From contig JBHLNF010000001.1 of NCBI GenBank assembly GCA_048937405.1, positions 352,001-416,000 on the forward strand: 64,000 nucleotides of DNA, written 5' to 3'. Of this stretch, positions 1 through 64,000 are shown piece after piece. The number at the start of each line of letters is the position of its first letter. The stretch's first letter is position 1. The position numbers were made by a program, and so were the translations under genes. This stretch comes from Promethearchaeota archaeon. GTDB taxonomy: Archaea; Asgardarchaeota; Lokiarchaeia; Sigyniarchaeales; SOKP01. A model generated the notes under the pieces. It ran no database searches, had not been told where the DNA came from, and saw nothing but the letters and a program-made list of their open reading frames with translations.

Positions 1-1610
1 ATTAATGGAAATATCAATTGTTCTTCTATTATTGCTGTCTTTAATTTTTCCTCAGCTAATCCCTTAATCTTTAGCTCCGAACCTCTAAATTTAGGATGCT
101 TAAACAACTCGACAGGATATTTATCATTAATAAAGTTTTCAAAGCTGTTTTGTAGTTTTTGTCTAATATTAGTATTTTCAAAGTTCTTTAGATGGTCTTT
201 ATTAAATTTAAATTCATAAATAAGTGATCCTGTCTTAATTAATTTTGATGTTTCTTTTTCTTTATCTATTGTCTCATCTATAATTTCAATTGCATTGATA
301 TACTGTTGTCTATCTATTATCTTATTTTTTAAAGCGTTGTTAATATTTCTCTTTACTTTTAGCCATTTATAAAGGTAATAATCCTTCTTCTCTAATTCGC
401 TAATAAATTCTCCTGCCCCTAATGAATACTTATAAAATTTCATTATTTTATTTAAGAAATCATCGATACTCAATTCAAGTATTTTGAAAAGAGAATATAC
501 AGTTTTTATTTGTGCTCTATTCGTCTTATTATATAATATTTCTAATGTTTTTTCAAAAGTTTCTCTTGAATATTTGAAATCTGCAAAAATTACATTCAAA
601 TTCTCTTGAACAGTTTTCCTTATTAAGCTTATTAACAAATATGTAACCTTTTTAGAAAGATTTACAGCTTTACATACTTTTTTATAGCTATATTGTAAAT
701 CGGAATTCCTTCTTCGTATTCTTTTTTTTAGCATTAAATAAACTATACTTATTGCTAGATATTGAGGGTAAAAATTATCATAAAAACCATTTTTAAATAA
801 CTTAGCTATATTAATTCCATATTGTTCCAGAATTGAGATAAGTTTAAGTCTTTTTTCATATCTAGTTGTTGCTCGGTTTGTAAAACATTTAATTTTATTT
901 CGAGTTAATAAGGTTAATGTTTTTTTAATCTCGTCTTGAAATTTTTGTTCATTAATATTTAATTCAAATTTATCGATTAAAATATCTGTGTAAATTTTTG
1001 AATATTTTACTGTTTTTTCAATGTATTCTTTTGCATCAATTTTAATAAATTCTTTTTGAAAATTATTTAAAACTGAATTAAATACAACATAATTACCATC
1101 TATTTTAAGAAATTTTGCAAATGTTGTCTGCTTTACCATTATATCATAGTGAAGTCTTATTATGGAATATATTATAGATCTTGCTAAATTAATAAGATCT
1201 TTATCTTTCCATTCAATTGATGTATGTATAGTTTCCTTATCATTTTCATATTTTTTCTGAATCTTTTTGATGTACTCCAAATATAGTTTTTTGAATTCTG
1301 GTTCATTTACACATTCGAAGATATCATTTTTAGGTAAAATTTCTAACTGAAATTCAATTTCTTCTTGGATTCTTTGCAAAAATTGAGTATCAAGTATTTT
1401 TATAATTGTTGGACTTTTTCTAATAGTAAAAGAGTTTTTACATTGTTTGCATTTTAAGAGTCTATATCCAATTTTTGTTAAGTTTAATGGTTTTAACGGT
1501 TTGTATATTTGTGCAGTATTACAACATGGCGTTATCACTTCTATTTTCCTTATAATATCTTCTTTTTGCGATGCTGCAGATGGTAAATACTTATCTAATG
1601 TAGTATTCAT
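1..1610 (-). CDS. Partial (runs off left edge) large protein with N-terminal Zn ribbon and two TFIIB/cyclin-like repeats plus a long C-terminal extension
   Basis: ATG at 1610. Partial manual translation MNTTLDKYLPS...PCCNT...CKQC, then LARSIIYSIIRLHYDIMVKQTTFAKFL and PQYLAISIVYLMLKK...SYKKVCKAVNLS. Its absence from the ORF track is consistent with no stop inside the window. Confidence 0.6.
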   Translation of the reverse strand, partial: MNTTLDKYLPSAASQKEDIIRKIEVITPCCNTAQIYKPLKPLNLTKIGYRLLKCKQCKNSFTIRKSPTIIKILDTQFLQRIQEEIEFQLEILPKNDIFECVNEPEFKKLYLEYIKKIQKKYENDKETIHTSIEWKDKDLINLARSIIYSIIRLHYDIMVKQTTFAKFLKIDGNYVVFNSVLNNFQKEFIKIDAKEYIEKTVKYSKIYTDILIDKFELNINEQKFQDEIKKTLTLLTRNKIKCFTNRATTRYEKRLKLISILEQYGINIAKLFKNGFYDNFYPQYLAISIVYLMLKKRIRRRNSDLQYSYKKVCKAVNLSKKVTYLLISLIRKTVQENLNVIFADFKYSRETFEKTLEILYNKTNRAQIKTVYSLFKILELSIDDFLNKIMKFYKYSLGAGEFISELEKKDYYLYKWLKVKRNINNALKNKIIDRQQYINAIEIIDETIDKEKETSKLIKTGSLIYEFKFNKDHLKNFENTNIRQKLQNSFENFINDKYPVELFKHPKFRGSELKIKGLAEEKLKTAIIEEQLIFPL

Positions 1611-1968
1611 AGGTTAAGTCTCCCCTTATAGATATTATATTTCTCATTAGGAAATTTATAATTATTTGATTAGAACTTATCCATTGTTTTAATTTCTTGT
1701 TAAAAAAGGAATCGTTTAATTCCATCCTATTTTTATCCATAGAACAAATTTTCACTTTTTCATATCACCCTTGACTTGTCTTTAATGATTCTCATTAAAT
1801 TTAAATAAAAAAAGTAAGTTAGTTTTTTAAATTTCAAATAGCTTGAATTTAGAAGTTCACGTCATAACCATTTTTTCAATAAACATACCTGTAGCAATTC
1901 TTTAAATTGCCTTCACTTGAACTTTCTCAAATATGCTGTAATCTATCTTCTAAATTCATATTCTTCAC

Positions 1969-2331
1969 TTAATTAATCATGGCTGTTTCGGTAAGTATTT
2001 CATTCTTTTTTAGTACCCATGTCTCGATTTCTAATGATTGGTTTTGTTCTTTTGTAGGTTTCCATGATTTAACGGTACTTTTTGGTATCCATGCTTCTTT
2101 CTCATCAAATTTAATGAATAAAGCTTTTTCAGTTTCTTTTGTTATCATTCCTGTTATTTTTATGGTCGGTTTTGGTTTACCATTATGAATGTATGTATTT
2201 GTTTTTCGGCTTGATGTTTTTTTTGGCTGTTTTTTAGGATTATCGTTTTCGAAGCATGTATCAATTACATATTCTTTAATTGCTTCCCTTACCAGTTTTT
2301 TTATTATTTTAATATCATCCTGAGTAAGCAT
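1969..2331 (-). CDS. Hypothetical virus/plasmid-type small protein
   Basis: 120 aa with RBS GAGGTGA; C-terminal ETEKA...WIPKS...IETWVLKK pattern recalled from small phage/archaeal virus proteins. Confidence 0.6.
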   Translation of the reverse strand: MLTQDDIKIIKKLVREAIKEYVIDTCFENDNPKKQPKKTSSRKTNTYIHNGKPKPTIKITGMITKETEKALFIKFDEKEAWIPKSTVKSWKPTKEQNQSLEIETWVLKKNEILTETAMIN

Positions 2332-2586
2332 TTTTCAAAATTCACCTCTTATGAATAAGAATTTTTATCCCTATGGTTTGTGGTTAGATTTTGTGTGTTT
2401 TTGGGTAAAGTTGTCCCCTAAAAATTCATATAGGAGATCTCACACAAACAGAAATCACCGTTATCTCCTATTATTTCTGCTCTAGCGACAGCACATATCT
2501 TAAATTGAAATTTACAACACATACCCTATTTTTAATTTGACCACGTTTTTTTGTTAGATTTGCTTACAATTAAAATGATAAAAAAA

Positions 2587-2862
2587 TTAATTTGAAGAAT
2601 TATAATAGAGAGCTAAATTTAAGTTAAGAACTCGTATGTAGGATCTCATCCCTAACACAAATTTTTCTATATAATCCTTTTCTAAAATTGCCAAGTCTTT
2701 TTTACACCATTTTTGCTCGAATTCTAAAAGGAATTTTTCTAATTCTTCAAGGAACTGACAATGAGTACAGTTTTTCTTTTTATGAAGGAAAAAATTCACA
2801 GTATTAAAATTTAGATGGTCTATAAGGTATTCTTTCTTTTCTCTATACTTTGCATTTGACAT
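2587..2862 (-). CDS. Small His/Cys protein, paralog of 3358..3672
   Basis: 91 aa; H..CTHCQFLEEL...KW...KDYIE...MRSYIRVLNL aligns with H..CVYCNFLQDL...KW...KDYVE...MRAFIRILNI. Confidence 0.7.
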   Translation of the reverse strand: MSNAKYREKKEYLIDHLNFNTVNFFLHKKKNCTHCQFLEELEKFLLEFEQKWCKKDLAILEKDYIEKFVLGMRSYIRVLNLNLALYYNSSN

Positions 2863-2936
2863 TTTTTTCTCATCTTCTTATAAGTCTAAAAAAAAAGGGG
2901 ATTTGGGGTGATTTAGAATTTTAAACCTATTCCAAA

Positions 2937-3155
2937 CTATGTACTATTCTTGCAGAACAATCCAATTTTATATGGACTTGGTTCTAAATCCCAATCTTCT
3001 AGCGGTATAATTGACATTGATTTATGGTCAATATATCCACATGAAACGCATTCCCATACTTCAATTATATTTTTGTATAATCGAAGTGTGTAACGCTTTA
3101 ATTGTCCGTCTTCTTCTGTACACGAACTTTTCGTACAAGGCTTTGTAACACCCAT
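2937..3155 (-). CDS. Small Zn-ribbon protein
   Basis: 72 aa, CTKSSC...WECVSCG, RBS-like AAGGTG upstream. Confidence 0.6.
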   Translation of the reverse strand: MGVTKPCTKSSCTEEDGQLKRYTLRLYKNIIEVWECVSCGYIDHKSMSIIPLEDWDLEPSPYKIGLFCKNST

Positions 3156-3237
3156 ACTTTACACCTTTCTTCTGTTTATTGTGGTTAGATATGTGTTGTC
3201 GCTAAGTCAGAAATATTTACTAGCTTATCTCTTGTCT

Positions 3238-3713
3238 TTCTCTGCCCTTGCAACAACACATACCATCATATAGGTTGATGTAAGAGATTACAACACATAC
3301 CATATTTTTATTCTGAAGAGGTTCTTTATTTTTTAGTAGATTACTGGAAAGAAGAAGTTAAAAAAGAGATTTGGCTGACTTCGATTTCCTAAAAGAATAC
3401 TTAATGTTGAGAATTCTTATAAAAGCTCTCATACATTGTGCTACATATTCAACATAATCTTTTAACTTAATATCTAAGCCATATTCCATTTCTTCTTCGG
3501 TATATTCCTTCTCAAGCCACTTTCGTGCTTCCTTTATGATGGAAACATCAAGGTCTTGTAAGAAATTACAATAGACACAACTTTCGTCTGGTCTGTGATC
3601 ACCTTTTAAATGATGAACCGCAGTAAACGGGTTGAAGTCTATTAGATTTTCAACTTCTTGTAAAGCTTCCATACCATCACCTCTATGCTATGTGTTGTTG
3701 GAAGAGCAGAAAA
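3238..3713. repeat. Inverted-repeat pair B (3238-3262 / 3689-3713) enclosing one ORF
   Basis: TTCTCTGCCCTTGCAACAACACATA vs TATGTGTTGTTGGAAGAGCAGAAAA, 22/25 complementary; same motif family as pair A. Confidence 0.85.
3358..3672 (-). CDS. Small His/Cys protein, paralog of 2587..2862
   Basis: 104 aa, strong RBS GAGGTGATGG; shared CxxC..FL..L / KDY.E / MR..IR.LN motifs. Confidence 0.75.
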   Translation of the reverse strand: MEALQEVENLIDFNPFTAVHHLKGDHRPDESCVYCNFLQDLDVSIIKEARKWLEKEYTEEEMEYGLDIKLKDYVEYVAQCMRAFIRILNIKYSFRKSKSAKSLF

Positions 3714-3780
3714 TTTTCATCGTATCTTGCGGTGGTCGGTTCAAGCCGACTTTTATTATTCTTTTTTTATTCCTCTTTAC

Positions 3781-4782
3781 TCATTCATGTAGGATTTTCA
3801 TTTCAGATGGAGTATAATTATTATTAACCATTCTTTTCAATACCTCCACATCTTTTAGCTTATATTTTCTCTGCGTGGTTTTAATTGTCCATATTTTCTT
3901 ACTGTGTAAATCTGCATTCTCTATTTTGCAGATATATCTAGGTCTTTTACATATCGGACAATTATCAGTTATCTGAGTTTTGTAGGTCTTTACAATTCTG
4001 AATTTACTCTGATGGAGATATCCAAACAAATTATAACTGTTTTTTACTCCTGAGCTATCTTTCCATAAGGCAATTTTGCTAAGGATATAAAAAATCGTAT
4101 AATACACATTATTTCGTCGTGGCAAATGATTTCTATAAGTTGTGTTAGGGTATTTTTCCCGAAATTCAGAATTATTCATAAGATACCCAAATCCTATAAC
4201 GTGGATATGAACGTTAAGCATTTTTTCAATAGTTCTATCTTTTTCCGTACATTTACAGAAGTATACCTTTTCATTACATTGTTTACAAACACTACTCCAT
4301 AGATGTAAAAATATAATTCCTCCTAGCACTCCCATATCTTTTAGCATTGGATATACGATTTTCTTCTTAAATTTAAGATATTTTTGATAGGTCTCAAAAG
4401 TGTCTCGTCTAATGTGAAATATAATGGAAAAATGCATGATTTTCCCAATACCAATACCGTTTGCATAGCAAATCCTTCGAAATTCCTTTAGTCTATCATT
4501 TAATTTTCTAGCTTTAACTGAACATGCGGTTATAAAACACTTTTCACAGTCCAACTTGTTACAATGTTGATAGATTGATTTTTTCGAGGTAATATCCTGT
4601 TCGCATTGTAATTCATACCGTTTCTTATTGCAATTGTTCCTGTATGTTCCCTGTGATCCCGCAGGTATCCAGTTGTAGCATTTCTCAAACTTTAAATTAG
4701 CAATCTGTTCAACCTTAATGGCGGTTTTTCTGCTAATTTTATTTAATGAAGTATTATAGGTAATCTGTTTTATCTTCGACAT
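3781..4782 (-). CDS. HUH-superfamily rolling-circle replication initiator (Rep) / Y-transposase-like endonuclease
   Basis: N-terminal Cys cluster CNKLDCEKC, motif I-like MHFSII, GGIIFLH, HUH motif HIHVIGFG, motif III-like YYTIFYILSK, then LFG and C-terminal CPIC. Confidence 0.75.
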   Translation of the reverse strand: MSKIKQITYNTSLNKISRKTAIKVEQIANLKFEKCYNWIPAGSQGTYRNNCNKKRYELQCEQDITSKKSIYQHCNKLDCEKCFITACSVKARKLNDRLKEFRRICYANGIGIGKIMHFSIIFHIRRDTFETYQKYLKFKKKIVYPMLKDMGVLGGIIFLHLWSSVCKQCNEKVYFCKCTEKDRTIEKMLNVHIHVIGFGYLMNNSEFREKYPNTTYRNHLPRRNNVYYTIFYILSKIALWKDSSGVKNSYNLFGYLHQSKFRIVKTYKTQITDNCPICKRPRYICKIENADLHSKKIWTIKTTQRKYKLKDVEVLKRMVNNNYTPSEMKILHE

Positions 4783-4864
4783 ACGGTTTTAAACTTTTTT
4801 AATTTTAAATATAATATAAATCATGAATATTTAAAGCCCTATATTTTTCATTCTGGCTATTCTC

Positions 4865-5003
4865 TGTAATACAATTAAGCTAATCGTAGTACAATTTAGG
4901 TATTCGTAATACAATTCAATATATTTTGTAATACAATTTGATTTATTTTGTAATACAAAATTTCCTTTTGTACTACAAATCAGCTTTCCTATGTAATACA
5001 ATT
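4865..5003. repeat. Iteron/operator-like array: 7 copies of GTA(A/G/C)TACAA
   Basis: Copies start at 4866, 4886, 4906, 4928, 4950, 4970, 4993 (spacing 20-23 bp), directly upstream of rep. Confidence 0.9.
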
Positions 5004-5082
5004 GAAAAAAAAGTGAACTTTGCTCGAAGTTAGAAATAGTTACCATCTTTAGATTAGTTTTTATAGCTCTTTATACAATTTT

Positions 5083-5916
5083 ATGCAAAGTAAATCATTA
5101 AAATATACAAAAATGAAAGAAAAAAATATAACATATATTATAATTCCTGCGATGGTTTTCGGGTTTATTTTTATTTCTTCCCTATTTTACTTTAATTGGG
5201 GGTATTTCTTAGATACTTATTTGACAACTGATGGATCTCTACTTATTATACTTGTAATTCTTGTGAGAACATTTATAGTTGGGGCAATTGGTATTCTATT
5301 ATATGCAAAATGGATTAACCAAGAATCACAGTATTTTTCAGACATTCGTTTTTTGTTTTCTTTGTTTTTTCTTGGTTTGGTGTTTGGAAAATTAGCCGAA
5401 TTGTTTTATTACTTCATGTACTACCATTTTTCAGAGTCGTTATTTATTATTTCACTTCAAGCTCGTTTTCTTTGGATGATACTTAACTTAAGCCCTCTTT
5501 TCTTTGTCACATTCGAAATATTATTGTACTATCTTTCTGAAAATTTTCAAACTTTTACATTTCTAAAAAAAGAGAACTCCATAATAATTAAAAGAGTCCT
5601 TATCCTAATAATTATGGTAATCGAAGCAATATTAATTTTCATATCCTCTAATGTTTTTGCCATTTCCCTGCTCTATCCGATTGTTACCATTTCCTCATTG
5701 TTGTTAGTTTCATGGCTTTTTTATCTTGCCCATAGATATAAACGATTAAATGACGCAAAACCATATATTTTATTTATCGGTTTTTCCATTTATGCCCTAA
5801 ATTCAATAGTTCGCTTTGTTTTCTTGCTTATTTTTGGTACAACTCCCCTTTATGTTATAATAACGGAAAGTTTGGATCTCATCGTGTCATTTCTTATTTT
5901 ATATGGTATTATGTAG
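5083..5916 (+). CDS. Polytopic membrane protein (about 7-8 TM)
   Basis: 277 aa with repeated long hydrophobic segments. Confidence 0.75.
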   Translation: MQSKSLKYTKMKEKNITYIIIPAMVFGFIFISSLFYFNWGYFLDTYLTTDGSLLIILVILVRTFIVGAIGILLYAKWINQESQYFSDIRFLFSLFFLGLVFGKLAELFYYFMYYHFSESLFIISLQARFLWMILNLSPLFFVTFEILLYYLSENFQTFTFLKKENSIIIKRVLILIIMVIEAILIFISSNVFAISLLYPIVTISSLLLVSWLFYLAHRYKRLNDAKPYILFIGFSIYALNSIVRFVFLLIFGTTPLYVIITESLDLIVSFLILYGIM

Positions 5917-6566
5917 AGCAGAACACATCATCTTTTCTATTTTTTTTTTCAAATTCTAAGAGTTTAGTAAGAACTTGATGATACAATAATTTTTGAATAA
6001 TAGTTATTCCATCACTCTATCTATTTTACTCAACCACATTTATTATTTCTGAGGATAAAAATATCACAATTGAGTACTTTATTTTACTTCATATTCTAAG
6101 CATGATTTATTTTTTTATAGAAGATACCTTATAAGAATTTTTTCAAAATAGTTTTTCATTTTTAATTTTTTTGAACTAATTTTGACAATATAATCCTTTT
6201 TTAGAAAATTAGAAAATTATTAGAGACATAACATTTAAAAAGTAGACTATATATAATTCATTTTCAGAATTGATCCTCTTTTTAAATACGATTATTAATC
6301 AGGTAATATATTTGAAAACCTTAATAATGAAGTATACTAAGTGAGAAGAATAGTAAATAGAATTTAGAAAAATGTAAGACCTTTTCTGTCGGATAATGGT
6401 CATTATAAAATATGATTAAAATATCCTTTAAACTTATCATTGTATTAGCAAGACTAAACTATAATCTAAAAAAGGATCTGTACTCATACAAAGACTCCAA
6501 TATGTTTAAATAGTAATATGATAGTATTATAGGTAACAGAATTTTAATAAAAAAGAGGATAAAAAA

Positions 6567-7406
6567 ATGAAAGTAGACTACTTATCAACTGGATTAAAAA
6601 TAAAAGAAGCCCAAGACTTAATTGAAAAATTATACAATCTAGGTAGAACAGCTAAAAAAGATACTTTTGCAGAAGATATTGAAATGTCAATTAAAGGTAG
6701 TGCTTTTAGGATTAAAATTGCCTCAATGAAAAAGATGGGATTTTTTATTCAAGAAGACGATAACATAATCTTAACACAACTAGGAAACAATATTTATAAT
6801 GCATATGATGAGACTGAAAAAAAACAGTTATTATTTCAAGGATATATGAATGTAGAACTTCATGAGAAGCTAATTGAAAGATTTAAAGATACAGGTTTAA
6901 ATGTAGAAAAACTTGATAAATTATTGATTCGAGAATATGATGTCCACAATAATTATGCTAGCAGAGTAGCTAAGAGTATTATAAAATCTTTTTCTTATCT
7001 TGGAGTACTAGATCCTGAAACAGGAGAAATAAATGTATCGTTATTAAAAGCTGATGCATCTTCAGAAATAAAAAATGAAAAAGTTGCAAAAAAACAAATA
7101 GAACTAAACATGATTGACAATAAAACAATGTATGATTTGAAAAAAGTAGAAATGTTAGAAAAACCAATACAACAAATAAATACATTTAATTCAGAAGCAT
7201 TTGAGACAATTTTATCAATAGCTAGCTATTTAGATGCAATTCCAATTGAAGACTTATCAGAATTATTGTTAAAAAATGAAAAACTAACACATACAAAGCT
7301 AGTATTTGAGATATTTAAAAATAAGTTTATAGATGATACAATTTCCGAAGAAGAAATAAAACATTTGTTAAAAGCTCTAAAACAAGACTTAAATATCATA
7401 AATTAG
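6567..7406 (+). CDS. Hypothetical protein with winged-helix-like N-terminal region
   Basis: 279 aa, RBS GAGG; IASMKKMGF...IILTQLG wing-like pattern. Confidence 0.65.
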   Translation: MKVDYLSTGLKIKEAQDLIEKLYNLGRTAKKDTFAEDIEMSIKGSAFRIKIASMKKMGFFIQEDDNIILTQLGNNIYNAYDETEKKQLLFQGYMNVELHEKLIERFKDTGLNVEKLDKLLIREYDVHNNYASRVAKSIIKSFSYLGVLDPETGEINVSLLKADASSEIKNEKVAKKQIELNMIDNKTMYDLKKVEMLEKPIQQINTFNSEAFETILSIASYLDAIPIEDLSELLLKNEKLTHTKLVFEIFKNKFIDDTISEEEIKHLLKALKQDLNIIN

Positions 7407-7416
7407 AAAAATTTAA

Positions 7417-7611
7417 GTGATAAAAATGAAAAAATATATAATACATACAGAAAACATAGAAAACTCGAAAATATTAGAAAAACTAATTGATACTATATTA
7501 GAAATATTAAAAGCTATCTCTTCAAATACATTGATTATAGAAAAGCTCGAACACAAAAAAAGAATTACTCTTAATAAAAAAGGACACATTGACTACTGGC
7601 TTAACAATTAG
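7417..7611 (+). CDS. Small hypothetical protein
   Basis: 64 aa, 10 bp downstream of previous gene, same strand. Confidence 0.45.
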   Translation: MIKMKKYIIHTENIENSKILEKLIDTILEILKAISSNTLIIEKLEHKKRITLNKKGHIDYWLNN

Positions 7612-7620
7612 TAAATTAAA

Positions 7621-7682
7621 GAGGTGGCAGACTAGACAATGCCCACGCAGTTTATTGAAAGTCTAGACTGTCAATTAACCTC
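7621..7682 (+). other. GC-rich stem-loop (candidate structured RNA or regulatory hairpin)
   Basis: GGCAGACTAGAC (7626-7637) pairs with GTCTAGACTGTC (7661-7672); outer GAGGT/ACCTC. Confidence 0.55.
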
Positions 7683-7971
7683 AACTTAACTAGAGTTTTT
7701 TTCTTATTTATATTTTTCTCCTATTTAAATAGATTTTATAATTTCAAATTCTTAATTTCTATTAAATATTAATTCCTTCAGATTTTATTCAAATAATAAA
7801 TTAGAAACAAAAAAGGTGTAAGATTTTGATTATAACTAATATTTCACGTAATATTAGATGTGATTAGCCTTAACCAACTTTATCTCTTTATATTTTGATT
7901 TAAAGTAATCCAAAGAGAGAAAAAAGAAAATTTTAAAAAAAATCAAAAAAATTAAAGAATGAAGTGATAAT

Positions 7972-8745
7972 ATGAGTATAGAATATAAATTAGCAGGTAT
8001 TAATCACTATTATTCAGCAAATATCAGTTTTATTGTAGAAACTGTAGCATCCACTATGCAATTTTGGGGATATATTACTACTTTTATGGAAGACGGGTCA
8101 ATTAAAGCTATAAAAGACAAATCTAGACCCTTTTATTTCTACCCTCATGAATCAAAGCAAAAACCATTGATAACAAATAAATTAGAAAAAGCAGAATATC
8201 AAATAAATCGAAAACCAGAAACTATTAAGAATCATATACTAAAGATGGGATTAATTTATTTATTTTCCCTATTTGAAGCATTTAATAAAGATTATTTTCA
8301 AGAATTATTTACATACAAACCAGATCTGATGAAAAGTAAAAAAAGGAAAATTGATTATGAAAATATACTCCAATTTGGAACTATTGAAGATTTACATAAA
8401 TCTTTAGCCGAAAATATTGTTGACAAATTTGGTTATCGAGATATTGATAAATTTGCTAAATTTATCCTAAAGAATTTTAAAATAGATTTAGATAATAATT
8501 TAGAATGCTGGTTAAATTTACGAGAAAGCTATTATAGAAGAAATTGCATTGTTCACAATGATGGGAAAATATCGGAGTTATACTTAAAGAAACTTTCATT
8601 AGGAAATAACGAGTTAAATCAAGAACTTGACTGTGATATCGAATATCTCTGGAATCTTCATCACGATATTCATTCATATATAGATTTTATTGATGAGTCA
8701 ATAAGACAAAAATTTAATTTGAAGAGTTTTATTGACTCGGTGTAA
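7972..8745 (+). CDS. HEPN-domain protein (putative RNase / defence effector)
   Basis: Rx4H motif RNCIVH(NDG) plus upstream helix LFSLFEAF with conserved E. Confidence 0.7.
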   Translation: MSIEYKLAGINHYYSANISFIVETVASTMQFWGYITTFMEDGSIKAIKDKSRPFYFYPHESKQKPLITNKLEKAEYQINRKPETIKNHILKMGLIYLFSLFEAFNKDYFQELFTYKPDLMKSKKRKIDYENILQFGTIEDLHKSLAENIVDKFGYRDIDKFAKFILKNFKIDLDNNLECWLNLRESYYRRNCIVHNDGKISELYLKKLSLGNNELNQELDCDIEYLWNLHHDIHSYIDFIDESIRQKFNLKSFIDSV

Positions 8746-8797
8746 AGATTCTTTTAAACTTTTTTTCTGAGTCTTCCTGTAATTAAGTTATCTGGAT

Positions 8798-9985
8798 ATG
8801 GTAGCTTACTGTTTTCAAAATCTTTGGGTTTTTATAACCCATTTTATACATATTTGTAATATGAAAAAACAGGGGAAGTACAAGATCTTTTCATATTTAG
8901 TGGAAAATTATTTAATATTTTATGCAAGTATAAATAAAAAAAAGAAATTATTGGCGTTTGCGATATTAAAGGATATTGATTTTAACATAACCTTAACAAT
9001 TTTAAATAGTTTCTTAAGAAAAAGAATAATTCAATATTATTCCATCCAATTAGACACATCTGAAAAATACGAGAAGGTTATAATTGTAAATATTGAAAAT
9101 TCTAAAAAAGAAGAAATTTTGAGGGCGTTTTATTTAATTCAACAAGAATTCATTGATTCTGATATCAAAGCTCAATTCCTTAAAAATGCTAGGTTAGAAA
9201 ACACGTTTTTAGGTGTTATCTTTAGAGAGATACATGATAAGCTATCTATCAAAAAGCAATCTGATTCTATTTTACTTTTAGATGAGGAAACATCAATACT
9301 CTATAATTTTTACAAAATTAATTTTAAGAGTATTAAAACCAAGAAATATTTTTTATTCACTTTTATAAAAGTAATTAACAATATCAGAACAAAAGGAGTC
9401 CTTATATTTCATTTTAAGATAGATAACATGGAAAACATTAAGTTTACCTCCTATTTTGTTGAAAAATGCGAAAATGAAGAACATATCAAGGATAGTGAAA
9501 AAAAAATTAATGAGTTTTTTAATTATGAATTGGTAAAAAGGCATACTATGAAAATTAAAGAATTTGGTAACTTTCTTTGGAGATTAGAAATTGCTAATAA
9601 CTATTTTGCTTTTGATGAGTTTAATGAGATGTTTGTTCCTACAATTCAGCATACATCAATGGATCTCCTCAGAATGAATAGTATTATCGAACAAAAGCTT
9701 TCTAACCATGACATTAAATATGTGCGACTGAATAAGAATTTGCTATTTATCAATCAAGCATATTTATTTTTGGTTTTAGAGCGTTTAGAATCAAAGGCAA
9801 TTGAGAAGCTCATCGAAAAGTTTAGTTCCAAATACTTCATTTATATCCTGATATTAAACCAAGTGGATTATGAAAAGCTACAAGAAATTGAATCACTTAT
9901 ATTAATCGATACAGTGAAGTTGCTTCATGAAAGGGAAATTCATCAATTTAATTATCAAAACTTCAGTAAGAAACAACTTGCATGA
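8798..9985 (+). CDS. Hypothetical protein (probable start 8860)
   Basis: 395 aa ORF, no recognisable motif. Confidence 0.65.
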   Translation: MVAYCFQNLWVFITHFIHICNMKKQGKYKIFSYLVENYLIFYASINKKKKLLAFAILKDIDFNITLTILNSFLRKRIIQYYSIQLDTSEKYEKVIIVNIENSKKEEILRAFYLIQQEFIDSDIKAQFLKNARLENTFLGVIFREIHDKLSIKKQSDSILLLDEETSILYNFYKINFKSIKTKKYFLFTFIKVINNIRTKGVLIFHFKIDNMENIKFTSYFVEKCENEEHIKDSEKKINEFFNYELVKRHTMKIKEFGNFLWRLEIANNYFAFDEFNEMFVPTIQHTSMDLLRMNSIIEQKLSNHDIKYVRLNKNLLFINQAYLFLVLERLESKAIEKLIEKFSSKYFIYILILNQVDYEKLQEIESLILIDTVKLLHEREIHQFNYQNFSKKQLA

Positions 9986-10026
9986 ATAATAACCGCTAAA
10001 TCCTATTTTTCCTTTTCTTAGATTTT

Positions 10027-10803
10027 TCAGCTCATTAAGTTTTTTAATTTTTTTATAAATATATTTATTTTAACTTTTCGATTCTCTATAAAATCTTGAT
10101 GTGGTAAATTAAAAAGAGAGTGGGCATTTTTATTACCCTTTTCTTGAAATTCTTTCAAAAGATCAATATACCCTTGTTCAACATCACCAATATCCCTTTT
10201 AAAATCTGAGTCATTTATCATTTCATTAAAATTAGTTATTAAAGTACCAAAACCATGATGACGATCTTTGCCAGTATTATAATATTTATTTACATTTATT
10301 GTTCCATAATAAGATTTTAGACAGTCATAAATAAGATTTTCAAGTAATTTTCTAATTAAGACATACATAGAAGTAAAATAATAATCTTGATACGTACCAT
10401 TTATTTCATTAATTATTTCTTGATATTTTTCATCTCCTAATTCAATATCCTCAATTATTAATTCATATTTTAAAGATATTGGTGTAGTCTCACTTATATC
10501 AACATAATCTTTCTTCAAATCTTCAAATAATCCTGCTAATGATCCTATAACAAGCGTAAGCTTTCCCTTGATGGGATTATCACCATTCATATCCTTTTCT
10601 ATGGCTTTAAAATAAGGTGATTCCTTAATTACAGCTCTATTCGCTACTGCTTGTGCTTTTGTTAATATTTTTTTTACTTTTCTTTCCTCTTCTGCATCTC
10701 TGAGTGGATAAGGAATATCTCCATAAATTTTTATATGTTGGTTATATTCATTTATTACTTGCTCAATTTGAATTATGATTTCCTGCTTTCTTTTAGATGC
10801 CAC
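10027..10803 (-). CDS. HEPN-like (DUF4145-type) C-terminal domain protein
   Basis: RKLLENLI helix and GNKNAH motif; RBS AGGAG before GTG. Confidence 0.6.
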   Translation of the reverse strand: MASKRKQEIIIQIEQVINEYNQHIKIYGDIPYPLRDAEEERKVKKILTKAQAVANRAVIKESPYFKAIEKDMNGDNPIKGKLTLVIGSLAGLFEDLKKDYVDISETTPISLKYELIIEDIELGDEKYQEIINEINGTYQDYYFTSMYVLIRKLLENLIYDCLKSYYGTINVNKYYNTGKDRHHGFGTLITNFNEMINDSDFKRDIGDVEQGYIDLLKEFQEKGNKNAHSLFNLPHQDFIENRKVKINIFIKKLKNLMS

Positions 10804-10911
10804 ACGAATCTCCTTTAATTTAAAATTTAATTTTCATACAAACCATAAACTTGTTTTTTTTTTGGCAAATTACCAAATTTATTGATTAAAGTCAAAATTT
10901 TTATATTATAT

Positions 10912-11745
10912 TTATCTCCTTGGGTTAATTATTACTTTTACTTTGAATTCTTCTGTTTCTTTAGATAAATCATTTTGGAGTGCTTCAGGATTAGAAATCA
11001 ATTCTTGAGGATCATAGATAAAGCAATATAATATCTTACAATTTGGATGAGTCTGATATTTTGCAATATCATCATTTAATTGTACTCCAAGCTCTTTATC
11101 CTTTAAATTTTCTGAAGTTTTTTTTACTTCAATAACAATTTTTTCATTTTTTAGTAAAAAATCCATACGTGAATTACTACCAGCAAAACTAGGCGTGAAT
11201 TCTTCAGCTCTTACATCATCAAATTCTAACTTTAATAAAGCATGTAATAAATCTTGTACATCATATTCATTTTGCACTTTAATTATTGGTATTGTACTTT
11301 TACCTTGACGCTTTTTTAATTGCTTTACAAATCTATGAAATCTACTTAGAATTCGTATAAGTTTTTCTTCTACGTTTTCAGTTTTTCTCTCTCTTTCTTC
11401 TTCTGTTTTTCCGATTGTTTCTTTAGCCTTTTCAATTTCTAATTCATCCAAAATAGTCTCAATAAGATTAAAATATTTTTTTCCTTTCGTTAGTAAATCT
11501 TCTCTAACTCGTTTATTAGTAATTGATTGAGGAGTATCGGCGTAAATACTGGGGGCTTTTAGGATATCATTTTGTAAGCCCTCAAGTTGATTTAAATAAT
11601 CCCTTTCTCTTCCGAATTTTCTTTCAACAATCATTACTAATTTTCTATGGACTTTATCCAAAATATATTTAATTTCATCCTTATTTTTTTCTGGTAATTT
11701 TGTAAGATCATCAATTATTTCTTTTAGAAGTAGTTTTTCGGACAT
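10912..11745 (-). CDS. PD-(D/E)XK restriction endonuclease-like protein (DpnII/MboI-like domain)
   Basis: EYDVQDLLHALL...EEFTPSFAG...RMDFLL...VIEVKK...CFIYDP. Confidence 0.8.
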   Translation of the reverse strand: MSEKLLLKEIIDDLTKLPEKNKDEIKYILDKVHRKLVMIVERKFGRERDYLNQLEGLQNDILKAPSIYADTPQSITNKRVREDLLTKGKKYFNLIETILDELEIEKAKETIGKTEEERERKTENVEEKLIRILSRFHRFVKQLKKRQGKSTIPIIKVQNEYDVQDLLHALLKLEFDDVRAEEFTPSFAGSNSRMDFLLKNEKIVIEVKKTSENLKDKELGVQLNDDIAKYQTHPNCKILYCFIYDPQELISNPEALQNDLSKETEEFKVKVIINPRR

Positions 11746-11942
11746 ATTACTTTCAAAATTTGTGATTTTTCTCTAAAACATATAGTACTTCTTCTATTAA
11801 ACTATAATTATTTATATTCTTAATATTAATGATTTTTCCTAATAGACTTTTCAAATTAAGAACAAATATTAAAATTTCAAACAACCTTATTTTTTACCAT
11901 CTATTATAAAGAAGAGTTAAGATCTAAACTGGGCAAAAATAT

Positions 11943-12503
11943 TTACCTCTCCTTAAACTCATCTAACTCTACATCTATTTCCTCTTCAAACTCCTCAAAA
12001 ATCTCCTCTCTTGTCAAATCTTTTTCCTGTTCTTGTTGTTCTTGTTCTTCTATGAATTGCTTTACTTTATCCTTAATTTCTTTTTGATTCTCATGGTAAA
12101 ATGTGTCTAATTGCTCTTTTTCTAATTGCTTTGAGGTGTTATTTTGCTTGGAGTTAGGATATTCCTGTAAATTTCCGTCTAGGTCAAATTCAGTTCGGGT
12201 AAAATCCCTGCTACTTTTAGGTGGTGGTGTTATTTTTCGTTTTATTGACTGTTTCTTGGGAATTTCTTTGTTTTTATTAAAATATTGGGTTATACGCCCT
12301 TCCTGCTTCTTTTCTTTTTTATTATTTATTTCTTCGGTTACCTGCTTAATTGTAGTCTCTATTCGTTCTCGGAATAACTCTTTATGTTGCTTATATTTTT
12401 CTTTATCAGCTCTAAAGGAGATTACCGTGCTGGGATTTTCAAATTTCTTAGGTCTATGTCCCTTCTTTTTTCGCTTTGAATCTCCTTCTGGCATGTTTAA
12501 CAC
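11943..12503 (-). CDS. Putative DNA-binding protein (basic arm + RHH-like strand/helix, acidic tail); likely start ATG 12494
   Basis: KKKGHRPKKF basic arm followed by TVISFRADKEKY; acidic C-terminus. Confidence 0.55.
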   Translation of the reverse strand: MLNMPEGDSKRKKKGHRPKKFENPSTVISFRADKEKYKQHKELFRERIETTIKQVTEEINNKKEKKQEGRITQYFNKNKEIPKKQSIKRKITPPPKSSRDFTRTEFDLDGNLQEYPNSKQNNTSKQLEKEQLDTFYHENQKEIKDKVKQFIEEQEQQEQEKDLTREEIFEEFEEEIDVELDEFKER

Positions 12504-12784
12504 CTACTTTTATCTTATTTACCCATATAAATGAATCTAGATATACTATTGAAAACCTTTAATATGGATAATTTCAATTGTAGTACAATTACTTTTACAT
12601 TTTTGTATTTAAACAACGAAATTTTTCAAAAAAAATGCAATAAACTTCAAGAGAAAAGAGGGTTGCCGAATGTAGCGAAGCGGAGTAAGGCTAGATTTGG
12701 GCGTAGCTTTCCAACTGACCTTTAGGAAGGAAGGAAAGCAAGAACAAATCGTATCCCTCCATTAAAAAAGGTAAGACGGAATTG
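12393..12784. repeat. Direct repeat copy 1 (~390 bp): 5' end of RHH-like gene + operator + GC-rich structured element
   Basis: Aligns with 13884-14275; core 12654-12766 has only 3 substitutions. Confidence 0.9.
12576..12590. promoter_or_regulatory. Palindromic operator AATTGTAGTACAATT
   Basis: Perfect palindrome around the same TGTAnTACA core as the 4865-5003 array; counterpart AATTGTAATACAAA at 14068-14081. Confidence 0.65.
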
Positions 12785-12951
12785 AATCAAATCGAAAAAA
12801 TTTAGGTATATAAGAATTTATTTTCAAATCTTAATTTTTTTTTTCATTCCTAGATTATACAGAAATTATCTATAAAATCCTCAACGACTTGTGAATCACT
12901 ACAAAATTGTTAAAATAGCTTATTTTTATAACATAGAACCTTTTATTATTT

Positions 12952-13872
12952 ATGGGCTTAGTGTCAGTAAAAAATATAAAAAGTTTAATTTCCATGAGTC
13001 CATCTTTATTACAGTCAATATTTAGAAATGTTCCCTTATATGTGAATTATGACTTAACTTGGCAATGTAATTTAAAATGTCGACATTGTTATTTTTTCTC
13101 ATCAACAACGGAATTAAAAAATAAAAGAAGAGAATTATCCAACAAAGACTGGGTAAAAGTTTTTAAATACCATAGAAAATTAGGAACAAAGATTGCTGTT
13201 TTAACAGGTGGAGAACCTACTTTAAGAACAGATGTTATAAAAGAAGCGATTAAAATTTTTCCCACAGTTCAAGTTGTATCAAATGGGGTTATAAAATTAC
13301 CCCAATTTAATGGATTTAAACAACCGAAATATTGGGTAAGTATAGATGGTAAAAAGGAAACACATAATAAGATAAGAGGTGCAAGGGTTTTTGATAATGT
13401 CATACAAAATATTCAAGAAAGCAATCCAGTCGTTGCATCCACCATAATGACATTAAATTATAAGGAAATTGAAGAAATAGTTAAGATTGGTCTTGATAAT
13501 GGTGCATCTGGATTAGTCTTTTTATTATATACCGACTATCCTAACAGCTCCCTCTTATTAAAGGGAAATATATTAAAAAAGGTAATTAAAGATATTTTAA
13601 AGGTAATGCATGAATATGGAAATTTTATTTTTTATTCAAAAAAAATGTTAGAAGTATACCTATCAAAAGAATTCGTACCTCATTGTATATTCAAAACTGG
13701 TCAAATAAAAAGTTTCTATCCCGATGGAACACAAAAATTTTGTGTTATGGGAAATTCACCGCTTCTATGTGAAAATTGTGGATGTGTCGTACCAATTGCT
13801 GCATATGCCTTATTTAAGAAATTTGACGCTGGTACAGTTGATAAAACGAGAAAATTGTTTAATCTTGCATAA
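12952..13872 (+). CDS. Radical SAM protein
   Basis: CNLKCRHC (CxxxCxxC), LTGGEP, VSIDG...HNKIRG, C-terminal Cys cluster CENCGC. Confidence 0.9.
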   Translation: MGLVSVKNIKSLISMSPSLLQSIFRNVPLYVNYDLTWQCNLKCRHCYFFSSTTELKNKRRELSNKDWVKVFKYHRKLGTKIAVLTGGEPTLRTDVIKEAIKIFPTVQVVSNGVIKLPQFNGFKQPKYWVSIDGKKETHNKIRGARVFDNVIQNIQESNPVVASTIMTLNYKEIEEIVKIGLDNGASGLVFLLYTDYPNSSLLLKGNILKKVIKDILKVMHEYGNFIFYSKKMLEVYLSKEFVPHCIFKTGQIKSFYPDGTQKFCVMGNSPLLCENCGCVVPIAAYALFKKFDAGTVDKTRKLFNLA

Positions 13873-13883
13873 TAATTAAGCTC

Positions 13884-13992
13884 ATATTTTTCTTTATCCG
13901 CTCTAAAGGAGATTACCTCGCTTGATTTCTCAAATTTCTTGGGTCGATGCCCTTTCTTCTTTTTCTTTGAATTATCATCAACCTATTTGAAC
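13884..13992 (-). pseudogene. Truncated copy of the RHH-like gene 11943..12503
   Basis: Translates *VDDNSKKKKKGHRPKKFEKSSEVISFRADKEKY; TAG sits where the intact copy has ATG; similarity ends next to the radical SAM stop. Confidence 0.75.
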
Positions 13993-14356
13993 ACCAAATT
14001 TAATATTAGTTAACCTTATGGAAGAATTTAAGAATATTTTTGAAATAAATTAGTATGGATAATTCTCAATTGTAATACAAACGACTCTGAATGTATCTGT
14101 CTAAACTCCTTAATTCTTCAATAATACTACATCTAATTCTAAGTAAAAAGAGGGTTGCCGAACGTAGCGAAGCGAAGTAAGGCTAGATTTGGGCGTAGCT
14201 TTCCGACTGACCTTTAGGAAGGAAGGAAAGCAAGAACAAATCGTATCCCTCCATTAAAGAGGTAAGGCGGAGTTGTTTTGCGGAGCAAAACTAGACCACT
14301 CCGTAGCTTTTCGATTGATATGGAATGAAAGAAGGAAAGCAAGGAGTGGTCGTATC
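13884..14356. repeat. Direct repeat copy 2 with an extra covarying hairpin module (14291-14356)
   Basis: Aligns with 12393-12784; continues with GTTTTGC-GGA-GCAAAAC and a second CTAGA...TCGTATC module. Confidence 0.9.
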
Positions 14357-14457
14357 GAAGCCAAGTATTTAAAATTATCTATATCCTCGATTTGAAAGAA
14401 TAGTGATTTTTCTATGACAAATCCTATTTTATCCAATTAAATGTTTAGATTCTCTTC

Positions 14458-15729
14458 TTATATTTTAGGAAAATTAAAATTATTTTTTTGAAGAACTTTC
14501 ATTAATTTGACATTGGATAATTGATAGTTAGCAAAATCATTTGAATTATATTGATCAACTCTGAAATTATGATTATATAGAAAATTACATAAGGCTTTCA
14601 ATTTACATAAGGAATTATAATACTTTTCTACAGAAAAAATTTCATTTCTATTTTTTCCTAAAACTATCTTAGCACCACATAAACCATCTCCCATTTTAAT
14701 ATAAAAAATATCAAGATCATGAACAAATTTATCTCTTAGGTCTTTATTTATCCAATCATTGAAATCATAACCTTCTATCTTAAGATATTCGAGTTTATCA
14801 TTCAAATTATAATCTAAAATAGACATAAAAAAATTTTTATAAGAATACATTTCTTTAAATTCATCTAACGGCATATCTTGAAATATTGTAATAATTTCAG
14901 GGGGGATTACATAATTATAGCGATATTTTATTTTAGAATAAATTCTATTGACAATTTTTTTTATTGCATTACTTTCATTTATAGAGGCATTTAACCTTTT
15001 CAAATAATTAACAAATTTTCTCTTAAAATTCATCAAATTCTTATCAGTAGGTAGAGTAGTTTTAAATTCTTGAATACAAAATATAGGAAATTTTTCTTTA
15101 TAAATACTGAAGTTATATCCTTCTCTTAAATTTATTAAGATTTGGTTTAAAACTCTTTTAGATATATCGTTTTCAGTTACTAATATTTTTCCATTTTCAA
15201 GATTTTTTTGAATTTCATTATAAAATTTATTCTTTATACTTAGCAACGTTATTAAATATGAAATTTGAAACTTTAATTGATTTTCAAATAATTGTTTATA
15301 TAAGTTGTTGAATCTCCTCAAAGCTTTCTCTGAACTTCTAAATGAACTTAACCATCCTTTTTCTTTTCTCATAAATTTATATTTTGATTTTAATTCAAGT
15401 TGCAAAGAAGATTGGAAAGGTTCAATAAGTAAAAAGTTAAAAAGGCTCTTATTTCTTATATAATAAAAAATATTATATAAATCAGATTTTAATTTGGTTC
15501 CATATTTCTCTCTTAGATTTTTTTGGAATCTAATAACTTCATCTAAAGCATAATTACTTGTTCTTATCGATTTATTTATTAAATTTAAAGAAAATACATC
15601 CAATACAATTAAGAATAAAATTGTGAATATGATTTGGGTGATTTTATATTGTTGATTTAAGATCACCAATATGTTAAGAAAATGAGCTAGTATTAGTAAA
15701 CAAATAAATAATTTCGTTGATAATTTCAT
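14458..15729 (-). CDS. Hypothetical protein with two N-terminal TM helices
   Basis: 423 aa; two hydrophobic segments in the first 50 aa. Confidence 0.65.
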   Translation of the reverse strand: MKLSTKLFICLLILAHFLNILVILNQQYKITQIIFTILFLIVLDVFSLNLINKSIRTSNYALDEVIRFQKNLREKYGTKLKSDLYNIFYYIRNKSLFNFLLIEPFQSSLQLELKSKYKFMRKEKGWLSSFRSSEKALRRFNNLYKQLFENQLKFQISYLITLLSIKNKFYNEIQKNLENGKILVTENDISKRVLNQILINLREGYNFSIYKEKFPIFCIQEFKTTLPTDKNLMNFKRKFVNYLKRLNASINESNAIKKIVNRIYSKIKYRYNYVIPPEIITIFQDMPLDEFKEMYSYKNFFMSILDYNLNDKLEYLKIEGYDFNDWINKDLRDKFVHDLDIFYIKMGDGLCGAKIVLGKNRNEIFSVEKYYNSLCKLKALCNFLYNHNFRVDQYNSNDFANYQLSNVKLMKVLQKNNFNFPKI

Positions 15730-16098
15730 TTCTGATACTAACCTATATTATATTATTTAGTATTATTAATTTTTATCTTTCCTATTAACCTTCTATTTAT
15801 TTTAATCTTTTAAATTTTTAATTAATAATATTCCATAACATTAAAAAAAGGCAATAAGCTCTAGTCTTTCATAAAAATCAATCTATCATAGAATATATTA
15901 TCGTCAATTATTTTAAATGAAATTCTCCTTTGCTTTATCCATTCTTGCTTATATAGTTTTGAATAATTTTTAAATTGTCAATCGAAATGATATAGGAATG
16001 TTCAAGTAAAAATGCCTTTTATTTATTCTATTTTTTTGTAAATTTTTTTAGTTTGACTCTAAATTCTTTCCAAGTTTAACCAAAAAGTTAAATTTTAT

Positions 16099-18219
16099 TT
16101 ATTGCGAAGGTGTTTTCTTATTTGCGAGAAATACAAGATAAATGATTAAACTTTTTGATTGAGCATAAGGGAGCCATTTAAACCTTATATATTCTTGGTT
16201 TGGCATTATAGTTAATTCACGACTTATTTTTTTTCGAAAATCTAATCCCACCAAAAAACCGATACGAGAATTAATGATTTCACTTTTAATTTGAGTAGTG
16301 AACTTTGATTCTAAAATATCAAAAGCATTTTTGTTATCTTCTCTTTTTCTTGCTTTTTTATGTTTTAAGACTTTAAGTTCAATTGGAATTGTAAAAGATA
16401 ATTTTAAATCTATATGTCCTCTTGCTTCATTTGGAGTATCAATAATTTCTTCACCAAAAACATCTTTTAATCTTTCTCTCATAATTGGATGAAAAAATTT
16501 TGTTTCCATTTCTTTTCGCGAACTATCTCTATTTTTCTCAAACCATTCCTCAGCACCGTCTTGAATAAAGTCTCGATGATTATTATTATACACCATTTTG
16601 TTTACAAAAAAGTTTAAGACTCTAAAAAAATCTTTACAAAACTTTTGAGGTAACCTCAAATTAGCAAAATTATCCTGTAATTCTGAAATTAAGAATTTAT
16701 TCATATCTGCATATCCAGTATCAACTTGATTCCGAATTAAATCTTCACTTTTAGTTAGAGATTTTTGAACATTATTCTTTAATGGGTGATAATATTCATT
16801 CTTAATACCCATGAATTTAGTAAGAATGTGATTATTTGGAAAAAATTCTGGATCTCCACTCCATTGAAAGATGAGTGGAAAATCTCTTTGATGGAAATCT
16901 TTAATCTCTATTTCTTTACCTTCTATGGGGATTAAAATATCTCTTCCATTTATATTTATCTTACAGCGAAAACAAGAATGATAATTTTGATTAGCAGTCC
17001 ATTTGACTTTAATAAATTTTTTCTTATCCTTTTCTTTAAATTTTGGATTTAATATTTTAAGCGATTTAATTGGAAGAACAATTGCAAAACTTGGTTGATC
17101 AATAGTATTAAGATTATAACCAATAAAGTTATTTATTTTTTCAGTTACATTAGATAACGAACCATCGTCATTCAGAAATTCAATTCCTTCTAATTCTAGA
17201 TTTGAATATTCTATTTTAGTAAAATGCCCAAAATGGTCAAAAAAGATGAAATTGAGTATATCTCCATTATCCGAGCAAGAAATCCTTGTACATTCATAGC
17301 CTGATTCTAATTTATCTTTAAAACCATTATAATAGAAATAATAGGGGAATGGATATAAAAATTCAAGAATATAATTATCAAAATTGTATTTTAAGTAAGG
17401 AGCACTTTCAATTCTTTTTTCAATACTCTCTAGAGAAATAATTTCTTCAAAAAGTCCTATTTCATAGTTATAAGAAAAGATGGGTTCCCTCTTCTCATTT
17501 TTTTTTTCAGTAAAATCAATTCTAAAATAGAGTATTTCATTATAAGGAAATGTTTCTGGTAATTGTTTAATCCCTTGATGATTAAATGCGACGATTCTTA
17601 CTCGAAGATTCTCATAAGTCTCAAATAAATAATTTTGTTTAACTTCATTTATATATCTTAATATCGTCTTAAAATTCCAGAATTGACAAAAATTTCTTTT
17701 TATTTCTTCACCTTTATTTGTAATTCCTAAAAAAATTGGATTTCCTGTTAAGTATTCAATCCCTATTTGAATTAATTCTAAATCTATTAATAAACTAATT
17801 AAAAATTTGGTTTGGTAAAGAAGTCCAACTGGAATTTCATTTAATAGAGAATCATTAATCACAATATCACCCCAACTATTTTGCTTACGGTGTTCTTCAA
17901 AAAAATTAAGCATTTTGCACAATAAAAGGATATAATTTGGTTTTTGGTTAAAAATTAATTCATAGTATAAATAAGTCTTTAATCGAAGCCCATTATTAAT
18001 AATAAATCCTTTTCCTTCTAATCCTCTAATTCCTCTATTGATTTTATTATTAATGTCAATATTGGAAGGTGGAGGGATACACGTGGGAATATAACTACGA
18101 TATTTTAAATTCTCTATAAATTCTATGCAATAAATTCTAATAACTTCTAATTCTTCTTCAGAAAAATCATTAATTTCATATTCAAATATATTTCTCTCTT
18201 CAAAATCTTCAAAAAACAT
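16099..18219 (-). CDS. Large protein with N-terminal wHTH-like repeats and C-terminal PD-(D/E)XK nuclease-like domain
   Basis: GLEGKGFI and LIDLELI...GITNKGEE wHTH-like patterns; E...GHIDLKLSFTIPIELK near C-terminus. Confidence 0.55.
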   Translation of the reverse strand: MFFEDFEERNIFEYEINDFSEEELEVIRIYCIEFIENLKYRSYIPTCIPPPSNIDINNKINRGIRGLEGKGFIINNGLRLKTYLYYELIFNQKPNYILLLCKMLNFFEEHRKQNSWGDIVINDSLLNEIPVGLLYQTKFLISLLIDLELIQIGIEYLTGNPIFLGITNKGEEIKRNFCQFWNFKTILRYINEVKQNYLFETYENLRVRIVAFNHQGIKQLPETFPYNEILYFRIDFTEKKNEKREPIFSYNYEIGLFEEIISLESIEKRIESAPYLKYNFDNYILEFLYPFPYYFYYNGFKDKLESGYECTRISCSDNGDILNFIFFDHFGHFTKIEYSNLELEGIEFLNDDGSLSNVTEKINNFIGYNLNTIDQPSFAIVLPIKSLKILNPKFKEKDKKKFIKVKWTANQNYHSCFRCKININGRDILIPIEGKEIEIKDFHQRDFPLIFQWSGDPEFFPNNHILTKFMGIKNEYYHPLKNNVQKSLTKSEDLIRNQVDTGYADMNKFLISELQDNFANLRLPQKFCKDFFRVLNFFVNKMVYNNNHRDFIQDGAEEWFEKNRDSSRKEMETKFFHPIMRERLKDVFGEEIIDTPNEARGHIDLKLSFTIPIELKVLKHKKARKREDNKNAFDILESKFTTQIKSEIINSRIGFLVGLDFRKKISRELTIMPNQEYIRFKWLPYAQSKSLIIYLVFLANKKTPSQ

Positions 18220-19112
18220 GTTCTATACACGTACAAACTCAATAATACTGAAGAAATCTAAGATTCTTTTTTATTTAGATTTAACTAACAATATTTTAAT
18301 AAAAAAGATATAAAATTATATTATAGCAAGATTTTAGAGGAAGTAATATTATAAGAATTTATTATCCTGCTCATACTTTATCATTTCATCTGGTCTTAAA
18401 TTCAATCAAATGATTTTTTTAAAATTTTAAGATTCTTACTTTTTTAGAATACTATTTTGTCTTACTTAAGATAATCTTAAATTTCATTATTACGTTCTGA
18501 AATCCTATTACCTATTACTAAACCTTCATATGTGAGTAAATAATGGTATTTATTGACGAATATATCTCTACTTATCAATCCTTTTTGAAAAAATCTTTTC
18601 ATTGTAGCTTTGAATGACATATTAGTAATTTAGAATTAGATATCTCATTATATTTCTCAAGTAACTCTTTCTGCGTAGTATAACAAATTTCACATTTCTC
18701 TTTTTTATAGGAATATGTTAGCATAAATTTTTCCACCTTTCCTGATCTAACCATTTTTCTTTTTTTATTCTTATTTCTAAACATATTAAAAAAATTCACT
18801 ATTGATCTCTACTCGATCTATATCTTTTTATACCCTCATTAATCTATTGTTCTGTCTAATGATGTTGGAATTAGGGAGTGGTTGTCACCTTTTCCACTCC
18901 CTTCTTAAAAACAAATAAAAATAGGTTTAATTGGTTTTTTTGTCTTATTGAAGATAAATATGAGGATCATGCATGCTAATCATGTATGCTTATCATGTAT
19001 ATACACGAACAGTTAAATAATAAGATTGAATCATTTATAATAAGAAAAGTAGTTGGGAGAATTCAATAAATAATCTCAAGGATAACCCTAATAATATCCT
19101 CTTTTCTAACTA

Positions 19113-19394
19113 GTGTGTTCTTCTTTAAAAAAACAATTAAAATTAAATTTATGGGAGAGAAGTATGAAATATTATTGTCCACATTGTAAATCTGAAAGAG
19201 TTATTGAATATGGGAAATATTTTCAATGTGTAGAATGTAATTCAGAATTTTCTAAAGAATCTGTGGGAAATATTGAAGATACAAATATACTTTCCACTCA
19301 AGAATTAGATGGGTTTATCGATTCTTTTGAAGAATTAAAAGATAAGAAGCAAAGAGATGGGTTTTTGGAATCTCTTAAAGAGGATTTTCACTAA
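19113..19394 (+). CDS. Small Zn-ribbon protein (probable start 19164)
   Basis: YCPHCKS...FQCVECN; GGGAG upstream of MKYY. Confidence 0.7.
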   Translation: MCSSLKKQLKLNLWERSMKYYCPHCKSERVIEYGKYFQCVECNSEFSKESVGNIEDTNILSTQELDGFIDSFEELKDKKQRDGFLESLKEDFH

Positions 19395-19399
19395 ACCTT

Positions 19400-19526
19400 T
19401 TGTACTACAATTATTCTTCTAAATTTAAATTGTAGTACATCAAAAATATTCCTCTTTTCAATTGTATTACACTTAAATTTCATCTGTATTACAATGTATT
19501 ACAATTGAACTTTCTTCCTATGTAAC
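19400..19526. repeat. Second cluster of TGTAnTACA sites
   Basis: TGTACTACA 19401, TGTAGTACA 19431, TGTATTACA 19463, 19485, 19495; shares CCTTTTGTACTACAA and TTCCTATGTAA with the rep-upstream array. Confidence 0.8.
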
Positions 19527-19881
19527 AAGTATATTTAACGACAGTTAAGATGAAATGATATATTTAGGTTTTGGATTTTAAAGGTTGCTCCCCACCTAAA
19601 TCCTCATCAAATTCATCAAAACTCATTCAAAACACTTCTTTTTCTGTTATTTTTTATTTTATAATTTTTTCTTAATAAAAACACATAAAAAAGATATAAT
19701 AAAACCCTTTGGAATGATTTTGAAGTTTTTATTAGAATTGTTCAAAAAAGTAGTAAATTAAAAATCATAAGAAATTAGATTATAAATGGCATGAATGCCT
19801 AGTATTATTTATAATATATTGATTTAAAGAAGTTAAAAATTTACTAACCCATAAATGTCAAAACGATAAAAAAATAAGCCA

Positions 19882-20553
19882 ATGAGTTCTCTGGATAATG
19901 CAGAATCTGTTGTTCTTGAATTAGTAGAGGAATATTTGACAAAGAAAACCTTTTTTTCTTTAAGAGAAATTATCTCGTATATTAATAATAGAGTGAGATA
20001 TAAATCTAATATAAATGAGAATAGAATAGAATTAATCTTAAAGGATTTAATTAAACGACGTGTTATCATTCCTGGGACTAGATTAATGAAGAATAATATC
20101 ATAGAACATCCAAAAAGAAATGAAATTTTTAATTATATTAAAAAAAATCCATCAAATATCAATGAAATAATGAAAGCTTTGCATATTGGGAGTAACCAAG
20201 CTTTATGGCATTTATCATGCTTAGAAAAATTCCAATTTGTAAGGTCAAAGCAACTGAATAATCATAGAATTTTCTTCAAATTTGATTCAAATCCTAAATA
20301 TGACAAGCTATATTACTATTTAAAGAAGGATATAATTCAAAAAATAATCAATTTTATGAACCAAGAAAATAAAGGATTTAAAATTACAGAAATAGCATCT
20401 GGTTTGAAAAAGAATCACAATACGATTAAAAAATACTTAGATATCTTAACTAATCTAAAATTAGTGAAAATTGGAGGAGAGAGTAATAGAAAATTGTTTC
20501 AACTAAATAAAAAGAATTATGCAAAAGTTAGAAAATTAATTCAAGGTGTATGA
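19882..20553 (+). CDS. Tandem winged-helix transcription regulator
   Basis: HPKRNEIFNYIKKNP..INEI...ALWHLSCLEK and ITEIASGLKKNHNTIKKYLDIL. Confidence 0.8.
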   Translation: MSSLDNAESVVLELVEEYLTKKTFFSLREIISYINNRVRYKSNINENRIELILKDLIKRRVIIPGTRLMKNNIIEHPKRNEIFNYIKKNPSNINEIMKALHIGSNQALWHLSCLEKFQFVRSKQLNNHRIFFKFDSNPKYDKLYYYLKKDIIQKIINFMNQENKGFKITEIASGLKKNHNTIKKYLDILTNLKLVKIGGESNRKLFQLNKKNYAKVRKLIQGV

Positions 20554-20638
20554 ATATAAAAACTTCAAATTTATTCCAGTCCCATTTAAATTTTAATATG
20601 TATATTCTAATTTCAGAAAATGATCTAAACAAAAAATT

Positions 20639-21424
20639 ATGAGGAAAAATATTCGAATTATTAGTCTTGTTGCGCTCTATACTTTTTGTATTGCGATTTA
20701 TGCCTTTTTTATTTTATTTCGCATAGACAATTTTTCCTTATTTCTCATTTTCTCTATAGGTAGTGTTGCTGCACTGTCTAGTAGTACAGTATACACAGTT
20801 CTACATTCTAAAGGTAGTTGGGAAGCGAATATAAAGAAAAAAAAAAAATTACCTGAATCTAAATCAATTAAAATAAAACCAACAAATATGTTTGAAGATT
20901 ATATTAGTGCTATGCCTTCAATCGAAGAATATATTGAGTCAGAGGACTCTTATAAAGATAAATCAATAATAGATAAATACATCTTTTCAAAGTTTAGTCA
21001 AGAGGAAATAAACAATATAAATCTCCTAAATTTGTCAAATACAGATAAGATTCTTTTTATCCGAGAAATGCTATATTTTGATACTATTGAGAGAAAATCA
21101 TTAATCGAAAATATGTTGAGAAATCAAGATAAATATGATGAAGAAATAACTTATACAGCAAACTTAAACATAATAAATATTGAGGATCAAATTCGAGTTT
21201 ATATTAGATCGCTAGTTGAACCCGGTGAAAAAACAAAAATAATGATAATTGATACTAGTGAACTGGTAGGGATAATCAAAGAGGAAATTGGCAGATTATA
21301 TGATTATGATTTAAAAGCTTTTCTGCTATCTTCAGGAGGTGTGCTGTTAGATGAAAATTTACTTATCAGAGATTGTAATATTGATGATGATGATGAAATT
21401 GCGTTAATCCCCTCAAGAAAATAA
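20639..21424 (+). CDS. Membrane-anchored protein with C-terminal ubiquitin-like domain
   Basis: Two N-terminal TMs; C-terminal beta-grasp pattern ...VGIIKEEIG...LSSGGVLLDE...DCNIDDDDEIALIP; no terminal Gly. Confidence 0.75.
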   Translation: MRKNIRIISLVALYTFCIAIYAFFILFRIDNFSLFLIFSIGSVAALSSSTVYTVLHSKGSWEANIKKKKKLPESKSIKIKPTNMFEDYISAMPSIEEYIESEDSYKDKSIIDKYIFSKFSQEEINNINLLNLSNTDKILFIREMLYFDTIERKSLIENMLRNQDKYDEEITYTANLNIINIEDQIRVYIRSLVEPGEKTKIMIIDTSELVGIIKEEIGRLYDYDLKAFLLSSGGVLLDENLLIRDCNIDDDDEIALIPSRK

Positions 21425-21481
21425 AAAAGTTAAAAATAAAACTAGGTTGTCTTATAATTGGTTGCTTTTTCTAAATATGAA

Positions 21482-21895
21482 TCAACCGGCTGTACTCGCC
21501 GGAATTAATAGTATATCGTCGCCATCATTAAGATTATAATCCAATAAAAGTGAATCCTCATCCATAGTAACCCCACCTGATGATAAATGAAAATCAGCTG
21601 GATCTAATCCAAATAAATTTGCAACCGTTTCTTTGATATCTCCCACATTATTACCTGTATTTACGTTTAATTTTTGTTTTTTTTCACCTGGACCTATGGT
21701 TGACATAAAGTATATTGAAATTCTTTTCCCTTCTGATATTACTCTTGTATCAGGAGTTTTGGATTCAATCACTTCTTCCGAACGTATTGAACTAGTATCT
21801 TCAACGTCATCATCTAAATTTTCGTCCAAATTTTCATCTAAATCGTCATCCAATTCCTCATCTAAATTTTCATCAAAATCCTCATCAAATTCCAT
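21482..21895 (-). CDS. Ubiquitin-like protein with acidic N-terminal extension
   Basis: VGDIKETVA...LSSGGVTMDEDSLLLDYNLNDGDDILLIPASTAG; ends in Gly; acidic 4-aa repeats at N-terminus. Confidence 0.8.
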   Translation of the reverse strand: MEFDEDFDENLDEELDDDLDENLDENLDDDVEDTSSIRSEEVIESKTPDTRVISEGKRISIYFMSTIGPGEKKQKLNVNTGNNVGDIKETVANLFGLDPADFHLSSGGVTMDEDSLLLDYNLNDGDDILLIPASTAG

Positions 21896-22110
21896 ATATT
21901 CAACACCTAATTCATTTTTAATTTATTAAGTATAGTGAAAATTTTATCAGTTTTTTGTGTTTGCTTTATGAAAATTATAGAAGTTATAATTAATATATAA
22001 ATCGATTCTAAATATAAACAAATTGAAGTAATAGAAATTCAGATTGCAAACACTTTAGAGTAAGAATTTATATAATTTTATTAAAAGATATCATAACTTG
22101 TGAAAATGCC

Positions 22111-23247
22111 ATGAATGACGAGTCTATTCCCAAATATCAAATTCGAGAAAAAACACCTGAAGAGGAAATTGAATCATCTTTTGATAAGAAGATGTATAAA
22201 AAAATTAAAAAAGAAAGAATTAAGTTAGATAAAGAAAAAGGTGAATGGGAAAAAATTATTAAACAAATTCAAGATTATAAGGATAATATCGAAGATCTTG
22301 AAAAAAAAAGAAAAGAAAAAGAAATTGAAGTCAAAAACCTTCTTGAAAAACGTGATATTTTACAGGATGAATTAAAAAAAGCAAAGAATCAAGTTGAACA
22401 ACACAAAAACCAATTTGCTATCAAAGAAAGAGAATTCAGAGATAAGATTAGGCAGAAAAATGACGAATTAGACCAAAAGAATGCTGAATTAGAAAGATAT
22501 CGTGATAAATTAGATAAAATCAAGGAAGATATTGGGAATGAGAAAAGAATCTTAGATAAAGAAAAATTTAGAGCAGAAGGCCGTATTAAGGAAATAAAAA
22601 CAAAACTTCCAGGGATGGAAAGAAGAGAAGAGACTTTAAATAGGAATATCAATGATTTAGAGGATAAGTTAACGGATTTAAGAAATCAAATTAAAGATTT
22701 AACTAAAGAAAGAGATAATTTAGATAGAAATGTAAATAGTTTAAAAAGGGAAATAACTGATGAAAAAAATAGAATTTCTGATGAAAAGAGAAAACTTAAG
22801 GATGAAAGAGAAAAAACTCGTTATAAAAAGCAGGAACTAGATCTAAAAACACGTGATATAGATAAGAAAAAGGATAATCTCAAAAAGATCAAAGAAAAGA
22901 CTGAAAGAGATTTGAATGATTTAGAAAAAAGAAGACGACAAAATGAAGCAAGATTAAAAGACTTGCAGAGAAAAATTAATTCAGCAGAGAACAAATTTGA
23001 TTCACTAAATCGTAAAATTCCAAGTTTAGAGGATAAATTTAATAGATTAAATAACGATTATAGAAAACTAGAAAAAGAAAAGAATAGATTAGATAATGAG
23101 AAAAGTCTCATTAGCCGTGAAAGAGATAAATTAGAAAAAGATAAACAAAGATTTCTTAATGAAAAAAGAGATTTTGAAAGAGAATTAAGAAAGGCTAAAA
23201 CTATTCCAAAACATAAAATTAAATCAAAAACTCCTTCAAGATATTAA
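22111..23247 (+). CDS. Long coiled-coil protein
   Basis: About 330 aa of E/K/R/L/D heptads, no ATPase motif or TM. Confidence 0.8.
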   Translation: MNDESIPKYQIREKTPEEEIESSFDKKMYKKIKKERIKLDKEKGEWEKIIKQIQDYKDNIEDLEKKRKEKEIEVKNLLEKRDILQDELKKAKNQVEQHKNQFAIKEREFRDKIRQKNDELDQKNAELERYRDKLDKIKEDIGNEKRILDKEKFRAEGRIKEIKTKLPGMERREETLNRNINDLEDKLTDLRNQIKDLTKERDNLDRNVNSLKREITDEKNRISDEKRKLKDEREKTRYKKQELDLKTRDIDKKKDNLKKIKEKTERDLNDLEKRRRQNEARLKDLQRKINSAENKFDSLNRKIPSLEDKFNRLNNDYRKLEKEKNRLDNEKSLISRERDKLEKDKQRFLNEKRDFERELRKAKTIPKHKIKSKTPSRY

Positions 23248-23249
23248 TT

Positions 23250-24308
23250 GTGTATATTGAAAACTCTATGAAGATAATTGAAGGCATTGAAGGAGATTAT
23301 ATAGAAACAAAAGAAGATAACTTATTTTTTGATATAAAAGGTTTAACTCACCCAAATAATTTTAAGATTTGCTTTTTAAGATTTTTTCCTCATACAGATG
23401 GTGAACGTATAAAAAATAATATACACTTCAAAAAAGTATATGATTTGAATGAAAGATTTACTATTTTGCGAGAAAAATACCCTAAATATCTCCATTTTTC
23501 AAATCAACTTGACTTAGAAGTGCAAGGAGTTGAAACTAAGGATATAGCTAAAATTTATACACCAAGAGCTTTTTATAGGAGATTAACAAGAGAAAATAAC
23601 CTATCAGCTCTAGAAAAATATTCCAAGGATTTATGTGATTTATTTATTTCAGAAGGGAATCTTGATGAAAATTCCATAGGAATTTCTGGTTCAACAATGA
23701 TAAGATTAGATACTGAGGATTCAGACATCGATATAGTGATATATGGTACCGAAATTAGTTTAGAATTTCAAAAGAAATTAAAAGAAATATTTGAAAGAAC
23801 AAATAGATTACGAAAATATAATATTGACGAATATAAATCTCATTATAGTTGGCGTGTGGGTGGTTCAGATATCCAATTTCAGGATTTTTTAAAAAGTGAA
23901 AAAAGAAAGCAACATCAAGGTAAATTTGGAAACTACGATTTTTTTATTCGATATATTAAAAGCCCTAAAGATTGGAATGGGAATTTTTATGATTACAAAT
24001 ATAGTAACTGTGGAAGAATTAAATTAAAAGCAGAGATCATAGATTCTGAAAATTCAATTTTTACGCCTTGTTCATATAAAATAAATCCTGAAAAAATTAT
24101 TGAAAGAAGTGCTATATCAAAAAATGTCAAGATAAGAGAAATAAATGAAATTAATTCATTTAGAGGTCGTTTTTGTGAGCAAGCTCAAGAAGGAGAAAGA
24201 GTTATGGTTGAAGGAAAATTGGAAAAAGTTAATTTTAAGAATGCAATAGAGTATTATCGAATATTATTAACTGATCAAAAAAAAGATAAATTGCTTATTT
24301 TAAATTGA
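23250..24308 (+). CDS. Archaeal predicted nucleotidyltransferase (COG1665-like)
   Basis: GISGS...SDIDIVIYG, EGDYIET...F.IKG..HP, SFRGRFCEQA..GE. Confidence 0.8.
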   Translation: MYIENSMKIIEGIEGDYIETKEDNLFFDIKGLTHPNNFKICFLRFFPHTDGERIKNNIHFKKVYDLNERFTILREKYPKYLHFSNQLDLEVQGVETKDIAKIYTPRAFYRRLTRENNLSALEKYSKDLCDLFISEGNLDENSIGISGSTMIRLDTEDSDIDIVIYGTEISLEFQKKLKEIFERTNRLRKYNIDEYKSHYSWRVGGSDIQFQDFLKSEKRKQHQGKFGNYDFFIRYIKSPKDWNGNFYDYKYSNCGRIKLKAEIIDSENSIFTPCSYKINPEKIIERSAISKNVKIREINEINSFRGRFCEQAQEGERVMVEGKLEKVNFKNAIEYYRILLTDQKKDKLLILN

Positions 24309-24343
24309 TTATAAATGATTAATGTGTTATTAAAATCTTTTTA

Positions 24344-25678
24344 TTGAATTATGATTTTTTATATCTGATGGATATTTTTAACGCTGATCTTCATATTCAT
24401 AGTCCTCATTCAATTGCAGTATCGAAATCATTGAATTTAGATACAATGTTGGAAACTTGCAGGAAAAAAGGTTTAAATATTTTAGGGACGGGTGATATTT
24501 TACAACCAGAATGGTTTAAATATATGGAAAATAATTTAGAAAAGCAAAAAGATGGTTCCTATTCATATAAAGACATTTTTTTTATCCTTCAAACAGAAAT
24601 TGAAGATTTAGAAAATATTCATCATGTAGTTATGTTTCCTGATTTCAATTCGGTTAAAGAAATTCAGAATAAATTGAAAAAATATTCTAAAAATATATTT
24701 GATGAATGGGGTGGAAGACCTAGAGTGAATTTATCACCTCCTGCTTTAGTTGAAGAAATATCGGATTCTGGAGGTATAGTTGGTCCAGCCCATGCATTTA
24801 CTCCTTTTAAAGCGATTTTCCGACAAGGAAAATTTAAGTCTCTTGAAGATTGTTATGAGGGAGCAGTTAAAAAAGTAAGTTTTATTGAATTAGGGCTTTC
24901 TGCTAATACAGATTTAGCAGACCGACTAGAATCACTAAAAAATGTTACTTTTCTAAGTAATAGCGACGCTCATTCACAAGATCCACGTTCTTTAGGAAGA
25001 GAATTTAACAAATTTGAAATTGAAAATCCTTCTTTTGATGAAGTTTTATCAGCCTTAAACAGAAAAAATGGAAGAAAAGTTAATCTTAATATCGGTTTAA
25101 ACCCAAAGCTAGGAAAATATTACACTATGTTTTGTAATAAATGTAGAAGAAGGATTTTATTTAAGAATGTAAAGAAAAAAGGAAATTCAATCTTTAGTCA
25201 ATACTCAGTTACAGAGAATTTTGTTATATACTATTCTAACGATCCTATTTCTTCAAGATTAGATTATCTAGAACAAGTTTCTAAAAATAAATTGAATTGT
25301 CCAGCATGTAAAGAGGAATTAAATAAAAATTTCAAAGTTAAATTAGGAGTAAGTGAAAGGATTGAAAAAATTTCGACGTTTTCAGAACCTAATCATCCAG
25401 ATCATAGACCTCCCTATGTCAATGCCGTGCCATTAATTGATATTATTAGATCTATAAAAGCTATTAAAAGTACAAATAGTAAAACAGTTTTAAATCAATA
25501 TAATAAGATAATTCAAGAACTTGGCACAGAATTTGAAATTTTAATAGATATATCGATCAATAAGATTGAAGATTTTGATCATAATATAGCTTTAGTTGTA
25601 CAAGCTCTTAGGAATAATGAAATCGAATATACTCCAGGAGGGGGAGGTACATATGGTCAAATTAATTTACAAATATAG
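24344..25678 (+). CDS. PHP-domain endonuclease Q (TIGR00375-like)
   Basis: ADLHIHSPHS, GPAHAFTP, ELGLSA, SNSDAHS, LGREFN, GKYY..C..C, GV.ERI, PGGGGTYG. Confidence 0.85.
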   Translation: MNYDFLYLMDIFNADLHIHSPHSIAVSKSLNLDTMLETCRKKGLNILGTGDILQPEWFKYMENNLEKQKDGSYSYKDIFFILQTEIEDLENIHHVVMFPDFNSVKEIQNKLKKYSKNIFDEWGGRPRVNLSPPALVEEISDSGGIVGPAHAFTPFKAIFRQGKFKSLEDCYEGAVKKVSFIELGLSANTDLADRLESLKNVTFLSNSDAHSQDPRSLGREFNKFEIENPSFDEVLSALNRKNGRKVNLNIGLNPKLGKYYTMFCNKCRRRILFKNVKKKGNSIFSQYSVTENFVIYYSNDPISSRLDYLEQVSKNKLNCPACKEELNKNFKVKLGVSERIEKISTFSEPNHPDHRPPYVNAVPLIDIIRSIKAIKSTNSKTVLNQYNKIIQELGTEFEILIDISINKIEDFDHNIALVVQALRNNEIEYTPGGGGTYGQINLQI

Positions 25679-25758
25679 AAATAAGCAAAATTAATATTAG
25701 ATAAGACTTTCATTATATACTGCTTAGAATAGAGGGTATAAGACAAATTATTAATGAT

Positions 25759-25998
25759 TCAAATCGAGAATTCCAAATCAAGTTTTAAGAGTTCACCGCA
25801 TTTATTGCAAGTTAACCAATCGAAGACTTTGAACGAAACCACCATCATCTCCATTTCCTTCCTTAGAAATTGATTTTTAAACTTTTTTTTGTAGTCACCA
25901 TTTGGACAAGTAATTATTGCTCTGACCTTTATTAGATCATTACTCCTTGAGTTTTCTAGAGACTCTTCGCTACCAGATTTTGTGTTATCAATTTCCAT
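25759..25998 (-). CDS. Small Zn-binding protein
   Basis: CPNGD...CNKCGE. Confidence 0.6.
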   Translation of the reverse strand: MEIDNTKSGSEESLENSRSNDLIKVRAIITCPNGDYKKKFKNQFLRKEMEMMVVSFKVFDWLTCNKCGELLKLDLEFSI

Positions 25999-26223
25999 AT
26001 TTAATCTTACCCCTAAAACATGATTAACATGATAACAAAGACTTATAAATTTTATTCAAATAATCTTTGTCTTTTATTTCAGATGAAAAAACAGATTGAA
26101 ACATAATATTATTTTACAAATTTACGGAGTAATATTTCACTGATAATATCTTCATATTACTGTTCTTATTATTTAATCAATATTATCTTTATATTATACT
26201 GATATTTTTCTTGATGATATAGC

Positions 26224-27369
26224 ATGAGTGTGGATGATATTTTAGAATTGGCTAAAAAACGATCTTCGGTAAGAGATAGATTTAATCAAATAGCACAACA
26301 TAACCAGAATCCCAATGTTAATCCTAATTGTGATGATGATAAATATTTAGCAGATCTTTTAAAGGTTTTAAAAATCAAAACATACGTGGTTGGCGTTGGC
26401 GGAGCTGGTAATAATACAGTCTCACGATTAGAAGATATGGGGATTAACCATGCGGAATCTGTTGTAATTAATACTGATGCCCATGATTTATATTATTCCA
26501 ATTCGAAACATAAAATACTTATTGGAAAAGAACGATGCAATGGGTTAGGTTCTGGAAATGACCCTCGAGTAGGGGCTGAAGCTGCAGAAGAAGACCGTGA
26601 GCGGTTAAATCAGTCATTAAACGCTGATATTGTCTTTCTAACGTGTGGTTTAGGTGGTGGTACAGGTACAGGAGCGGCTCCTATTGTAGCAGAAGAAGCA
26701 AAAAAGAATAATGCTATAGTTGTTACTTTTTGTTCACTCCCGTTTACATCTGAAGGGAAACAGAGATTAGAAAGAGCAAAATTAGGTTTAAAGAACCTAG
26801 CAAAATATTCTGATTTTCTTATTCCAATTCCAAATGACAACTTATTAGGAATTGTGGGAAAAATCCCCATGATTACTGGGTTTAAAATCATGGACGAAGT
26901 ATTAATAAGAAATATAGGTGAAGTTGTAAATTTGATTAATAACTGCGGGTTAGTTAATATCGATTTTGCTGATGTAAAAAAGACTCTTCTGGAAAATCCT
27001 GCTGGAAAATATCCCTCGGGATTAGTTGGTATAGCGGAATGTATAGGAGATGAGGCAGATCTAGTTGATAAAGCAAGATTAGCTTTGAACAATCCTCTTT
27101 TACAACCAGATCCAAATCAAGTAAATAGATGCTTAGTATCAGTTACAGGAGATCATACTTTGACATTATCCAAGGTAGATAAGGTAATTTCTACAATTTC
27201 AAATGAAATTCCAGAAGTAGCTCAATTAAAATTTGGAGTTCAAAATAATCCAGATATGGGATCTAAAATAAAAATTATGGTCTTAGCAAATGGTCCGGTA
27301 TCGCCCTATGTGCGAGATGCTGTAGATTCAGATATTAGTTTTGCGCAACCAAATATTGTCGGATTCTAA
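26224..27369 (+). CDS. ftsZ: Cell division GTPase FtsZ
   Basis: GVGGAGNN, NTD, GLGSGNDP, GLGGGTGTG, PFTSEG..R, IPNDNLL, T7 loop NIDFADV. Confidence 0.95.
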   Translation: MSVDDILELAKKRSSVRDRFNQIAQHNQNPNVNPNCDDDKYLADLLKVLKIKTYVVGVGGAGNNTVSRLEDMGINHAESVVINTDAHDLYYSNSKHKILIGKERCNGLGSGNDPRVGAEAAEEDRERLNQSLNADIVFLTCGLGGGTGTGAAPIVAEEAKKNNAIVVTFCSLPFTSEGKQRLERAKLGLKNLAKYSDFLIPIPNDNLLGIVGKIPMITGFKIMDEVLIRNIGEVVNLINNCGLVNIDFADVKKTLLENPAGKYPSGLVGIAECIGDEADLVDKARLALNNPLLQPDPNQVNRCLVSVTGDHTLTLSKVDKVISTISNEIPEVAQLKFGVQNNPDMGSKIKIMVLANGPVSPYVRDAVDSDISFAQPNIVGF

Positions 27370-27465
27370 AAAAATATTGGAATATTTTTCTATTTTTTAT
27401 AAATTTATCAACATTTATTCATTTTTATCAGTATGTAAAATTAGATTAAATCGGAATTTCTAAAA

Positions 27466-27912
27466 ATGAATAATCAAGATATGCCTAAAGAAGAACTTAA
27501 AAGAGAAATCCGTAATTTTTTGGATGAAAGGAAAGTATTGGTTCTCTGTACATGTCATAATAATATTCCTCGTGCTACTCCAATGGACTTTTATACTGAA
27601 AAACATAGTTTTAACATTTATGTTGGTCCGACTCCTGGAAGGAAAGTTAAAAATATCCAAGCTAATCCAATTGTGAGTATAGGTATATATACTCCTATGT
27701 CTGAAGGAAAAATTCAAGGTATGCAAATTACAGCCGAAGGTAAAGATAATTTGATTTTTTTAAAAGAAGGAGATGCAGAATTTGAAAAAGCACAAAAAAT
27801 AGTTCGGGGAAAAAGAAAACTAATTTTAAAATTAATACCTGAAAAAATTGAATTACTTGATTATAATTTCATTAATAGGGGATATGCTCGTCTGCAATGT
27901 TTAGATTTATAA
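27466..27912 (+). CDS. Pyridoxamine 5'-phosphate oxidase-like flavin-binding protein
   Basis: VLCT...PRATPM...RKVKNIQANP.VS. Confidence 0.8.
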   Translation: MNNQDMPKEELKREIRNFLDERKVLVLCTCHNNIPRATPMDFYTEKHSFNIYVGPTPGRKVKNIQANPIVSIGIYTPMSEGKIQGMQITAEGKDNLIFLKEGDAEFEKAQKIVRGKRKLILKLIPEKIELLDYNFINRGYARLQCLDL

Positions 27913-28106
27913 TTAAAAAATTCCTCAAATTAAATTATAGATTAGCTGAAATTAAAGAATTCTAAAGTTAAAGCATTTCCTACTATTTACAGAAAAAATT
28001 CAATCTTCTCGAGTAAAAAAAAACTTAAAATCTCTAAAATTTATTTTTATTATTAATAAAAACAAGTAATTATTTTGCTGAAATACTCATTAAAAGGATA
28101 ATTATT

Positions 28107-29039
28107 ATGGATTATACAATACTAGGACGTACTGGGTTAAAAGTAAGTGAAATGGGTATGGGATGTGGGGGTCCAAGTCGCATAGGTCAGAATACAGGAA
28201 AGAGTGAAGAAGTATCTATTTCTCTAGTTAAACATGCTTTGGAGTCTGGGATAAATTTCATTGACACAGCTGAAGTATACAAAACTGAGAAAATTGTTGG
28301 TCAAGCTATTAAAGTTATAGATCGTAAATCTCTCGTGATTTCAACTAAAAAATCAACATGGGGTAATTTAACACCAAAAAATGTACAAAAAAGCATTGAA
28401 AGGAGTCTTAAGAATCTTGGTACAGATTATATTGATATATATCACCTCCATGGAGTAATTTTGCAAGATTATAATTATTTAGTTTCAGAAATTGTTCCAA
28501 CAATTCTAGAATTGCGGGATCAGGATAAAATACGATTTATAGGGATTACAGAAAGGTTTAATCACGATCCACAGCATAAAATGTTACAACGAGCATTGCA
28601 AGATGATATTTGGGATGTAATGATGGTTGGTTTTAATATTTTAAACCAATCTGCTCGTGAACGTGTTCTAGCAAGAGCAATAGAAAAAAACATAGGGATT
28701 TTGGTTATGTTTGCTGTTCGTCTGGCACTTAGTAGACCTAAACGACTTAGAGGGTGTATAGAGGATTTAATTAAAAATAAGCAGGTAAAATCTACTGATA
28801 TCGACAGAAATACACTCCTAGATTTTCTCATTCATGAAAATGGAGCCAAAAATTTAGTTGATGCTGCTTATCGTTTCTGTCGTTATGAACCAGGAACCCA
28901 TGTCATTCTTTCTGGAACTGGAAATCTTGATCATTTAAAGGCAAATATTGAATCCTTTTCGAGACCAGCGCTTCCACAGGAAGATATAACTAAACTTCAG
29001 AAAATATTCCAGAATGTTGATTCAATTTCTGGTCAATAG
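28107..29039 (+). CDS. Aldo/keto reductase
   Basis: LGRTGLKVSEMGMG, GINFIDTAEVY, ISTK, SLKNLGTDYIDIYHLH. Confidence 0.92.
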   Translation: MDYTILGRTGLKVSEMGMGCGGPSRIGQNTGKSEEVSISLVKHALESGINFIDTAEVYKTEKIVGQAIKVIDRKSLVISTKKSTWGNLTPKNVQKSIERSLKNLGTDYIDIYHLHGVILQDYNYLVSEIVPTILELRDQDKIRFIGITERFNHDPQHKMLQRALQDDIWDVMMVGFNILNQSARERVLARAIEKNIGILVMFAVRLALSRPKRLRGCIEDLIKNKQVKSTDIDRNTLLDFLIHENGAKNLVDAAYRFCRYEPGTHVILSGTGNLDHLKANIESFSRPALPQEDITKLQKIFQNVDSISGQ

Positions 29040-29306
29040 GATTTCGTCTAAATATGAATATACATTTCAAACCTAAAATAAATTTTTTAGGAAATGAATA
29101 ATTAGAATCTCCAATAATTACAAATCACTAGGTTTGAAACATAATACTCTCACAATAACATATTAATCAACTGAACTGCTTAATTATGATTTCGCCTAAA
29201 AAGGTTATTCACAATTAAAGTTTTGAATATAAATTAAATAAGAAACATAACAATCAGAATTTAGATAGATAATATTAAATTCAAGAAAAATAGATTTATA
29301 TTTCTT

Positions 29307-29687
29307 ATGATTCCTTCAAAGAAAATAATCCCTCTATTAAGAAAGATACTCAAAGGCGATCAAGGTATAAAAGCAATTTATATAACAGATGAATCTGGAG
29401 AGATAATTGCTAATACAATCAACGAGTCTTTTCAATTAAATGATATAGAATTTTTTGCTAAAAAAAGTGTTATAATCTATAAAGGATTGAAAAAGATTGA
29501 AAATTCACAAATTATTGGAGATTTTAATTATCTTACAGCAGAATTCTATGAAAATGGTAGAATCACTTATATTTCTTTGAAAAACCATGTTGTAGTAATA
29601 ATAGGTGAATATTGTCCTAATGTAGGGATGATACGTGTCATAATAAGAAGTGTCCGCGAGGAATTAACTAAAATTCTTTATGGGTAA
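29307..29687 (+). CDS. Roadblock/LC7-like protein
   Basis: 126 aa; GIKAIYITDESGEIIA...EFYENGRI...NVGMIR. Confidence 0.7.
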   Translation: MIPSKKIIPLLRKILKGDQGIKAIYITDESGEIIANTINESFQLNDIEFFAKKSVIIYKGLKKIENSQIIGDFNYLTAEFYENGRITYISLKNHVVVIIGEYCPNVGMIRVIIRSVREELTKILYG

Positions 29688-30357
29688 AAATTGATTGCTT
29701 TGGAGGATTTTAATATTGGCTTTTATCTGAAATATATTATAGATAAAATCGTTGATTTATATAAAAGAAAGATATTCTCTATAATTGACTAATATAGTGA
29801 TAAAATAACCATAAACTTAAGAAATTTGGATAAGGGTTCAGTTTAATTACTTGTCATTCAGTTTTAAACACTACTTTTTCAGGAGGGCATACCACGGGGG
29901 AGGGTGGAAATAGAGTTAATAAAAAAGTGTTTTACTAATTTAATCTTCTATAGGATACCAAGCTGTTAAATCTATTCTGTTAAAATCAAGAATAATCTCT
30001 TCACATTCTCCTATATTCCTTTCCTCAATTTTTGAAATATCTCCATAAGATATAGATCCTATAGTTTAACAAGGTTATCTTCCTGGATATTAAAAATAAA
30101 ATATTTAAGACTACTAAAACTGAATTGAGAGATAAGAATAAGATTAGAAATTCTATAGAATCTAGAAAATTTGAAATTTATATTCTTAATAAATATTATT
30201 CTTAAAAACCTCAACTAATTATAAATAACCTGTAATTGAAACCTAATAATAGGTAAATGCATGTATTGTATGTACTATGTGTCGATTTCTTAACAAAATT
30301 GTAAATCCTTAAATATAATTTTGGTTTAACAATATTATTCAAAAAAAGGGTGTTACA

Positions 30358-31107
30358 TTGGGAAAAGATGGGAACTATGGTTTAGACTATTGGAATAATA
30401 AGTGGAAAAAAAATCAAATCATTTATGCAAAAAGACCTTTAAGGGGCGATTCTTATTCAAAAGAAATTTCTATTGATGTAAAGAGTTTCATTAAAAAAAA
30501 TGATGTAATTATTCAGAATAAAATTAAAGAACATAATTTAATAAGGAATAATAATAATGATACTGCTATTGCGTGTCAGAATTTTGTATGTGGTTTTCTT
30601 CGCTATCGATATGATGATATTTTAGCAGAATGTCCTGAGTTTTGGCAATTTCCTTATGAAACAATTCAATCAAAAATAGGAGATTGCGAAGATGGGGCGA
30701 TTTTAATGTCATCATTGATGATCAATGCGGGGATTCCTTCTTGGAGAGTAAAAGTATGCGTAGGGCATGTTTTAACGGATCCAGTATTTACTCTATCAGA
30801 AACCAAAGTAGGAGGACATGCCTATTGTATTTATCTTGCTGATATAGAAAATTCTGACAGGAAATTAGAGTGGGTCATACTCGATTGGTGCTATTTACAG
30901 GACCCTGAATTATCAATCGAGGAAAAACCCTTAGCTCGAGATGGCGGTCAAGAAAGTGCATATAAAGATATATGGTTTACTTTTAATGATGAATTTAGTT
31001 GGAGTCCAGAATCATTTAAGATTAAATCAGATAGAATTAGTAAACGACGTGAAATAATAAAAGAAGAAGCTTTAGCTACACCAGAAAATTTGGAAATGAA
31101 TAATTAA
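30358..31107 (+). CDS. Transglutaminase-like cysteine peptidase
   Basis: FWQFPYET...GDCEDGAIL..., GGHAY, WVILD catalytic triad pattern. Confidence 0.85.
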   Translation: MGKDGNYGLDYWNNKWKKNQIIYAKRPLRGDSYSKEISIDVKSFIKKNDVIIQNKIKEHNLIRNNNNDTAIACQNFVCGFLRYRYDDILAECPEFWQFPYETIQSKIGDCEDGAILMSSLMINAGIPSWRVKVCVGHVLTDPVFTLSETKVGGHAYCIYLADIENSDRKLEWVILDWCYLQDPELSIEEKPLARDGGQESAYKDIWFTFNDEFSWSPESFKIKSDRISKRREIIKEEALATPENLEMNN

Positions 31108-31132
31108 AAGCAAAAAATTGAGGATATTTTAA

Positions 31133-32041
31133 ATGAGTTTAACAATACTAGGAATTATCCTAGATACAATCTTATCATTAGTTATTGTTTTATATCTTAT
31201 TTGGGATCATCTTAAAGACGATCGTCTTTTAACCAAAAGAGTCCAAGAATTTTATAGTGATATTGAAAATTTAATTTACTATTATTATTGTAATGAAATC
31301 GCAAAAGAATTTTTAAAAATTTACAGAGGAAAAATTGAAATTCCATTAAAATTGCAAGAATTAAATGAATCTTCTAATAAACATTATTTTTACAAAATTA
31401 AAGTTAAGAAAGCGTTCAAAAGAAATTCTAAATATCTGGGATTAATATCATTGAAAGAAGAAAAGGAAAAAGAAGAACAAGAAAAAAAAGGGGAAAAAGA
31501 AGAGGAAAAAAAAGGAAAAAGTGATTATATTAATGAAACTTTTATGATTTTAAATGAAGAGGGAGTACTAACAAAACGACTTGGGAGTAAGATAATCAAA
31601 GATTGTTCAGATATAAAACCAGAGGAAATTGACGAGATTAACAAATATCTAGAAAGTTTACGTACATATTGGACCAGCAAACACCATAAATTTTTTACAC
31701 CAAAATTGGAAGAAAAAGTTGATTTCAAAAAAGATCTCATGAATTATATTCAAAATCTTGAGAAAAAATTTAAAGCCAAATCTAAAGAAGATTTATTATT
31801 AAAAGGGAATCTCTCATATTTTTCAAAAAACTATGATGAGGCTATCGAATTTTTTAATCGAGCTCTCGAGATCGATTCGCAATTTAAAGAAGCTTGGTTA
31901 AATAAGGGAATAACGTTAGCTAATCAAGAGAAGTATGGGGAAGCTATGAAATGTTACAAGGAAGCACTCAAGATTGATCCAGAATTTAGGGAAGTTGAGC
32001 TCGCTGTAAATTATATAATTAGAAAGGTAAAAAAAAATTAA
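31133..32041 (+). CDS. Membrane-anchored TPR protein
   Basis: N-terminal TM; two C-terminal TPRs (YDEAIEFFNRALEID, AWLNKG...EAMKCYKEALKIDP). Confidence 0.8.
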   Translation: MSLTILGIILDTILSLVIVLYLIWDHLKDDRLLTKRVQEFYSDIENLIYYYYCNEIAKEFLKIYRGKIEIPLKLQELNESSNKHYFYKIKVKKAFKRNSKYLGLISLKEEKEKEEQEKKGEKEEEKKGKSDYINETFMILNEEGVLTKRLGSKIIKDCSDIKPEEIDEINKYLESLRTYWTSKHHKFFTPKLEEKVDFKKDLMNYIQNLEKKFKAKSKEDLLLKGNLSYFSKNYDEAIEFFNRALEIDSQFKEAWLNKGITLANQEKYGEAMKCYKEALKIDPEFREVELAVNYIIRKVKKN

Positions 32042-32613
32042 TATTAAAGCTAAAATAGTTGGATTTTAAATAATTCAAGTATGGAACTTGAATCTAATAC
32101 GGAGAAAGCCTTGGAAATCATTAATGAGCTTGATTCTATACTAACAAATAATCCCAATTTATTACATTTTTTTATGCAAGTCGAATTCTATAAAGCTAAA
32201 ATTTATTTAGTTGGATTCTAAAGCTTTCAATATAAAATTTTGATTTAGCTATTACTCCCCAACCTTATTAAATCAACGAGATAATTATTTTTTCCTTAAA
32301 TTTCTTAGTAAATCAGACTTTGAATTAACCCTTCTTGTATAATTAACATTATAAAAAACTAGTAGTATAAAATTTTTTTCTAGCATAAAAAAAAAGAAAA
32401 ATTCGAAAAATTAACAAAAGAAATCCTTAAGATCCAGAAAAAGGAAATTTAATGGTTTTTCTAAATTTTTAAAAATTCATATTATTAATTTGCAAAATTA
32501 AGAAATATTATTCATACTATTTGTAAAGATCCTTTTTTCCCTTTTAGTTAAAATATATAAACATAAAGTGATATTCACTGTAATAAAAAACAATTAAATT
32601 TGGTATCATCTTT

Positions 32614-34542
32614 TTGAATTTTAAAAATAACAAAGATTTTAGTTGTTTTAACCCTAATTTTAATTCTCCAAAAAATATTAGAGAAAAATGTATTGATGGA
32701 ATTCAAAAATTTGGACAGAGAATAGAACAATCTAGAAAATTAGATGGTTGCATAAACAGTTCGATAAAAAAATCATTAAATCGTAATATTAACGTTTTTA
32801 AACATTTGAAATTAAAAAAAGAGGAACTTCAAAACTATTTAGACTATTACATTGAAAAATATGCGAATATTTATTCAAATAGGTTTAAAACAATTGATTT
32901 AAATAGAAATAGGGTTGAAAATCCTCAAGTTTATAATGAATTTGTACATAGGATAATAAAAAATGGACAGATCCCTTACATTGTTTATGAGATATGTGAT
33001 AATGAGACAGGATGGATTCGTGTAGGTTGGTCAAGTCATTCCCCAGATGAACGGATGAACTGGTATCTCCTTAGATCATTTTCTCCAAATCTTTCTGCAA
33101 ATATGGCTAATATTTATTATGAGATGGCAAAAATTGGATCAAAGAGAAAATGTTTAGCTCGTTTTGATATGAAAGTCAGATATGTATTTTCAACTAAAGG
33201 TGAAGCCCAAATAATGGAAGAATTCTTAACAATTTTTAGAAACCGTGCGGATAATCCTGATGGATATGATCTTACACTTAATAACGAATATAACAAGATA
33301 GTAGGGGACATATATAAAAGAGGTTTGCGTGGGAGTTTTCCTAAAGCTTCATTGAATCCAAAGTGGTGCGATGTACCTCCTATTCCTCTTGCTGATGCCA
33401 TATTAAACGGATCTGAAATGAATGAATTAGAATCTTTATTTGAGGTGAGTTCAAGAACTATTAGAAGGCGTTTTAGAGCTTATGGTTATGGAGTACGGGG
33501 GACTTATGATCTGATAGATGCACGAGCTTTTTTACTAAAACCTTATATTATTAAAGGAATTAAAAGAGCAATGTCGCAAGAAGAGTTTTTCAAGTTTTGT
33601 GAGAAAGAGGGTATTAATCTATTTAAGAATTTTAAATTTATAAAGAATAAGGAAAATTCTAGAGGTTCTTTTTTCCGTAGAATGTTAAAACAAATATGGA
33701 ATACTTCAAAACATAAGGAAGTACGGTATCAGGTAATTAGTGATTATATTATATCAGCTATTACTAAACCTGATATTACTCCTGGTGAAGCAGAATTTGA
33801 AGTTAGAAGAATAGTAGATTTTAAATACGAGAGAGAGTTTGCTCGAATTTGTAATCATGTATTTGGTCGAGATTTTGTTAAACAAAGAGATGAAATTTAT
33901 AAGCCAATAATTAGAAAATTAGCATTAAAATATCATAATCACCGAGATATTAACTTAAGAATTGCGATTGATTTAGGGATGTGTAAACGTTATGATCTAT
34001 TAAAATCAAGAAAAAATGCAGCTAGATGGATTGGACAATACATAAAAAGAAATTTTGGTGTTAGTGGAAAAAATTTACCAAATACCATAAATCCTAAAAT
34101 TCCTAAATTTAAATCAATCAAAGAACATATAAACGAGTATATGGAAGAAAATCCTATAGCCAGACCAAAAGAAGTTTATGAAAAATTCCCAAACTTTAAT
34201 CTTGAGACAATAAGACATGCCATAAAAGAATGGAAAAAAGATAATAAAGATAAGATAGAGAGATTTTCAAGCATATTAATTGAACAATACATAGATGAGA
34301 TGGATTTAGATAAAAATTTGGAAACAAAAGCTAAAAAAATTTTAGAAAGTTTCATAACTTCTAAGAAACCTCCATTAAATAGTGAATGGAAAGCTATTAT
34401 TGGTGGAGTAATATACTTTACCTCAAAATTGTTAGATTATGATATTTCTTATAATCAAATTGCAGAATATCTCAATGTTGACAGCCATACTATTAGTAAA
34501 AGATATAGAGAAATAGTCACTGAATTAAATTTAAGAACTTGA
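32614..34542 (+). CDS. GIY-YIG-like nuclease + HTH + C-terminal TFIIB cyclin-like repeat
   Basis: YIVYEICDNETGWIRVGWS...ER...E...GYD; HTH ELESLFEVSSRTIRRRF; IIGGVIYF...ISYNQIAEYLNVDSHTISKRYREI. Confidence 0.6.
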   Translation: MNFKNNKDFSCFNPNFNSPKNIREKCIDGIQKFGQRIEQSRKLDGCINSSIKKSLNRNINVFKHLKLKKEELQNYLDYYIEKYANIYSNRFKTIDLNRNRVENPQVYNEFVHRIIKNGQIPYIVYEICDNETGWIRVGWSSHSPDERMNWYLLRSFSPNLSANMANIYYEMAKIGSKRKCLARFDMKVRYVFSTKGEAQIMEEFLTIFRNRADNPDGYDLTLNNEYNKIVGDIYKRGLRGSFPKASLNPKWCDVPPIPLADAILNGSEMNELESLFEVSSRTIRRRFRAYGYGVRGTYDLIDARAFLLKPYIIKGIKRAMSQEEFFKFCEKEGINLFKNFKFIKNKENSRGSFFRRMLKQIWNTSKHKEVRYQVISDYIISAITKPDITPGEAEFEVRRIVDFKYEREFARICNHVFGRDFVKQRDEIYKPIIRKLALKYHNHRDINLRIAIDLGMCKRYDLLKSRKNAARWIGQYIKRNFGVSGKNLPNTINPKIPKFKSIKEHINEYMEENPIARPKEVYEKFPNFNLETIRHAIKEWKKDNKDKIERFSSILIEQYIDEMDLDKNLETKAKKILESFITSKKPPLNSEWKAIIGGVIYFTSKLLDYDISYNQIAEYLNVDSHTISKRYREIVTELNLRT

Positions 34543-34628
34543 TTTTCTTTTTCTTTAAAAGCATAATTGTTTTAGGACTAGAATCATTATATTCTGTATT
34601 ATTTTATACTCACCTAGAAGATAATATC

Positions 34629-37628
34629 ATGCTTACTGAGGAAATGGTAAATAATTTAAAAGAATGTAAAACAGATAAAGATCTTAAAAGAGAGTTTAAA
34701 AAAATTGCTTCAAAGGACCCTGAGAAATACTTCCCTACTAAGGAATTGAAGCAATTAGGTTATATGAGAAAACAATGTAACTGCTGTGGCACTTATTTCT
34801 GGACTGTATTAAAAGAAAGAACTGTCTGTGGCGACCCTGTTTGTGCAGGGGGATTCCAAGTCACGAAAAATAATCCAATAAAAGTAAAATTGTCTTATAT
34901 AGGTGTTTGGGAGAAATTTGTCGAAGTCCTTGAACCAAGAGGGTATAAACCTATAAAAAGATACCCTTGTGTTGCTAGATGGAATCCTACATCAGAATTC
35001 ACGATAGCATCAATTTCAGCATTTCAACCTTATGTTATTACTGGTGAAGTTGAACCTCCTGCAAAAAAACTGATTATTCCTCAGTTTTGTCTAAGATTCA
35101 ATGATATTGAAAACGTAGGACTTACAGGTTCGCATGCTTCAGGCTTCACAATGATAGGACAGCATACATTTGTATCCCCTGAAGAATGGAACCAAAGTCA
35201 ACTTTTTATGGATATACATGATTTTATTCATAAAGGTGTGGGGTTACCAAAAGAAGAAATAACAATTCATGAGGACTCATGGGCAGGTGGTGGTTCTTTT
35301 GGTTGCAGTTTAGAATTTTTCAGTAGAGGTGTAGAACTTTTTAATCAAGTGTATACTATGTTTGAGCAAACTCCTGAGGGTCCACGAGAACTTAAGCTTA
35401 AAGTTCTTGATATGGGGTTGGGTCAAGAACGCGTGGCATGGTTTTCCCAAGGTACACCAAATATGTACGAGGCTATTTTTCCATTAGTATTATCAAAGTT
35501 AAGAGAAATTACTAAAATCGAGTTAGATTTAGAATTATATAACAAATTTTCAGAGTTTTCAGCGTATTTAAATATAGATGAAGTCGATAATATGGACGAA
35601 GCGTGGCAGAGAGTAGCTAAAAAATTAAGCATTAATGTTGAAGAATTACAAGATAAGATCCTACCTATGACTGGTCTCTATTCTATTGCTGATCATGCTC
35701 GAACCTTATTATTCGCCATTAATGATGGAAAATTACCTTCTAATGTAGGAGGAGGATATAACTTAAGAGTAATATTTAGACGTGCTATCAGTTTTATTGA
35801 TCACTTCAATTGGGACATTAATATTGCTGATATTTGTGAATGGCATGCCAGAGAACTAAAGAATATATTTCCAGAAGTATCAGATCATTTAGTTGAAATA
35901 AGAGAAGTTCTTGATGTTGAAAAAGAAAAATTTTATGCAACCAAGAAAAAAGCAGGAAAAATTCTAGAAAGAGAATTAAAAAAAGGTGAGTTATCAACTG
36001 AAATTCTCATAGAGCTGTATGATTCTAACGGCATTAGTCCTGATATGGTAAAAACAGCAGCTAAAAAGTTTGGTGTAAAAGTGAAAATTCCAGCTGATTT
36101 CTATAGTTTAGTTGTCAAACGACATGAAAAATCTGAACAAGTTCATGCTACAGGAAAAGAAATTGAATTAGATCTAAGTGATATTCCTGAAACAAAATCT
36201 CTTTATTATTATGACTATACTAAAACTTCTAATAAAGCAAAAGTCTTAAAAATTATTGACAAAATGGTCGTATTAGATAAAACAGTAGTTTATCCTACTT
36301 CTGGAGGGCAACTTCATGATATTGGAAAAATCAATGGACAAAAATTCTCTGATGCCTTTAAACAAGGAAATTATACAATTCATGTCCTAGATGAAAAACC
36401 TTTTTTTAAGGAGGGAGATACCGTTAAAGTTGAAGTTGATAAGGATTGGCGTACTCAACTCTCCCAACATCACACTGCTACCCATATTGTAAATGCTGCA
36501 GCTCGAGAGGTTTTAGGAAGCCATGTGAATCAAGCAGGAGCAAAAAAAACACTAAAAAATTCTCACTTGGACATAACCCATTATGAACAAATTCCAAGAG
36601 ATAAATTGCTGGAAATTGAAATGAAAGCAAATAAAATAGTTGAGAAAAGAATAGCTGTTCATTTAGATTTTATACCTCGCAGTGAAGCAGAAAAGAAATA
36701 TGGTATGACAATATATCAGGGAGGAGTCGTCCCTGGAAAAAATCTGAGAATTGTTGAGATACCAGGTGTAGATGTAGAGGCTTGTGGAGGTACACATCTG
36801 AATAATACTTCAGAAACAGGATATATTCATATTACTAAATCACAAAAGATACAAGATGGGATTGTCAGACTTACATTTGTGGCTGGAGAAGCAACAAATA
36901 AGCTAAAAAACACACACACACATATACTTGAAATATTAAAAACCATTTTACATGTTGAACGTAAGTTGCTTGTTGGACGTGTAACAGAATTACTTGAAAA
37001 ATGGAAAAATATCAATAAAGCGTTGAAAACTGGTAATATAGATGAGGATGATTTGCATTTAACCTCTACTGAAATATTTGAAGGTGATGTACTATCAGAG
37101 ATTTCTCAAATACTTGGAACTAAAAAAGTCGATGTACCTTCTAAAACTCAAAAGTTAATGGAGGAATGGAAAGAAAATAAACAAAAATTACATCAGAAAG
37201 ATATTGGTATTTATTTAAGTAAATCATTTGCAGAGAATTTGTATGATAAAACTGAACAACATGAACCATATACCTTCATTTATCATACCTTTAACGATAT
37301 AGCTCAAAAAGATTTAAACAATATAAGCTCAAACGTTCAAAAATATGTGAATAAACCTACTGTTAATTGGTTTTTTGATAAAACTCAAAAAGGAACATAT
37401 GTTGTTGGAATGATGTCTCCAGAAATTGCTGAAAACACTGATATTAGTTTAAATAAATTTATAAGCGAAGAACTACAAGATTATGAATTTAAAGGAGGGG
37501 GTAGAGATACTTTTGTATCTGGATATATAAGTAATGAACAAGGAAAAACTAATACTGTTGCAAATCGTTTTGAAGCAAGCTTTAATAAATATATTGAAAA
37601 AAAAATTAAGAAGAAAAAAAGTAGCTGA
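34629..37628 (+). CDS. alaS: Alanine--tRNA ligase, archaeal type
   Basis: N-terminal Zn ribbon, VARW, QFCLRFNDIENVG, DMGLGQER, PSNVGGGYNLR, editing HHTATH and EACGGTH; start moved to ATG 34629. Confidence 0.97.
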   Translation: MLTEEMVNNLKECKTDKDLKREFKKIASKDPEKYFPTKELKQLGYMRKQCNCCGTYFWTVLKERTVCGDPVCAGGFQVTKNNPIKVKLSYIGVWEKFVEVLEPRGYKPIKRYPCVARWNPTSEFTIASISAFQPYVITGEVEPPAKKLIIPQFCLRFNDIENVGLTGSHASGFTMIGQHTFVSPEEWNQSQLFMDIHDFIHKGVGLPKEEITIHEDSWAGGGSFGCSLEFFSRGVELFNQVYTMFEQTPEGPRELKLKVLDMGLGQERVAWFSQGTPNMYEAIFPLVLSKLREITKIELDLELYNKFSEFSAYLNIDEVDNMDEAWQRVAKKLSINVEELQDKILPMTGLYSIADHARTLLFAINDGKLPSNVGGGYNLRVIFRRAISFIDHFNWDINIADICEWHARELKNIFPEVSDHLVEIREVLDVEKEKFYATKKKAGKILERELKKGELSTEILIELYDSNGISPDMVKTAAKKFGVKVKIPADFYSLVVKRHEKSEQVHATGKEIELDLSDIPETKSLYYYDYTKTSNKAKVLKIIDKMVVLDKTVVYPTSGGQLHDIGKINGQKFSDAFKQGNYTIHVLDEKPFFKEGDTVKVEVDKDWRTQLSQHHTATHIVNAAAREVLGSHVNQAGAKKTLKNSHLDITHYEQIPRDKLLEIEMKANKIVEKRIAVHLDFIPRSEAEKKYGMTIYQGGVVPGKNLRIVEIPGVDVEACGGTHLNNTSETGYIHITKSQKIQDGIVRLTFVAGEATNKLKNTHTHILEILKTILHVERKLLVGRVTELLEKWKNINKALKTGNIDEDDLHLTSTEIFEGDVLSEISQILGTKKVDVPSKTQKLMEEWKENKQKLHQKDIGIYLSKSFAENLYDKTEQHEPYTFIYHTFNDIAQKDLNNISSNVQKYVNKPTVNWFFDKTQKGTYVVGMMSPEIAENTDISLNKFISEELQDYEFKGGGRDTFVSGYISNEQGKTNTVANRFEASFNKYIEKKIKKKKSS

Positions 37629-37700
37629 TTAATCCACTTAGTTAAATATCGAAAAAATTAAAAAATACTTCAAAATATAATTAAATCTTTAGTATTAACA

Positions 37701-38270
37701 TTATTCTTCTCTAATGATTAAATAGAGAGATTCATTACGAATAAACGCTTCAACAAAACAACTCCAATTATCTTTCAAAACTTTCTCAAAATATTTTGCC
37801 CAAAACTCGCTATAATCTTTTGTTAAATCATGATTAAATCTCATTTGATATGTACCTTTATCGTTCTTCTCTAATTCTATATTGTAAAAATAATTGGCTG
37901 CTTGCCACATCCCCTTAAGTCCATTTAGAAATTCTTCAAATGTCATGATTTCTATCCTTTTCCCTAGATACCATTCAATTGATTCAACGGCAATATTTTT
38001 TGTGAAAACATCCTCAACCTTACCAGTGATATAGTTAAGATATGTTGTTTTTCCAACTAAAAGCATATTTAATTCATCTCTAGCTCTACACCATATACTT
38101 CTTTGATCTTGTAATTTTGGTTCTTTAAATTTTTTTAATGATTTAATTGCGGCGTCTACAACAGCAGATTTTGAACCAAATTCTTCTTGATATTGCTGTA
38201 AAATTTTATAAGATTCATGCGAAACGGTCGCATGAACAGATTTTTTGTAATCTCTTTTCTCTTTTGACAT
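37701..38270 (-). CDS. Regulator with N-terminal RHH-like domain and C-terminal ligand-binding-like domain
   Basis: SVHATVSHESYKILQQYQEEFGSKSAVVDAAI. Confidence 0.6.
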   Translation of the reverse strand: MSKEKRDYKKSVHATVSHESYKILQQYQEEFGSKSAVVDAAIKSLKKFKEPKLQDQRSIWCRARDELNMLLVGKTTYLNYITGKVEDVFTKNIAVESIEWYLGKRIEIMTFEEFLNGLKGMWQAANYFYNIELEKNDKGTYQMRFNHDLTKDYSEFWAKYFEKVLKDNWSCFVEAFIRNESLYLIIREE

Positions 38271-38300
38271 GATTTTGATAATATAATAAGTAATATATTT

Positions 38301-38323
38301 TTATGACATATATAATGTCATAA
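38301..38323. promoter_or_regulatory. Palindromic operator TTATGACAT-N5-ATGTCATAA in divergent promoter
   Basis: Perfect 9-bp inverted repeat; extra TGACAT half-sites at 38348 and 38369. Confidence 0.65.
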
Positions 38324-38398
38324 TCTAACATAATATTTAAATATTAATGACATTTCATAAAATATATCTGACATATTTATTTTATATTTTCTAAGGCA

Positions 38399-38584
38399 AT
38401 GAAAACTACAATGAATACAGATAAGATAGGTTTTAATGAATTAGAGAAGAAAAATATAAAATTACCATCTTGTTATGGTAATTTTAATAATATGTCTGCT
38501 ATTTGTCAGAAATGTGCAATAAAAGCCCAATGTAAAAAAATTCCCCCTCCAAATGATGTTGATTGGTGTTGTAATCCCCCTTAA
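38399..38584 (+). CDS. Small Cys-rich protein
   Basis: 61 aa; PSCYG...CQKC...QC...WCCNPP. Confidence 0.65.
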   Translation: MKTTMNTDKIGFNELEKKNIKLPSCYGNFNNMSAICQKCAIKAQCKKIPPPNDVDWCCNPP

Positions 38585-38620
38585 CTATTTAATAATAAAA
38601 ATACTATAGTGAAGTGATTT

Positions 38621-39796
38621 ATGGAACAAGAAGTCTATGAAAGTTATATTGGTGGATATAAATGGAGATCAAGTGATAAAATATATTACAAATTAACTGG
38701 AAGAAAAATTAATTCCAAATATTTTCCAACCATTCCAGTTTCTGTCAGTTATTTACCTGATCTAATACCCAATAAAAATCTATTTGGTTTGTTTTGGAGC
38801 ACTCCAACTTTCAAAGATACTGATTGTCAATACTTATTTCATGTTTATGATGAGTATGATATCGATATTGTTATCTCAACGTCTTCTGGAAATACAGTTG
38901 AAAGTATGGCCAACGTTATAAAAAGGTATAATCAAGAATCAAAAAAAAAAATTAAAGCTATTCTGTTAGTTCCGGAAATTTCTTCATTTAAAGTTTCTAA
39001 AAATGCTATTGAGAATAACCCTTATGTTTATTACATTGTTTTAAAAAATTCAACTTTAGATAGTATAAGAGAATTTGCTAGTAAACTTAAAGAAAAATTG
39101 TTAGAAAGGTTTAATGTAATTTTGGCGGACGCAAATTTAAAAACAGCTGCATACAGTCAAGTTGGTTTTGTATTAGATCACATGAATCTCTTAAATGATG
39201 ATGTGTGTTTTGTTCAGACAGTATCAGGAGGGGTTTGTCCTGCTGGAGTGATTGAATATGCTTCATTATATGATATTAATCCTGAATTTTTAGTAGTTCA
39301 ACCTTTTGATAGTAAGACTACTCCAATAATCGATGCTCTAAATGAACATTCAGTAGGTCACGATCCATTTGAAATTTTTAAGAAACAGAATTATGAAACT
39401 TCCAATATTGAGACCACATTAGGTAGTACTAAACCGCTATACGCGATTGAAAAATTTATTCAATGGAGAGAACATGGAGGAAAAGTTCTCGCTGCCAAAA
39501 TTTCCCAAGAAGAACTTTGCAATCAAAAAAACAAAGTTTTAAAATTACTAGTTGATGTAGGAATATATCCTACAATTGATCTAGCTTTAAAATTTTTCGA
39601 ATTGGAAAAGAGTGGAATAATAGCATTCATTGGAGCGATTAAATCTGCTAAAAAAATAAATTCAAATAATATAATCGTAAATTTTACAGGAAGATATCCT
39701 GAAAAAAATTCCTTTTTTCCAAGTTCTGCTACTCCTCATATTTTGTATAATCCAGAACAAGGGATAGAACACTTAATTACAATGTTGAATATTTAA
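38621..39796 (+). CDS. Fold-type II PLP enzyme (threonine/cysteate synthase-like)
   Basis: TPTFKD (PLP Lys), SSGNT, QTVSGGVCPAG, VQP, EKSG, NFTG. Confidence 0.75.
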   Translation: MEQEVYESYIGGYKWRSSDKIYYKLTGRKINSKYFPTIPVSVSYLPDLIPNKNLFGLFWSTPTFKDTDCQYLFHVYDEYDIDIVISTSSGNTVESMANVIKRYNQESKKKIKAILLVPEISSFKVSKNAIENNPYVYYIVLKNSTLDSIREFASKLKEKLLERFNVILADANLKTAAYSQVGFVLDHMNLLNDDVCFVQTVSGGVCPAGVIEYASLYDINPEFLVVQPFDSKTTPIIDALNEHSVGHDPFEIFKKQNYETSNIETTLGSTKPLYAIEKFIQWREHGGKVLAAKISQEELCNQKNKVLKLLVDVGIYPTIDLALKFFELEKSGIIAFIGAIKSAKKINSNNIIVNFTGRYPEKNSFFPSSATPHILYNPEQGIEHLITMLNI

Positions 39797-40103
39797 ATAT
39801 GTAATTTCATAAGTTCTCTTATTTTTATACTTCTATCGATTCTTTTCGTCTATATAGACTATATATACCTTATATAATATGATGAGAGTACTTATAAATC
39901 AAAAGTATTTAACTTTAATTAAAGTGAAAAAAGTCACTATATATTGATAATGTTTAATCAAATTCTATTCATATTAATAGATCAAAAAGATGATTACTTA
40001 AAAATGAAACAAAAAGTGGCTCAAACACCTCTAGAAAAATCAATTGATAATATTCTTGAAAGAATTGATAAAGATATTAAAAAGATAATCAACCTAAATC
40101 AAA

Positions 40104-40328
40104 TTGAATATAAATTATAAAAATACAAATTTTGAGGAAAAAAATATGAAAACTGTATATAAAGAGTTTTGCTGTCCAGAATGTGGAGAATTACGCTATA
40201 TAAATGTTAATGGTATTTGTTTTAACTGCAAAACTGAAAAAACTCTTACCTTCTTAGCAGAACAACGTAAATTGCAGCAAAATCTCGAACCAGTAAATCA
40301 TATCATCAATAATAATAATTATACTTAA
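40104..40328 (+). CDS. Small Zn-finger protein (probable start 40146)
   Basis: CPECG...GICFNC. Confidence 0.6.
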   Translation: MNINYKNTNFEEKNMKTVYKEFCCPECGELRYINVNGICFNCKTEKTLTFLAEQRKLQQNLEPVNHIINNNNYT

Positions 40329-40494
40329 ATTCTTATTATGTTGGTATATCTAAATTTTTTATAAACCGATCTTTTTTTTAGGTAAATTTTTTATTTGCAT
40401 CAAAAACATTTTAAATATTTTGCAAATTATTAAATTTATAAATTATTGAAATTCTCTCTTAGAAATTAACATTTGTATGAGGAGATACTGAAGA

Positions 40495-41316
40495 TTGGTA
40501 GAAATTATACAAATTAGCGATTTACATTACGGAAGTGAGTTCCGAGAAGATTGTTTTGAGAATATCATTAGTTATATTGCAGAAAATAATCCTGATATTG
40601 TAATTTGCACTGGGGACATTGTGCATAAAGGAAGGGTAAAACAATTTAAAGAAGTTCTTAAATACATTAATCGAATTAAAGATATTACTAATTTTATGGC
40701 AGTTCCAGGAAATCACGATGCTAAGAATTCAGGACTTATATTTTTTGAGAAAATAATTGGACCTCGGCGAACTAAATTAATTTTAGAAGAAAAAGATGCC
40801 TTAATAGTAGGTGTTTGTTCCGCTAGAGATGATCTCGCATATGGAGAAATCGGCGATGAGCAACTAGATTGGATTGGAAGATGTTTTGACCGTAATTTAG
40901 AGGATCGAGTCATAGCACTGCATCACCATTTGATTCCAATTCCAATGTCTGGACAAAAATTCACAACTGTCCGGGATGCTGGAGAAATCTTAGAATTTAC
41001 AAATTTATTTGAGGTAGATTTAGTATTAATGGGCCATCGGCATGTTCCTCACGCTTATACAATTTCTTGGAAGAACTCTTCAAGTACAACTTTTCTTTAT
41101 AGTGGGACTTCAACTTCAAATAAGGTTCGTGCTGATGATTCTCCTAGTTTTAATCATATTTTTCTTAGTAAGGGTGACTTAGAAGTTTATATAGTTAATT
41201 CAATCAATCTTAAAAAGAGTCTATTATTAGAACGTAAGGAGCATCATACGGAATTTATAAGACCTAGGAAAACTAGGATTGAGCATCTATTAGCATCTGA
41301 AGTATGGGATGAGTAA
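40495..41316 (+). CDS. Calcineurin-like metallophosphoesterase (Icc/CpdA-like)
   Basis: SDLH, TGD, PGNHD, LHHH, GHRH. Confidence 0.92.
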   Translation: MVEIIQISDLHYGSEFREDCFENIISYIAENNPDIVICTGDIVHKGRVKQFKEVLKYINRIKDITNFMAVPGNHDAKNSGLIFFEKIIGPRRTKLILEEKDALIVGVCSARDDLAYGEIGDEQLDWIGRCFDRNLEDRVIALHHHLIPIPMSGQKFTTVRDAGEILEFTNLFEVDLVLMGHRHVPHAYTISWKNSSSTTFLYSGTSTSNKVRADDSPSFNHIFLSKGDLEVYIVNSINLKKSLLLERKEHHTEFIRPRKTRIEHLLASEVWDE

Positions 41317-41746
41317 TATGGTTAAACCAGAAACTCCTTTATTAACTACTGATGCCGTTATTTTGATTAATAATAAAAAAGATTTAATTTTAATTAGAAG
41401 AAAAAATCCCCCTTTTCAAGGTGAGCTAGCATTACCAGGAGGATTTGTAGACATTGGTGAAACCGTTGAACAAGCATGTATCCGTGAAGCAAAAGAAGAA
41501 ACAAATATCAACATAAAAATCATTAAATTAATAGGTCAATTTTCTGATCCTAAGCGAGATCCAAGAGGTCATACTGTTTCTATTGCTTTTTTATGTGAAC
41601 CAAAAACGAAAAATGAAAAACCAAAAGCTAAAGATGATGCAGCTGCTTTAGAAACTATCCCTTTATCAAAAATATCTTCTTTAAAATTAGCTTTCGATCA
41701 TATGAAAATTATTGAAAGTTCAGGAATTTTAAACAATCTTAATTAA
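41309..41746 (+). CDS. NUDIX hydrolase (ADP-ribose pyrophosphatase-like)
   Basis: GGFVDIGETVEQACIREAKEET, RDPR, LAFDH. Confidence 0.92.
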   Translation: MSNMVKPETPLLTTDAVILINNKKDLILIRRKNPPFQGELALPGGFVDIGETVEQACIREAKEETNINIKIIKLIGQFSDPKRDPRGHTVSIAFLCEPKTKNEKPKAKDDAAALETIPLSKISSLKLAFDHMKIIESSGILNNLN

Positions 41747-41751
41747 TATTA

Positions 41752-42207
41752 TTACATCTTTTCCTTAATTTCATATAGATTATGAAATGAATCTTTAATC
41801 CAAAGATAATAACCATTCCCTTCTTGTCTTGAAACTTTAATTATCTCATATCCCATCGAAATTGCTTTATCAACGAACTCATCTCGATTATCAATTAATA
41901 TACATGAATGAGTAAAAATATCAGTTGCCTTACTATTATCCTCAGTTATAAATACTTCAAAAGACAAGTCTTCATTTTTATATAGAATAAATTCATGTTC
42001 TCTTTTAACTCCAAAAAAGGATTTCATTAATTCAGCTGAAACTGTTTTAGTTCTTACTTTTTTCATCCCAAGTAGTTTAATGAAAAATTTATCAGCTTCT
42101 TCTTCTGAATTATATCCGATTGCAATGTGTTCTATTTTCATTTCTTTCTTCTGTTTTAAAACTATTTTGATATATAAATAACTAATATATTTATTTAAGT
42201 TAATCAT
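41752..42207 (-). CDS. VOC/glyoxalase family protein (probable start 42140)
   Basis: IEHIAI...FFIKLLG...HSCI...IKDSFHNLYEI. Confidence 0.8.
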   Translation of the reverse strand: MINLNKYISYLYIKIVLKQKKEMKIEHIAIGYNSEEEADKFFIKLLGMKKVRTKTVSAELMKSFFGVKREHEFILYKNEDLSFEVFITEDNSKATDIFTHSCILIDNRDEFVDKAISMGYEIIKVSRQEGNGYYLWIKDSFHNLYEIKEKM

Positions 42208-42267
42208 TGTTTAAGTTAGTTAATTACATCTTTTTTAAATTGAATCTTAAAAATAGGTGAAAATGAA

Positions 42268-42711
42268 ATGGATCCTAATAGGATTGTAAGAATAATCGCT
42301 GGAAGTTTGTGTTTAATTATTGCAATATTACGGATTGTGTTTTTCTTTTTTGATTTAAACGGAGCAATTGTATATTCTGCTATCTTTATTGATTTCAACG
42401 AAGCTGTAAATCTAATTGAAGGATTACTAATGCTTATTTTTGCATTTATAATGACAATCATTTTAACTATAATTGCCGTTATAATTCATGTTGTTTTGGG
42501 TATACTCCAAATTGCGTTAAGTAAATTTAAAACAGCTACTATTATATGTAATTTTTTCATTACTCTAAACATTCTATTATCTATTCGAGCTATTATGATA
42601 TATGCAAGTGTTGATGAATTTAGTATATTATTAGCAACGCTATTCACATTCTATATAATCCTTTTCTCACTTTGTATAGTATCATATTGGAAATTCATAA
42701 AAAAAGATTAA
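42268..42711 (+). CDS. 4-TM membrane protein
   Basis: Four hydrophobic segments, RBS AGGTGA. Confidence 0.7.
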   Translation: MDPNRIVRIIAGSLCLIIAILRIVFFFFDLNGAIVYSAIFIDFNEAVNLIEGLLMLIFAFIMTIILTIIAVIIHVVLGILQIALSKFKTATIICNFFITLNILLSIRAIMIYASVDEFSILLATLFTFYIILFSLCIVSYWKFIKKD

Positions 42712-42890
42712 AAGAAGAACTCTAATAAAATATCAGTGTTTCGTTGAATATAAGTTAAAGTTTTGGAATTTAACAATTGTAGTTTAAATAAATTCATATT
42801 TGAATTTTTGTTTAAAATTTAAAAATATTTCAGTTCTATTATTATTAATAAAAGAAAAAAAAATTGAGTAAACGTTAAGATATTTAGAGG

Positions 42891-43760
42891 ATGACTGAAG
42901 TTTCTGAAACTGATTTTCTAAATAGACTTCTAGAGGTTGTATATAAACTCTCAAACATAGTGAAAACTCAAGCTCCTCGATTGGAGAGAAAATGGGAGGA
43001 ATACTTAAAACCTATTAATGATAAACCTCATATAGTTCGCCAAATACCTCTTGACAAAAATAAATTCTTAAATGATATTAAATACAGAATTGATGTTCTG
43101 AAAACTGTTGAACAAGCTACAGTTGATGGTTTTTATTCAACAAAAACATTATTACAAACATTTTATCGTTCATATTTTAATTCAGAATTATTTAAGAAGG
43201 ATTTCTCGGAAAAGGATCAATTAATTTTAAAATATTTCATTGCCAAAGAAATTTTGGGAAATCTAATACAATATAATAAGTTAGATCATGAATCAGTTCC
43301 ATTAAAATACAATATAATCGGTAGAAATTATACTTTAATTAAATTGCAGGGTTTATCAGATGTTGAAATATTAGACAGTTTAAAGAAATTAAATATTAAA
43401 GATATAGAGTTAAAGGATATAAATAATATAATGAAAGAAATTGAAGAAGATGGAATTGTAAATATCAAAAAAAAAGGAGAAAGTTATTTCTATTCTTTAA
43501 ATAAAGAATTAGAATTAACTTTAGAAGGAAAAAACATATATTCCCAAGTTCTTCAACCTTTAGTAGATTGGCCAACACTTTTTTTTCGTAGCTTCTATAA
43601 TATTAGAGAGTTAAACGTTACTATAAATCAAAATGTGTTGTATCATGATTTTCTTCAAAAGATTTTAATAAAAACTGCAACTCAAGGATTTGCTCCTACT
43701 AATTATGTTTTTAAAAATTTAGTAAAATACTATGAAAAAATTTGTGAAGAATCAAACTAA
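42891..43760 (+). CDS. Hypothetical protein with possible wHTH
   Basis: 289 aa; INNIMKEIEEDGIV pattern. Confidence 0.7.
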   Translation: MTEVSETDFLNRLLEVVYKLSNIVKTQAPRLERKWEEYLKPINDKPHIVRQIPLDKNKFLNDIKYRIDVLKTVEQATVDGFYSTKTLLQTFYRSYFNSELFKKDFSEKDQLILKYFIAKEILGNLIQYNKLDHESVPLKYNIIGRNYTLIKLQGLSDVEILDSLKKLNIKDIELKDINNIMKEIEEDGIVNIKKKGESYFYSLNKELELTLEGKNIYSQVLQPLVDWPTLFFRSFYNIRELNVTINQNVLYHDFLQKILIKTATQGFAPTNYVFKNLVKYYEKICEESN

Positions 43761-43790
43761 TTTAATTCTTCAGTAATAATTTAGTTTAAA

Positions 43791-44666
43791 TTAGAATTCT
43801 TTTGTCTTTTTTATAGGAACTTTAAACTCTTCCAAAAGTGGAATTAGGTGTTTTTTATCCTCAGAATTTGTTCCTTTCCAGTCAATTATGAAATAATCCA
43901 CATTTTCAATAGTATTTTTAACCATTTTTTCAATTAAGACTTTATTTAACTGCTGAACATAATATTTTGGGCAAATAAAAGAAATTGCAACATTCTTATT
44001 TCTAATTAATCTATGAAAATTCGGTGCATAATGAGTACCTCCAAATCCTAATCCTATTTTATTTTCTCCTTTCTCATTAAATTCTAAATATTTGAAGATA
44101 GCATTAATAATTGACCTTACAAGTAGTTCACCAGCATGATCTATAACCCATTCTTCCTTACTACTCCCTAATTCCATGAATATTAAAGGTTTCTCTAAAA
44201 TTGTTGGACCATGATGAGTTACCTCAATATCAATTGCAAAATCCTTTAATTGTGGTAATAAATCTTGTTCAATCAAAGATATTAATCCTGCTTTGTGTAA
44301 TAAAGCGCTTGTTTTTGATAAATCTTGTGGTTCACCCCCAAAATTTACGTCTTCTGTCCAATTCCCCGTCGTATGGACAAGAAAAGCAGGACGGGAGGAT
44401 TCTGAAGTATGACGACTAGCAAATATAAGTAAATCCGGATTAATTTCAGATTTCTCCAATTCTAAATTATTTAGAAAAATTAATGACTCTCTTGTAAGTC
44501 CAAGATATATCTCGTTTTCAGCAGATTCTGTCTTTAATTTTAAAACTTGGTTTTCATGCCAGTTGAAATCTGTCTTTTCGAATCTATAAACTTTAGATTT
44601 CAAAAATTTATCACGAATATTCATTGAGGCTTTGTCTTCTGAGGATGTTATAATTAGAAACTGGAT
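43791..44666 (-). CDS. dtdA: Archaeal D-aminoacyl-tRNA deacylase
   Basis: SRH.S...VHTTGN, EVTHHGP, FMELGS...W, GFGGTHYAP; start probably ATC at 44666 rather than ATG 44624. Confidence 0.9.
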   Translation of the reverse strand: MQFLIITSSEDKASMNIRDKFLKSKVYRFEKTDFNWHENQVLKLKTESAENEIYLGLTRESLIFLNNLELEKSEINPDLLIFASRHTSESSRPAFLVHTTGNWTEDVNFGGEPQDLSKTSALLHKAGLISLIEQDLLPQLKDFAIDIEVTHHGPTILEKPLIFMELGSSKEEWVIDHAGELLVRSIINAIFKYLEFNEKGENKIGLGFGGTHYAPNFHRLIRNKNVAISFICPKYYVQQLNKVLIEKMVKNTIENVDYFIIDWKGTNSEDKKHLIPLLEEFKVPIKKTKEF

Positions 44667-44731
44667 TAAACCTCACCTATAAGTCTTTTATTACTTTATA
44701 TTTATAAGAATTAGTATAAATTTTATATTTT

Positions 44732-45742
44732 TTGTTATTACTACAACTTTATTATATATTAAATCTAAGTTCAATATTAATGAGTATTAATTTAATATTA
44801 GTTCTAATCCTTGGCTTAGCTTTTGGAGTCTTATTTTTTATTGCCGATTATTTTGAAAATGAACTTATTCAGGTACATGCCTCATTGATTGCAGGAATCT
44901 CAATATCATATTTTTTCCTAATAGTTCTTCCTGAAATTGCTAAAAGATTACCAGAGTTCCCTTTTGATTTAATACTTTTCGAATACCTTTTTGTTCTGAT
45001 CGGTTTCTCATTTATTCATGTTTCTGAAAAATTAATTCTACAGAAAGTTGAAATGAGAACTCAAAAAAAAATTAGAAAATTACTCAAAAAAGAAAAAATT
45101 TTAGAAAGTGTTGAGCGTAATATGGAAAAAATTCTTACAAAAGAATTAATCCATGAAAATCAAGATGAAATAGCGCTAAAAGAGATTGCCCGAACTTTAT
45201 CTGAGTTAAATCAACAAGAAGAGGGAATGAAATTAGAAATAAGTAATTATAAAATAAAGATTCAAAATCACATCAATAAAGAGTTAACTAACTTCCGGTT
45301 TATTACTGATTTTGTATATCATTTTCTTGTAGGAATTATTTTAATTGGTCTACTACGTATTGAATTAGTAGGGGGAATTCTATTTTTTGTATATGCTTTT
45401 TTTAGAACTATTGTCACTAAACGCTCTGAAGCACATCTCATATTCACTGATTTAGAAATCTATGAAGTTCCAAAGTCTGAAGAAAGAAAAATTATTAAGT
45501 ATCTCTCATGTGGATCTGCTTTAATTGGGATAATAATTGGATTACTAATAAATTCATTTTTACCAGTTAATTTAGAACTATTATTTATTTTTTATTCATT
45601 TATCTCTGGTGTGATTTTATACGTTATTGTAAGAGAAGTTATACCTGAAAAAGAGAAAGGAAATCCAATAAAATTCCTAATTGGCTTAATTGGCTTTACT
45701 TTTGTAATTATTATTATTAATATTTTTACAAGTGTTTTATAA
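44732..45742 (+). CDS. ZIP-family-like metal transporter with coiled-coil insert (probable start 44780)
   Basis: AGISISYFFLIVLPE and FISGVILYVIVREVIPE; charged helical insert between TM blocks. Confidence 0.65.
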   Translation: MLLLQLYYILNLSSILMSINLILVLILGLAFGVLFFIADYFENELIQVHASLIAGISISYFFLIVLPEIAKRLPEFPFDLILFEYLFVLIGFSFIHVSEKLILQKVEMRTQKKIRKLLKKEKILESVERNMEKILTKELIHENQDEIALKEIARTLSELNQQEEGMKLEISNYKIKIQNHINKELTNFRFITDFVYHFLVGIILIGLLRIELVGGILFFVYAFFRTIVTKRSEAHLIFTDLEIYEVPKSEERKIIKYLSCGSALIGIIIGLLINSFLPVNLELLFIFYSFISGVILYVIVREVIPEKEKGNPIKFLIGLIGFTFVIIIINIFTSVL

Positions 45743-45900
45743 AATAATATACCATTCCAAATTTCAGTTTGTTCTGGATATTATTTTCTTATAAATTAGA
45801 ATATATAATCCAAATTTTCTTTCCTTCAATAATTATACTCTTTATAAAGATTTAAATTCATTAAAACTAAGTTTAAATTAATGTGAGGTTATGAAATATA

Positions 45901-46467
45901 ATGGATATGAAGAAAAAAAATTTTAATGAAATCTTATCAATAGATGATGATGATAAAAAAATCATTGAGATGATTGAGAAGGACCCAGATATAACGCATA
46001 GTGATATTGCTAAGGAAATTGATAAATCTCAACCTGCCGTAGGTGCACGAATTATTAAATTAGAAAGAAAACACCTTTTAACCAAGCAAGTTGGCTTTAA
46101 TATTAAAAAAGTTGATATTAAAGTTGCAATTGTTTATATATCTACTAAAGATGTTGATGAGATTGTACGAAAAGTTGAAAATTGTCCCTTTATTAACCAT
46201 GCATTCAAAATATCAGGAGAATTTAATCTGCTTTGTTTTATCGCAGCCTCAGACTTACAAACAATCGAAAAATTAGTTGATCTATGTTTTAGAAAGGATA
46301 AGGATGTTATAAACGTAAAAACTAATATTCTAATCGAATCTATTCATGATTTTGTAGTTCCAATTGATTTTCAGATTGAGGATTTCGATGGAAGATATTG
46401 CGGACCTGGTTGTAATATGATAGAAGACTTACCAAAATTTAAATTTGGTCAAGAAGATGAGAATTAA
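45901..46467 (+). CDS. Lrp/AsnC transcription regulator
   Basis: DDDDKKII...THSDIAKEIDKSQPAVGARIIKLE; ISGEFNL. Confidence 0.9.
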   Translation: MDMKKKNFNEILSIDDDDKKIIEMIEKDPDITHSDIAKEIDKSQPAVGARIIKLERKHLLTKQVGFNIKKVDIKVAIVYISTKDVDEIVRKVENCPFINHAFKISGEFNLLCFIAASDLQTIEKLVDLCFRKDKDVINVKTNILIESIHDFVVPIDFQIEDFDGRYCGPGCNMIEDLPKFKFGQEDEN

Positions 46468-46520
46468 CTCGAATTATTTTTTTATTTTTATATTTACTGA
46501 ATTTAGAAAGAGATAAGAAT

Positions 46521-47123
46521 TTAATTTTCAACTGATTTTGTTAATCCTTTAGCTTTAGCTATTTTGTACTTACAAACATCTCCACATCCATTTTCAAGTG
46601 TAGGATCGTGATCCTCTGAATCAAAGTCAATTGGTAGAATAAAATCTTTTGCAATTTCAAGCACAACTTCCATTGAAACACTACTTATTTGAGGATTATT
46701 TCGAAAATGGTAATTAATTATATTATCTAGCTTTTGAAGTTTTGAACTTGCAAGTAAGATACAAACGTTGTGTTCTCCTGAAAGCTTAAATGCGTTTAAC
46801 ATAAAGGGACAGTGCTTAGCCATGTCTATAATTTCTTCTGGATTCTTAGTTTTAATCTCAACAGTAGCAAGATTTAAATCTACTTTCTTAAAATTAATAC
46901 CAGGTTGGAATTGCAAAATTCCATTCTTTTCTAACTTCTTGATTCTCATACCCACAGTTGGTTGCGATCTATTAATTTTAGAAGCAATCTCTGTATGTGT
47001 AAGGCTAGGATTATCCTGAACTAAAGATATAATTTGCCTATCAACCTCATCGAGCTTCAATTTATCAGATATCATAATTATTAATTCATTTTTTTTTCTC
47101 TTATAACTAAATATAATATTCAC
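46521..47123 (-). CDS. Lrp/AsnC transcription regulator
   Basis: LDEVDRQII...THTEIASKINRSQPTVGMRIKKLE; LSGEHN. Confidence 0.9.
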   Translation of the reverse strand: MNIIFSYKRKKNELIIMISDKLKLDEVDRQIISLVQDNPSLTHTEIASKINRSQPTVGMRIKKLEKNGILQFQPGINFKKVDLNLATVEIKTKNPEEIIDMAKHCPFMLNAFKLSGEHNVCILLASSKLQKLDNIINYHFRNNPQISSVSMEVVLEIAKDFILPIDFDSEDHDPTLENGCGDVCKYKIAKAKGLTKSVEN

Positions 47124-47284
47124 AATTTATAAAACATTGACATAAACTTATAAAAAATTAGTTAGGGTTAGTTAAAGTTATAGACATAGATATTGAAGAT
47201 ATTTTTAAAAAAAATTAATAGAGAAATATTTATGATTGACTTTATTTTATTAAAATTAATTATAAGAAATATTTTACCAATTAG

Positions 47285-47761
47285 TTGAATACAATGGCGA
47301 AAAATAGTGGGTATATTTTAGTAATTATTGCAGGCATTATTGGACTTATTTGTTTAATTGCTCCAGTAGCTTATCATAGTAGTATTATAGGGGACTCATA
47401 TGTATGGATGTGGGGGTTATCTTCTTTTGATCCAGTTATTGGTGATACTGACTATCACTTTAGTGACAATAGTGATTATCTAGTATGGGGATTAACAGCC
47501 ACATTGTTGATAGTGATTGCCACAATTTTATTAATCTCATCAGGTGTTAAAGCTCACAAAAGTAATAGGAGTTCTGGGGGTTTATGGATATTTTGTGGAT
47601 TATTATTAATTGCTGCTCCAATTATATACTATGTAGGACTCTTAGAAGTATATTCTGATTGGGTAGTTGAAAGGTTCTGGGATTTTTATGACTTTCACTT
47701 TGCATTTTTTGGATCATTTATTGCGGGAGCTTTAGCAATTATAGGAGGAGCTATAAAATAA
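47285..47761 (+). CDS. 4-TM membrane protein
   Basis: Four TMs, WMWGL in first loop. Confidence 0.75.
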   Translation: MNTMAKNSGYILVIIAGIIGLICLIAPVAYHSSIIGDSYVWMWGLSSFDPVIGDTDYHFSDNSDYLVWGLTATLLIVIATILLISSGVKAHKSNRSSGGLWIFCGLLLIAAPIIYYVGLLEVYSDWVVERFWDFYDFHFAFFGSFIAGALAIIGGAIK

Positions 47762-47825
47762 TTACGTGTAATTTAAAAATATTTAAAATAAGCCATTTTT
47801 TTTTAATTTTCTAATTCTTTAAATA

Positions 47826-48494
47826 TTAAAAATCATATAACGGAATTTTTTTATGATAAAATACAGTCTTTCCATCAAAACTAATTTGATTTGCCAATAT
47901 TTTGATACCTTTCTTTCTTGCCTCCGATAGATTTTTTGAAAACTCAGGATCCATTTCTAAATTCGGAGCAAAAAATTTCGATTTTCGAAAAACTAAGAAA
48001 AAAATAATTCCATTATGTTTAATAATTTCTTTAACATGTCTTGCTCCACGTTTTGTTGGAGCATCAGGAAAAAGTGCAATTCCATCTTTAACTAATGATA
48101 CTCCTTTTACTTCTAATGGTACACCATCCAGGACAAAGTCTATCCGGCTATCTCCAAGTTTCACTTCTTTTCTAATCTCTTTCACATCAGAAAATTCTGA
48201 TAAAAGGTTAAAAACTTCTTGAGCTATTTTGGAGTGTAAAGCTGTATCAATGAGTACCCATTCATCATTAACTTTTACAGCTTTAATATAATATTTTAAT
48301 TTACCTTGAGAATAAGTAAATAAAATTTCAACATTTTCTATAAGTAATTCTTTGAGCCTCCCTGGGTCATGTATATGGGCAGTTTCTTTACGTTCTTTAT
48401 ATTCAATCTCACCAACAAATCTATTTGGTCTCGAGATAAATGATCCTTTCATTAGTCCTGGAATATTAAAAAGAGCTTTCTTATCATTACTCAT
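47826..48494 (-). CDS. sfsA: SfsA-family nuclease
   Basis: FISRPNRF, HIHDPGRLKEL, SRIDF, EVKGVSL, FPDAPT.RG.RH. Confidence 0.92.
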   Translation of the reverse strand: MSNDKKALFNIPGLMKGSFISRPNRFVGEIEYKERKETAHIHDPGRLKELLIENVEILFTYSQGKLKYYIKAVKVNDEWVLIDTALHSKIAQEVFNLLSEFSDVKEIRKEVKLGDSRIDFVLDGVPLEVKGVSLVKDGIALFPDAPTKRGARHVKEIIKHNGIIFFLVFRKSKFFAPNLEMDPEFSKNLSEARKKGIKILANQISFDGKTVFYHKKIPLYDF

Positions 48495-48615
48495 AAATTT
48501 CTATTCCAATTTTTTAATCTAATTATTTGAACATAGATATTCTTTCACATTAAGACGCATTATTATAGAATATAACCTTAATAGATAAAAAGAGTTTTTT
48601 ATTTGTTTAATCATA

Positions 48616-48855
48616 ATGAGTGAAGTAGAAGAACGGACCGCAATTGAAAGTTACAAATTTCATCATATAGATACATCTAAATGTAAGCAATGTAAAGAAT
48701 TTTCATGTGAAGAAGCGTGTTTTAGAGGTATCTATGAAGTTATCAATAAAGATACTATTCCTAAATGTATTGTGGTTGAAGATCGTGAAGATAGGTGCGT
48801 TAAATGTCATATCTGTACTACGGCATGTAAATCCAATGCTATAACAATTGATTAG
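48616..48855 (+). CDS. 4Fe-4S dicluster ferredoxin
   Basis: CKQCKEFSCEEAC and CVKCHICTTAC. Confidence 0.85.
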   Translation: MSEVEERTAIESYKFHHIDTSKCKQCKEFSCEEACFRGIYEVINKDTIPKCIVVEDREDRCVKCHICTTACKSNAITID

Positions 48856-48870
48856 AAATCCTAAGGCAGT

Positions 48871-49383
48871 CTAAAACTCACAGCTCCCGCAACAAGAATT
48901 CTCTAATTCAATCTTTGAAAAATCGAAGTTTAAATCTATTGGTAAAACAAAATCATCTGCTACATCTTCAATAATATCCATATGAACATTTGAGATTTCT
49001 GGATTTCCTCGAAGATGATGATTAACTACATGATCGAGATCCTTTAATGATAAACCTGCTATTATAATGCTGATATTGTTATTTCCACTCAATCTAAACG
49101 CGGTGAGCATAAAAGGACAGCGCCTTACTATCTTAAAAATCTTTCTGGGATTCCTACTTAGAATATCAACACGGGCAAACTGCAAATCAGCAACTTTAAT
49201 ATTTATACCTGCTTGATATTTCAAAATTCCTAATTTCTCTAATTTTTTTACCCGCATTCCGATTGTGGGCTGACTTCTATTCACAAACCCTGCAATTTCA
49301 GTATGAGTAAGATTTGGTTCTTTTTGGATTAATTCCATTATTTTACAATCAATATCATCAATTCCAATTCTTTCACTTAACAT
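48871..49383 (-). CDS. Lrp/AsnC transcription regulator
   Basis: IDDIDCKI...THTEIA..VNRSQPTIGMRVKKLE; LSGNNN. Confidence 0.9.
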   Translation of the reverse strand: MLSERIGIDDIDCKIMELIQKEPNLTHTEIAGFVNRSQPTIGMRVKKLEKLGILKYQAGINIKVADLQFARVDILSRNPRKIFKIVRRCPFMLTAFRLSGNNNISIIIAGLSLKDLDHVVNHHLRGNPEISNVHMDIIEDVADDFVLPIDLNFDFSKIELENSCCGSCEF

Positions 49384-49584
49384 TTTCTTACAACACTTTT
49401 TTTTAATTAGTTAATTAATATGAAAAACTAAAATTTGAGTATTCACTAATCGCGGTATCGCGATATAAGAATATAACGATAACATCATATTTAAAGTTTT
49501 GTGTCTGTCATGTTAATATAAAAGGATTAATAAACCATTAAAAAAAGCTTTAAAAACTAGTAAAAAGAATAATCTAATCAATCG

Positions 49585-49920
49585 ATGAGTGAATTTAGAA
49601 AGTATATAATTGAATTCTTAAAAGTATTATCAAATTCTACAAGACTGGAAATTTTAGATATATTAAAAAATAGTGAGAAGAATTCGTCTGAAATTGAATA
49701 TTTACTAGGAAGATCTCAATCAACGATTTCTAAACATCTTAATATGCTCCTCGAGAATAATCTTATAGATTATGAGAGAAAAGATAATATAAAATATTAT
49801 AAAATACAAAATGCAGATGTGTTTACTTTACTTACAAATATAAATTCAATAGTAGGAAATATCTATAAAGAAAAGTTTAAGGATATTAGAGACGTAGATA
49901 TACGTGATACACTATCTTAA
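49585..49920 (+). CDS. ArsR/SmtB transcription regulator
   Basis: LKVLSNSTRLEIL...SQSTISKHL..L. Confidence 0.9.
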   Translation: MSEFRKYIIEFLKVLSNSTRLEILDILKNSEKNSSEIEYLLGRSQSTISKHLNMLLENNLIDYERKDNIKYYKIQNADVFTLLTNINSIVGNIYKEKFKDIRDVDIRDTLS

Positions 49921-49962
49921 CTCATAAAAAATATAAAAAATTAAAGTCATCTTTCAAATCTT

Positions 49963-50511
49963 ATGAATGTTTTAAAAACCAATAAATCTAAAGAAGAATC
50001 CAAAAAAATTATCTTGATGGGATTGGATAATAGTGGAAAAACTTCAATAGTGAATTGTTTAAAGGGAAATAAGCGCATTTCTGCTTTTAATAATCCAAAA
50101 CCTACGAAAGGTCTTGAGATCCAACAATTTGAAGCCTTAGATACAAAGTATGCTATTTGGGATTTTGGTGGCCAAGCATCATACCTAGATGACTATTTTA
50201 ATGATTTCAGCAATCATTTAAAAGGAACAACAAAAATTATTTATGTAATTGATATTCAAGATGTTAGTCGTTATGACCTTGCACTTCAATATCTAAAAAA
50301 GGTAATCGATTCAATTGATACTTCTAATAAAATTAGTTTTTCTGTTTTTCTCCATAAATTTGATCCTGATTTAGTATTTGATCACAGCTTCAATGAACTC
50401 GTAATTAATGACTTTATCAAAAAAATTAAAGAGATTATCCCTTTAGATTTTATATATTCAATAAATAGAACGACAATTTATGCCATATTTGAAAAATTTA
50501 AAATCAAATAA
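49963..50511 (+). CDS. Small GTPase, Rag/Arf-like
   Basis: G1 GLDNSGKT, G2 PT, G3 WDFGGQ, G4 HKFD, G5 TTIY. Confidence 0.9.
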   Translation: MNVLKTNKSKEESKKIILMGLDNSGKTSIVNCLKGNKRISAFNNPKPTKGLEIQQFEALDTKYAIWDFGGQASYLDDYFNDFSNHLKGTTKIIYVIDIQDVSRYDLALQYLKKVIDSIDTSNKISFSVFLHKFDPDLVFDHSFNELVINDFIKKIKEIIPLDFIYSINRTTIYAIFEKFKIK

Positions 50512-50622
50512 ATATTTTTAATTTTTTTTCTTGGCTATTTTTAATTAGATACAATTTTTTAATAATTATAAAAAAAATAATAAATATTAACAAAGTATTG
50601 CATAGAACCATATTTAAATAAG

Positions 50623-52560
50623 GTGATATTTTTACAAGCACTAAGAAACGAAGATTCACTCAGCTTGCAAACTGGATCATCAATAATTATCTTTATTATT
50701 ATATTATTCTTAATTTATCTAACAAATTTTTATAGCTTTCTATTGTTCCATACCATAGCAGAATTATTTAGTATAGCTATAGCATTTGGAGTTTTTGCTA
50801 TAGGTTGGAATACCAGAAAAAACATAGAAAACTCTCTATTCTTGATTCTAGGGGTTAGTTTAGCCTTTATAGGATTATTAGATCTTGTTCATACTTTAGC
50901 ATATAAAGGATTGGATATATTTAGAGGTTATGATGCCAATTTGCCTACTCAATTATGGATTGCTGCAAGATATCTTCAAGCAGGTTCCTTTTTTATAGCA
51001 GTAATGTTATTTAATAAAAAAATTAATCCAAATCAATTAGTTATTTTTTATACGATTGTAGTTTGTGTTTTACTTTTATTGATTTTCTCAGAGATTTTTC
51101 CAGTCTGTTATATCGAAGGACATGGACTTACGCCATTTAAAATTGTCAGTGAATACGTAATTATCGCTATTTTATTAGGAGTGATAATAAAATTGTATAG
51201 ATTGAGGAAAGAATTTGACCCACTGATGTTCTATCTTATAGTTTTTTCAAATATTTCAACGATTATTGCAGAATTAGCTTTTACTTTTTATATTGGTGTC
51301 ACTGATGTCTCCAATTTAATTGGACACATTTTTAAAATCCTCTCTTTTTACCTTATATACTTAGCAATTATCCAAAAGGGTCTTGAAGATCCCCTTAATA
51401 CATTATTTTCCAAACTAAAACATAGCGAAGAAATTCTTGCTACAAAAGCGGAAGATCTTGAAAGCGCATATTCCCTTATAAAAGAATCGGAAGAAAAATT
51501 CAGACTTACTTTTGAAAATGCTTCAGATGCGTTAATATGGGCGGATGCAAATACTGGAACCATATTAAATTGCAATCATGCAGCAGAAATTCTTCTAGAA
51601 CGTAATAAAGAGGAAATTATTGGGATGGATCAAACATATTTACATCCAACTGAAAAAAGGGAGATTTATAAGAAAATGTTTAGAGATCGCGTAGAATCGG
51701 AAGAACTCTATTCAAATGAAGCAGAAGTAATTACCAAATCCGGAAAAATTATCCCGGTTACAATCTCAGCATCAAATATAGTAATTAGTGGAGAACTGAT
51801 AATCCAAGGAATATTTCATGATATAAGAGAAAGAAAAAAAGCTGAACAGAAATTGAAAAACTTGGTTTCAACAGTTTCTCATGAATTAAGAACTCCCTTG
51901 ACAGTATTAAATATGTCTATGGATCTTTATAAACAACAAAAAAATTCGATGACTCCTGAATTACAAAACAAAATTATCGAAACATGGGATAGAAACATAA
52001 CGCTTCTAAAAGATTTATCTGAAAATATCCTAAATATTTCAAGAATAGATGAAAAAAAGATTGAACTTGAATTGAATAAATTTAAACTACTGAATATAAT
52101 AATGGATATTGTAGTATTCTTAACACCATTTTGTAAACAAAAAAAAGTGAGAATAAATATCGATATTGATAAAAATATAGAGCTAAAAGGAGATATTAAA
52201 AGAATAGATCAAGTTTTCCGTATTATACTTGATAATGCTATTAAATATTCATATGAAAATACTACAATAGAAATTAATGCAATAGACAAATATAGAAGGA
52301 ATTTTGACTCTGCTAATAAAAGTGAGGGTATACTTATTCAATTTAAGAATTATGGTATAGGAATCAGTAAAGAGGATCTTCCTCATATCTTTGAAAGATT
52401 TTATCGTGCTTCCAATGCAGGAGAAATATCTGGAACGGGATTAGGATTATCAATAGCAAAGTCCATCGTCCAACTTCATCAAGGAGAAATATATATTGAA
52501 AGTGAATTAGGTAAAAGCACTACTTTTTCTATATTTTTTCCAAGGTTAAATAAAATATAA
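50623..52560 (+). CDS. Membrane sensor histidine kinase (MASE3-like + PAS + HisKA + HATPase)
   Basis: FHTIAELFS, DLVHTLAYKG, TQLWIAARY; PAS; SHELRTPL; DNAIKYS; FERFYR; GTGLGL. Confidence 0.92.
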   Translation: MIFLQALRNEDSLSLQTGSSIIIFIIILFLIYLTNFYSFLLFHTIAELFSIAIAFGVFAIGWNTRKNIENSLFLILGVSLAFIGLLDLVHTLAYKGLDIFRGYDANLPTQLWIAARYLQAGSFFIAVMLFNKKINPNQLVIFYTIVVCVLLLLIFSEIFPVCYIEGHGLTPFKIVSEYVIIAILLGVIIKLYRLRKEFDPLMFYLIVFSNISTIIAELAFTFYIGVTDVSNLIGHIFKILSFYLIYLAIIQKGLEDPLNTLFSKLKHSEEILATKAEDLESAYSLIKESEEKFRLTFENASDALIWADANTGTILNCNHAAEILLERNKEEIIGMDQTYLHPTEKREIYKKMFRDRVESEELYSNEAEVITKSGKIIPVTISASNIVISGELIIQGIFHDIRERKKAEQKLKNLVSTVSHELRTPLTVLNMSMDLYKQQKNSMTPELQNKIIETWDRNITLLKDLSENILNISRIDEKKIELELNKFKLLNIIMDIVVFLTPFCKQKKVRINIDIDKNIELKGDIKRIDQVFRIILDNAIKYSYENTTIEINAIDKYRRNFDSANKSEGILIQFKNYGIGISKEDLPHIFERFYRASNAGEISGTGLGLSIAKSIVQLHQGEIYIESELGKSTTFSIFFPRLNKI

Positions 52561-52621
52561 AACAAATTATTAATATAATTACAATTAGTATTTTTCCAAT
52601 TAGAGTTGTAGGCGAACTAAT

Positions 52622-53563
52622 ATGCCACCTGTAACAAAACTAATGATACTGGTAGTTGATGATAATAAAGACATCTTATTCAACCTAAGAATTCAATTGG
52701 AAAGCAAAGGATATGAAGTTGAAACAGCATTAAATGGTAAAAATGCGTTAAATGTCCTATCGAAGTTAAAGAATCCTCCTGATTTAATCATTAGCGATAT
52801 TATGATGCCTCAAATGGACGGTTATGAGTTTTTTTCTACGGTTTCAAATAATCCTCAATGGAGTCGTATTCCTTTTTTATTCCTAACCGCGAAATCTACT
52901 CCTGAAGATATAAGATTTGGTAAAATGTTGGGGATTGACGATTACATAACAAAACCTTTTAATAATGAAGATTTATTTGCAACTATCGCAGGAAAGATTG
53001 CTAGACATAAAAAATCTAATCTTATAGATAATGAGATAAAGAAATTATTATCCTCTTTAAATATCAAAACACAACCTTCAATTCCAGCTGGAGATCACAC
53101 ATCCACATGCTTATTTTTAGTATATTGGGATGATGTTTTAGGTCCTATAATAAAGACTCATTATCCTTCCGATAAAGATGTTTCTTTTTCATTACGTTCA
53201 ATAGGTGTTCAGTTATTCCAAGCAGTAATTTCAATTTATGGCCATACTAAAATCACAAGAGCTCAAGGATTTTTGTTAAATATTGAAAATATAAATCAAA
53301 AAGGTTATATCTTTTTTGATTCTTATCCAGATGAAACTGAAAGACATGGAGAAAAACAATACATGATATCTGTTATCTCTCCAAATATTACCTATTTTGA
53401 TTCGCTTGAAATTAAACTTATATTGAAAGAAATTTCTGAAAAAATTAAAAATAAACAAGATTGGGAAATCAAGGAATACTGGGAAAAAGTTATAAGCATA
53501 TTATCAAAAGACTTATTGTTGTTGAATACTCAAAATAGCTCTACATCTAACAAAAATATATAA
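52622..53563 (+). CDS. Response regulator receiver fused to longin/uDENN-like domain
   Basis: REC: VVDD, ISDIMMP, FLTA, KPF; C-terminal VYWDDVLGPIIKTHYP ... DETERHGEKQYMISVIS. Confidence 0.8.
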   Translation: MPPVTKLMILVVDDNKDILFNLRIQLESKGYEVETALNGKNALNVLSKLKNPPDLIISDIMMPQMDGYEFFSTVSNNPQWSRIPFLFLTAKSTPEDIRFGKMLGIDDYITKPFNNEDLFATIAGKIARHKKSNLIDNEIKKLLSSLNIKTQPSIPAGDHTSTCLFLVYWDDVLGPIIKTHYPSDKDVSFSLRSIGVQLFQAVISIYGHTKITRAQGFLLNIENINQKGYIFFDSYPDETERHGEKQYMISVISPNITYFDSLEIKLILKEISEKIKNKQDWEIKEYWEKVISILSKDLLLLNTQNSSTSNKNI

Positions 53564-53704
53564 TTTTATAGATTAAAAATCAATCCAATTTTTTCTTTAG
53601 AAAATAAGTAAGAATTATCAATTTCTTTAATAATCTATAGAAAAAACTTTTAAATCTGCTATTCGGCATCATAATATTTAGATTATTATAATATTTTAAG
53701 TTAA

Positions 53705-54031
53705 ATGGTGAATAATGTGTCAGAAGTAAAAGAAGAAGAAAAGTTGTTAAGATCCCCAGAAGTATGTTCTTGGGCTGATGACGAAGAAAATGTTTATAAA
53801 ATTGAAATTCAATTACCTGGAGTAGAAAAAGATTCAATTAAGCTTAAGATGCACGATGATAGTTTTTTTATTAAAGGAGAGACCGAAGATACAGTATACG
53901 TAGGTTCGTACGGTTTATGTTGTCCTATAAATCCTGAAGAAGCAAAAGCAAATTATAAAAATGGATTATTAAAAATTGAGGTCCCTTTTAAAGAACCTGA
54001 ATTTCATAGTATAGATATAAATATTGAATAA
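53705..54031 (+). CDS. Small heat shock protein Hsp20
   Basis: LPGVEKDSI, AKANYKNGLLKIEVP. Confidence 0.9.
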   Translation: MVNNVSEVKEEEKLLRSPEVCSWADDEENVYKIEIQLPGVEKDSIKLKMHDDSFFIKGETEDTVYVGSYGLCCPINPEEAKANYKNGLLKIEVPFKEPEFHSIDINIE

Positions 54032-54088
54032 ATTACTTTTTTTTCTCTATTTTTTAAATTTAAATGATATTTAGAAATAAAAGTCTAT

Positions 54089-55018
54089 TTAATATTCGAT
54101 ATTCGTTTCTTTAACATAATCAAAAGCTGAATAAGCAGCTATAACACCTTCAGATACTCCTGTAATAGCTTGCTTAAAAGGAGCGTCTGCTACATCTCCC
54201 GCGGCAAAGATTCCCTTAACATTTGTTTCTGATTTCCTGTTAATCAAGATTTCCCCATTTTCATTTGTTTCTACCCCAATTTTCTTAGCTAGATCAGAAT
54301 TAGGAATTGAACCAATATCGATAAATACCCCATCAACTTCCAATTGTTTCCCATTATCAAAATATACCGATCTTACGTTGCCATCCCCTATAATTTCAAT
54401 AACATTGGTTTTATAAATAATTTCAATTATGTCATTTTCTAGAACTCGTTTCTTATTTATAGGTTCTGCTCTAATATCATCTCCGCGATAGATAATATAT
54501 ACTTTTTTTGTATTTTGAGCAAGAAAGAGAGCTTCTTTTGCAGCTGAGTCACTTCCTCCTATTACACAGACTACTTTATCTTTGTAAAAGGGGCCGTCGC
54601 ATGTAGCACAATATGAAACACCTCGTCCTGCAAACTCCTCTTCACCAGGTATACCCAACTTTTTTCTTTCAGATCCAGTAGCAATACAAATACTATATGC
54701 TTTAAATTTTTGGAAAAAGGATTGTAATACAAAATAATCATCCTGTTTTTCAATATTTCGAATTTCATCTGAGATATATGGAATATTTAAAGAATTCATA
54801 TGATCTTTAAACATATCCATTAAACCCTGACCGCTAATACTAGTTATACCTGGATAATTTTCAACGAGATGAGTTGTTGCGATTAATCCTCCAAAAGTCT
54901 TCCCTATGATTAGTACATCCATGGCAAATCGAGCAGCATAGATTGCACATCCAATTGCAGTTGGTCCACCCCCTAAGACGATTAGATCATAGGTTTTTTC
55001 TAAATTAATGTTCTCCAT
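54089..55018 (-). CDS. trxB: Thioredoxin reductase
   Basis: GGGP, VENYPG, IATG, GVSYCATCDG, ETNVKGIFAAGD, QAIT; start moved to ATG 55018. Confidence 0.9.
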   Translation of the reverse strand: MENINLEKTYDLIVLGGGPTAIGCAIYAARFAMDVLIIGKTFGGLIATTHLVENYPGITSISGQGLMDMFKDHMNSLNIPYISDEIRNIEKQDDYFVLQSFFQKFKAYSICIATGSERKKLGIPGEEEFAGRGVSYCATCDGPFYKDKVVCVIGGSDSAAKEALFLAQNTKKVYIIYRGDDIRAEPINKKRVLENDIIEIIYKTNVIEIIGDGNVRSVYFDNGKQLEVDGVFIDIGSIPNSDLAKKIGVETNENGEILINRKSETNVKGIFAAGDVADAPFKQAITGVSEGVIAAYSAFDYVKETNIEY

Positions 55019-55019
55019 A

Positions 55020-55703
55020 TCAATATTGAACACGTATATTACCTCCAATTAAAGCCCTTAATATTTCATTTGGTCCAACCATTCCAACTAAGGTCTTCTG
55101 ATCATTTATTATAGTATAAGGTACACCAGCAGCATCATAATATTGACCAATATCAGGATTTGCCATGATATCAATTATTACAGTTCTAATTTTTCCCTCT
55201 GAAGCAATCGCGAAAGAATTACTAATTGTAATTACCTGAGGGCAATAGGGACAAGTTTCTGTCATCATAATTTTTATAGTTGATGGTTGGATTCTTTCTA
55301 GATTTTGCTTTATTGTAGCTTCATAATAATTGGGAGTTCCAGCAAAGTTAAATATAGCTTGAATAAAAGGTTGAATTTCTCCTCCTTTTGGGGCTGCTAA
55401 ATATCTAATAATCTCACGCCCATTATTATCTATAAAAAGAATTGTTGGTACTCGATTAATATCATACTTTTTTGCAAAATCTGGATTATCATCTATAGAT
55501 AATTCTTCTATAGTTAACATACCATTTGAATTCTCTTCATAAACCCGTAATAAAGCCATAAATTCCCTACAATCCATACAGGCTCTTATTTGAGTCCCAT
55601 CTGATCGTGTTCCTTGTGAAGTGAAGACTTTAAGTGTAACAGGCTTTTTTAATTTAGCCATTTCTCGTCTAATAATTTCTTTATATCGATCGTCTGAAGA
55701 CAT
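55020..55703 (-). CDS. Protein disulfide oxidoreductase (two thioredoxin folds)
   Basis: CMDC and CPYC with cis-Pro loops VP. Confidence 0.85.
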   Translation of the reverse strand: MSSDDRYKEIIRREMAKLKKPVTLKVFTSQGTRSDGTQIRACMDCREFMALLRVYEENSNGMLTIEELSIDDNPDFAKKYDINRVPTILFIDNNGREIIRYLAAPKGGEIQPFIQAIFNFAGTPNYYEATIKQNLERIQPSTIKIMMTETCPYCPQVITISNSFAIASEGKIRTVIIDIMANPDIGQYYDAAGVPYTIINDQKTLVGMVGPNEILRALIGGNIRVQY

Positions 55704-55721
55704 CTTTAAAATTCACCTGTT

Positions 55722-56426
55722 TTATGCATACATTCCTCCAAAATCTCTTTCGCCTTTAGTGAGTTTATCTAATAAATCTTGAGGTGTAAACATACCATAT
55801 ATATGATCCTTCTCATTAATAACTGTGTGAGGAACCCCTTGAACTTGATATTTCATACCGAGATCTGGATTCAAATTAACATCAATTACTTCCGCTGAAA
55901 TCTTTCCCTTAGAAACTATGGCAAATAGAGTTAGAACAGGTACCGTTGCTGGACAATATGGACAAGTTGGAGTTATAAAAATTTTCATCTTTGACTTATC
56001 TATTTTTTTCAAATGAGTAAGGATTTGATCTGCATAATATGGCCTTACTCCTGAAAAATATTGTATACTATTCAGAAATGGTACAAATTCAGAACCTGTT
56101 GGATGTGCTAAATATCGAATAATTTCTCTCTCATTCTGATCAACAAATAATATAGCGGGGATCTTATTTACATTAAATTTATTTGCCTCCTCCTCGTTTT
56201 CTTCAATGGAGATCTCTTCTACTTCTAATTTTCCATTAGAATATTCCTCTAAAATCTTTAATAGTTCAAAACTACCTTCACAAGCCATACATTTTCTTAG
56301 TTTTGATCCATCTTCTTGAGTTCTGAAATCTGTAAATAGTTTTAACACTACTTTATCCTTTAATTTAGCCATTTCTCTTTTAATATTATCTATTTCATTT
56401 TGAGAAAATATCACATAAACACCCAT
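55722..56426 (-). CDS. Protein disulfide oxidoreductase (two thioredoxin folds)
   Basis: CMAC and CPYC; paralog of adjacent gene. Confidence 0.85.
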   Translation of the reverse strand: MGVYVIFSQNEIDNIKREMAKLKDKVVLKLFTDFRTQEDGSKLRKCMACEGSFELLKILEEYSNGKLEVEEISIEENEEEANKFNVNKIPAILFVDQNEREIIRYLAHPTGSEFVPFLNSIQYFSGVRPYYADQILTHLKKIDKSKMKIFITPTCPYCPATVPVLTLFAIVSKGKISAEVIDVNLNPDLGMKYQVQGVPHTVINEKDHIYGMFTPQDLLDKLTKGERDFGGMYA

Positions 56427-56560
56427 TTCTGTTCAATCTATTATGAATATTTGCTTTCACCCTTAAAATAATTTTTCGTTTAAAATATAAAAAAAACATA
56501 ATATGAATTGTTTTTAAATAAAACCTTTTATAATTTGACTAATAAATCAAAAGATAAATT

Positions 56561-57745
56561 TCAAGGTTCTTTTAGATTCTTTTCAATAAATTTCCTAAAA
56601 ATCATAAATAATATTAACCCAATTAGAAAACCAACTACAATATTAATATAAAAACAAAAAATAGCAGAAATTAAAATTATTGGAAAAGTTTTTGAATTAA
56701 ATTCTCTAAAAGCAACTTTTCCTAATAAAAAAGCAGTATAAATTAGCATAGCTCCCAAAATTGCCATAGGAAACTCAGTAAATAATAAAAGCAAAGCTTC
56801 AGAAAAGAATAGTCCCAGAATTAATTCCATTATTCCCTCTAATATCATAGAACCACCAGTTCTAGCCCCAAAAGCATATTGAGCCATTAATCCCCCTGAC
56901 CCATGGCATAGCGGCATTCCTGTAACAAATGGATTGATTAAATTCATTGCTCCCATATTAAAAGCTAAAGTATTAGCATCAATCTTATTATTTTCAGGAA
57001 AAAGTTCTTTAACTAAAACAACAGTAGCAACCATAACATTTGTTAATGTTAAAAATAATTGTGCAATTCCAGCATATAACATTCCCAATAGAAAATTATT
57101 CCATGAAGGTACTTGAAGTATTAAATTAGGGATTCCAAAATTCAAGTCTGAAATAAGTATCTTCCCAGTAATAACTAATATTAAAACTCCACCTAAGGTA
57201 AGAATAATTGCCGAAGGAATTGGTTTATTCTTTATTAAAATCAAGATGATTGAAATAGATATAAAACCAAGATATATATTTTCCTTAAATAATATGATTC
57301 CCGTCCAACCTAAAATAAGAGCCAAGCCGAGTTGAATTCCTCTTACAGCGACGATAGGAACTTTGGTTACGATTTTGTTAAGCTTTTTTGAAAAACCAAG
57401 AAGAAACCATATAAGACCTGTACCAAATCCAGTAGAAATAACCATATTAGGATTCCATTTTTTTGAGATGGCCACAGTACCAATTGTTTTTTGTGGTTGT
57501 ACAGGAAGTGGAAGATTAAATTTAATTCCTAAAATTATATTCGTTATTCCTAAAGTAAGAAAAATTCCTGCTGGGCTTAATCCTACAATTGAGATATATC
57601 CAATTATAAATGGAATTAAAGTACCCCAATCTCCAAATGCACCCCCAAATTCTCTTAAAGTAAATTTTTTATGATTCTTTTCAGTAAATTTTTCAATATC
57701 AAAATTATCAGATTCCAAATTTATCAAATAAATAAAAATTGCCAA
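56561..57745 (-). CDS. MOT1-family molybdate/sulfate transporter
   Basis: GAFGDWGTLIP, PLPVQPQK, MPLCHGSGGLMAQY.FGARTG. Confidence 0.85.
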   Translation of the reverse strand: MAIFIYLINLESDNFDIEKFTEKNHKKFTLREFGGAFGDWGTLIPFIIGYISIVGLSPAGIFLTLGITNIILGIKFNLPLPVQPQKTIGTVAISKKWNPNMVISTGFGTGLIWFLLGFSKKLNKIVTKVPIVAVRGIQLGLALILGWTGIILFKENIYLGFISISIILILIKNKPIPSAIILTLGGVLILVITGKILISDLNFGIPNLILQVPSWNNFLLGMLYAGIAQLFLTLTNVMVATVVLVKELFPENNKIDANTLAFNMGAMNLINPFVTGMPLCHGSGGLMAQYAFGARTGGSMILEGIMELILGLFFSEALLLLFTEFPMAILGAMLIYTAFLLGKVAFREFNSKTFPIILISAIFCFYINIVVGFLIGLILFMIFRKFIEKNLKEP

Positions 57746-57939
57746 AAATAATAAATTTTTTAAAAAGATTTCTCAAAAATTTGAATCAGGGACGTTAATT
57801 TATGCTTGGAAATTAACTTTTTCTCTTTCCATAAATTTAAAAATATTCAATTTATAATTTGTTCAGTTTTAGCTCGATTAAATATATTTGAATAACACAA
57901 TGAATTTATTATTTTATCTACTCATCAAGGAGTATTTCC

Positions 57940-59580
57940 ATGTCGCTTGAAAGTAGATTAAATTTTGAAAAAACCATTTCAAGCATTTCTTCTCGATTTA
58001 TTGGGCGAATAAATCCTGATGAAGCAATAAATTTATCTTTTGAAGACATGGGAACTATATCAAACGCAGATAGAGTCTCTCTTTTTCTTTTTGATGAAGA
58101 TGATAAGATCTTTAAGAATACCCATGAATGGTGCTCAGAAGGAATTAGTTCCCAAATTAAAAACCTCCAAAATGTAGATAGTAAAGTAATTACTTGGTGG
58201 ATTAACCAAGTTGAAAAAATAAGTTTTATTAACATTCGTGATATTTCTACTCTACCAAATAGCGCTCACTCAGTAAAAAGATTTTTGGAATTACAAAATA
58301 TTCAATCATTTTTAGCTTTCCCTATCTATAGTACTGGAATGATTAATGGATTTGTTTGTTTTAGCAAAATAAAAGAAAAAACTCAATGGAAAGGGAAAGA
58401 TTTTGTGATATTAAGAATTTTTGGTCAGAGTCTTGGTGACACAATCGAACGTTTAAATGCGGAAAAAGTGTTAAAAGAGAATCAAGAATTGTTGAGGGCT
58501 ACTTTCGAAGCCACTGCCGATGGAATTCTTGCTATTGACAATAATAACATAATCACTCATTTAAATGAAAGATTCATTTATATGTGGCGCGTTCCTGATG
58601 AGATAATTGATCAAAGAAATTTCACTAAATTAATTAATTATATCATAAAACAGCTAATATATCCAGACAAATTTTTATCAAAATTAAGGAATCTTGAAAA
58701 TTCATCTAAGGATGGTTATGATATGATTTTTTTTAAGGATGGACGAATATTTGAACATTATTCTTGTCCATTAATTCAAGATAGAGAAAAAACAGGAAGG
58801 GTATGGAGTTTCAAAGATATAACTGAACATCAACATGCTGAACAAGAATTAAGAAGATCTGAAAATAGATATCGAGAGGCATATGAAAGAGCAGATTTGT
58901 TTAAAGATGTTTTTACGCACGATATGAATAATGTTTTTCATAATATAAAATCTTCAATAGAACTAATCTCAATTTTGAAAGAAAAATCAAAAAACTTAGA
59001 AAATTTAGACGAGTTTTTTCAAATTATTGATAATCAAATTGAGAGAGGAGTAAAGTTAATTAATAATGTACGCAAAATTTCTAAACTTGATGAAACAGAA
59101 ATATCACTAAAAAGTGTAGATGTTTACAAGGTATTAGATGAAGCATTTCAATTTGCTTATAAAAGTGCCTATGAAAAGAAATTGGATATACAAGTTATTA
59201 AAATTGAAGAGGATCTATTTGTTGAAGCTAATGAGTTTTTGTTAGATGTATTTGAAAACATTCTACATAATGCTATCAAATATAATTATAATGAGCTTGT
59301 AAAAATAACTATTGAAATTACTAAAAGTGTTAGAATTCCTAAGAACTATATTAAAATCGAATTCAAAGATAATGGTATGGGAATTACTGATGAAAAAAAG
59401 AAAGTAATCTTTCAAAAAGGACTTAAAAAAGATAATAAAGTAAGAGGAATGGGAATTGGTTTATCACTTGTAAAAAAAATTATTGAGAGTTATAATGGTG
59501 AAATTTGGGTTGAAAACCGAATACAAAATGACTATTCTAAGGGAAGCAATTTTATAGTTGAAATCCCAGAAGCAAAATAA
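57940..59580 (+). CDS. Cytoplasmic GAF-PAS histidine kinase
   Basis: NTHEWCSEG GAF, PAS, THDMNN, NILHNAIKY, DNGMG, GMGIGL. Confidence 0.9.
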   Translation: MSLESRLNFEKTISSISSRFIGRINPDEAINLSFEDMGTISNADRVSLFLFDEDDKIFKNTHEWCSEGISSQIKNLQNVDSKVITWWINQVEKISFINIRDISTLPNSAHSVKRFLELQNIQSFLAFPIYSTGMINGFVCFSKIKEKTQWKGKDFVILRIFGQSLGDTIERLNAEKVLKENQELLRATFEATADGILAIDNNNIITHLNERFIYMWRVPDEIIDQRNFTKLINYIIKQLIYPDKFLSKLRNLENSSKDGYDMIFFKDGRIFEHYSCPLIQDREKTGRVWSFKDITEHQHAEQELRRSENRYREAYERADLFKDVFTHDMNNVFHNIKSSIELISILKEKSKNLENLDEFFQIIDNQIERGVKLINNVRKISKLDETEISLKSVDVYKVLDEAFQFAYKSAYEKKLDIQVIKIEEDLFVEANEFLLDVFENILHNAIKYNYNELVKITIEITKSVRIPKNYIKIEFKDNGMGITDEKKKVIFQKGLKKDNKVRGMGIGLSLVKKIIESYNGEIWVENRIQNDYSKGSNFIVEIPEAK

Positions 59581-59624
59581 TAAAAAAATAGTTTTAAGAC
59601 TTGAATGAACTTTTTTTATCTGAT

Positions 59625-60605
59625 TTATAGTAGTAATTCAAATAAATCTTTAGCTTTTGGGTGAATTTTGCATATTTTACTGAAACGACGAAGAATCCAC
59701 CAACAGGAAGGACAGTAAGTGGTTACAAAATCAAGATCCTCTCGATTAAAATCAGACATTCGCTTGCGAGCAATCTTTTCTATTATATCAGTTCGTCCCA
59801 TCCAACCAGATCCTCCTCCACAACACCAATGAGGTATATCTACAACTTCATATCCGGTCTTTTTAAGGATATCATCAATAAACTTTTCTACGCCTTCTCG
59901 ACCTCTATTCATTAATTGACATAGGTGTTGTACTCCTACTTTTCCTGATTTACCAGCATTTAAAGGTTTCAAGTAATCAGCAATGTATTTCACATCTGCA
60001 TCTAAACCATCCATCTCATTTTTAAAAAGATAATAGCAAGCAGGACACAAACAAATTATCTCTTTGAATTTTTCTGAATTAAATAAATCTCTATTTTCCT
60101 TCTTACATATTTCATACTCCGCATTCAAACCACTAATTTTTAAATGCCATCCACAACAAATTTCTGATTCTAAAATAGTGAAATCCACGTCGCGTTGGAT
60201 TAAATATTGAAGAGCATGTTCGGTGTATCGGGGAATTCTTATAGTAGAAAGACATCCCATGAAAAAGAGAGTGTCAGATTTACTCGGTATTTCCTTTAAT
60301 CTTTTTATTCGCATCTTATTAGTTGGATATGGGGATCGGTATTTTTCAAAATATTCACGCATTTCATTAATTTCCTCAAATGTATTTCCATCTTCAATAT
60401 ACTTTTGTTTTAATAAAATACGTTCATTTTCTGTCTCGCATTCTCCACAATGAACGCAATTGTAGAGCTTGTAATAATCCTCTGGTTTAAATTTAATTAA
60501 TTCTTGTTTAAAAATCATTTGTTTTACCGACTCATCACTTAAGAAATTAGTTGGATCTACTTCATCTGTAGGATAGTTTTTTCTTCCTTTTATTCGCTCT
60601 TTCAT
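59625..60605 (-). CDS. CCG-domain Fe-S oxidoreductase (HdrD/GlpC-like)
   Basis: CVHCGEC, FFMGC, EICCG, CPAC, HLC, WCCGGG, CPSC. Confidence 0.85.
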   Translation of the reverse strand: MKERIKGRKNYPTDEVDPTNFLSDESVKQMIFKQELIKFKPEDYYKLYNCVHCGECETENERILLKQKYIEDGNTFEEINEMREYFEKYRSPYPTNKMRIKRLKEIPSKSDTLFFMGCLSTIRIPRYTEHALQYLIQRDVDFTILESEICCGWHLKISGLNAEYEICKKENRDLFNSEKFKEIICLCPACYYLFKNEMDGLDADVKYIADYLKPLNAGKSGKVGVQHLCQLMNRGREGVEKFIDDILKKTGYEVVDIPHWCCGGGSGWMGRTDIIEKIARKRMSDFNREDLDFVTTYCPSCWWILRRFSKICKIHPKAKDLFELLL

Positions 60606-60841
60606 CCTAATCAGCTAAGATATTCTTATTTTTTTTTTATTAAAGATTTATATTAACGATAAAAAGATTTTCAAATAAATTTTATTTCATATTAAAATAA
60701 TCAAACTGAATTTTTTATTTATAACATTATATGTTTTAAAATATAAATAAAAAATTCCTATTTAGGGATATAATTAATAAAACTTACTAAGCCTTTATAG
60801 TTCGATTATTATTAAAAAAAAGAAATTCTTGAAGAATTTTA

Positions 60842-60997
60842 TTAATCTTTTTTGATTTTTACATCAGTTCTTTGTACGCCAACTTCCTTATTACTTGGTA
60901 TAGGAGATCCACAATGATCCCTTAACCTTTCACTTTCCTTAAATGCTTTATCAAGTTCTTCTTCTAACTCATCATCAGTTATGTCATTATCTGTCAT
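60842..60997 (-). CDS. Small acidic protein (51 aa)
   Basis: Manual translation MTDNDITDDELEEELDKAFKESERLRDHCGSPIPSNKEVGVQRTDVKIKKD; below the ORF-track cutoff; co-oriented with FTR operon. Confidence 0.5.
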   Translation of the reverse strand: MTDNDITDDELEEELDKAFKESERLRDHCGSPIPSNKEVGVQRTDVKIKKD

Positions 60998-61067
60998 AAT
61001 TTATAAAGAGTAATTGTATTATTTAAGGATTTTATTTATAAATAAAAAAGATAAATAAATTTATGAT

Positions 61068-61433
61068 TCACTTTCTAAGATATTCTAATACTGCCTTTTC
61101 TTTCTCCTCAGGTCTTCTTTCTGGAACAATTATATAATAAGCACCAATAGTTTCGTAATAATCTGGTTTAAGGTATAAATTACAGTAACATGCACCGTAT
61201 TCTTTAATATCCAATGGAGCATAATCGCAAGGACAAATTAAATCTCTATCCAGATCTCGATTACCTGAAGCAAGACGACATGGACAAGATTGATATCCAT
61301 AATTACTCTTATTTTCTACCAAACCAACAATCAGATTATTTAATGTTTCTTGATCTTTATTTAATATCCATTTATTTGTTTCACAGACTTTATTACAATA
61401 TTCCATCATTCCTTTAATAGTCTCCATATCCAT
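61068..61433 (-). CDS. Ferredoxin:thioredoxin reductase catalytic subunit
   Basis: CPC...CPC...CYC motif. Confidence 0.92.
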   Translation of the reverse strand: MDMETIKGMMEYCNKVCETNKWILNKDQETLNNLIVGLVENKSNYGYQSCPCRLASGNRDLDRDLICPCDYAPLDIKEYGACYCNLYLKPDYYETIGAYYIIVPERRPEEKEKAVLEYLRK

Positions 61434-61434
61434 T

Positions 61435-61746
61435 CTAATTCCCTCCAGATTTTGTTAATTCTTCATATTTACTAGGATTGTATCCTACTACAACTTCATT
61501 ATCACAAATCATATATGGATATGAAACTCTATTTTGATATGTATATTTTAGATATTCGATTATTTGTAATTTTTCTATAGGTTTAATTTTATCAACATCT
61601 ACATATCTATATTGTATATCATTTTCTTCCAACCAAGTTTTGCATTTTTTACACCACATACAAGTAGATAATGTTAAAAGAATGATATCTCTATTTTTCT
61701 TAGAGCCTTTAACGGTTTTTGCTAGCTTCTCTATAGTTTTTAACAT
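61435..61746 (-). CDS. Glutaredoxin/NrdH-like protein
   Basis: LSTCMWCKK, SYP, VVGYN. Confidence 0.88.
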   Translation of the reverse strand: MLKTIEKLAKTVKGSKKNRDIILLTLSTCMWCKKCKTWLEENDIQYRYVDVDKIKPIEKLQIIEYLKYTYQNRVSYPYMICDNEVVVGYNPSKYEELTKSGGN

Positions 61747-61784
61747 AATTTTATTTTCCCCTCATTTTTAAAAAAGTTTTTGCT

Positions 61785-62234
61785 TTAATTTGCTTTAATC
61801 CTCAGTTTCCATTGTGGATCGATACACTCAAAAGCTTCTATAGTCAATGTTCTAATATCACTATGACAAGAATCTAATAAAATACCTAAATGCTCAAGTG
61901 CTCTCTTATCTCCAATTTTCATAAGACTTTCTATAATTATAAATAATCTTGTTTTATCTTGATGTTCTTCAGGTTTCTCTAGTTCCACATTTAAAAAATC
62001 TATAATTGGCATTGTTGCTTTTGGGTCTCCAATTTCACCCATTGCTTCAATAATTCGATTAATTACTACAGCATCTTTTTCTGCTTTTAACGCTCTAAAT
62101 AATATATTAATTGCTCTACCTTCTTTTAATTGACCAAGATTTTGGGCAGCAAAAGCTCTCTCTTTCCAATTAGAATTATTGAACAAATTTTTTACAAACT
62201 TATTGAATGCTTCATTTCGAGTTTTTTGATCCAT
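61785..62234 (-). CDS. HEAT/PBS-lyase repeat protein
   Basis: RAFAAQNLG, EAMGEIGDPKA, SLMKIGDKRA. Confidence 0.85.
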   Translation of the reverse strand: MDQKTRNEAFNKFVKNLFNNSNWKERAFAAQNLGQLKEGRAINILFRALKAEKDAVVINRIIEAMGEIGDPKATMPIIDFLNVELEKPEEHQDKTRLFIIIESLMKIGDKRALEHLGILLDSCHSDIRTLTIEAFECIDPQWKLRIKAN

Positions 62235-62531
62235 CTTAAGTTTAAAATAAGAATAAGAAATAATAATCTGTCGTTAATAAATTATTAAATATTTTTGAAT
62301 TTAGAATTAAAAATTTAGGGATTTTAATTAAAGTCTTGATAATTCCTCATCTAATCTATTAATATTTTTTTCCAAGTAAAATTAATTATTGAAATGAAAT
62401 AATTTTGATTTGGAAAGCAAGTGTTAATATTTAAAAATAATTCTCAGGTTATTAGCTTATTTTATTTTGTTTAAATCATTAATTATTTTATTTCAATTTG
62501 TTTTATTAGGATCGGCTAAAGGAGTAGTAAT

Positions 62532-63806
62532 ATGTCTGAAGAAAATTTAAAAAATATAAGAAAATGTGTTGAAAATCAAAATTTGTGGCGAGGAAATAAA
62601 ACTATTAATTTAATTGCCTCAGAAAATGTAATAAGCCAAATTGCAAAGTCATTAAGTTACTCAGATTTTGCACATAGATATGCTGAAGGTGTAGTATATC
62701 ATAGAGAGTATCAAGGTCAACGCTTTCAAGATGAAATCGAACAGATTGCTATTGATAGTGTAAAGAAATTGTTCAATTGTAAATTTGCAGATGTACGTTG
62801 TCCTGCTGCAACAACTGCAAATATTGCAATTTATTATGGTTTATGTAATTACGGGGATAAAATTTTTACCTTAAGTGTTCCAAATGGCGCCCATATTTCA
62901 ATGAGAAAATTTGGGGGTGCTGGTCTACGAGGTTTAAAAATTTTTGATATTCCATTTGATTATGATAAATATAATATTGATATGGATCTTTTTGGAAATC
63001 TTATATTGGGCATTAAACCAGATATTATCACTCTAGGAGCAAGTGTGTTTTTATTTCCACATCCTATAGTGGAGATAAAGAAAATCTGTCAAGACATTGG
63101 AACATTTATACACTATGATGGTTCGCATGTACTTGGCTTAATTGCAGGAGGTGAATTTCAAGATCCGCTCCTTGAAGGTGCTGATGTCTTAATGGGTTCA
63201 ACACATAAAACATTTCCTGGACCACAAGGAGCGATTATTTGTACAAATAATGAAAACTTATTTCATAATATAGAGAAAGGAATATTTCCCGGTACAGTTA
63301 GCAATCATCATTTACATAGACTCCCCCCATTAGCTATTGTTTGTGAGGAAATGAATCAATTTGGAAAGGATTATGCAATACAAATAATCAAAAATGCCAA
63401 GACATTCGCATCTGAACTTGATCGGAACGGATTTAATGTCCTTGGTAAAAAATTAGGTTATACAAAATCCCATCAAATTATCATAGATTTATCTGAATTT
63501 GGTAAAGGTCTAAAAAATGCAGAATTACTGGAAAAAGCAGATATAATTACAAATAAAAATTTAATCCATGGTGATGAAGTTGATCTCGCTTCGAATCCCT
63601 CTGGTATTAGACTAGGAGTTCAAGAAATGACGCATGTGGGGATGAAAGAACCAGAATTCAAGATTTTAGCAGAATTTTTCAAGCGTGTTATAATAGATAA
63701 TGAAAATCCTGATAAAATAAAACTAGAAGTTAATGAATTAAGATCAAAATTTCTTAATATTAATTATTCATTTGATGAGCTAGGTGTTTTAAATAATGGA
63801 AACTGA
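62532..63806 (+). CDS. glyA: Serine hydroxymethyltransferase, archaeal type
   Basis: NLIASEN, RYAEG, YDGSHVLGLIAG, STHKTFPGPQG, SGIRLG. Confidence 0.95.
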   Translation: MSEENLKNIRKCVENQNLWRGNKTINLIASENVISQIAKSLSYSDFAHRYAEGVVYHREYQGQRFQDEIEQIAIDSVKKLFNCKFADVRCPAATTANIAIYYGLCNYGDKIFTLSVPNGAHISMRKFGGAGLRGLKIFDIPFDYDKYNIDMDLFGNLILGIKPDIITLGASVFLFPHPIVEIKKICQDIGTFIHYDGSHVLGLIAGGEFQDPLLEGADVLMGSTHKTFPGPQGAIICTNNENLFHNIEKGIFPGTVSNHHLHRLPPLAIVCEEMNQFGKDYAIQIIKNAKTFASELDRNGFNVLGKKLGYTKSHQIIIDLSEFGKGLKNAELLEKADIITNKNLIHGDEVDLASNPSGIRLGVQEMTHVGMKEPEFKILAEFFKRVIIDNENPDKIKLEVNELRSKFLNINYSFDELGVLNNGN

Positions 63807-64000
63807 AGAACAATACTACCTAATTAATGCTATGGGTCAAGATCGACCTGGACTAATCGCAATGCTTACTAAAGTTGTTGCAAATGGGGGTTTCAATATT
63901 ATTGATATAGAACAAAGTGCTCCCCATGGACTTTTTTATATCATTATGATCATTGAGCCTACAGATAAAGCGGTGAATAAACCGTTAACATACTTTAATG
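63796..64000 (+). CDS. Partial ACT-domain protein (possibly phosphoserine phosphatase SerB N-terminus)
   Basis: METEEQYYLINAMGQDRPGLIA...NIIDIEQ; overlaps glyA stop; runs off right edge. Confidence 0.7.
   Translation, partial: METEEQYYLINAMGQDRPGLIAMLTKVVANGGFNIIDIEQSAPHGLFYIIMIIEPTDKAVNKPLTYFN

What the first reader, a model, noticed from the sequence alone, without database searches (positions are those of the whole stretch)
2378..3713. Array of small-gene cassettes, each closed by its own inverted-repeat pair, downstream of an HUH Rep
Seen: four copies of a ~25 bp motif (TATGTGyTGTyG...CAGArA) in alternating orientation define unit A (2472-3215, 25/29 complementary ends) and unit B (3238-3713, 22/25), 22 bp apart. 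The adjacent A-right/B-left arms are less complementary (19/25), a modest hint that each unit's ends co-evolve. On the minus (sense) strand unit B pairs with one mismatch plus two G-U/G-T wobbles, which points to single-stranded pairing. Each left end carries a second sub-repeat (2512-2540 vs 3288-3316, 26/29 identical). TTGTGGTTAGAT recurs at 2378 and 3179, suggesting a decayed third junction. Inference: a cassette system in which genes are looped out, captured or shuffled on ssDNA made by the rolling-circle Rep (integron-like logic with no integrase in view). Alternatively, long-range RNA stems process a polycistronic transcript gene by gene.
Basis: partly seen in the sequence, partly recalled or inferred. 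Interest (0 to 1): 0.85.

Follow-up and report, generated by a model that had tools for sequence, protein, structure and literature searches.

The report
Conserved boxes bracketing small archaeal-element genes
A 24-26 bp DNA box sits in opposite orientations at both ends of small genes in a rare integrated genetic element of an Asgard (Loki-type) archaeon; it is real and strongly conserved, most likely a protein-binding control site, and no evidence was found that it works as a gene-capture machine.

Summary
Four copies of a bipartite box (TTTCTG-N8-ACARCACATA) face inward around two small-gene units next to a 333-aa HUH-type Rep. A half-box plus an oligo-T run sits inside each 3' copy. The box is almost confined to this locus: 4 of 5 core matches in the 4.47-Mb genome.

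Only two other elements carry it: L006 (Rep 80% identical) and L319/L014/L320 (Rep 51%). Across the 10 copies, 17 of 24 positions never change, while the module's proteins fall to about 30% identity, so the box sequence itself is under selection.

Cargo differs. In L319 the boxes enclose an unrelated gene. The 104-aa-family gene there sits in a second inverted-repeat frame that is an empty hairpin in this window.

The case for single-strand pairing fails. Over five units, sense and antisense strands give identical counts (109 Watson-Crick, 6 wobble, 15 mismatches). No compensatory change was seen. T7-T11 runs separate the ORF from the 3' box in 4 of 6 units. The boxes follow the small-gene module, not the Rep tree.

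Best reading (about 0.4): operator-type sites for a module-encoded protein that also mark module junctions. Recombination-site and RNA-stem readings remain open. No RNA or read data could be obtained.

The parts
3781..4782 (-). 333-aa Rep-like protein with HUH-type motifs
   Evidence: HIH (H192, H194) and Y228-x3-Y232-x3-K236 are invariant in 10 homologues. No Pfam or PHROG match. The AF2 model (pLDDT 66) gives its best VIA match to SIRV1 ORF119 Rep at Z 5.2, with several CRESS, parvovirus and Helitron HUH domains at Z about 4.
3735..3750 (-). Conserved hairpin (5-bp stem GTCGG/CCGAC) between the Rep stop codon and the first box
   Evidence: Present with an invariant stem and a variable loop in the window, L006 and L014/L319. 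Absent after the Rep gene in L008, L009, L013, L322 and L324.
3685..3713 (-). Box B5 (5' box of unit B), ending 5 nt before the ribosome-binding site GAGGTGAT
   Evidence: orthologous copy in L006.
3358..3672 (-). Gene B, 104 aa, CxxC helical-hairpin protein of unknown function
   Evidence: Paralogue of the 91-aa gene (31% identity). The family is very rare. AF2 pLDDT 74, two long helices, only generic helical matches.
3288..3303 (+). Inner half-box of unit B (ACAACACATACC), followed on the + strand by T5 and T6 runs
3238..3266 (+). Box B3 (3' box of unit B)
3187..3215 (-). Box A5 (5' box of unit A), preceded in the sense direction by the A/T-rich stretch GTAAATATTT
3179..3190 (-). ATCTAACCACAA box directly after A5. 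It repeats at 2378-2389 before gene C, and AATCTAAC plus an A-run recurs in the unit tails.
   Evidence: (D19).
2937..3155 (-). Gene A1, 72 aa, Zn-ribbon-like, fast-evolving
   Evidence: Weak DUF2387 match. The L006 counterpart (84 aa) shares only the N-terminus and the WxCxxC motif.
2587..2862 (-). Gene A2, 91 aa, paralogue of gene B
2580..2586 (-). T7 run on the sense strand directly after the A2 stop codon (terminator-like)
   Evidence: the same run is present in L006.
2512..2527 (+). Inner half-box of unit A (ACAACACATACC), followed on the + strand by T5 and T7 runs
2472..2500 (+). Box A3 (3' box of unit A)
2389..2448 (-). Second, 'empty' frame: nested inverted repeats (outer TTTGTGTG/CACACAAA, inner TCTCCTA/TAGGGGA with a 10-nt loop). 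It is nearly invariant between the window and L006.
   Evidence: In L319 and L317 the same two flanking boxes are separated by a 340-370-bp insert that carries a 104-family gene and its T-run; L318 agrees on both sides.
1969..2331 (-). Gene C, 120 aa (phrog_8389, unknown function), present in every box-bearing element
4856..5003 (.). Iteron-like array of GTAATACAA upstream of the Rep gene
   Evidence: D5-D8. The same 9-mer is repeated upstream of the L008 Rep gene.

Best explanation
The 'arms' are copies of one asymmetric, bipartite DNA box (TTTCTG, 8 semi-conserved bases, ACARCACATAyC). A sequence-specific protein of the small-gene module most likely recognises it. The module comprises the 104/91-aa family, the Zn-ribbon protein and gene C. 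In 5' position the box would lie between an A/T-rich TATA-like stretch and the transcript start, just ahead of the ribosome-binding site. That is where archaeal repressors usually act. The 3' box and its inner half-box lie in the next intergenic region. There they would be auxiliary sites, serving cooperative binding or looping with the next promoter box, or insulating it from transcription coming the other way. Because every module carries the same boxes, the boxes are also the places where modules were swapped between elements over evolutionary time. Shown: the anatomy, the conservation, the cargo differences, the lack of strand bias and the lack of association with the Rep tree. Inferred: protein binding, the promoter position, and looping or insulation.
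For: 1. Sequence, not only complementarity, is conserved. 17 of 24 columns are invariant in 10 copies from three elements, while the Reps are 51-80% identical and 104-family proteins are 28-44% identical.
2. No compensatory change separates the window from L006. Paired positions that changed (column 13 of unit B) became C-C in the window.
3. Sense and antisense pairing counts are identical at 109/6/15.
4. Boxes also occur singly: B5 has no upstream partner, and X3 in L319 has no downstream partner. Half-boxes occur as well.
5. 4 of 5 5' boxes have an A/T-only run of at least 8 nt directly upstream, against 1 of 5 3' boxes.
6. T7-T11 runs lie between the stop codon and the 3' box in 4 of 6 units. 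On the opposite strand, T5-T8 runs follow every inner half-box.
7. The box occurs nowhere else in the element or the genome, which fits a local regulon of these genes.
8. The boxes co-occur with the 104-family and gene C module and not with the Rep clades.
Against: No DNA-binding fold was identified in any module protein. The 104-aa model is a plain helical hairpin, and the Zn-ribbon and gene C matches are weak. The strict inward orientation at both gene ends, seen in all five complete units, is not required of ordinary operators. Units A and B differ at columns 11, 13 and 14 in the same way on both of their boxes, in two elements. That would also fit pairing, gene conversion or partner-specific recombination. 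Promoter calls in a 29% G+C genome are weak. No transcript, footprint or read data exist.
Confidence: 0.4

Rival explanations
1. The boxes are recombination or cassette sites. A recombinase (the HUH Rep on single-stranded DNA, or an unidentified enzyme) would act at them to excise, invert, capture or exchange the enclosed genes, in an integron- or shufflon-like way.
For: Cargo between the boxes differs among elements: gene B or A1+A2 here, and unrelated gene X in L319. A second inverted-repeat frame is filled in L317/L318/L319 and empty here. The module downstream of the Rep stop codon is shared by elements whose Reps are not sister. Units A and B have box-type signatures shared by both of their ends. 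The Rep has HUH and two-Tyr motifs.
Against: No tyrosine or serine recombinase domain was found in the ORFs scanned. The central 8 bp differ by 1-3 bases between the two boxes of every unit, which would block recombinases that need identical overlap regions. All five complete units, and the partial one in L317, have the same orientation. The MAG and three independent run assemblies of this strain are collinear. No target-site duplications are seen, and there are no extra copies in the genome. The boxes do not follow the Rep phylogeny. The changes seen are old, between elements with about 50% Rep identity.
Confidence: 0.2
2. The boxes are RNA elements. The 5' and 3' boxes of a unit would pair in a long transcript into a 22-29-bp stem that closes the ORF, for processing, stabilisation or translational control. 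The layout resembles rRNA processing stems and ORF-bearing rRNA intervening sequences.
For: Each unit folded alone closes its ends in both the minimum-energy and centroid structures, with z about -4.6. Own-unit duplexes are -35 to -40 kcal/mol, against -23 to -32 for cross pairs. Unit B has no oligo-T run before its 3' box. The empty frame is a local hairpin and the filled frame would be a long-range stem.
Against: There is no compensatory substitution and no strand bias. The invariant half-sites point to sequence recognition. T7-T11 runs precede the 3' box in 4 of 6 units. TATA-like stretches suggest that transcription starts after the 5' box. There are no bulge-helix-bulge features, only 1x1 or 2x2 mismatches. 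No Rfam match was found.
Confidence: 0.15
3. The boxes are inert leftovers: terminal inverted repeats of a dead mobile insertion cassette, or by-products of a tandem duplication of one unit.
For: Units A and B carry paralogous genes and similar non-coding tails, so a duplication did take place.
Against: Box identity of 88-96% persists across elements whose module proteins are about 30-75% identical and whose other intergenic DNA cannot be aligned. Neutral relics would have decayed.
Confidence: 0.05

Closest known systems
Operator clusters of temperate-virus and plasmid regulators, which bind repeated sites at several promoters and can loop DNA (phage lambda CI OL/OR; archaeal SSV1 F55). From general knowledge.
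   Same: One short conserved sequence repeats in several intergenic regions of one element, overlaps the core-promoter position and occurs in both orientations. Auxiliary sites lie 30-700 bp away.
   Different: The box is asymmetric and bipartite, always faces inward at both ends of a unit, and has an extra half-box at the 3' side. No regulator has been identified and no binding has been shown.
Integron gene cassettes (IntI, attI, attC)
   Same: A tandem array of small promoter-poor genes separated by imperfect inverted-repeat sites. The site sequence is conserved while cargo differs between relatives.
   Different: No integrase was found. attC is a local palindrome at the 3' end of each cassette, whereas here a local palindrome exists at only one junction (B3/A5). 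The boxes are single asymmetric sites, and no sign of recent mobility was found.
Genes framed by repeats that their own product recognises: Ssn GIY-YIG ssDNA nucleases with NTS repeats (PMC11893778), and REP/RAYT
   Same: A small gene sits between inverted copies of a specific motif. The motif may be read on single-stranded DNA, which a rolling-circle replicon would supply.
   Different: Those motifs occur in tens to hundreds of copies per genome, against four here. No nuclease fold was found in the cargo. In L319 the boxes frame an unrelated gene.
rRNA processing stems and ORF-bearing 23S rRNA intervening sequences
   Same: Long-range inverted repeats enclose an ORF and could form a stem of more than 20 bp in RNA.
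   Different: There is no bulge-helix-bulge and no covariation. Oligo-T runs separate the ORF from the 3' box in most units, and the context is not rRNA.
Wyrdvirus-type and unassigned Asgard mobile elements with HUH Rep genes and arrays of short genes (bioRxiv 10.1101/2021.07.29.453957)
   Same: A Lokiarchaeial element with an HUH-type Rep, Zn-finger proteins, a FtsK/HerA-type ATPase and an array of short genes beside the replication gene.
   Different: No capsid gene was identified here, and the Rep family is not found in IMG/VR. The gene-bracketing box is not mentioned in the passages I read.

Membership tests
HUH rolling-circle Rep superfamily (the 333-aa protein) | HUH metal-binding motif and catalytic Tyr motif (Yx3Y...K) in the canonical order | tested here: met
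   H192-I-H194 and Y228-x3-Y232-x3-K236 are invariant in 10 homologues.
HUH rolling-circle Rep superfamily (the 333-aa protein) | HUH/RRM-like nuclease fold | tested here: inconclusive
   The best VIA match is SIRV1 ORF119 Rep at Z 5.2, with other HUH domains at Z about 4 among many generic ferredoxin-like folds. Foldseek found nothing at E<=0.001. Model pLDDT is 66.
Integron | IntI-type tyrosine recombinase next to the array | tested here: not met
   No recombinase domain in the ORFs scanned between window -12000 and +20500. Several ORFs remain unannotated.
Integron | attC: a local imperfect palindrome at the 3' end of every cassette | tested here: not met
   Only the B3/A5 junction forms a local palindrome. 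B5, A3 and L319 X3 lack a full local partner.
Integron | Cassette content and order vary between related arrays | tested here: inconclusive
   Content and order are the same in L006. In L319 the cargo differs and the 104-family gene sits elsewhere. Only three arrays are known.
Invertible segments (invertons, shufflons) | Both orientations of the segment occur in populations or relatives | tested here: not met
   All units have one orientation in three elements plus L317. The MAG and three run assemblies of this strain are collinear. Raw reads could not be examined.
Mobile insertion cassette, MITE-like or REP/RAYT element | Target-site duplications and multiple dispersed copies | tested here: not met
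   No flanking direct repeats are seen in the sequence. 4 of the 5 genomic core matches lie in this locus.
RNA processing stem (bulge-helix-bulge type) | Two 3-nt bulges separated by a 4-bp helix inside the long-range stem | tested here: not met
   The stems contain only 1x1 or 2x2 mismatches.
Structured RNA with conserved pairing | Compensatory substitutions and a strand bias of wobble pairs | tested here: not met
   No compensated change between the window and L006. Sense and antisense counts are equal. No Rfam match.
Operator or regulon box of a sequence-specific DNA-binding protein | Conserved sequence at a fixed position relative to promoters of co-regulated genes | tested here: inconclusive
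   The box ends 2-28 nt before the ribosome-binding site in all five units and follows an A/T-rich stretch in 4 of 5. Promoters are not mapped.
Operator or regulon box of a sequence-specific DNA-binding protein | A cognate binding protein | not testable with these tools
   Candidates are the 104/91-aa family, the Zn-ribbon protein A1 and gene C. No DNA-binding fold was recognised.

The most novel reading that the evidence does not exclude
The boxes are the recombination sites of a cassette system native to Asgard rolling-circle elements. Small genes would be inserted into, excised from or exchanged between hairpin-forming frames on the single-stranded replication intermediate. That would be an integron-like logic built without an integrase. 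The filled versus empty second frame and the different cargo in L319 would be its footprints.
Probability: 0.12. Interest if true: 0.85.

Novelty: new variant of a known kind. Interest (0 to 1): 0.45.

Why it matters
Very little is known about how mobile elements of Asgard archaea control or exchange their genes. This locus offers a sharply defined 24-26-bp sequence under strong selection, a handful of candidate partner proteins and a natural filled-versus-empty variant. Binding, transcript-mapping or nicking experiments could therefore settle its function quickly. If it is a regulator's operator, it could serve as a portable control element for future Lokiarchaeial genetics. If it is a recombination site, it would be a new way of building gene cassettes.

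Tried and rejected
1. Public-collection scans with the 16-base pattern returned almost only chance single matches. Only the L006 contig had three. A one-mismatch pattern search in 399 Asgard genomes was noise, with controls similar.
3. Searches for more relatives gave little. The 104-aa family has only 2 clusters at 90% identity and 3 more distant members by exhaustive HMMER. It occurs in 2 of 54 genomes of the genus. The Rep family is absent from IMG/VR. Nine of 153 genomes of the order have a Rep homologue, and none of the new ones has the boxes.
4. Short Cys-rich ORFs (27-34 aa) that start at the ATG inside TATGTGTTGT were considered. They are not conserved between the window and L006 (read), so they were rejected.
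5. Promoter modelling from tRNA upstream regions failed. Only 7 tRNAs were found without intron handling, and the genome is 29% G+C.
6. Fold and atlas searches of the 104-aa protein gave only generic helical hairpins.
7. PHROG and Pfam scans did not show whether the element is a virus or a plasmid.
8. The fifth genomic core match (C7:629238) lacks the TTTCTG half and looks like chance.

Full report
CONTEXT. The window is contig C7:352001-416000 of a 4.47-Mb, 29% G+C genome. Close relatives of its proteins come from Promethearchaeota (Lokiarchaeia-type) assemblies.

All genes around the finding lie on the minus strand:
- a 333-aa Rep-like gene (3781-4782);
- gene B (104 aa, 3358-3672);
- gene A1 (72 aa, Zn-ribbon-like, 2937-3155);
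- gene A2 (91 aa, 2587-2862);
- gene C (120 aa, 1969-2331);
- a 704-aa gene that runs off the window start.

Beyond the window start lie small genes and a FtsK/HerA (DUF87) ATPase, then the host RadA gene. Upstream of the Rep gene is an array of GTAATACAA repeats, and the same 9-mer precedes the Rep gene of a relative. The element is single-copy in the genome. No integrase domain was found in the ORFs scanned.

The Rep call is reasonable. An HUH motif and a Yx3Y...K motif are invariant in ten homologues. The predicted fold matches the SIRV1 ORF119 Rep best, but only at Z 5.2, and no Pfam or PHROG family matches.

THE OBSERVATION. The core is far above chance in the window, and four of the five genomic matches are these four. 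Read in the direction of the genes, each unit is built as follows:
- an A/T-rich stretch;
- the box TTTCTG-N8-ACARCACATA;
- the ribosome-binding site GAGGTGAT;
- one or two genes;
- an AATCTAAC box with an A-run;
- a second A-run;
- an inner half-box in reverse orientation;
- 26-38 nt;
- the full box in reverse orientation.

Genes B and A2 are paralogues (31% identity), so the two units share a duplication history.

RELATIVES. Only two other elements carry the box.

L006 (same genus, Rep 80% identical) has the same genes in the same order, all four boxes and both half-boxes. Its intergenic regions are at least as conserved as its genes. Its A1 homologue is almost unrecognisable.

L319 comes from a Logan contig and is the same element as L014 plus L320. 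Its Rep is 51% identical to the window's. It has one box pair directly after the Rep gene and a conserved hairpin. That pair encloses a small gene unrelated to the 104-aa family.

In L319, L317 and L318 the 104-family gene lies further downstream, inside a different frame. The frame has a left box ending in GATCTCCTAT and a right box that starts with TTAGGA and continues to AATCTAAC. In the window and L006 the same two boxes are adjacent and form a small nested hairpin with no gene. A four-way alignment shows a clean 340-370-bp presence/absence difference.

Other Rep-bearing contigs and genomes lack the boxes, the hairpin, the 104-family and gene C. In the Rep tree the window and L006 are sister to the box-less L008 (support 98/98), with the box-bearing L014 outside that clade. 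The boxes therefore travel with the small-gene module, not with the Rep.

WHAT KIND OF CONSTRAINT ACTS ON THE BOXES. Ten full boxes were compared in one orientation, and 17 of 24 columns never vary. Module proteins, by contrast, are 28-44% identical between these elements. This is selection on the sequence itself.

Pairing is not what is conserved, for four reasons:
- The five units give identical counts on the sense and antisense strands: 109 Watson-Crick, 6 wobble and 15 mismatches.
- Column 7 is T in all 5' boxes but C in three of five 3' boxes. That gives A-C on the sense strand.
- The only position that changed in both boxes of a unit between the window and L006 (column 13 of unit B) ended as a C-C mismatch.
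- Distances between the two boxes of a unit (3-4) are hardly smaller than cross-unit distances (4-9). One cross pair equals a within-unit pair.

One hint of partner specificity remains. Units A and B differ at columns 11, 13 and 14 in the same way on both of their boxes, in both elements. In L319 the two boxes disagree at columns 12 and 14.

Duplex energies favour own-unit pairs (-35 to -40 kcal/mol) over cross pairs (-23 to -32 kcal/mol) but do not separate the strands. Folding a unit alone closes its ends, as any 25/29 inverted repeat would.

WHERE TRANSCRIPTS PROBABLY START AND STOP (inference). Archaeal RNA polymerase terminates at oligo-T runs (general knowledge). Such runs (T7-T11) lie on the sense strand between the stop codon and the 3' box in four of six units: A in both elements, X in L319, and the upstream gene in L317. 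They are absent in unit B. On the opposite strand, T5-T8 runs follow every inner half-box.

Four of five 5' boxes are preceded directly by an A/T-only stretch of at least 8 nt, against one of five 3' boxes. If that stretch is the TATA box, transcription would start about where the box ends. The box would then occupy the TATA-to-start interval and would not be in the mRNA.

In this reading the 3' box and half-box of one unit, together with the 5' box of the next, form one intergenic control region. The apparent 'closure' of each gene is then a by-product. This is the most economical account, but nothing here has been shown experimentally.

RIVALS. A recombination or cassette function is not excluded. 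Cargo differs between elements, a second frame is filled or empty, and the module has moved between Rep lineages.

Against it:
- no recombinase was found;
- the box centres are heterologous within every unit;
- all units share one orientation;
- four assemblies of this strain are collinear;
- there are no target duplications or extra copies;
- there is no link to the Rep tree.

An RNA-stem function is weakened by the terminator and promoter arguments and by the absence of covariation, although unit B could still be transcribed through its 3' box. Inert relics are unlikely given the conservation.

COMPARISON WITH KNOWN SYSTEMS. The nearest functional analogy is a regulator's operator cluster in a temperate virus or plasmid. 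The nearest architectural analogies are integron cassettes, genes framed by repeats that their own product recognises (Ssn/NTS, PMC11893778; REP/RAYT), and ORF-bearing rRNA intervening sequences. Defining features of integrons, invertible segments, mobile insertion cassettes and bulge-helix-bulge stems were tested and not met (see the membership table). Asgard elements with HUH Reps and arrays of short genes are in print (10.1101/2021.07.29.453957), and the passages I read there do not mention the box.

VERDICT. The feature is real, strongly conserved, rare and unexplained. Its mechanistic arguments (single-strand pairing, Rep involvement) are not borne out. Best explanation: protein-binding control boxes that double as module junctions (confidence about 0.4). 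Interest is moderate, rising sharply if reads or biochemistry reveal recombination at the boxes.

Noticed in passing
window 3735-3750 (minus strand), L006 7036-7051, L319 620-635: A hairpin with an invariant 5-bp stem (GTCGG/CCGAC) and a variable loop lies directly after the Rep stop codon, followed by the conserved stretch CCAnnGCAAGAnACG. It occurs only in the three box-bearing elements. It could be a terminator, a Rep nick or origin site, or the left edge of the exchangeable module.
   Followed up: partly
window 4856-5003; L008 1-450: GTAATACAA iteron-like repeats spaced 20-23 bp apart lie upstream of the Rep gene. The same 9-mer is repeated, partly inverted, upstream of the Rep gene in L008 (55% identical Rep).
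   Followed up: partly
L008 2311-3093: A related Rep-bearing contig carries a 260-aa gene with Arf/Ras/Roc small-GTPase Pfam hits two genes downstream of the Rep gene, where this window has its boxed small genes. It is a eukaryote-like GTPase on an Asgard mobile element.
   Followed up: no
window 2327-3343 and L006/L317/L318/L319 tails: A further short box, AATCTAAC followed by an A-run, recurs after each small gene and directly before gene C in all five loci. ATCTAACCACAA follows box A5 and precedes gene C in the window.
   Followed up: partly
window 10912-11745, 12952-13872, 7972-8745: The region on the far side of the Rep gene is syntenic with L006 only to about 9955. It holds a DpnII/MboI-type restriction endonuclease (E 4e-53), a radical SAM protein and a weak HEPN-like ORF. 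These may be defence or cargo genes of the element.
   Followed up: no
L326 2642-3892 (window -11358..-10108): An IS605 OrfB/TnpB (Cas12f-like TNB domain) gene lies about 6 kb beyond the apparent left end of the element, past the host RadA, Cdc6-like and RPA-like genes.
   Followed up: no
window 2937-3155 vs L006 7628-7882 and L006 11719-11895: The Zn-ribbon gene A1 is the fastest-evolving gene of the module. It cannot be aligned at DNA level between two elements that are otherwise 77-81% identical. It has a third, better-conserved paralogue further downstream (81% identity between the elements).
   Followed up: partly

What the first reader, a model, noticed from the sequence alone, without database searches (positions are those of the whole stretch)
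12654..14356. Novel structured nucleic-acid motif with internal covariation, three modules
Seen: the module CTAGA-TTTGGG-CGTAGCTTT-CCrACTGA-CCTTTAGG-AAGGAAGGAAAGCAAG-AACAAA-TCGTATC occurs at 12691-12755 and 14183-14247. A variant, CTAGA-CCACTC-CGTAGCTTT-TCGATTGA-TATGGAATG-AAAGAAGGAAAGCAAG-GAGTGG-TCGTATC, is at 14291-14356. The stems change while keeping pairing (TTTG/CAAA to CCAC/GTGG; CT/AG to TT/AA; CC/GG to TAT/ATG), and the purine-rich internal loops stay fixed. Each module is preceded by a GNA-triloop hairpin: GCGAAGC (12675, 14167) or GTTTTGC-GGA-GCAAAAC (14275-14291). Known: C(GNA)G triloops and tandem G-A pairs are especially stable in ssDNA and common in single-strand origins and HUH target sites. 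Inference: a folded ssDNA signal (origin, terminus or REP-like site) for the nearby Rep; an ncRNA is the alternative.
Basis: partly seen in the sequence, partly recalled or inferred. Interest (0 to 1): 0.85.

Follow-up and report, generated by a model that had tools for sequence, protein, structure and literature searches.

The report
Two-domain structured RNA on Asgard mobile element
The three GC-rich modules are real copies of a rare, previously uncatalogued folded nucleic-acid element (most likely a ~215-nt non-coding RNA made of two related three-way junctions) carried by a rolling-circle-type mobile element of a Loki-type Asgard archaeon; its function is unknown and a single-stranded-DNA role is not excluded.

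Summary
Observation confirmed. The three modules are at the stated coordinates. They are GC islands (46-52% GC against 27.6% for the window), match no Rfam family, and keep their helices through compensatory changes.

The native unit is a tandem pair, A+B (window 14150-14362). Each half is a three-way junction: P1, a variable P2 hairpin, and a long P3 arm with fixed purine loops and fixed junction strands. M1 (12658-12759) is a solo A copy inside a 378-nt duplication. It is 97% identical to M2, while the flanks are 67-77% identical.

The same A+B pair occurs in two other genomes of the 54 searched in the genus, intact in G008 and decayed in G068. A degenerate hybrid module lies on one metagenome contig. 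None was found in 150 genomes sampled from the phylum.

Both intact copies sit in the same rare integrated element. It carries an HUH-like Rep, an FtsK/HerA-type ATPase and TGTAnTACA iterons. In G000, G008 and contig L189 the copy lies beside a divergent 186-aa RHH-like gene.

G.U pairs fix the folded strand as +. A palindrome-plus-TATA-like motif precedes the A modules.

Best reading: an element-encoded small RNA (about 0.5). An ssDNA origin or terminus signal stays alive (about 0.3). This scan noted the stretch before only on this same DNA.

The parts
14150..14251 (+). Domain A of the native tandem RNA (M2). P1 14150-14154/14247-14251; P2 hairpin 14157-14183; junction UAGA; P3 arm 14188-14240 with a GUA/AA loop, a 7-bp GCUUUCC/GGAAAGC helix and a 6x6 purine loop; junction UCGUAU.
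14266..14362 (+). Domain B of the native tandem RNA (M3). P1 14266-14268/14360-14362; P2 14275-14291; UAGA; P3 14296-14349; UCGUAUC. It is a paralogue of A: the stems covary while the loops are kept.
12658..12759 (+). Solo copy of domain A (M1). It is followed by only the first ~15 nt of a B domain. It matches M2 at 102 of 105 positions, while the flanks are 67-77% identical.
12389..12766 (.). First copy of the 378-nt duplicated block: 5' end of the RHH-like gene, the divergent promoter/operator region, and domain A. The second copy is 13880-14258.
11943..12503 (-). 186-aa RHH-like gene, divergent from the RNA. It is the only gene that repeatedly neighbours the RNA (G000, G008, L189). Only 3 sequences of this protein are found among 5.8 billion.
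13875..13979 (-). Remnant of the 5' end of a second RHH-like gene (residues 6-40, 71% identity), upstream of M2.
12577..12614 (+). Palindrome TGTAGTACA (12579-12587) plus a TATA-like GTATTTAAAC (12605-12614), about 45 nt before P1 of M1. It is the putative operator and promoter of the RNA. A related motif lies upstream of M2 (palindrome at 14071), in L189, and in G008.
12952..13872 (+). Radical-SAM gene lying between the two copies of the block. It is cargo, not part of the RNA.
3781..4782 (-). Putative HUH-type Rep of the element (P0004). It has an HIH motif and the segment YYTIFY; the family keeps an invariant HxH and Tyr.
4865..5000 (.). Iteron array of TGTAnTACA / CGTAnTACAAT with ~21-nt spacing, next to the Rep gene. 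A second array lies at 19401-19503.
19518..19551 (+). 34-nt stretch identical in G000 and G008 (L014 1791-1824), after which the two genomes diverge. It marks the right-hand breakpoint of the shared element. In G008 the RNA ends 144 nt before it.

Best explanation
The modules are copies of a small structured non-coding RNA encoded by a rare integrated rolling-circle-type element of a Lokiarchaeial (Promethearchaeota) genus.

The functional gene is the tandem A+B unit on the + strand, about 215 nt (14150-14362). It consists of two paralogous three-way-junction domains. Their variable stems (P1, P2, P3a) hold invariant junction strands (UAGA, UCGUAUC) and invariant purine-rich internal loops: a GUA/AA loop and a 6x6 loop that can be drawn as a K-turn.

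Inferred, not shown: it is transcribed from a promoter divergent from the 186-aa RHH-like gene and controlled through the TGTAnTACA palindrome between them. Its conserved loops would serve as protein-binding surfaces, so that it acts in trans as an RNP or regulator of the element's maintenance or replication. One possibility is that it engages the iteron-binding protein, because its conserved unpaired CGUA/UCGUAU segments resemble iteron half-sites.

M1 is a solo A domain. It arrived when two diverged variants of the element recombined around a radical-SAM cargo gene.
For: Shown:
- No Rfam family or tRNA matches.
- The modules are sharp GC islands in AT-rich DNA.
- The helices are kept by compensatory changes within and between genomes.
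- 14 G.U cells all lie on the + strand, against one C.A cell. The loops are purine-rich on the + strand only.
- Sequence constraint is strong: 102/105 identity between M1 and M2, against 77% in the adjacent coding DNA and 67% in the intergenic DNA. The P3 apex is near-identical in G000 and G008 (one difference) and G068.
- P2(A) carries a GCAA (GNRA) tetraloop in G008.
- Seven of 8 copies keep UGA next to the apical stem on one strand and NNN-GA on the other, which is the K-turn layout.
- A palindrome-plus-TATA-like motif lies 45-60 nt upstream of the A domain in G000 (M1; degenerate before M2), L189 and G008. In G008 a near-identical motif sits ~20 nt before a GTPase-like ORF.
- The RNA is not at a fixed distance from the shared right-hand breakpoint: 144 nt in G008 and 5.2 kb in G000.
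- More distant elements of the same Rep family lack it, as expected for an accessory gene.
Against: - There is no expression data; no RNA run holds the locus.
- The promoter and terminator assignments rest on AT-rich motifs in a 27% GC genome, and the TATA-like box upstream of M2 is degenerate.
- Six of the 7 P2 end loops are triloops and several are GNA, a feature more typical of stable ssDNA hairpins.
- The element carries an HUH-like Rep and iterons, so an ssDNA signal is expected somewhere in it, and this is its only strongly structured non-coding region apart from 3668-3754.
- The K-turn drawing leaves an extra 3-nt bulge on the opposite strand and is untested.
- Only two intact copies exist, so covariation rests largely on the A/B paralogy.
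Confidence: 0.5

Rival explanations
1. It is a folded single-stranded-DNA signal of the rolling-circle element. The candidates are a single-strand origin for lagging-strand priming, or an origin/terminus recognition structure for the HUH-like Rep. It would form on the displaced + strand during replication or transposition.
For: - The element encodes a protein with an invariant HxH and Tyr. Two of 35 family members weakly match the IS91 zinc domain. The top fold matches are enriched in HUH nucleases: SIRV1 ORF119 at Z 5.3, RepB at 4.7, Vientovirus Rep at 4.6, and the Helitron transposase at 3.8.
- Iteron arrays flank the region, and single palindromes bracket the modules in G008.
- The modules lie near the shared right-hand breakpoint in G008.
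- The DNA fold has a z-score of -3.7, as good as the RNA fold.
- GNA triloops and tandem G.A pairs are stable in DNA (own knowledge).
- The unpaired CGTA/TCGTAT segments resemble iteron half-sites.
- By analogy with IS91, the displaced strand is antisense to the transposase gene, which here is the + strand that folds (own knowledge of IS91/ISCR models).
Against: - The GNA and GCGAAGC loops are not conserved.
- Known HUH end signals are simple hairpins at fixed distances from the ends. Here the distance varies from 144 nt to 5.2 kb, and the structure is a 215-nt double three-way junction.
- Related Rep-family elements show neither the motif nor a comparable GC island.
- By analogy with RCR plasmids or Helitrons, the displaced strand would be the Rep sense strand, which is the wrong strand.
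- The HUH assignment itself has no Pfam support and only low Z scores.
Confidence: 0.3
2. It is a cis-regulatory leader, either a riboswitch or a protein-binding 5' UTR. Its tandem aptamers would control the gene downstream on the same strand.
For: - Its two homologous three-way-junction domains in tandem resemble tandem-aptamer riboswitches such as the glycine riboswitch (own knowledge).
- M1 lies 190 nt upstream of the radical-SAM gene.
- In G008 the pair lies about 155 nt upstream of a GTPase-like ORF.
Against: - The downstream gene differs at every locus: radical SAM after M1, a convergent 423-aa gene after M3, a GTPase-like gene in G008, and none in G068.
- In G008 a separate promoter-like motif lies between the RNA and the ORF.
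- No Rfam riboswitch matches.
Confidence: 0.05
3. It acts as double-stranded DNA, for example as a protein-binding or recombination site of the element, or it is a decaying remnant with no present function. On this view the apparent structure is incidental.
For: - Half of the known loci are damaged. The G068 copy has lost its P1 5' strand and carries stem-breaking changes. L189 is a degenerate hybrid. M1 has lost domain B.
- The distribution is very narrow.
Against: - Compensatory changes in at least 8 pairs and the one-sided G.U pattern are not expected for a dsDNA site.
- 97% identity amid flanks of 67-77% identity argues for present or recent constraint.
Confidence: 0.07

Closest known systems
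Single-strand origins of rolling-circle replicons (ssoA/ssoU of pMV158-type plasmids; minus-strand origin of filamentous phages)
   Same: It is a non-coding, strand-specific region of 150-300 nt with several stem-loops and conserved unpaired bases, on a replicon with an HUH initiator. The filamentous-phage minus origin likewise uses two adjacent hairpins. (Comparison from own knowledge.)
   Different: There is no sequence relation. The CS-6-like TAGCGA is present only in the G000 copies. The host is archaeal. Each unit is a three-way junction with K-turn-like loops, and a promoter-like motif lies upstream. Function was not tested.
CopG (RHH repressor) plus countertranscript RNA II control of repB in pMV158
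   Same: It pairs a small RHH-type protein gene with a small RNA on an HUH-Rep element. The palindromic operator between divergent genes suggests autoregulation. (Own knowledge of pMV158.)
   Different: RNA II is a short antisense RNA overlapping the rep leader. Here the RNA is 8-10 kb from the Rep gene, is highly structured, and no complementarity to the element was found. The RHH fold of the 186-aa protein is only a lead.
Orphan structured RNAs carried by mobile elements and prophages (phi29 pRNA, ROOL, GOLLD, HEARO/omega RNA)
   Same: It is a structured, element-borne RNA with conserved loops and no coding capacity. phi29 pRNA is also built on a three-way junction and works with a DNA-pump ATPase, and this element carries an FtsK/HerA-type ATPase.
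   Different: None of these Rfam families matches, even at E up to 10. Size and architecture differ. The element has no TnpB/IscB-type gene next to the RNA.
Archaeal K-turn RNAs bound by L7Ae (box C/D and H/ACA sRNAs)
   Same: CUGA (UUGA or AUGA in B copies) lies directly 5' of a short stem. It faces a 3-nt bulge followed by GA, which can form tandem sheared G.A pairs.
   Different: There is no C box (RUGAUGA), no guide segment and no ACA box or pseudouridylation pocket. The segment upstream of CUGA is paired internally.
Subterminal hairpins of HUH transposons (IS200/IS605, IS91 ter/ori, Helitron 3' hairpin), REP/REPIN and integron attC sites
   Same: It folds on one strand, keeps structure through covariation, and is associated with an HUH enzyme.
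   Different: Those are single short hairpins at or near both ends, or are present in many copies. Here there are three copies in the genome, the structure is a 215-nt branched fold, and its distance to the breakpoint varies.

Membership tests
Any Rfam 15 family | Match to a family covariance model at its gathering score | tested here: not met
   There were 0 matches in the whole window at gathering thresholds. At E up to 10 on 12300-14700 only two spurious hits appeared, mir-7 and GHRLOS, both outside the modules.
tRNA / tmRNA | Cloverleaf detected by ARAGORN | tested here: not met
   0 genes in the window.
Box C/D sRNA | C box RUGAUGA paired with D box CUGA, plus a 10-12 nt unpaired guide upstream of D | tested here: not met
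   CUGA is present only in A copies. No RUGAUGA is present, and the would-be guide is the 5' strand of helix P3b.
K-turn motif (L7Ae-binding) | C stem, 3-nt bulge, then tandem sheared G.A/A.G pairs | tested here: inconclusive
   The sequence layout fits in 7 of 8 copies. However, an extra 3-nt bulge is needed on the other strand, and no 3D or binding test was possible.
Single-strand origin of an RCR replicon | Non-coding, orientation-specific, extensively folded region on a replicon with an HUH initiator | tested here: inconclusive
   The fold and the strand specificity are met. The HUH nature of P0004 rests on motifs and on low Z scores.
Single-strand origin of an RCR replicon | Supports ssDNA-to-dsDNA conversion, that is, priming on the displaced strand | not testable with these tools
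   This needs replication assays.
ssoA-type origin | Conserved RSB and CS-6 (TAGCGT/A) elements | tested here: not met
   TAGCGA occurs in P2 of the G000 A copies only and is replaced in G008, G068 and L189.
HUH transposon end hairpin / REP-like repeat | Short hairpin at a fixed subterminal position at the element ends, or many dispersed copies | tested here: not met
   Only 3 copies occur in the 4.47-Mb genome. The distance to the shared breakpoint is 144 nt in G008 and 5.2 kb in G000. No counterpart was seen in the left part of the element that was read.
Riboswitch / cis-regulatory leader | Conserved position upstream of a conserved class of regulated gene | tested here: not met
   The downstream genes differ at every locus.
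HUH endonuclease superfamily (for the element's P0004) | HUH metal-binding motif and catalytic Tyr on a ferredoxin-like nuclease fold | tested here: inconclusive
   H192, H194 and Y232 are invariant in 35 homologues. There is no Pfam hit. Foldseek places RepB at E 0.048. With VIA-align, 10 HUH nuclease entries are among the top 37 rows, but Z is only 3.3-5.3.

The most novel reading that the evidence does not exclude
The A+B unit is a new class of element-encoded RNA whose conserved unpaired CGUA/UCGUAU segments mimic the element's own (T/C)GTAnTAC iterons. It would bind the iteron-binding protein (Rep or the RHH-like protein) and so set the replication or excision level of a rolling-circle element in an Asgard archaeon. 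That would be an RNA decoy for a DNA origin-binding protein.
Probability: 0.12. Interest if true: 0.75.

Novelty: new member of a known kind. Interest (0 to 1): 0.5.

Why it matters
Very little is known about how mobile elements of Asgard archaea replicate and regulate themselves, and I found no structured RNA described for them in the papers I searched. This locus offers a compact, well-defined test object: a 215-nt two-domain fold with clear covariation, a candidate protein partner (the RHH-like gene), an operator palindrome shared with iteron arrays, and an HUH-like Rep.

Either outcome would be a first for this group. One is an element-encoded regulatory or RNP RNA. The other is an unusually elaborate ssDNA origin or terminus. 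Both are directly testable in vitro.

Its reach is limited by rarity. It occurs in two intact copies and three damaged ones, all in one genus.

Tried and rejected
- **Rfam and tRNA.** Rfam at gathering and at permissive thresholds, and ARAGORN, found nothing.
- **Known ribozymes and RNAs, by eye.** I compared the modules with the cores or signature motifs of hammerhead, hairpin, twister and BHB, with SRP helix 8 and with 5S loop E. None fits.
- **Weak covariance-model hits in relatives.** Hits at E 0.009-0.8 are AT-rich chance matches that lack the conserved loops.
- **Exact-pattern scans.** Scans of genome, viral and metagenome collections gave 54, 7 and at least 80 listed loci. Only L057, which scores the same as G008, is real.
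- **Viral contigs (IMG/VR).** No relative of the Rep or of the RHH-like protein was found.
- **Expression.** No RNA holder is listed for the locus. The contigs laid from four sediment and soil runs mostly cover the radical-SAM gene, and their variant letters over the modules were not retrievable.
- **18-nt identity to G000:C16.** It lies in what looks like a coding region, so it is chance.
- **Search for a pC194/pGT5-type nick site (TCTTGATA).** There were 185 hits against 147 expected, which is uninformative.
- **GC island in the related element L201 (5480-5625).** It has no significant fold.
- **Related Rep-family loci L199-L202.** Model R2 with filters off found no module.
- **The 186-aa protein.** It has no Pfam, PHROG or PDB sequence match. 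The atlas gives only sub-threshold RHH-family leads.
- **The Fylgjavirus provirus paper.** It describes a different element with no Rep and no RNA mentioned.
Full report
**1.

The three modules read exactly as described. They are the sharpest non-coding GC islands in the first 20 kb of a window that is 27.6% GC, reaching 46-52%. Their conserved 14-mer is far over-represented: 6 hits with up to 2 mismatches against 0.35 expected. Rfam finds nothing at gathering thresholds in the window, or at E up to 10 around the locus. ARAGORN finds no tRNA.

**2. Anatomy**

Folding shows that each is a three-way junction:

- a closing helix P1 (A: GAGGG/CCCUC; B: GGC/GCC);
- a variable hairpin P2;
- the junction UAGA;
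- a long arm P3;
- the junction UCGUAUC.

P3 is built, from base to tip, as follows:

- a variable 7-bp base, P3a;
- a fixed GUA/AA internal loop;
- an almost invariant 7-bp helix, GCUUUCC/GGAAAGC;
- a symmetric 6x6 purine loop, AAXUGA facing AAYGAA;
- a short capped stem.

The 6x6 loop can be drawn in two ways. One is a stack of non-canonical pairs. The other is a K-turn, with the short capped stem as C stem, a 3-nt bulge AAY and tandem G.A/A.G pairs. This layout is kept in 7 of 8 copies, but it needs a second 3-nt bulge on the opposite strand. I could not test it.

**3. Copies and census**

M1 and M2 are not independent. They lie in a 378-nt duplication, 12389-12766 against 13880-14258. The block also contains the 5' end of a 186-aa gene on the minus strand and the intergenic region. 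Within the block, P1-to-P1 identity is 102/105. The coding part is 77% identical and the intergenic part 67%. M1 keeps only the first ~15 nt of a B domain.

Covariance models R1 and R2 gave this census:

- In the 4.47-Mb genome they find only these three copies.
- In G008, the A+B pair is intact (L014 1477-1680; it scores the same as L057, a Promethearchaeota MAG).
- In G068, the pair is 5'-truncated and carries stem-breaking changes (L191 528-723).
- So 3 of the 54 genomes searched in the genus hold it. None of 150 genomes sampled across the phylum does.
- One 973-nt metagenome contig (L189) carries a degenerate A/B hybrid next to a homologue of the 186-aa gene.

The native gene is therefore the tandem A+B unit. 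M1 is a solo A copy.

**4. Covariation and strand**

On the 8 module copies, 86% of cells pair and six pairs change on both sides. No shuffle out of 500 reaches the covariation score, and all slid registers score far lower.

Across the three full-length copies, eight pairs show compensatory changes. Examples:

- P2(A): GCC/GGC becomes GCU/AGC.
- P3a(A): UUU/AAA becomes GUA/UAC.
- P1(B): GGC/GCC becomes GAC/GUC.
- P2(B): GUUUUGC becomes AUGUUGC, with matching partners.

There are fourteen G.U cells on the + strand against one C.A cell. The loops are purine-rich on the + strand only. The + strand is therefore the folded strand. This argument holds equally for RNA and for ssDNA.

**5. What is not conserved**

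These vary between copies:

- P2(A) ends in GAA in G000, UUA in L189, a GCAA GNRA tetraloop in G008 and GUA in G068.
- P2(B) ends in GGA, AGA or AAC.

Triloops do predominate, and this remains a mild point for DNA.

**6. Context**

G000 and G008 share a colinear set of genes at 64-80% amino-acid identity: window 1969-2331, 2587-2862, 3358-3672, 3781-4782, 5083-5916, 8798-9985 and 11943-12503. The shared region ends at an identical 34-mer (window 19518-19551; L014 1791-1824), after which the two genomes differ. The two loci also have different neighbours. This is therefore a rare integrated element.

It contains:

- an FtsK/HerA-type ATPase just upstream of the window;
- defence-like cargo, including a DpnII/MboI-type REase fold and a weak HEPN match;
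- iteron arrays of TGTAnTACA with ~21-nt spacing at 4865-5000 and 19401-19503, plus single palindromes 75-95 nt upstream of the A domains of G000 and G008.

The 333-aa protein at 3781-4782(-) has no Pfam hit. Its family has 114 representatives, with an invariant HxH and Tyr plus a Cys cluster. Two of 35 members weakly match the IS91 zinc domain. A confident model (pLDDT 91.5) has as its best, though weak, structural matches a list enriched in HUH nucleases: SIRV1 ORF119 at Z 5.3, RepB at 4.7, Vientovirus Rep at 4.6, then the nanovirus, geminivirus, parvovirus and circovirus Reps and the Helitron transposase. I accept it as a probable HUH Rep.

This Rep occurs only in G000 and G008 among the 54 genomes of the genus. 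Those are exactly the two genomes with intact RNA. More distant Rep-family elements (37-45% identity; L199-L202) have the ATPase, and L201 has similar iterons. They have no module and no comparable non-coding GC island.

**7. RNA or ssDNA?**

For RNA:

- A [palindrome]-[GTAT(A)TTTAA(A)C] motif lies 45-60 nt upstream of the A domain in G000 (M1; degenerate before M2), L189 and G008. In G008 a near-identical motif sits ~20 nt before a GTPase-like ORF, which is the position of an archaeal promoter for a leaderless mRNA.
- In G000 and L189 the RNA is divergent from the RHH-like gene, with the palindrome between the two. This is a classic operator arrangement.
- There is a GNRA tetraloop in one copy and a K-turn-like loop in most.
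- The distance to the element breakpoint varies.
- The motif is absent from related Rep elements.

For ssDNA:

- The element has an HUH-like Rep and iterons.
- The fold is equally significant with DNA parameters.
- GNA triloops and tandem G.A pairs are common in it.
- Its conserved unpaired CGTA/TCGTAT segments resemble iteron half-sites.
- In the IS91 model the displaced strand is antisense to the transposase gene, which here is the folding + strand. In the plasmid and Helitron models it would be the other strand.

No RNA-seq run holds the locus, so the question cannot be settled here. My odds are RNA about 0.5, ssDNA signal about 0.3, cis-regulatory leader 0.05, and dsDNA site or remnant 0.07.

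**8. Mechanism proposed (inferred)**

The A+B RNA is transcribed from an operator-controlled promoter. It folds into two three-way junctions that display identical purine loops and junction strands. These are bound by a protein; candidates are the RHH-like protein, Rep and L7Ae. The RNA-protein complex then regulates maintenance or replication of the element.

G000 carries a composite of two diverged element variants joined around a radical-SAM cargo gene. This explains the solo A copy and the truncated second RHH-like gene.

**9. Novelty and score**

This is a new, very narrowly distributed family of structured nucleic acid on an Asgard mobile element. It is of a known general kind: an orphan structured RNA, or an sso-like signal, carried by a mobile element. 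Interest is moderate because the structure is clean and the setting unusual, while the function is unknown and there are only two intact copies.

Earlier notes of this scan cover this same DNA only. They gave me the leads to the palindrome arrays and to the Rep, both of which I checked.

Noticed in passing
window 4865-5000 and 19401-19503: Two arrays of 5-7 TGTAnTACA / CGTAnTACAAT repeats with ~21-nt spacing. One lies next to the putative Rep gene and the other near the shared right breakpoint. A related Rep-family element (L201 5420-5500) has ATCGTAnTAC repeats. They are probably iterons or operators of the element.
   Followed up: partly
window 3668-3754: This is the only other non-coding GC island in the element, just 3' of the Rep gene. 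It contains the heptamer TCGTATC, the same as the module junction, followed by the hairpin GTCGG-TTCAAG-CCGAC. The fold is only weakly significant (z -2.2 on the + strand).
   Followed up: partly
G000:C7:351496-353610 (L195 196-2310, minus strand; runs over the window start): A 704-aa ORF with an N-terminal Cys-rich region and a C-terminal D...E.K (PD-(D/E)xK-like) segment. It has no Pfam or PHROG hit. Another note of this scan calls it a TFB-like nuclease.
   Followed up: no
window 14378-14449: An AT-rich 72-nt hairpin lies immediately after domain B and after the stop of the convergent 423-aa gene. It produced a spurious mir-7 hit at E 0.088. It may be a bidirectional terminator.
   Followed up: no
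window 24344-25678: A 444-aa ORF outside the element with sub-threshold matches to PHP_C and to the IS200-like Y1 transposase (E 4e-4, below the cut-off). It is not the Rep of the element.
   Followed up: no
L192 2642-3892 (G000:C7:340642-341892): A TnpB-type gene (OrfB_IS605 plus Cas12f1-like TNB domain) about 22 kb upstream of the RNA, next to RPA-, Cdc6- and RadA-like genes. It is unrelated to the modules.
   Followed up: no
L191 1466-2215 (G068): A LAGLIDADG-like ORF (GFFDGDG segment) lies about 750 nt downstream of the decayed RNA copy in G068, which lacks the Rep.
   Followed up: no
L182 2455-2480 (G007): The 16-mer TATATTTAACGACAGT of the G000/G008 right-end motif also occurs in G007, about 0.8 kb from a 72-aa ORF similar to the N-terminus of the RHH-like protein. 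This may be a third, RNA-less relative of the element.
   Followed up: no
window 20639-21895 and 26224-27369: A convergent pair of weak ubiquitin-like domain ORFs and an FtsZ/tubulin gene lie just outside the element. They are typical Asgard host genes.
   Followed up: no

What the first reader, a model, noticed from the sequence alone, without database searches (positions are those of the whole stretch)
49963..53563. Two-component system apparently wired to a Rag-like GTPase through a REC-longin fusion with a folliculin-type Arg motif
Seen: consecutive co-oriented genes encode a small GTPase with Rag-type G4/G5 (HKFD, TTIY), a membrane PAS histidine kinase, and a receiver. The receiver's output domain starts WDDVLGP...HYP (longin/uDENN strand-turn) and contains D-ETE-R-HGEKQ-Y-M-I. 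Known (recalled): folliculin has [13 protein letters not shown] in its longin domain, where the Arg is the GAP finger for RagC/D; NPRL2 uses a longin Arg on RagA/B. D, R, Y and I align without gaps. Inference: His-Asp phosphorelay switches a GAP-like longin domain on a Rag-like GTPase. This would be a prokaryotic-to-eukaryotic signalling hybrid resembling an ancestral nutrient-sensing circuit. The GTPase has no roadblock domain; a free roadblock gene is at 29307.
Basis: partly seen in the sequence, partly recalled or inferred. Interest (0 to 1): 0.85.

Follow-up and report, generated by a model that had tools for sequence, protein, structure and literature searches.

The report
Kinase-controlled longin regulator beside Rag-like GTPase
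An Asgard archaeon keeps a bacterial-style sensor kinase and response regulator in one conserved gene cassette with a Rag-like small GTPase, and the regulator's output is a folliculin/SMCR8-type longin domain of the kind that switches such GTPases off in eukaryotes; the fusion is already published, but the fixed GTPase partner gives a defined pair to test.

Summary
Window 49963-53563 encodes a 182-aa Rag/Arf-like GTPase with no roadblock domain, a MASE3-PAS histidine kinase, and a receiver (REC) fused to a 150-aa domain with no Pfam match.

- It carries W-D-x3-G-P and an Arg in the beta4-beta5 loop, the signatures of eukaryotic longin GAPs.
- Linkage to Rag-like GTPases recurs in different gene orders, in a paralogous cluster of the same genome, and in GTPase-longin and GTPase-longin-kinase fusions.
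- A predicted complex of two longins and one GTPase scored 0.67, against 0.00 for the best control. It places the WD/GP loop and R241 on the P-loop and both switches. This may reflect the model's memory of solved complexes.

No binding or enzyme data exist. The Arg is present in only 47 of 69 family representatives, and Pfam's Folliculin model fails.

The idea is not new. Liu et al. (2020) reported NPRL2-like longin fused to two-component domains in Asgard archaea. A 2025 paper reported the GP and Arg motifs in Asgard longins. This scan has already found the same cassette in other genomes.

I found no published description of the fixed GTPase partner. Most likely mechanism: a phosphorylation-controlled, probably homodimeric, longin GAP. 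Interest is moderate.

The parts
49585..49920 (+). ArsR-family winged-helix regulator, first gene of the conserved cassette, ending 42 bp before the GTPase gene
   Evidence: Pfam HTH_5 1.4e-12. It sits directly upstream of the GTPase in every orthologous cassette examined.
49963..50511 (+). Rag/Arf-like small GTPase, 182 aa, G domain only. P-loop GLDNSGKT, T48, D67-x-G-G-Q71, H131-K-F-D134, T170-T-I-Y173.
   Evidence: Pfam Arf 2.9e-20 and Gtr1_RagA 1.8e-18. The closest solved structure is 8yl2_A, named by its depositors a RagA-like GTPase from Lokiarchaeota, E 1.2e-23.
50623..52560 (+). Membrane sensor histidine kinase: MASE3 (35-257), PAS (292-403), HisKA (411-477), HATPase_c (523-641)
   Evidence: Pfam. 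NCBIfam MASE3_PAS_HK 2.4e-120, 403 bits, below that model's cut-off of 560.
52622..53563 (+). Response regulator, 313 aa: REC plus a long helix plus a longin output domain
   Evidence: Full-length AF2 model pLDDT 88.4.
52646..52987 (+). Receiver domain (residues 9-122). D14, phospho-acceptor D59 and K111 are conserved.
   Evidence: Pfam Response_reg 7.9e-27. D14, D59 and K111 are invariant in 18 homologues and at least 90% conserved in 78.
52964..53056 (+). REC helix alpha5 extended to a 30-residue helix (residues 115-145). A low-confidence linker (146-162) follows.
   Evidence: DSSP on AF2 model m82e17b7ff3b7.
53108..53539 (+). Longin domain (residues 163-306), beta-beta-alpha-beta-beta-beta-alpha-alpha
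53126..53146 (+). W169-D170-D-V-L-G174-P175 motif at the beta1-beta2 turn. The spacing equals that of C9orf72 W33-D34...G38-P39.
   Evidence: Sequence. Conservation W 65/69, G 64/69, P 61/69. GP and WD motif definitions are in PMC12290439. The W33G/D34K mutant almost completely abolishes GAP activity of the C9orf72 complex toward ARF1. Residues 169-176 touch the GTPase P-loop and Q71 in the predicted complex.
53342..53344 (+). Codon of R241, the candidate arginine finger in the beta4-beta5 loop
   Evidence: Invariant in 18 close homologues and present in 47/69 representatives. The loop position comes from the model. SMCR8 R147 lies in the betaL4-betaL5 loop and corresponds to FLCN R164. R241 and H242 are at the interface in the predicted complex.
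53705..54031 (+). HSP20 small heat-shock protein, a conserved downstream neighbour. Membership of the functional unit is not shown.
   Evidence: Pfam HSP20 1.2e-10. It follows the regulator in orthologous cassettes.

Best explanation
This is a two-component system whose output is regulation of a small GTPase rather than DNA binding.

Proposed chain of events (every mechanistic step is inferred):
1. The MASE3/PAS membrane kinase senses an unknown cue. The conserved HSP20, thioredoxin-reductase and thioredoxin-like neighbours hint at redox or proteotoxic stress.
2. The kinase phosphorylates D59 of the receiver.
3. Phosphorylation changes the dimer state or geometry of the regulator through the extended alpha5 helix.
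4. Two longin domains then form the platform that cups the cassette's Rag-like GTPase.
5. The WD-x3-GP loop contacts the P-loop and the catalytic Q71, and R241 from the beta4-beta5 loop reaches the nucleotide site. The regulator therefore most likely acts as a GAP, as FLCN does on RagC, NPRL2 on RagA and SMCR8-C9orf72 on Arf1.
6. One chain carries the C9orf72-type WD, the GP motif and the SMCR8/FLCN-type Arg. A homodimer could therefore do what eukaryotic heterodimers do.

What is shown here, by computation only: the domain architecture, the longin fold, the motifs and their conservation, the recurrent gene linkage and fusions, and a predicted complex that passes its controls.

My odds: the regulator binds and regulates the neighbouring GTPase, about 0.6. 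The effect is Arg-finger GAP activity, about 0.35-0.4.
For: Fold:
- The model has longin topology at pLDDT 88.6.
- Atlas neighbours are Asgard clusters carrying PF11704 Folliculin or PF06218 NPR2, and eukaryotic SMCR8 at TM 0.70.

Motifs:
- WD-x3-GP and R241 are conserved.
- In 69 representatives they are co-conserved: 41 have both, 15 have neither, 13 have one only.
- The GP motif and the Arg finger are reported as the signature of GAP-type longins. The Arg lies in the same loop as SMCR8 R147 and FLCN R164.

Linkage:
- The ArsR-GTPase-kinase-regulator cassette is found in every orthologue examined, starting from either the regulator or the GTPase.
- The most distant regulator orthologue (48% identity) is followed by three Rag-like GTPase genes in a different arrangement.
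- A paralogous cluster in the same genome has the order kinase | REC-longin -> Rag-like GTPase.
- In another Asgard family, REC-longin or a longin-only gene (L048) is adjacent to GTPases that score best against Gtr1_RagA.
- Only 3.9% of this genome lies within 3 kb of such a GTPase.

Fusions:
- A Ras-family GTPase fused to this longin (P0055), and kinase-REC-longin hybrids.
- A 1129-aa protein in this genome combining an Arf-type GTPase, this longin (a partial match, profile positions 3-87 of 137), two PAS domains and a kinase ATPase domain.

Complex:
- ipSAE 0.67 (three runs: 0.67, 0.68, 0.66) against 0.00 for the best of 3 controls. That mark was reached by 58 of 80 solved complexes and 2 of 110 mismatched pairs.
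- The runs agree in at least 90% of their contacts, and the partner's pLDDT is at least 79.
- The interface is longin residues 169-176, helix alpha1 and R241-H242, against GTPase D22-N23 (P-loop), residues 44-55 (switch I) and Q71-Y74 (switch II).

The receiver's phosphorylation residues are intact.
Against: - No biochemical, genetic or expression datum exists for any member.
- R241 is missing in 22 of 69 family representatives.
- Pfam Folliculin, NPR2 and DENN models do not match this protein. Only 1 of 69 members hits Folliculin, at E 0.0014. A profile search of PDB sequences found nothing. Homology to FLCN/NPRL2 therefore rests on fold and short motifs.
- Most longin and roadblock platforms are GEFs or scaffolds, not GAPs.
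- The complex prediction may be memory of the solved FLCN-RagC, GATOR1-Rag and C9orf72-SMCR8-ARF1 structures. It was also run outside its calibration (own alignments, ligands riding along). I could not inspect coordinates, so entry of the Arg into the nucleotide site is not shown.
- Several REC-longin loci have a kinase but no GTPase within 7 kb: L047 and L051-L053, plus the third paralogue in this genome.
- Within the orthologous cassette the whole neighbourhood is collinear, so that part of the synteny reflects kinship.
- The co-conservation count is not corrected for phylogeny.
Confidence: 0.5

Rival explanations
1. The longin dimer binds the Rag-like GTPase but is not a GAP. It could act as a GEF or nucleotide-state sensor, as TRAPP, Mon1-Ccz1, DENN or Ragulator platforms do. 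Or the direction could be reversed: the GTPase is the upstream switch that recruits or gates the regulator and kinase, as proposed for actinobacterial conservons (membrane kinase-like CvnA, roadblock CvnB, GTPase CvnD; from my own knowledge).
For: - The same linkage, fusion and complex evidence applies.
- The predicted contacts with the switch regions and the P-loop fit a GEF as well as a GAP.
- The Arg is absent from about a third of family representatives.
- A GTPase-longin-PAS-kinase fusion places the GTPase N-terminal to the kinase. That position is where an input would be expected.
Against: - The WD, GP and Arg signature is reported as specific to GAP longins and absent from GEF longins such as TRAPP and DENND proteins.
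- The best structural matches are the catalytic GAP subunit FLCN and yeast Lst4, a subunit of the yeast FLCN-FNIP-like complex.
- WD/GP and Arg are kept or lost together.
Confidence: 0.25
2. There is no direct regulator-GTPase contact. The longin domain is a general dimerisation or protein-binding output that acts on other targets, such as stress proteins, other GTPases encoded elsewhere, or the ArsR regulator. The gene linkage would then reflect co-regulation within a stress-response island.
For: - Several REC-longin loci lack a nearby GTPase.
- The cassette travels with HSP20, thioredoxin reductase and thioredoxin-like genes.
- A paralogue sits beside HSP70, DnaJ and ClpB.
- This longin also occurs fused to TPR, RsbRD_N and DUF1638 domains.
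- Tran et al. note that GTPase genes of the cultured Loki strain MK-D1 do not generally sit in operons with roadblock, longin or TRAPPC3 genes.
Against: - Linkage to Rag-like GTPases recurs in at least four different gene orders and in two kinds of fusion protein. The genomic background is 3.9%.
- The predicted complex passes all three controls.
Confidence: 0.15

Closest known systems
Asgard 'NPRL2-like longin' domains fused to two-component signalling domains (Liu et al., bioRxiv 10.1101/2020.10.19.343400, Fig. 5c)
   Same: The same kind of protein: a GAP-type longin joined to REC or kinase domains in Asgard archaea. The same reading: growth or stress control centred on two-component systems with 'eukaryotic' regulators.
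   Different: In the text I read, that work reports domain architectures only and says most such genes lack conserved neighbourhoods. It names no GTPase partner. Here the partner is a fixed, G-domain-only Rag-like GTPase in the cassette, with paralogous clusters and fusions pointing the same way.
Eukaryotic longin-domain GAP complexes: FLCN-FNIP2 (RagC/D), GATOR1 NPRL2-NPRL3 (RagA/B), C9orf72-SMCR8 (Arf1)
   Same: Longin fold. GP motif before beta2. Arg in the beta4-beta5 loop. WD motif with C9orf72 spacing. The target is a Rag/Arf-type GTPase. The predicted binding uses the paired alpha1 helices, the WD/GP loop and the Arg loop against switch I/II, as in the ARF1 complex.
   Different: - There is no DENN domain.
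- There is no second, non-catalytic longin subunit. One chain carries WD, GP and Arg, so a homodimer is implied.
- Control is by His-Asp phosphorylation rather than by nutrient-sensing scaffolds.
- The GTPase lacks the roadblock dimerisation domain.
- Pfam family models do not match.
- Activity is untested.
GP-motif / Arg-finger 'FLCN/SMCR8-type' longins of Asgard archaea (PMC12290439, Traffic 2025)
   Same: [quoted passage not shown] That paper asks whether ArfR or Rag/Gtr GTPases are their partners.
   Different: Neither that paper's text nor my term searches of it mention receiver fusions, kinases or gene neighbourhoods. The present family also has the C9orf72-type WD, and it offers a candidate answer: Rag-like GTPases.
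MglA-MglB-RomR polarity module of Myxococcus xanthus
   Same: A prokaryotic Ras-superfamily GTPase regulated by a dimeric platform of the roadblock/longin superfamily, with receiver-domain proteins feeding in.
   Different: - MglB is a roadblock protein. Roadblock has an N-terminal helix that longin lacks; longin instead places an extra C-terminal helix in that position.
- From my own knowledge, MglB supplies no Arg finger.
- The receiver (RomR) is a separate protein with a different output.
Actinobacterial conservons (CvnA-D)
   Same: An operon that couples a membrane histidine-kinase-like sensor, a roadblock/longin-superfamily protein and a small GTPase (from my own knowledge).
   Different: Conservons have a free roadblock protein and a DUF742 protein, and no receiver. 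Pfam finds neither in this cassette. Here the phosphorelay is complete (kinase plus REC) and the platform is a GAP-type longin.

Membership tests
GAP-type longin domains (FLCN / SMCR8 / NPRL2 class) | Longin fold: beta-beta-alpha-beta-beta-beta-alpha-alpha sandwich | tested here: met
GAP-type longin domains (FLCN / SMCR8 / NPRL2 class) | GP motif at the end of the beta1-beta2 loop (PMC12290439) | tested here: met
   G174-P175 lie between strands 163-170 and 174-181. G is present in 64/69 and P in 61/69 representatives.
GAP-type longin domains (FLCN / SMCR8 / NPRL2 class) | Catalytic Arg in the longin beta4-beta5 loop | tested here: met
   R241 lies between strands 226-236 and 244-253. It is invariant in 18 orthologues and present in 47/69 of the wider family. 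Catalysis itself is untested.
GAP-type longin domains (FLCN / SMCR8 / NPRL2 class) | Match to the curated sequence models (Pfam PF11704 Folliculin, PF06218 NPR2) | tested here: not met
   No hit for this protein at E up to 5. One of 69 members hits Folliculin at E 0.0014. A profile search against PDB sequences gave 0 hits.
GAP-type longin domains (FLCN / SMCR8 / NPRL2 class) | C-terminal DENN domain (FLCN, SMCR8) or NPRL2-specific C-terminal domain | tested here: not met
   The protein ends after longin helix alpha3. The yeast FLCN homologue Lst7 also has only the longin domain, so this feature is not universal.
GAP-type longin domains (FLCN / SMCR8 / NPRL2 class) | Works as a dimer of two longin domains that cups the GTPase | tested here: inconclusive
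   In the predicted 2:1 complex both copies touch the GTPase with the same elements. The longin-longin interface itself was not scored.
GAP-type longin domains (FLCN / SMCR8 / NPRL2 class) | Stimulates GTP hydrolysis by the target GTPase | not testable with these tools
   Needs biochemistry.
Rag/Gtr GTPases | G domain matching Gtr1_RagA, with HKxD G4 and T-(S/T)-I-(W/Y) G5 | tested here: met
   Gtr1_RagA 67.2 bits against a cut-off of 22, but Arf scores 72.9. HKFD and TTIY are conserved. The closest solved structure is a Loki RagA-like GTPase. The consensus forms of the Rag motifs are from my own knowledge.
Rag/Gtr GTPases | C-terminal roadblock domain that mediates Rag dimerisation | tested here: not met
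   The protein has 182 aa and ends about 9 residues after G5. The orthologues are also 173-188 aa.
Rag/Gtr GTPases | Placement in the RagGtr clade rather than ArfL or ArfR in a phylogeny with reference sets | not tested
The classes are defined in 10.1101/2024.02.28.582541.
Two-component response regulators | Receiver domain with acidic pocket, phospho-acceptor Asp and conserved Lys, beside a cognate histidine kinase | tested here: met
   Response_reg 7.9e-27. D14, D59 and K111 are conserved. The kinase gene ends 61 bp upstream, and a kinase is adjacent in nearly all loci.
Asgard longin / two-component fusions (Liu et al. 2020) | NPRL2/FLCN-like longin domain in one polypeptide with REC or kinase domains, in an Asgard genome | tested here: met
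   Architecture. Homologues are named Lokiarchaeota, Promethearchaeota or Odinarchaeota by their sources. 90 of 301 genomes sampled from the window's phylum have a match.
MglB / Roadblock-LC7 GAPs | Roadblock topology with an N-terminal helix | tested here: not met
Actinobacterial conservon | Separate roadblock (CvnB) and DUF742 (CvnC) genes in the operon | tested here: not met
   Pfam on all cassette genes shows neither.

The most novel reading that the evidence does not exclude
The cassette is a living example of a pre-eukaryotic longin-GAP / Rag-like GTPase switch. A homodimeric longin carries the WD, GP and Arg elements that eukaryotes later split between two subunits (C9orf72 and SMCR8; FLCN and FNIP). 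It is turned on by His-Asp phosphorylation and acts on a G-domain-only Rag-like GTPase. If so, Rag-type stress or nutrient signalling began as the output branch of a two-component system.
Probability: 0.3. Interest if true: 0.8.

Novelty: new member of a known kind. Interest (0 to 1): 0.58.

Why it matters
Eukaryotic nutrient signalling to mTORC1 runs through Rag GTPases that are switched by longin-domain GAPs (FLCN, GATOR1). How that module arose is an open question.

Asgard archaea have many orphan Rag/Arf-like GTPases and many longin proteins, but almost no assigned pairs. Tran et al. say that genome layout rarely helps. The 2025 longin-GAP survey asks outright which GTPase family partners the GP/Arg-type Asgard longins.

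This cassette names one small GTPase, one regulator and one kinase, all soluble or truncatable. It also supplies a built-in on/off handle (phosphorylation) and three motif mutants to make.

A positive assay would give the first prokaryotic longin GAP and an ancestral homodimeric form of the eukaryotic complexes.

The general idea is already in print, so the value lies in testability rather than in concept.

Tried and rejected
- Sequence searches for known families in the output domain led nowhere: Pfam and NCBIfam, a profile against PDB sequences (0 hits at E up to 10), and Pfam on all 69 family members (Folliculin 1/69, Afi1 1/69, the rest noise).
- A roadblock or MglB reading was rejected on topology and on lower Z.
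- A conservon reading was rejected as a membership because the cassette has no CvnB or CvnC equivalents.
- Expression: no RNA holder was listed for the cassette, so co-transcription could not be examined. I did not lay reads.
- The sigma-70 promoter and terminator scan was not used because it does not cover archaeal promoters.
- A literature search for 'Roadblock-Longin' with Lokiarchaeota found nothing. No paper describing the LokiRagO structure was found in the library. The Jansen & Hurley review is not held.
- I could not obtain residue-level structural alignments or coordinates. Equivalence of R241 with FLCN R164 therefore rests on loop position and local sequence pattern, not on a superposition.
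- I did not resolve whether the GTPase is RagGtr or ArfL in the published classification, because no reference set was available.
- REC-longin loci with no GTPase within 7 kb: L047, L051-L053 and L014. L050 and L054 also show none, but their contigs end nearby.

Full report
**What is there**

The window has about 28% G+C. Homologues of its genes are named Lokiarchaeota, Promethearchaeota or Odinarchaeota by their sources. Between 49585 and 54031, five co-oriented genes lie on the + strand with gaps of 42, 111, 61 and 141 bp:
- an ArsR-type regulator;
- a 182-aa small GTPase;
- a 645-aa MASE3-PAS-HisKA-HATPase_c kinase;
- a 313-aa response regulator;
- an HSP20.

The regulator has a complete receiver with D14, D59 and K111 conserved. 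About 150 further residues match no Pfam or NCBIfam model.

**The output domain is a longin of the GAP type**

An exhaustive HMMER search with residues 145-313 found 172 cluster representatives. An AF2 model built on 69 of them has pLDDT 88.6. Its element order is beta-beta-alpha-beta-beta-beta-alpha-alpha, which is the longin order and not the roadblock order.

Structure searches agree:
- Foldseek's significant hits are chains of the GATOR1, SEA, FLCN-FNIP2 and DENND10 (Commander) complexes.
- Next come yeast Lst4 (12.2), a Lokiarchaeal longin (11.5) and chain 7o2w_A of the C9orf72-SMCR8 complex (11.4).
- MglB, LAMTOR and other roadblock proteins follow at 7.6-7.9.
- The nearest ESM Atlas clusters are Asgard proteins partly carrying PF11704 (Folliculin) or PF06218 (NPR2), and eukaryotic SMCR8 at TM 0.70.

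Sequence profiles do not see the relationship. Only one of 69 members touches the Folliculin model, at E 0.0014, and a profile search of PDB sequences found nothing.

**The motifs**

[23 protein letters not shown] is FLCN 156-178, so the R of SLAR is Arg164.

In the model, R241 lies in the beta4-beta5 loop. Published work places SMCR8 Arg147 in the longin betaL4-betaL5 loop and equates it with FLCN Arg164.

A 2025 survey defines a GP motif at the beta1-beta2 turn as specific to the GAP longins FLCN, NPRL2, SMCR8 and C9orf72, and absent from GEF-type longins. It reports the GP motif together with the Arg in some Asgard longins.

This protein has G174-P175 at that turn. It also has W169-D170 five residues before the G, the spacing of C9orf72 W33-D34...G38-P39. 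The W33G/D34K mutant almost completely abolishes GAP activity of the C9orf72 complex toward ARF1. One chain therefore unites elements that the C9orf72-SMCR8 heterodimer divides between two subunits.

Across 69 representatives at 23-64% identity, W is kept in 65, G in 64, P in 61 and R in 47. WD/GP and R are kept or lost together: 41 have both, 15 have neither and 13 have one only. That count ignores phylogeny.

**Gene linkage**

Orthologous cassettes (ArsR, GTPase, MASE3 kinase, regulator, HSP20, then thioredoxin reductase and thioredoxin-like genes on the other strand) were found from every regulator orthologue and every GTPase orthologue I looked up, down to 56% identity. The whole neighbourhood is collinear there, so this alone shows kinship more than function.

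The informative cases are the rearranged ones:
- The most distant regulator orthologue (48% identity) is preceded by a kinase fragment and followed by three Rag-like GTPase genes.
- The same genome has a second cluster in the order kinase (opposite strand), REC-longin, 183-aa GTPase that scores best against Gtr1_RagA.
- In another Asgard family, REC-longin (or a longin-only gene in L048) is adjacent to 465-488-aa GTPases. The two of these that I scanned against Pfam score best against Gtr1_RagA.
- Divergent-strand and upstream arrangements also occur (L062, L064).

In this genome only 3.9% of bases lie within 3 kb of a GTPase of this type.

Fusions point the same way:
- a Ras-family GTPase fused to this longin, and kinase-REC-longin hybrids;
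- in this genome, a 1129-aa protein that joins an Arf-type GTPase, this longin (a partial match, profile positions 3-87 of 137), two PAS domains and a kinase ATPase domain. Open frames of similar length (about 1126-1148 aa) carry the same partial longin match in many related genomes.

Against this, several REC-longin loci have a kinase but no GTPase nearby, including the third paralogue in this genome, which sits beside HSP70, DnaJ, ClpB and a TFB.

The family was found in 90 of 301 genomes sampled from the window's phylum. It is concentrated in two families of that phylum, 59/68 and 21/21.

**Predicted complex**

I submitted two copies of the longin domain, one GTPase, GTP and Mg.
- The score was 0.67 (three runs: 0.67, 0.68, 0.66). 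The best of three controls scored 0.00.
- That mark was reached by 58 of 80 solved complexes and 2 of 110 mismatched pairs.
- The runs agree in at least 90% of their contacts, and the partner's pLDDT is at least 79.

Both longin copies touch the GTPase with residues 169-176 (WDDVLGPI), helix alpha1 and R241-H242. The GTPase side is D22-N23 of the P-loop, residues 44-55 (switch I) and Q71-Y74 (switch II). The tightest pairs are G174 with Q71 and D171/V172 with D22.

This mirrors the published ARF1 complex, in which the switches sit on the paired longin helices and the SMCR8 loop. That resemblance is also why the pass may be memory of solved complexes. The job was run outside its calibration, and I could not see coordinates. 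It supports binding and does not show it.

**Mechanism**

The full-length model (pLDDT 88.4) shows receiver helix alpha5 running on as a 30-residue helix (115-145). A low-confidence linker follows, then the longin.

I infer that phosphorylation of D59 by the neighbouring kinase changes regulator dimerisation. This would assemble or release a longin homodimer that cups the GTPase and most likely supplies R241 as a GAP finger.

The cue is unknown. The conserved HSP20, thioredoxin-reductase and thioredoxin-like neighbours, and the chaperone context of a paralogue, hint at stress.

The rival readings cannot be excluded without biochemistry:
- a GEF or scaffold role;
- reversed direction, with the GTPase upstream of the kinase, as in conservons;
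- no direct contact at all.

**Novelty**

Liu et al. [quoted passage not shown] They proposed that Asgard growth regulation is centred on two-component systems with eukaryote-like regulators. The GP and Arg signature in Asgard longins was published in 2025.

This scan has already met the same cassette in other genomes, with similar verdicts.

I did not find the following in print:
- the fixed pairing with a G-domain-only Rag-like GTPase;
- the recurrence of that pairing in rearranged clusters and fusions;
- the combination of WD, GP and Arg in one chain.

I therefore file this as a new member of a known kind. It is well supported as an observation and moderately interesting, because it turns an open question into a three-protein experiment.

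Noticed in passing
own genome G000 contig C7:275665-277256 (locus L013: 4866-8260): A second, differently arranged cluster in the same genome. A histidine kinase lies on the opposite strand. A 297-aa REC-longin follows, then a 183-aa GTPase whose best Pfam match is Gtr1_RagA (2.6e-20).
   Followed up: partly
own genome G000 contig C10 (locus L015: 6262-9651, - strand): A 1129-aa single protein joins an Arf-type GTPase domain (154-313), the N-terminal half of this longin (about 330-410), two PAS domains and a kinase ATPase domain. Open frames of about 1126-1148 aa with the same partial longin match occur in many related genomes.
   Followed up: partly
own genome G000 contig C7:607970-608872 (locus L014: 219-8411): A third REC-longin paralogue has no nearby GTPase or kinase. 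It sits directly after HSP70, DnaJ, ClpB and a TFIIB-type factor. A 138-aa ORF with no Pfam match follows it.
   Followed up: partly
window 53705-56426: The cassette is always followed by HSP20. On the other strand come thioredoxin reductase and two or three thioredoxin-fold genes. The same set is seen in all orthologous loci, a hint that the kinase responds to redox or proteotoxic stress.
   Followed up: partly
loci L055-L061 and L063 (other Asgard genomes): A separate class of 619-692-aa proteins has this longin at the N-terminus, and the two I scanned against Pfam (L056, L060) carry TPR repeats after it. In one genome two such genes lie in tandem (L060). None of these loci has a GTPase, receiver or kinase match within the fetched flanks (up to about 7 kb).
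   Followed up: partly
proteins P0028, P0037, P0055, P0167 (metagenomic family members): The same longin is also fused to RsbRD_N, to DUF1638, to a Ras-family GTPase and to a kinase ATPase domain. It therefore behaves as a mobile output or adaptor module.
   Followed up: partly
window 29307-29687 (+): This 126-aa ORF has a sub-threshold match to MAPKK1_Int (LAMTOR3/MP1, a roadblock protein), E 1.6e-4. It lies 20 kb from the cassette and is not linked to it.
   Followed up: partly
window 46521-47123 (-) and 48871-49383 (-): Two paralogous winged-helix regulators of about 170-200 aa lie upstream of the cassette. Their homologues are called AsnC/HTH_24-type in the related loci. They have Cys-rich C-terminal ends and are conserved in position in those loci.
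   Followed up: no
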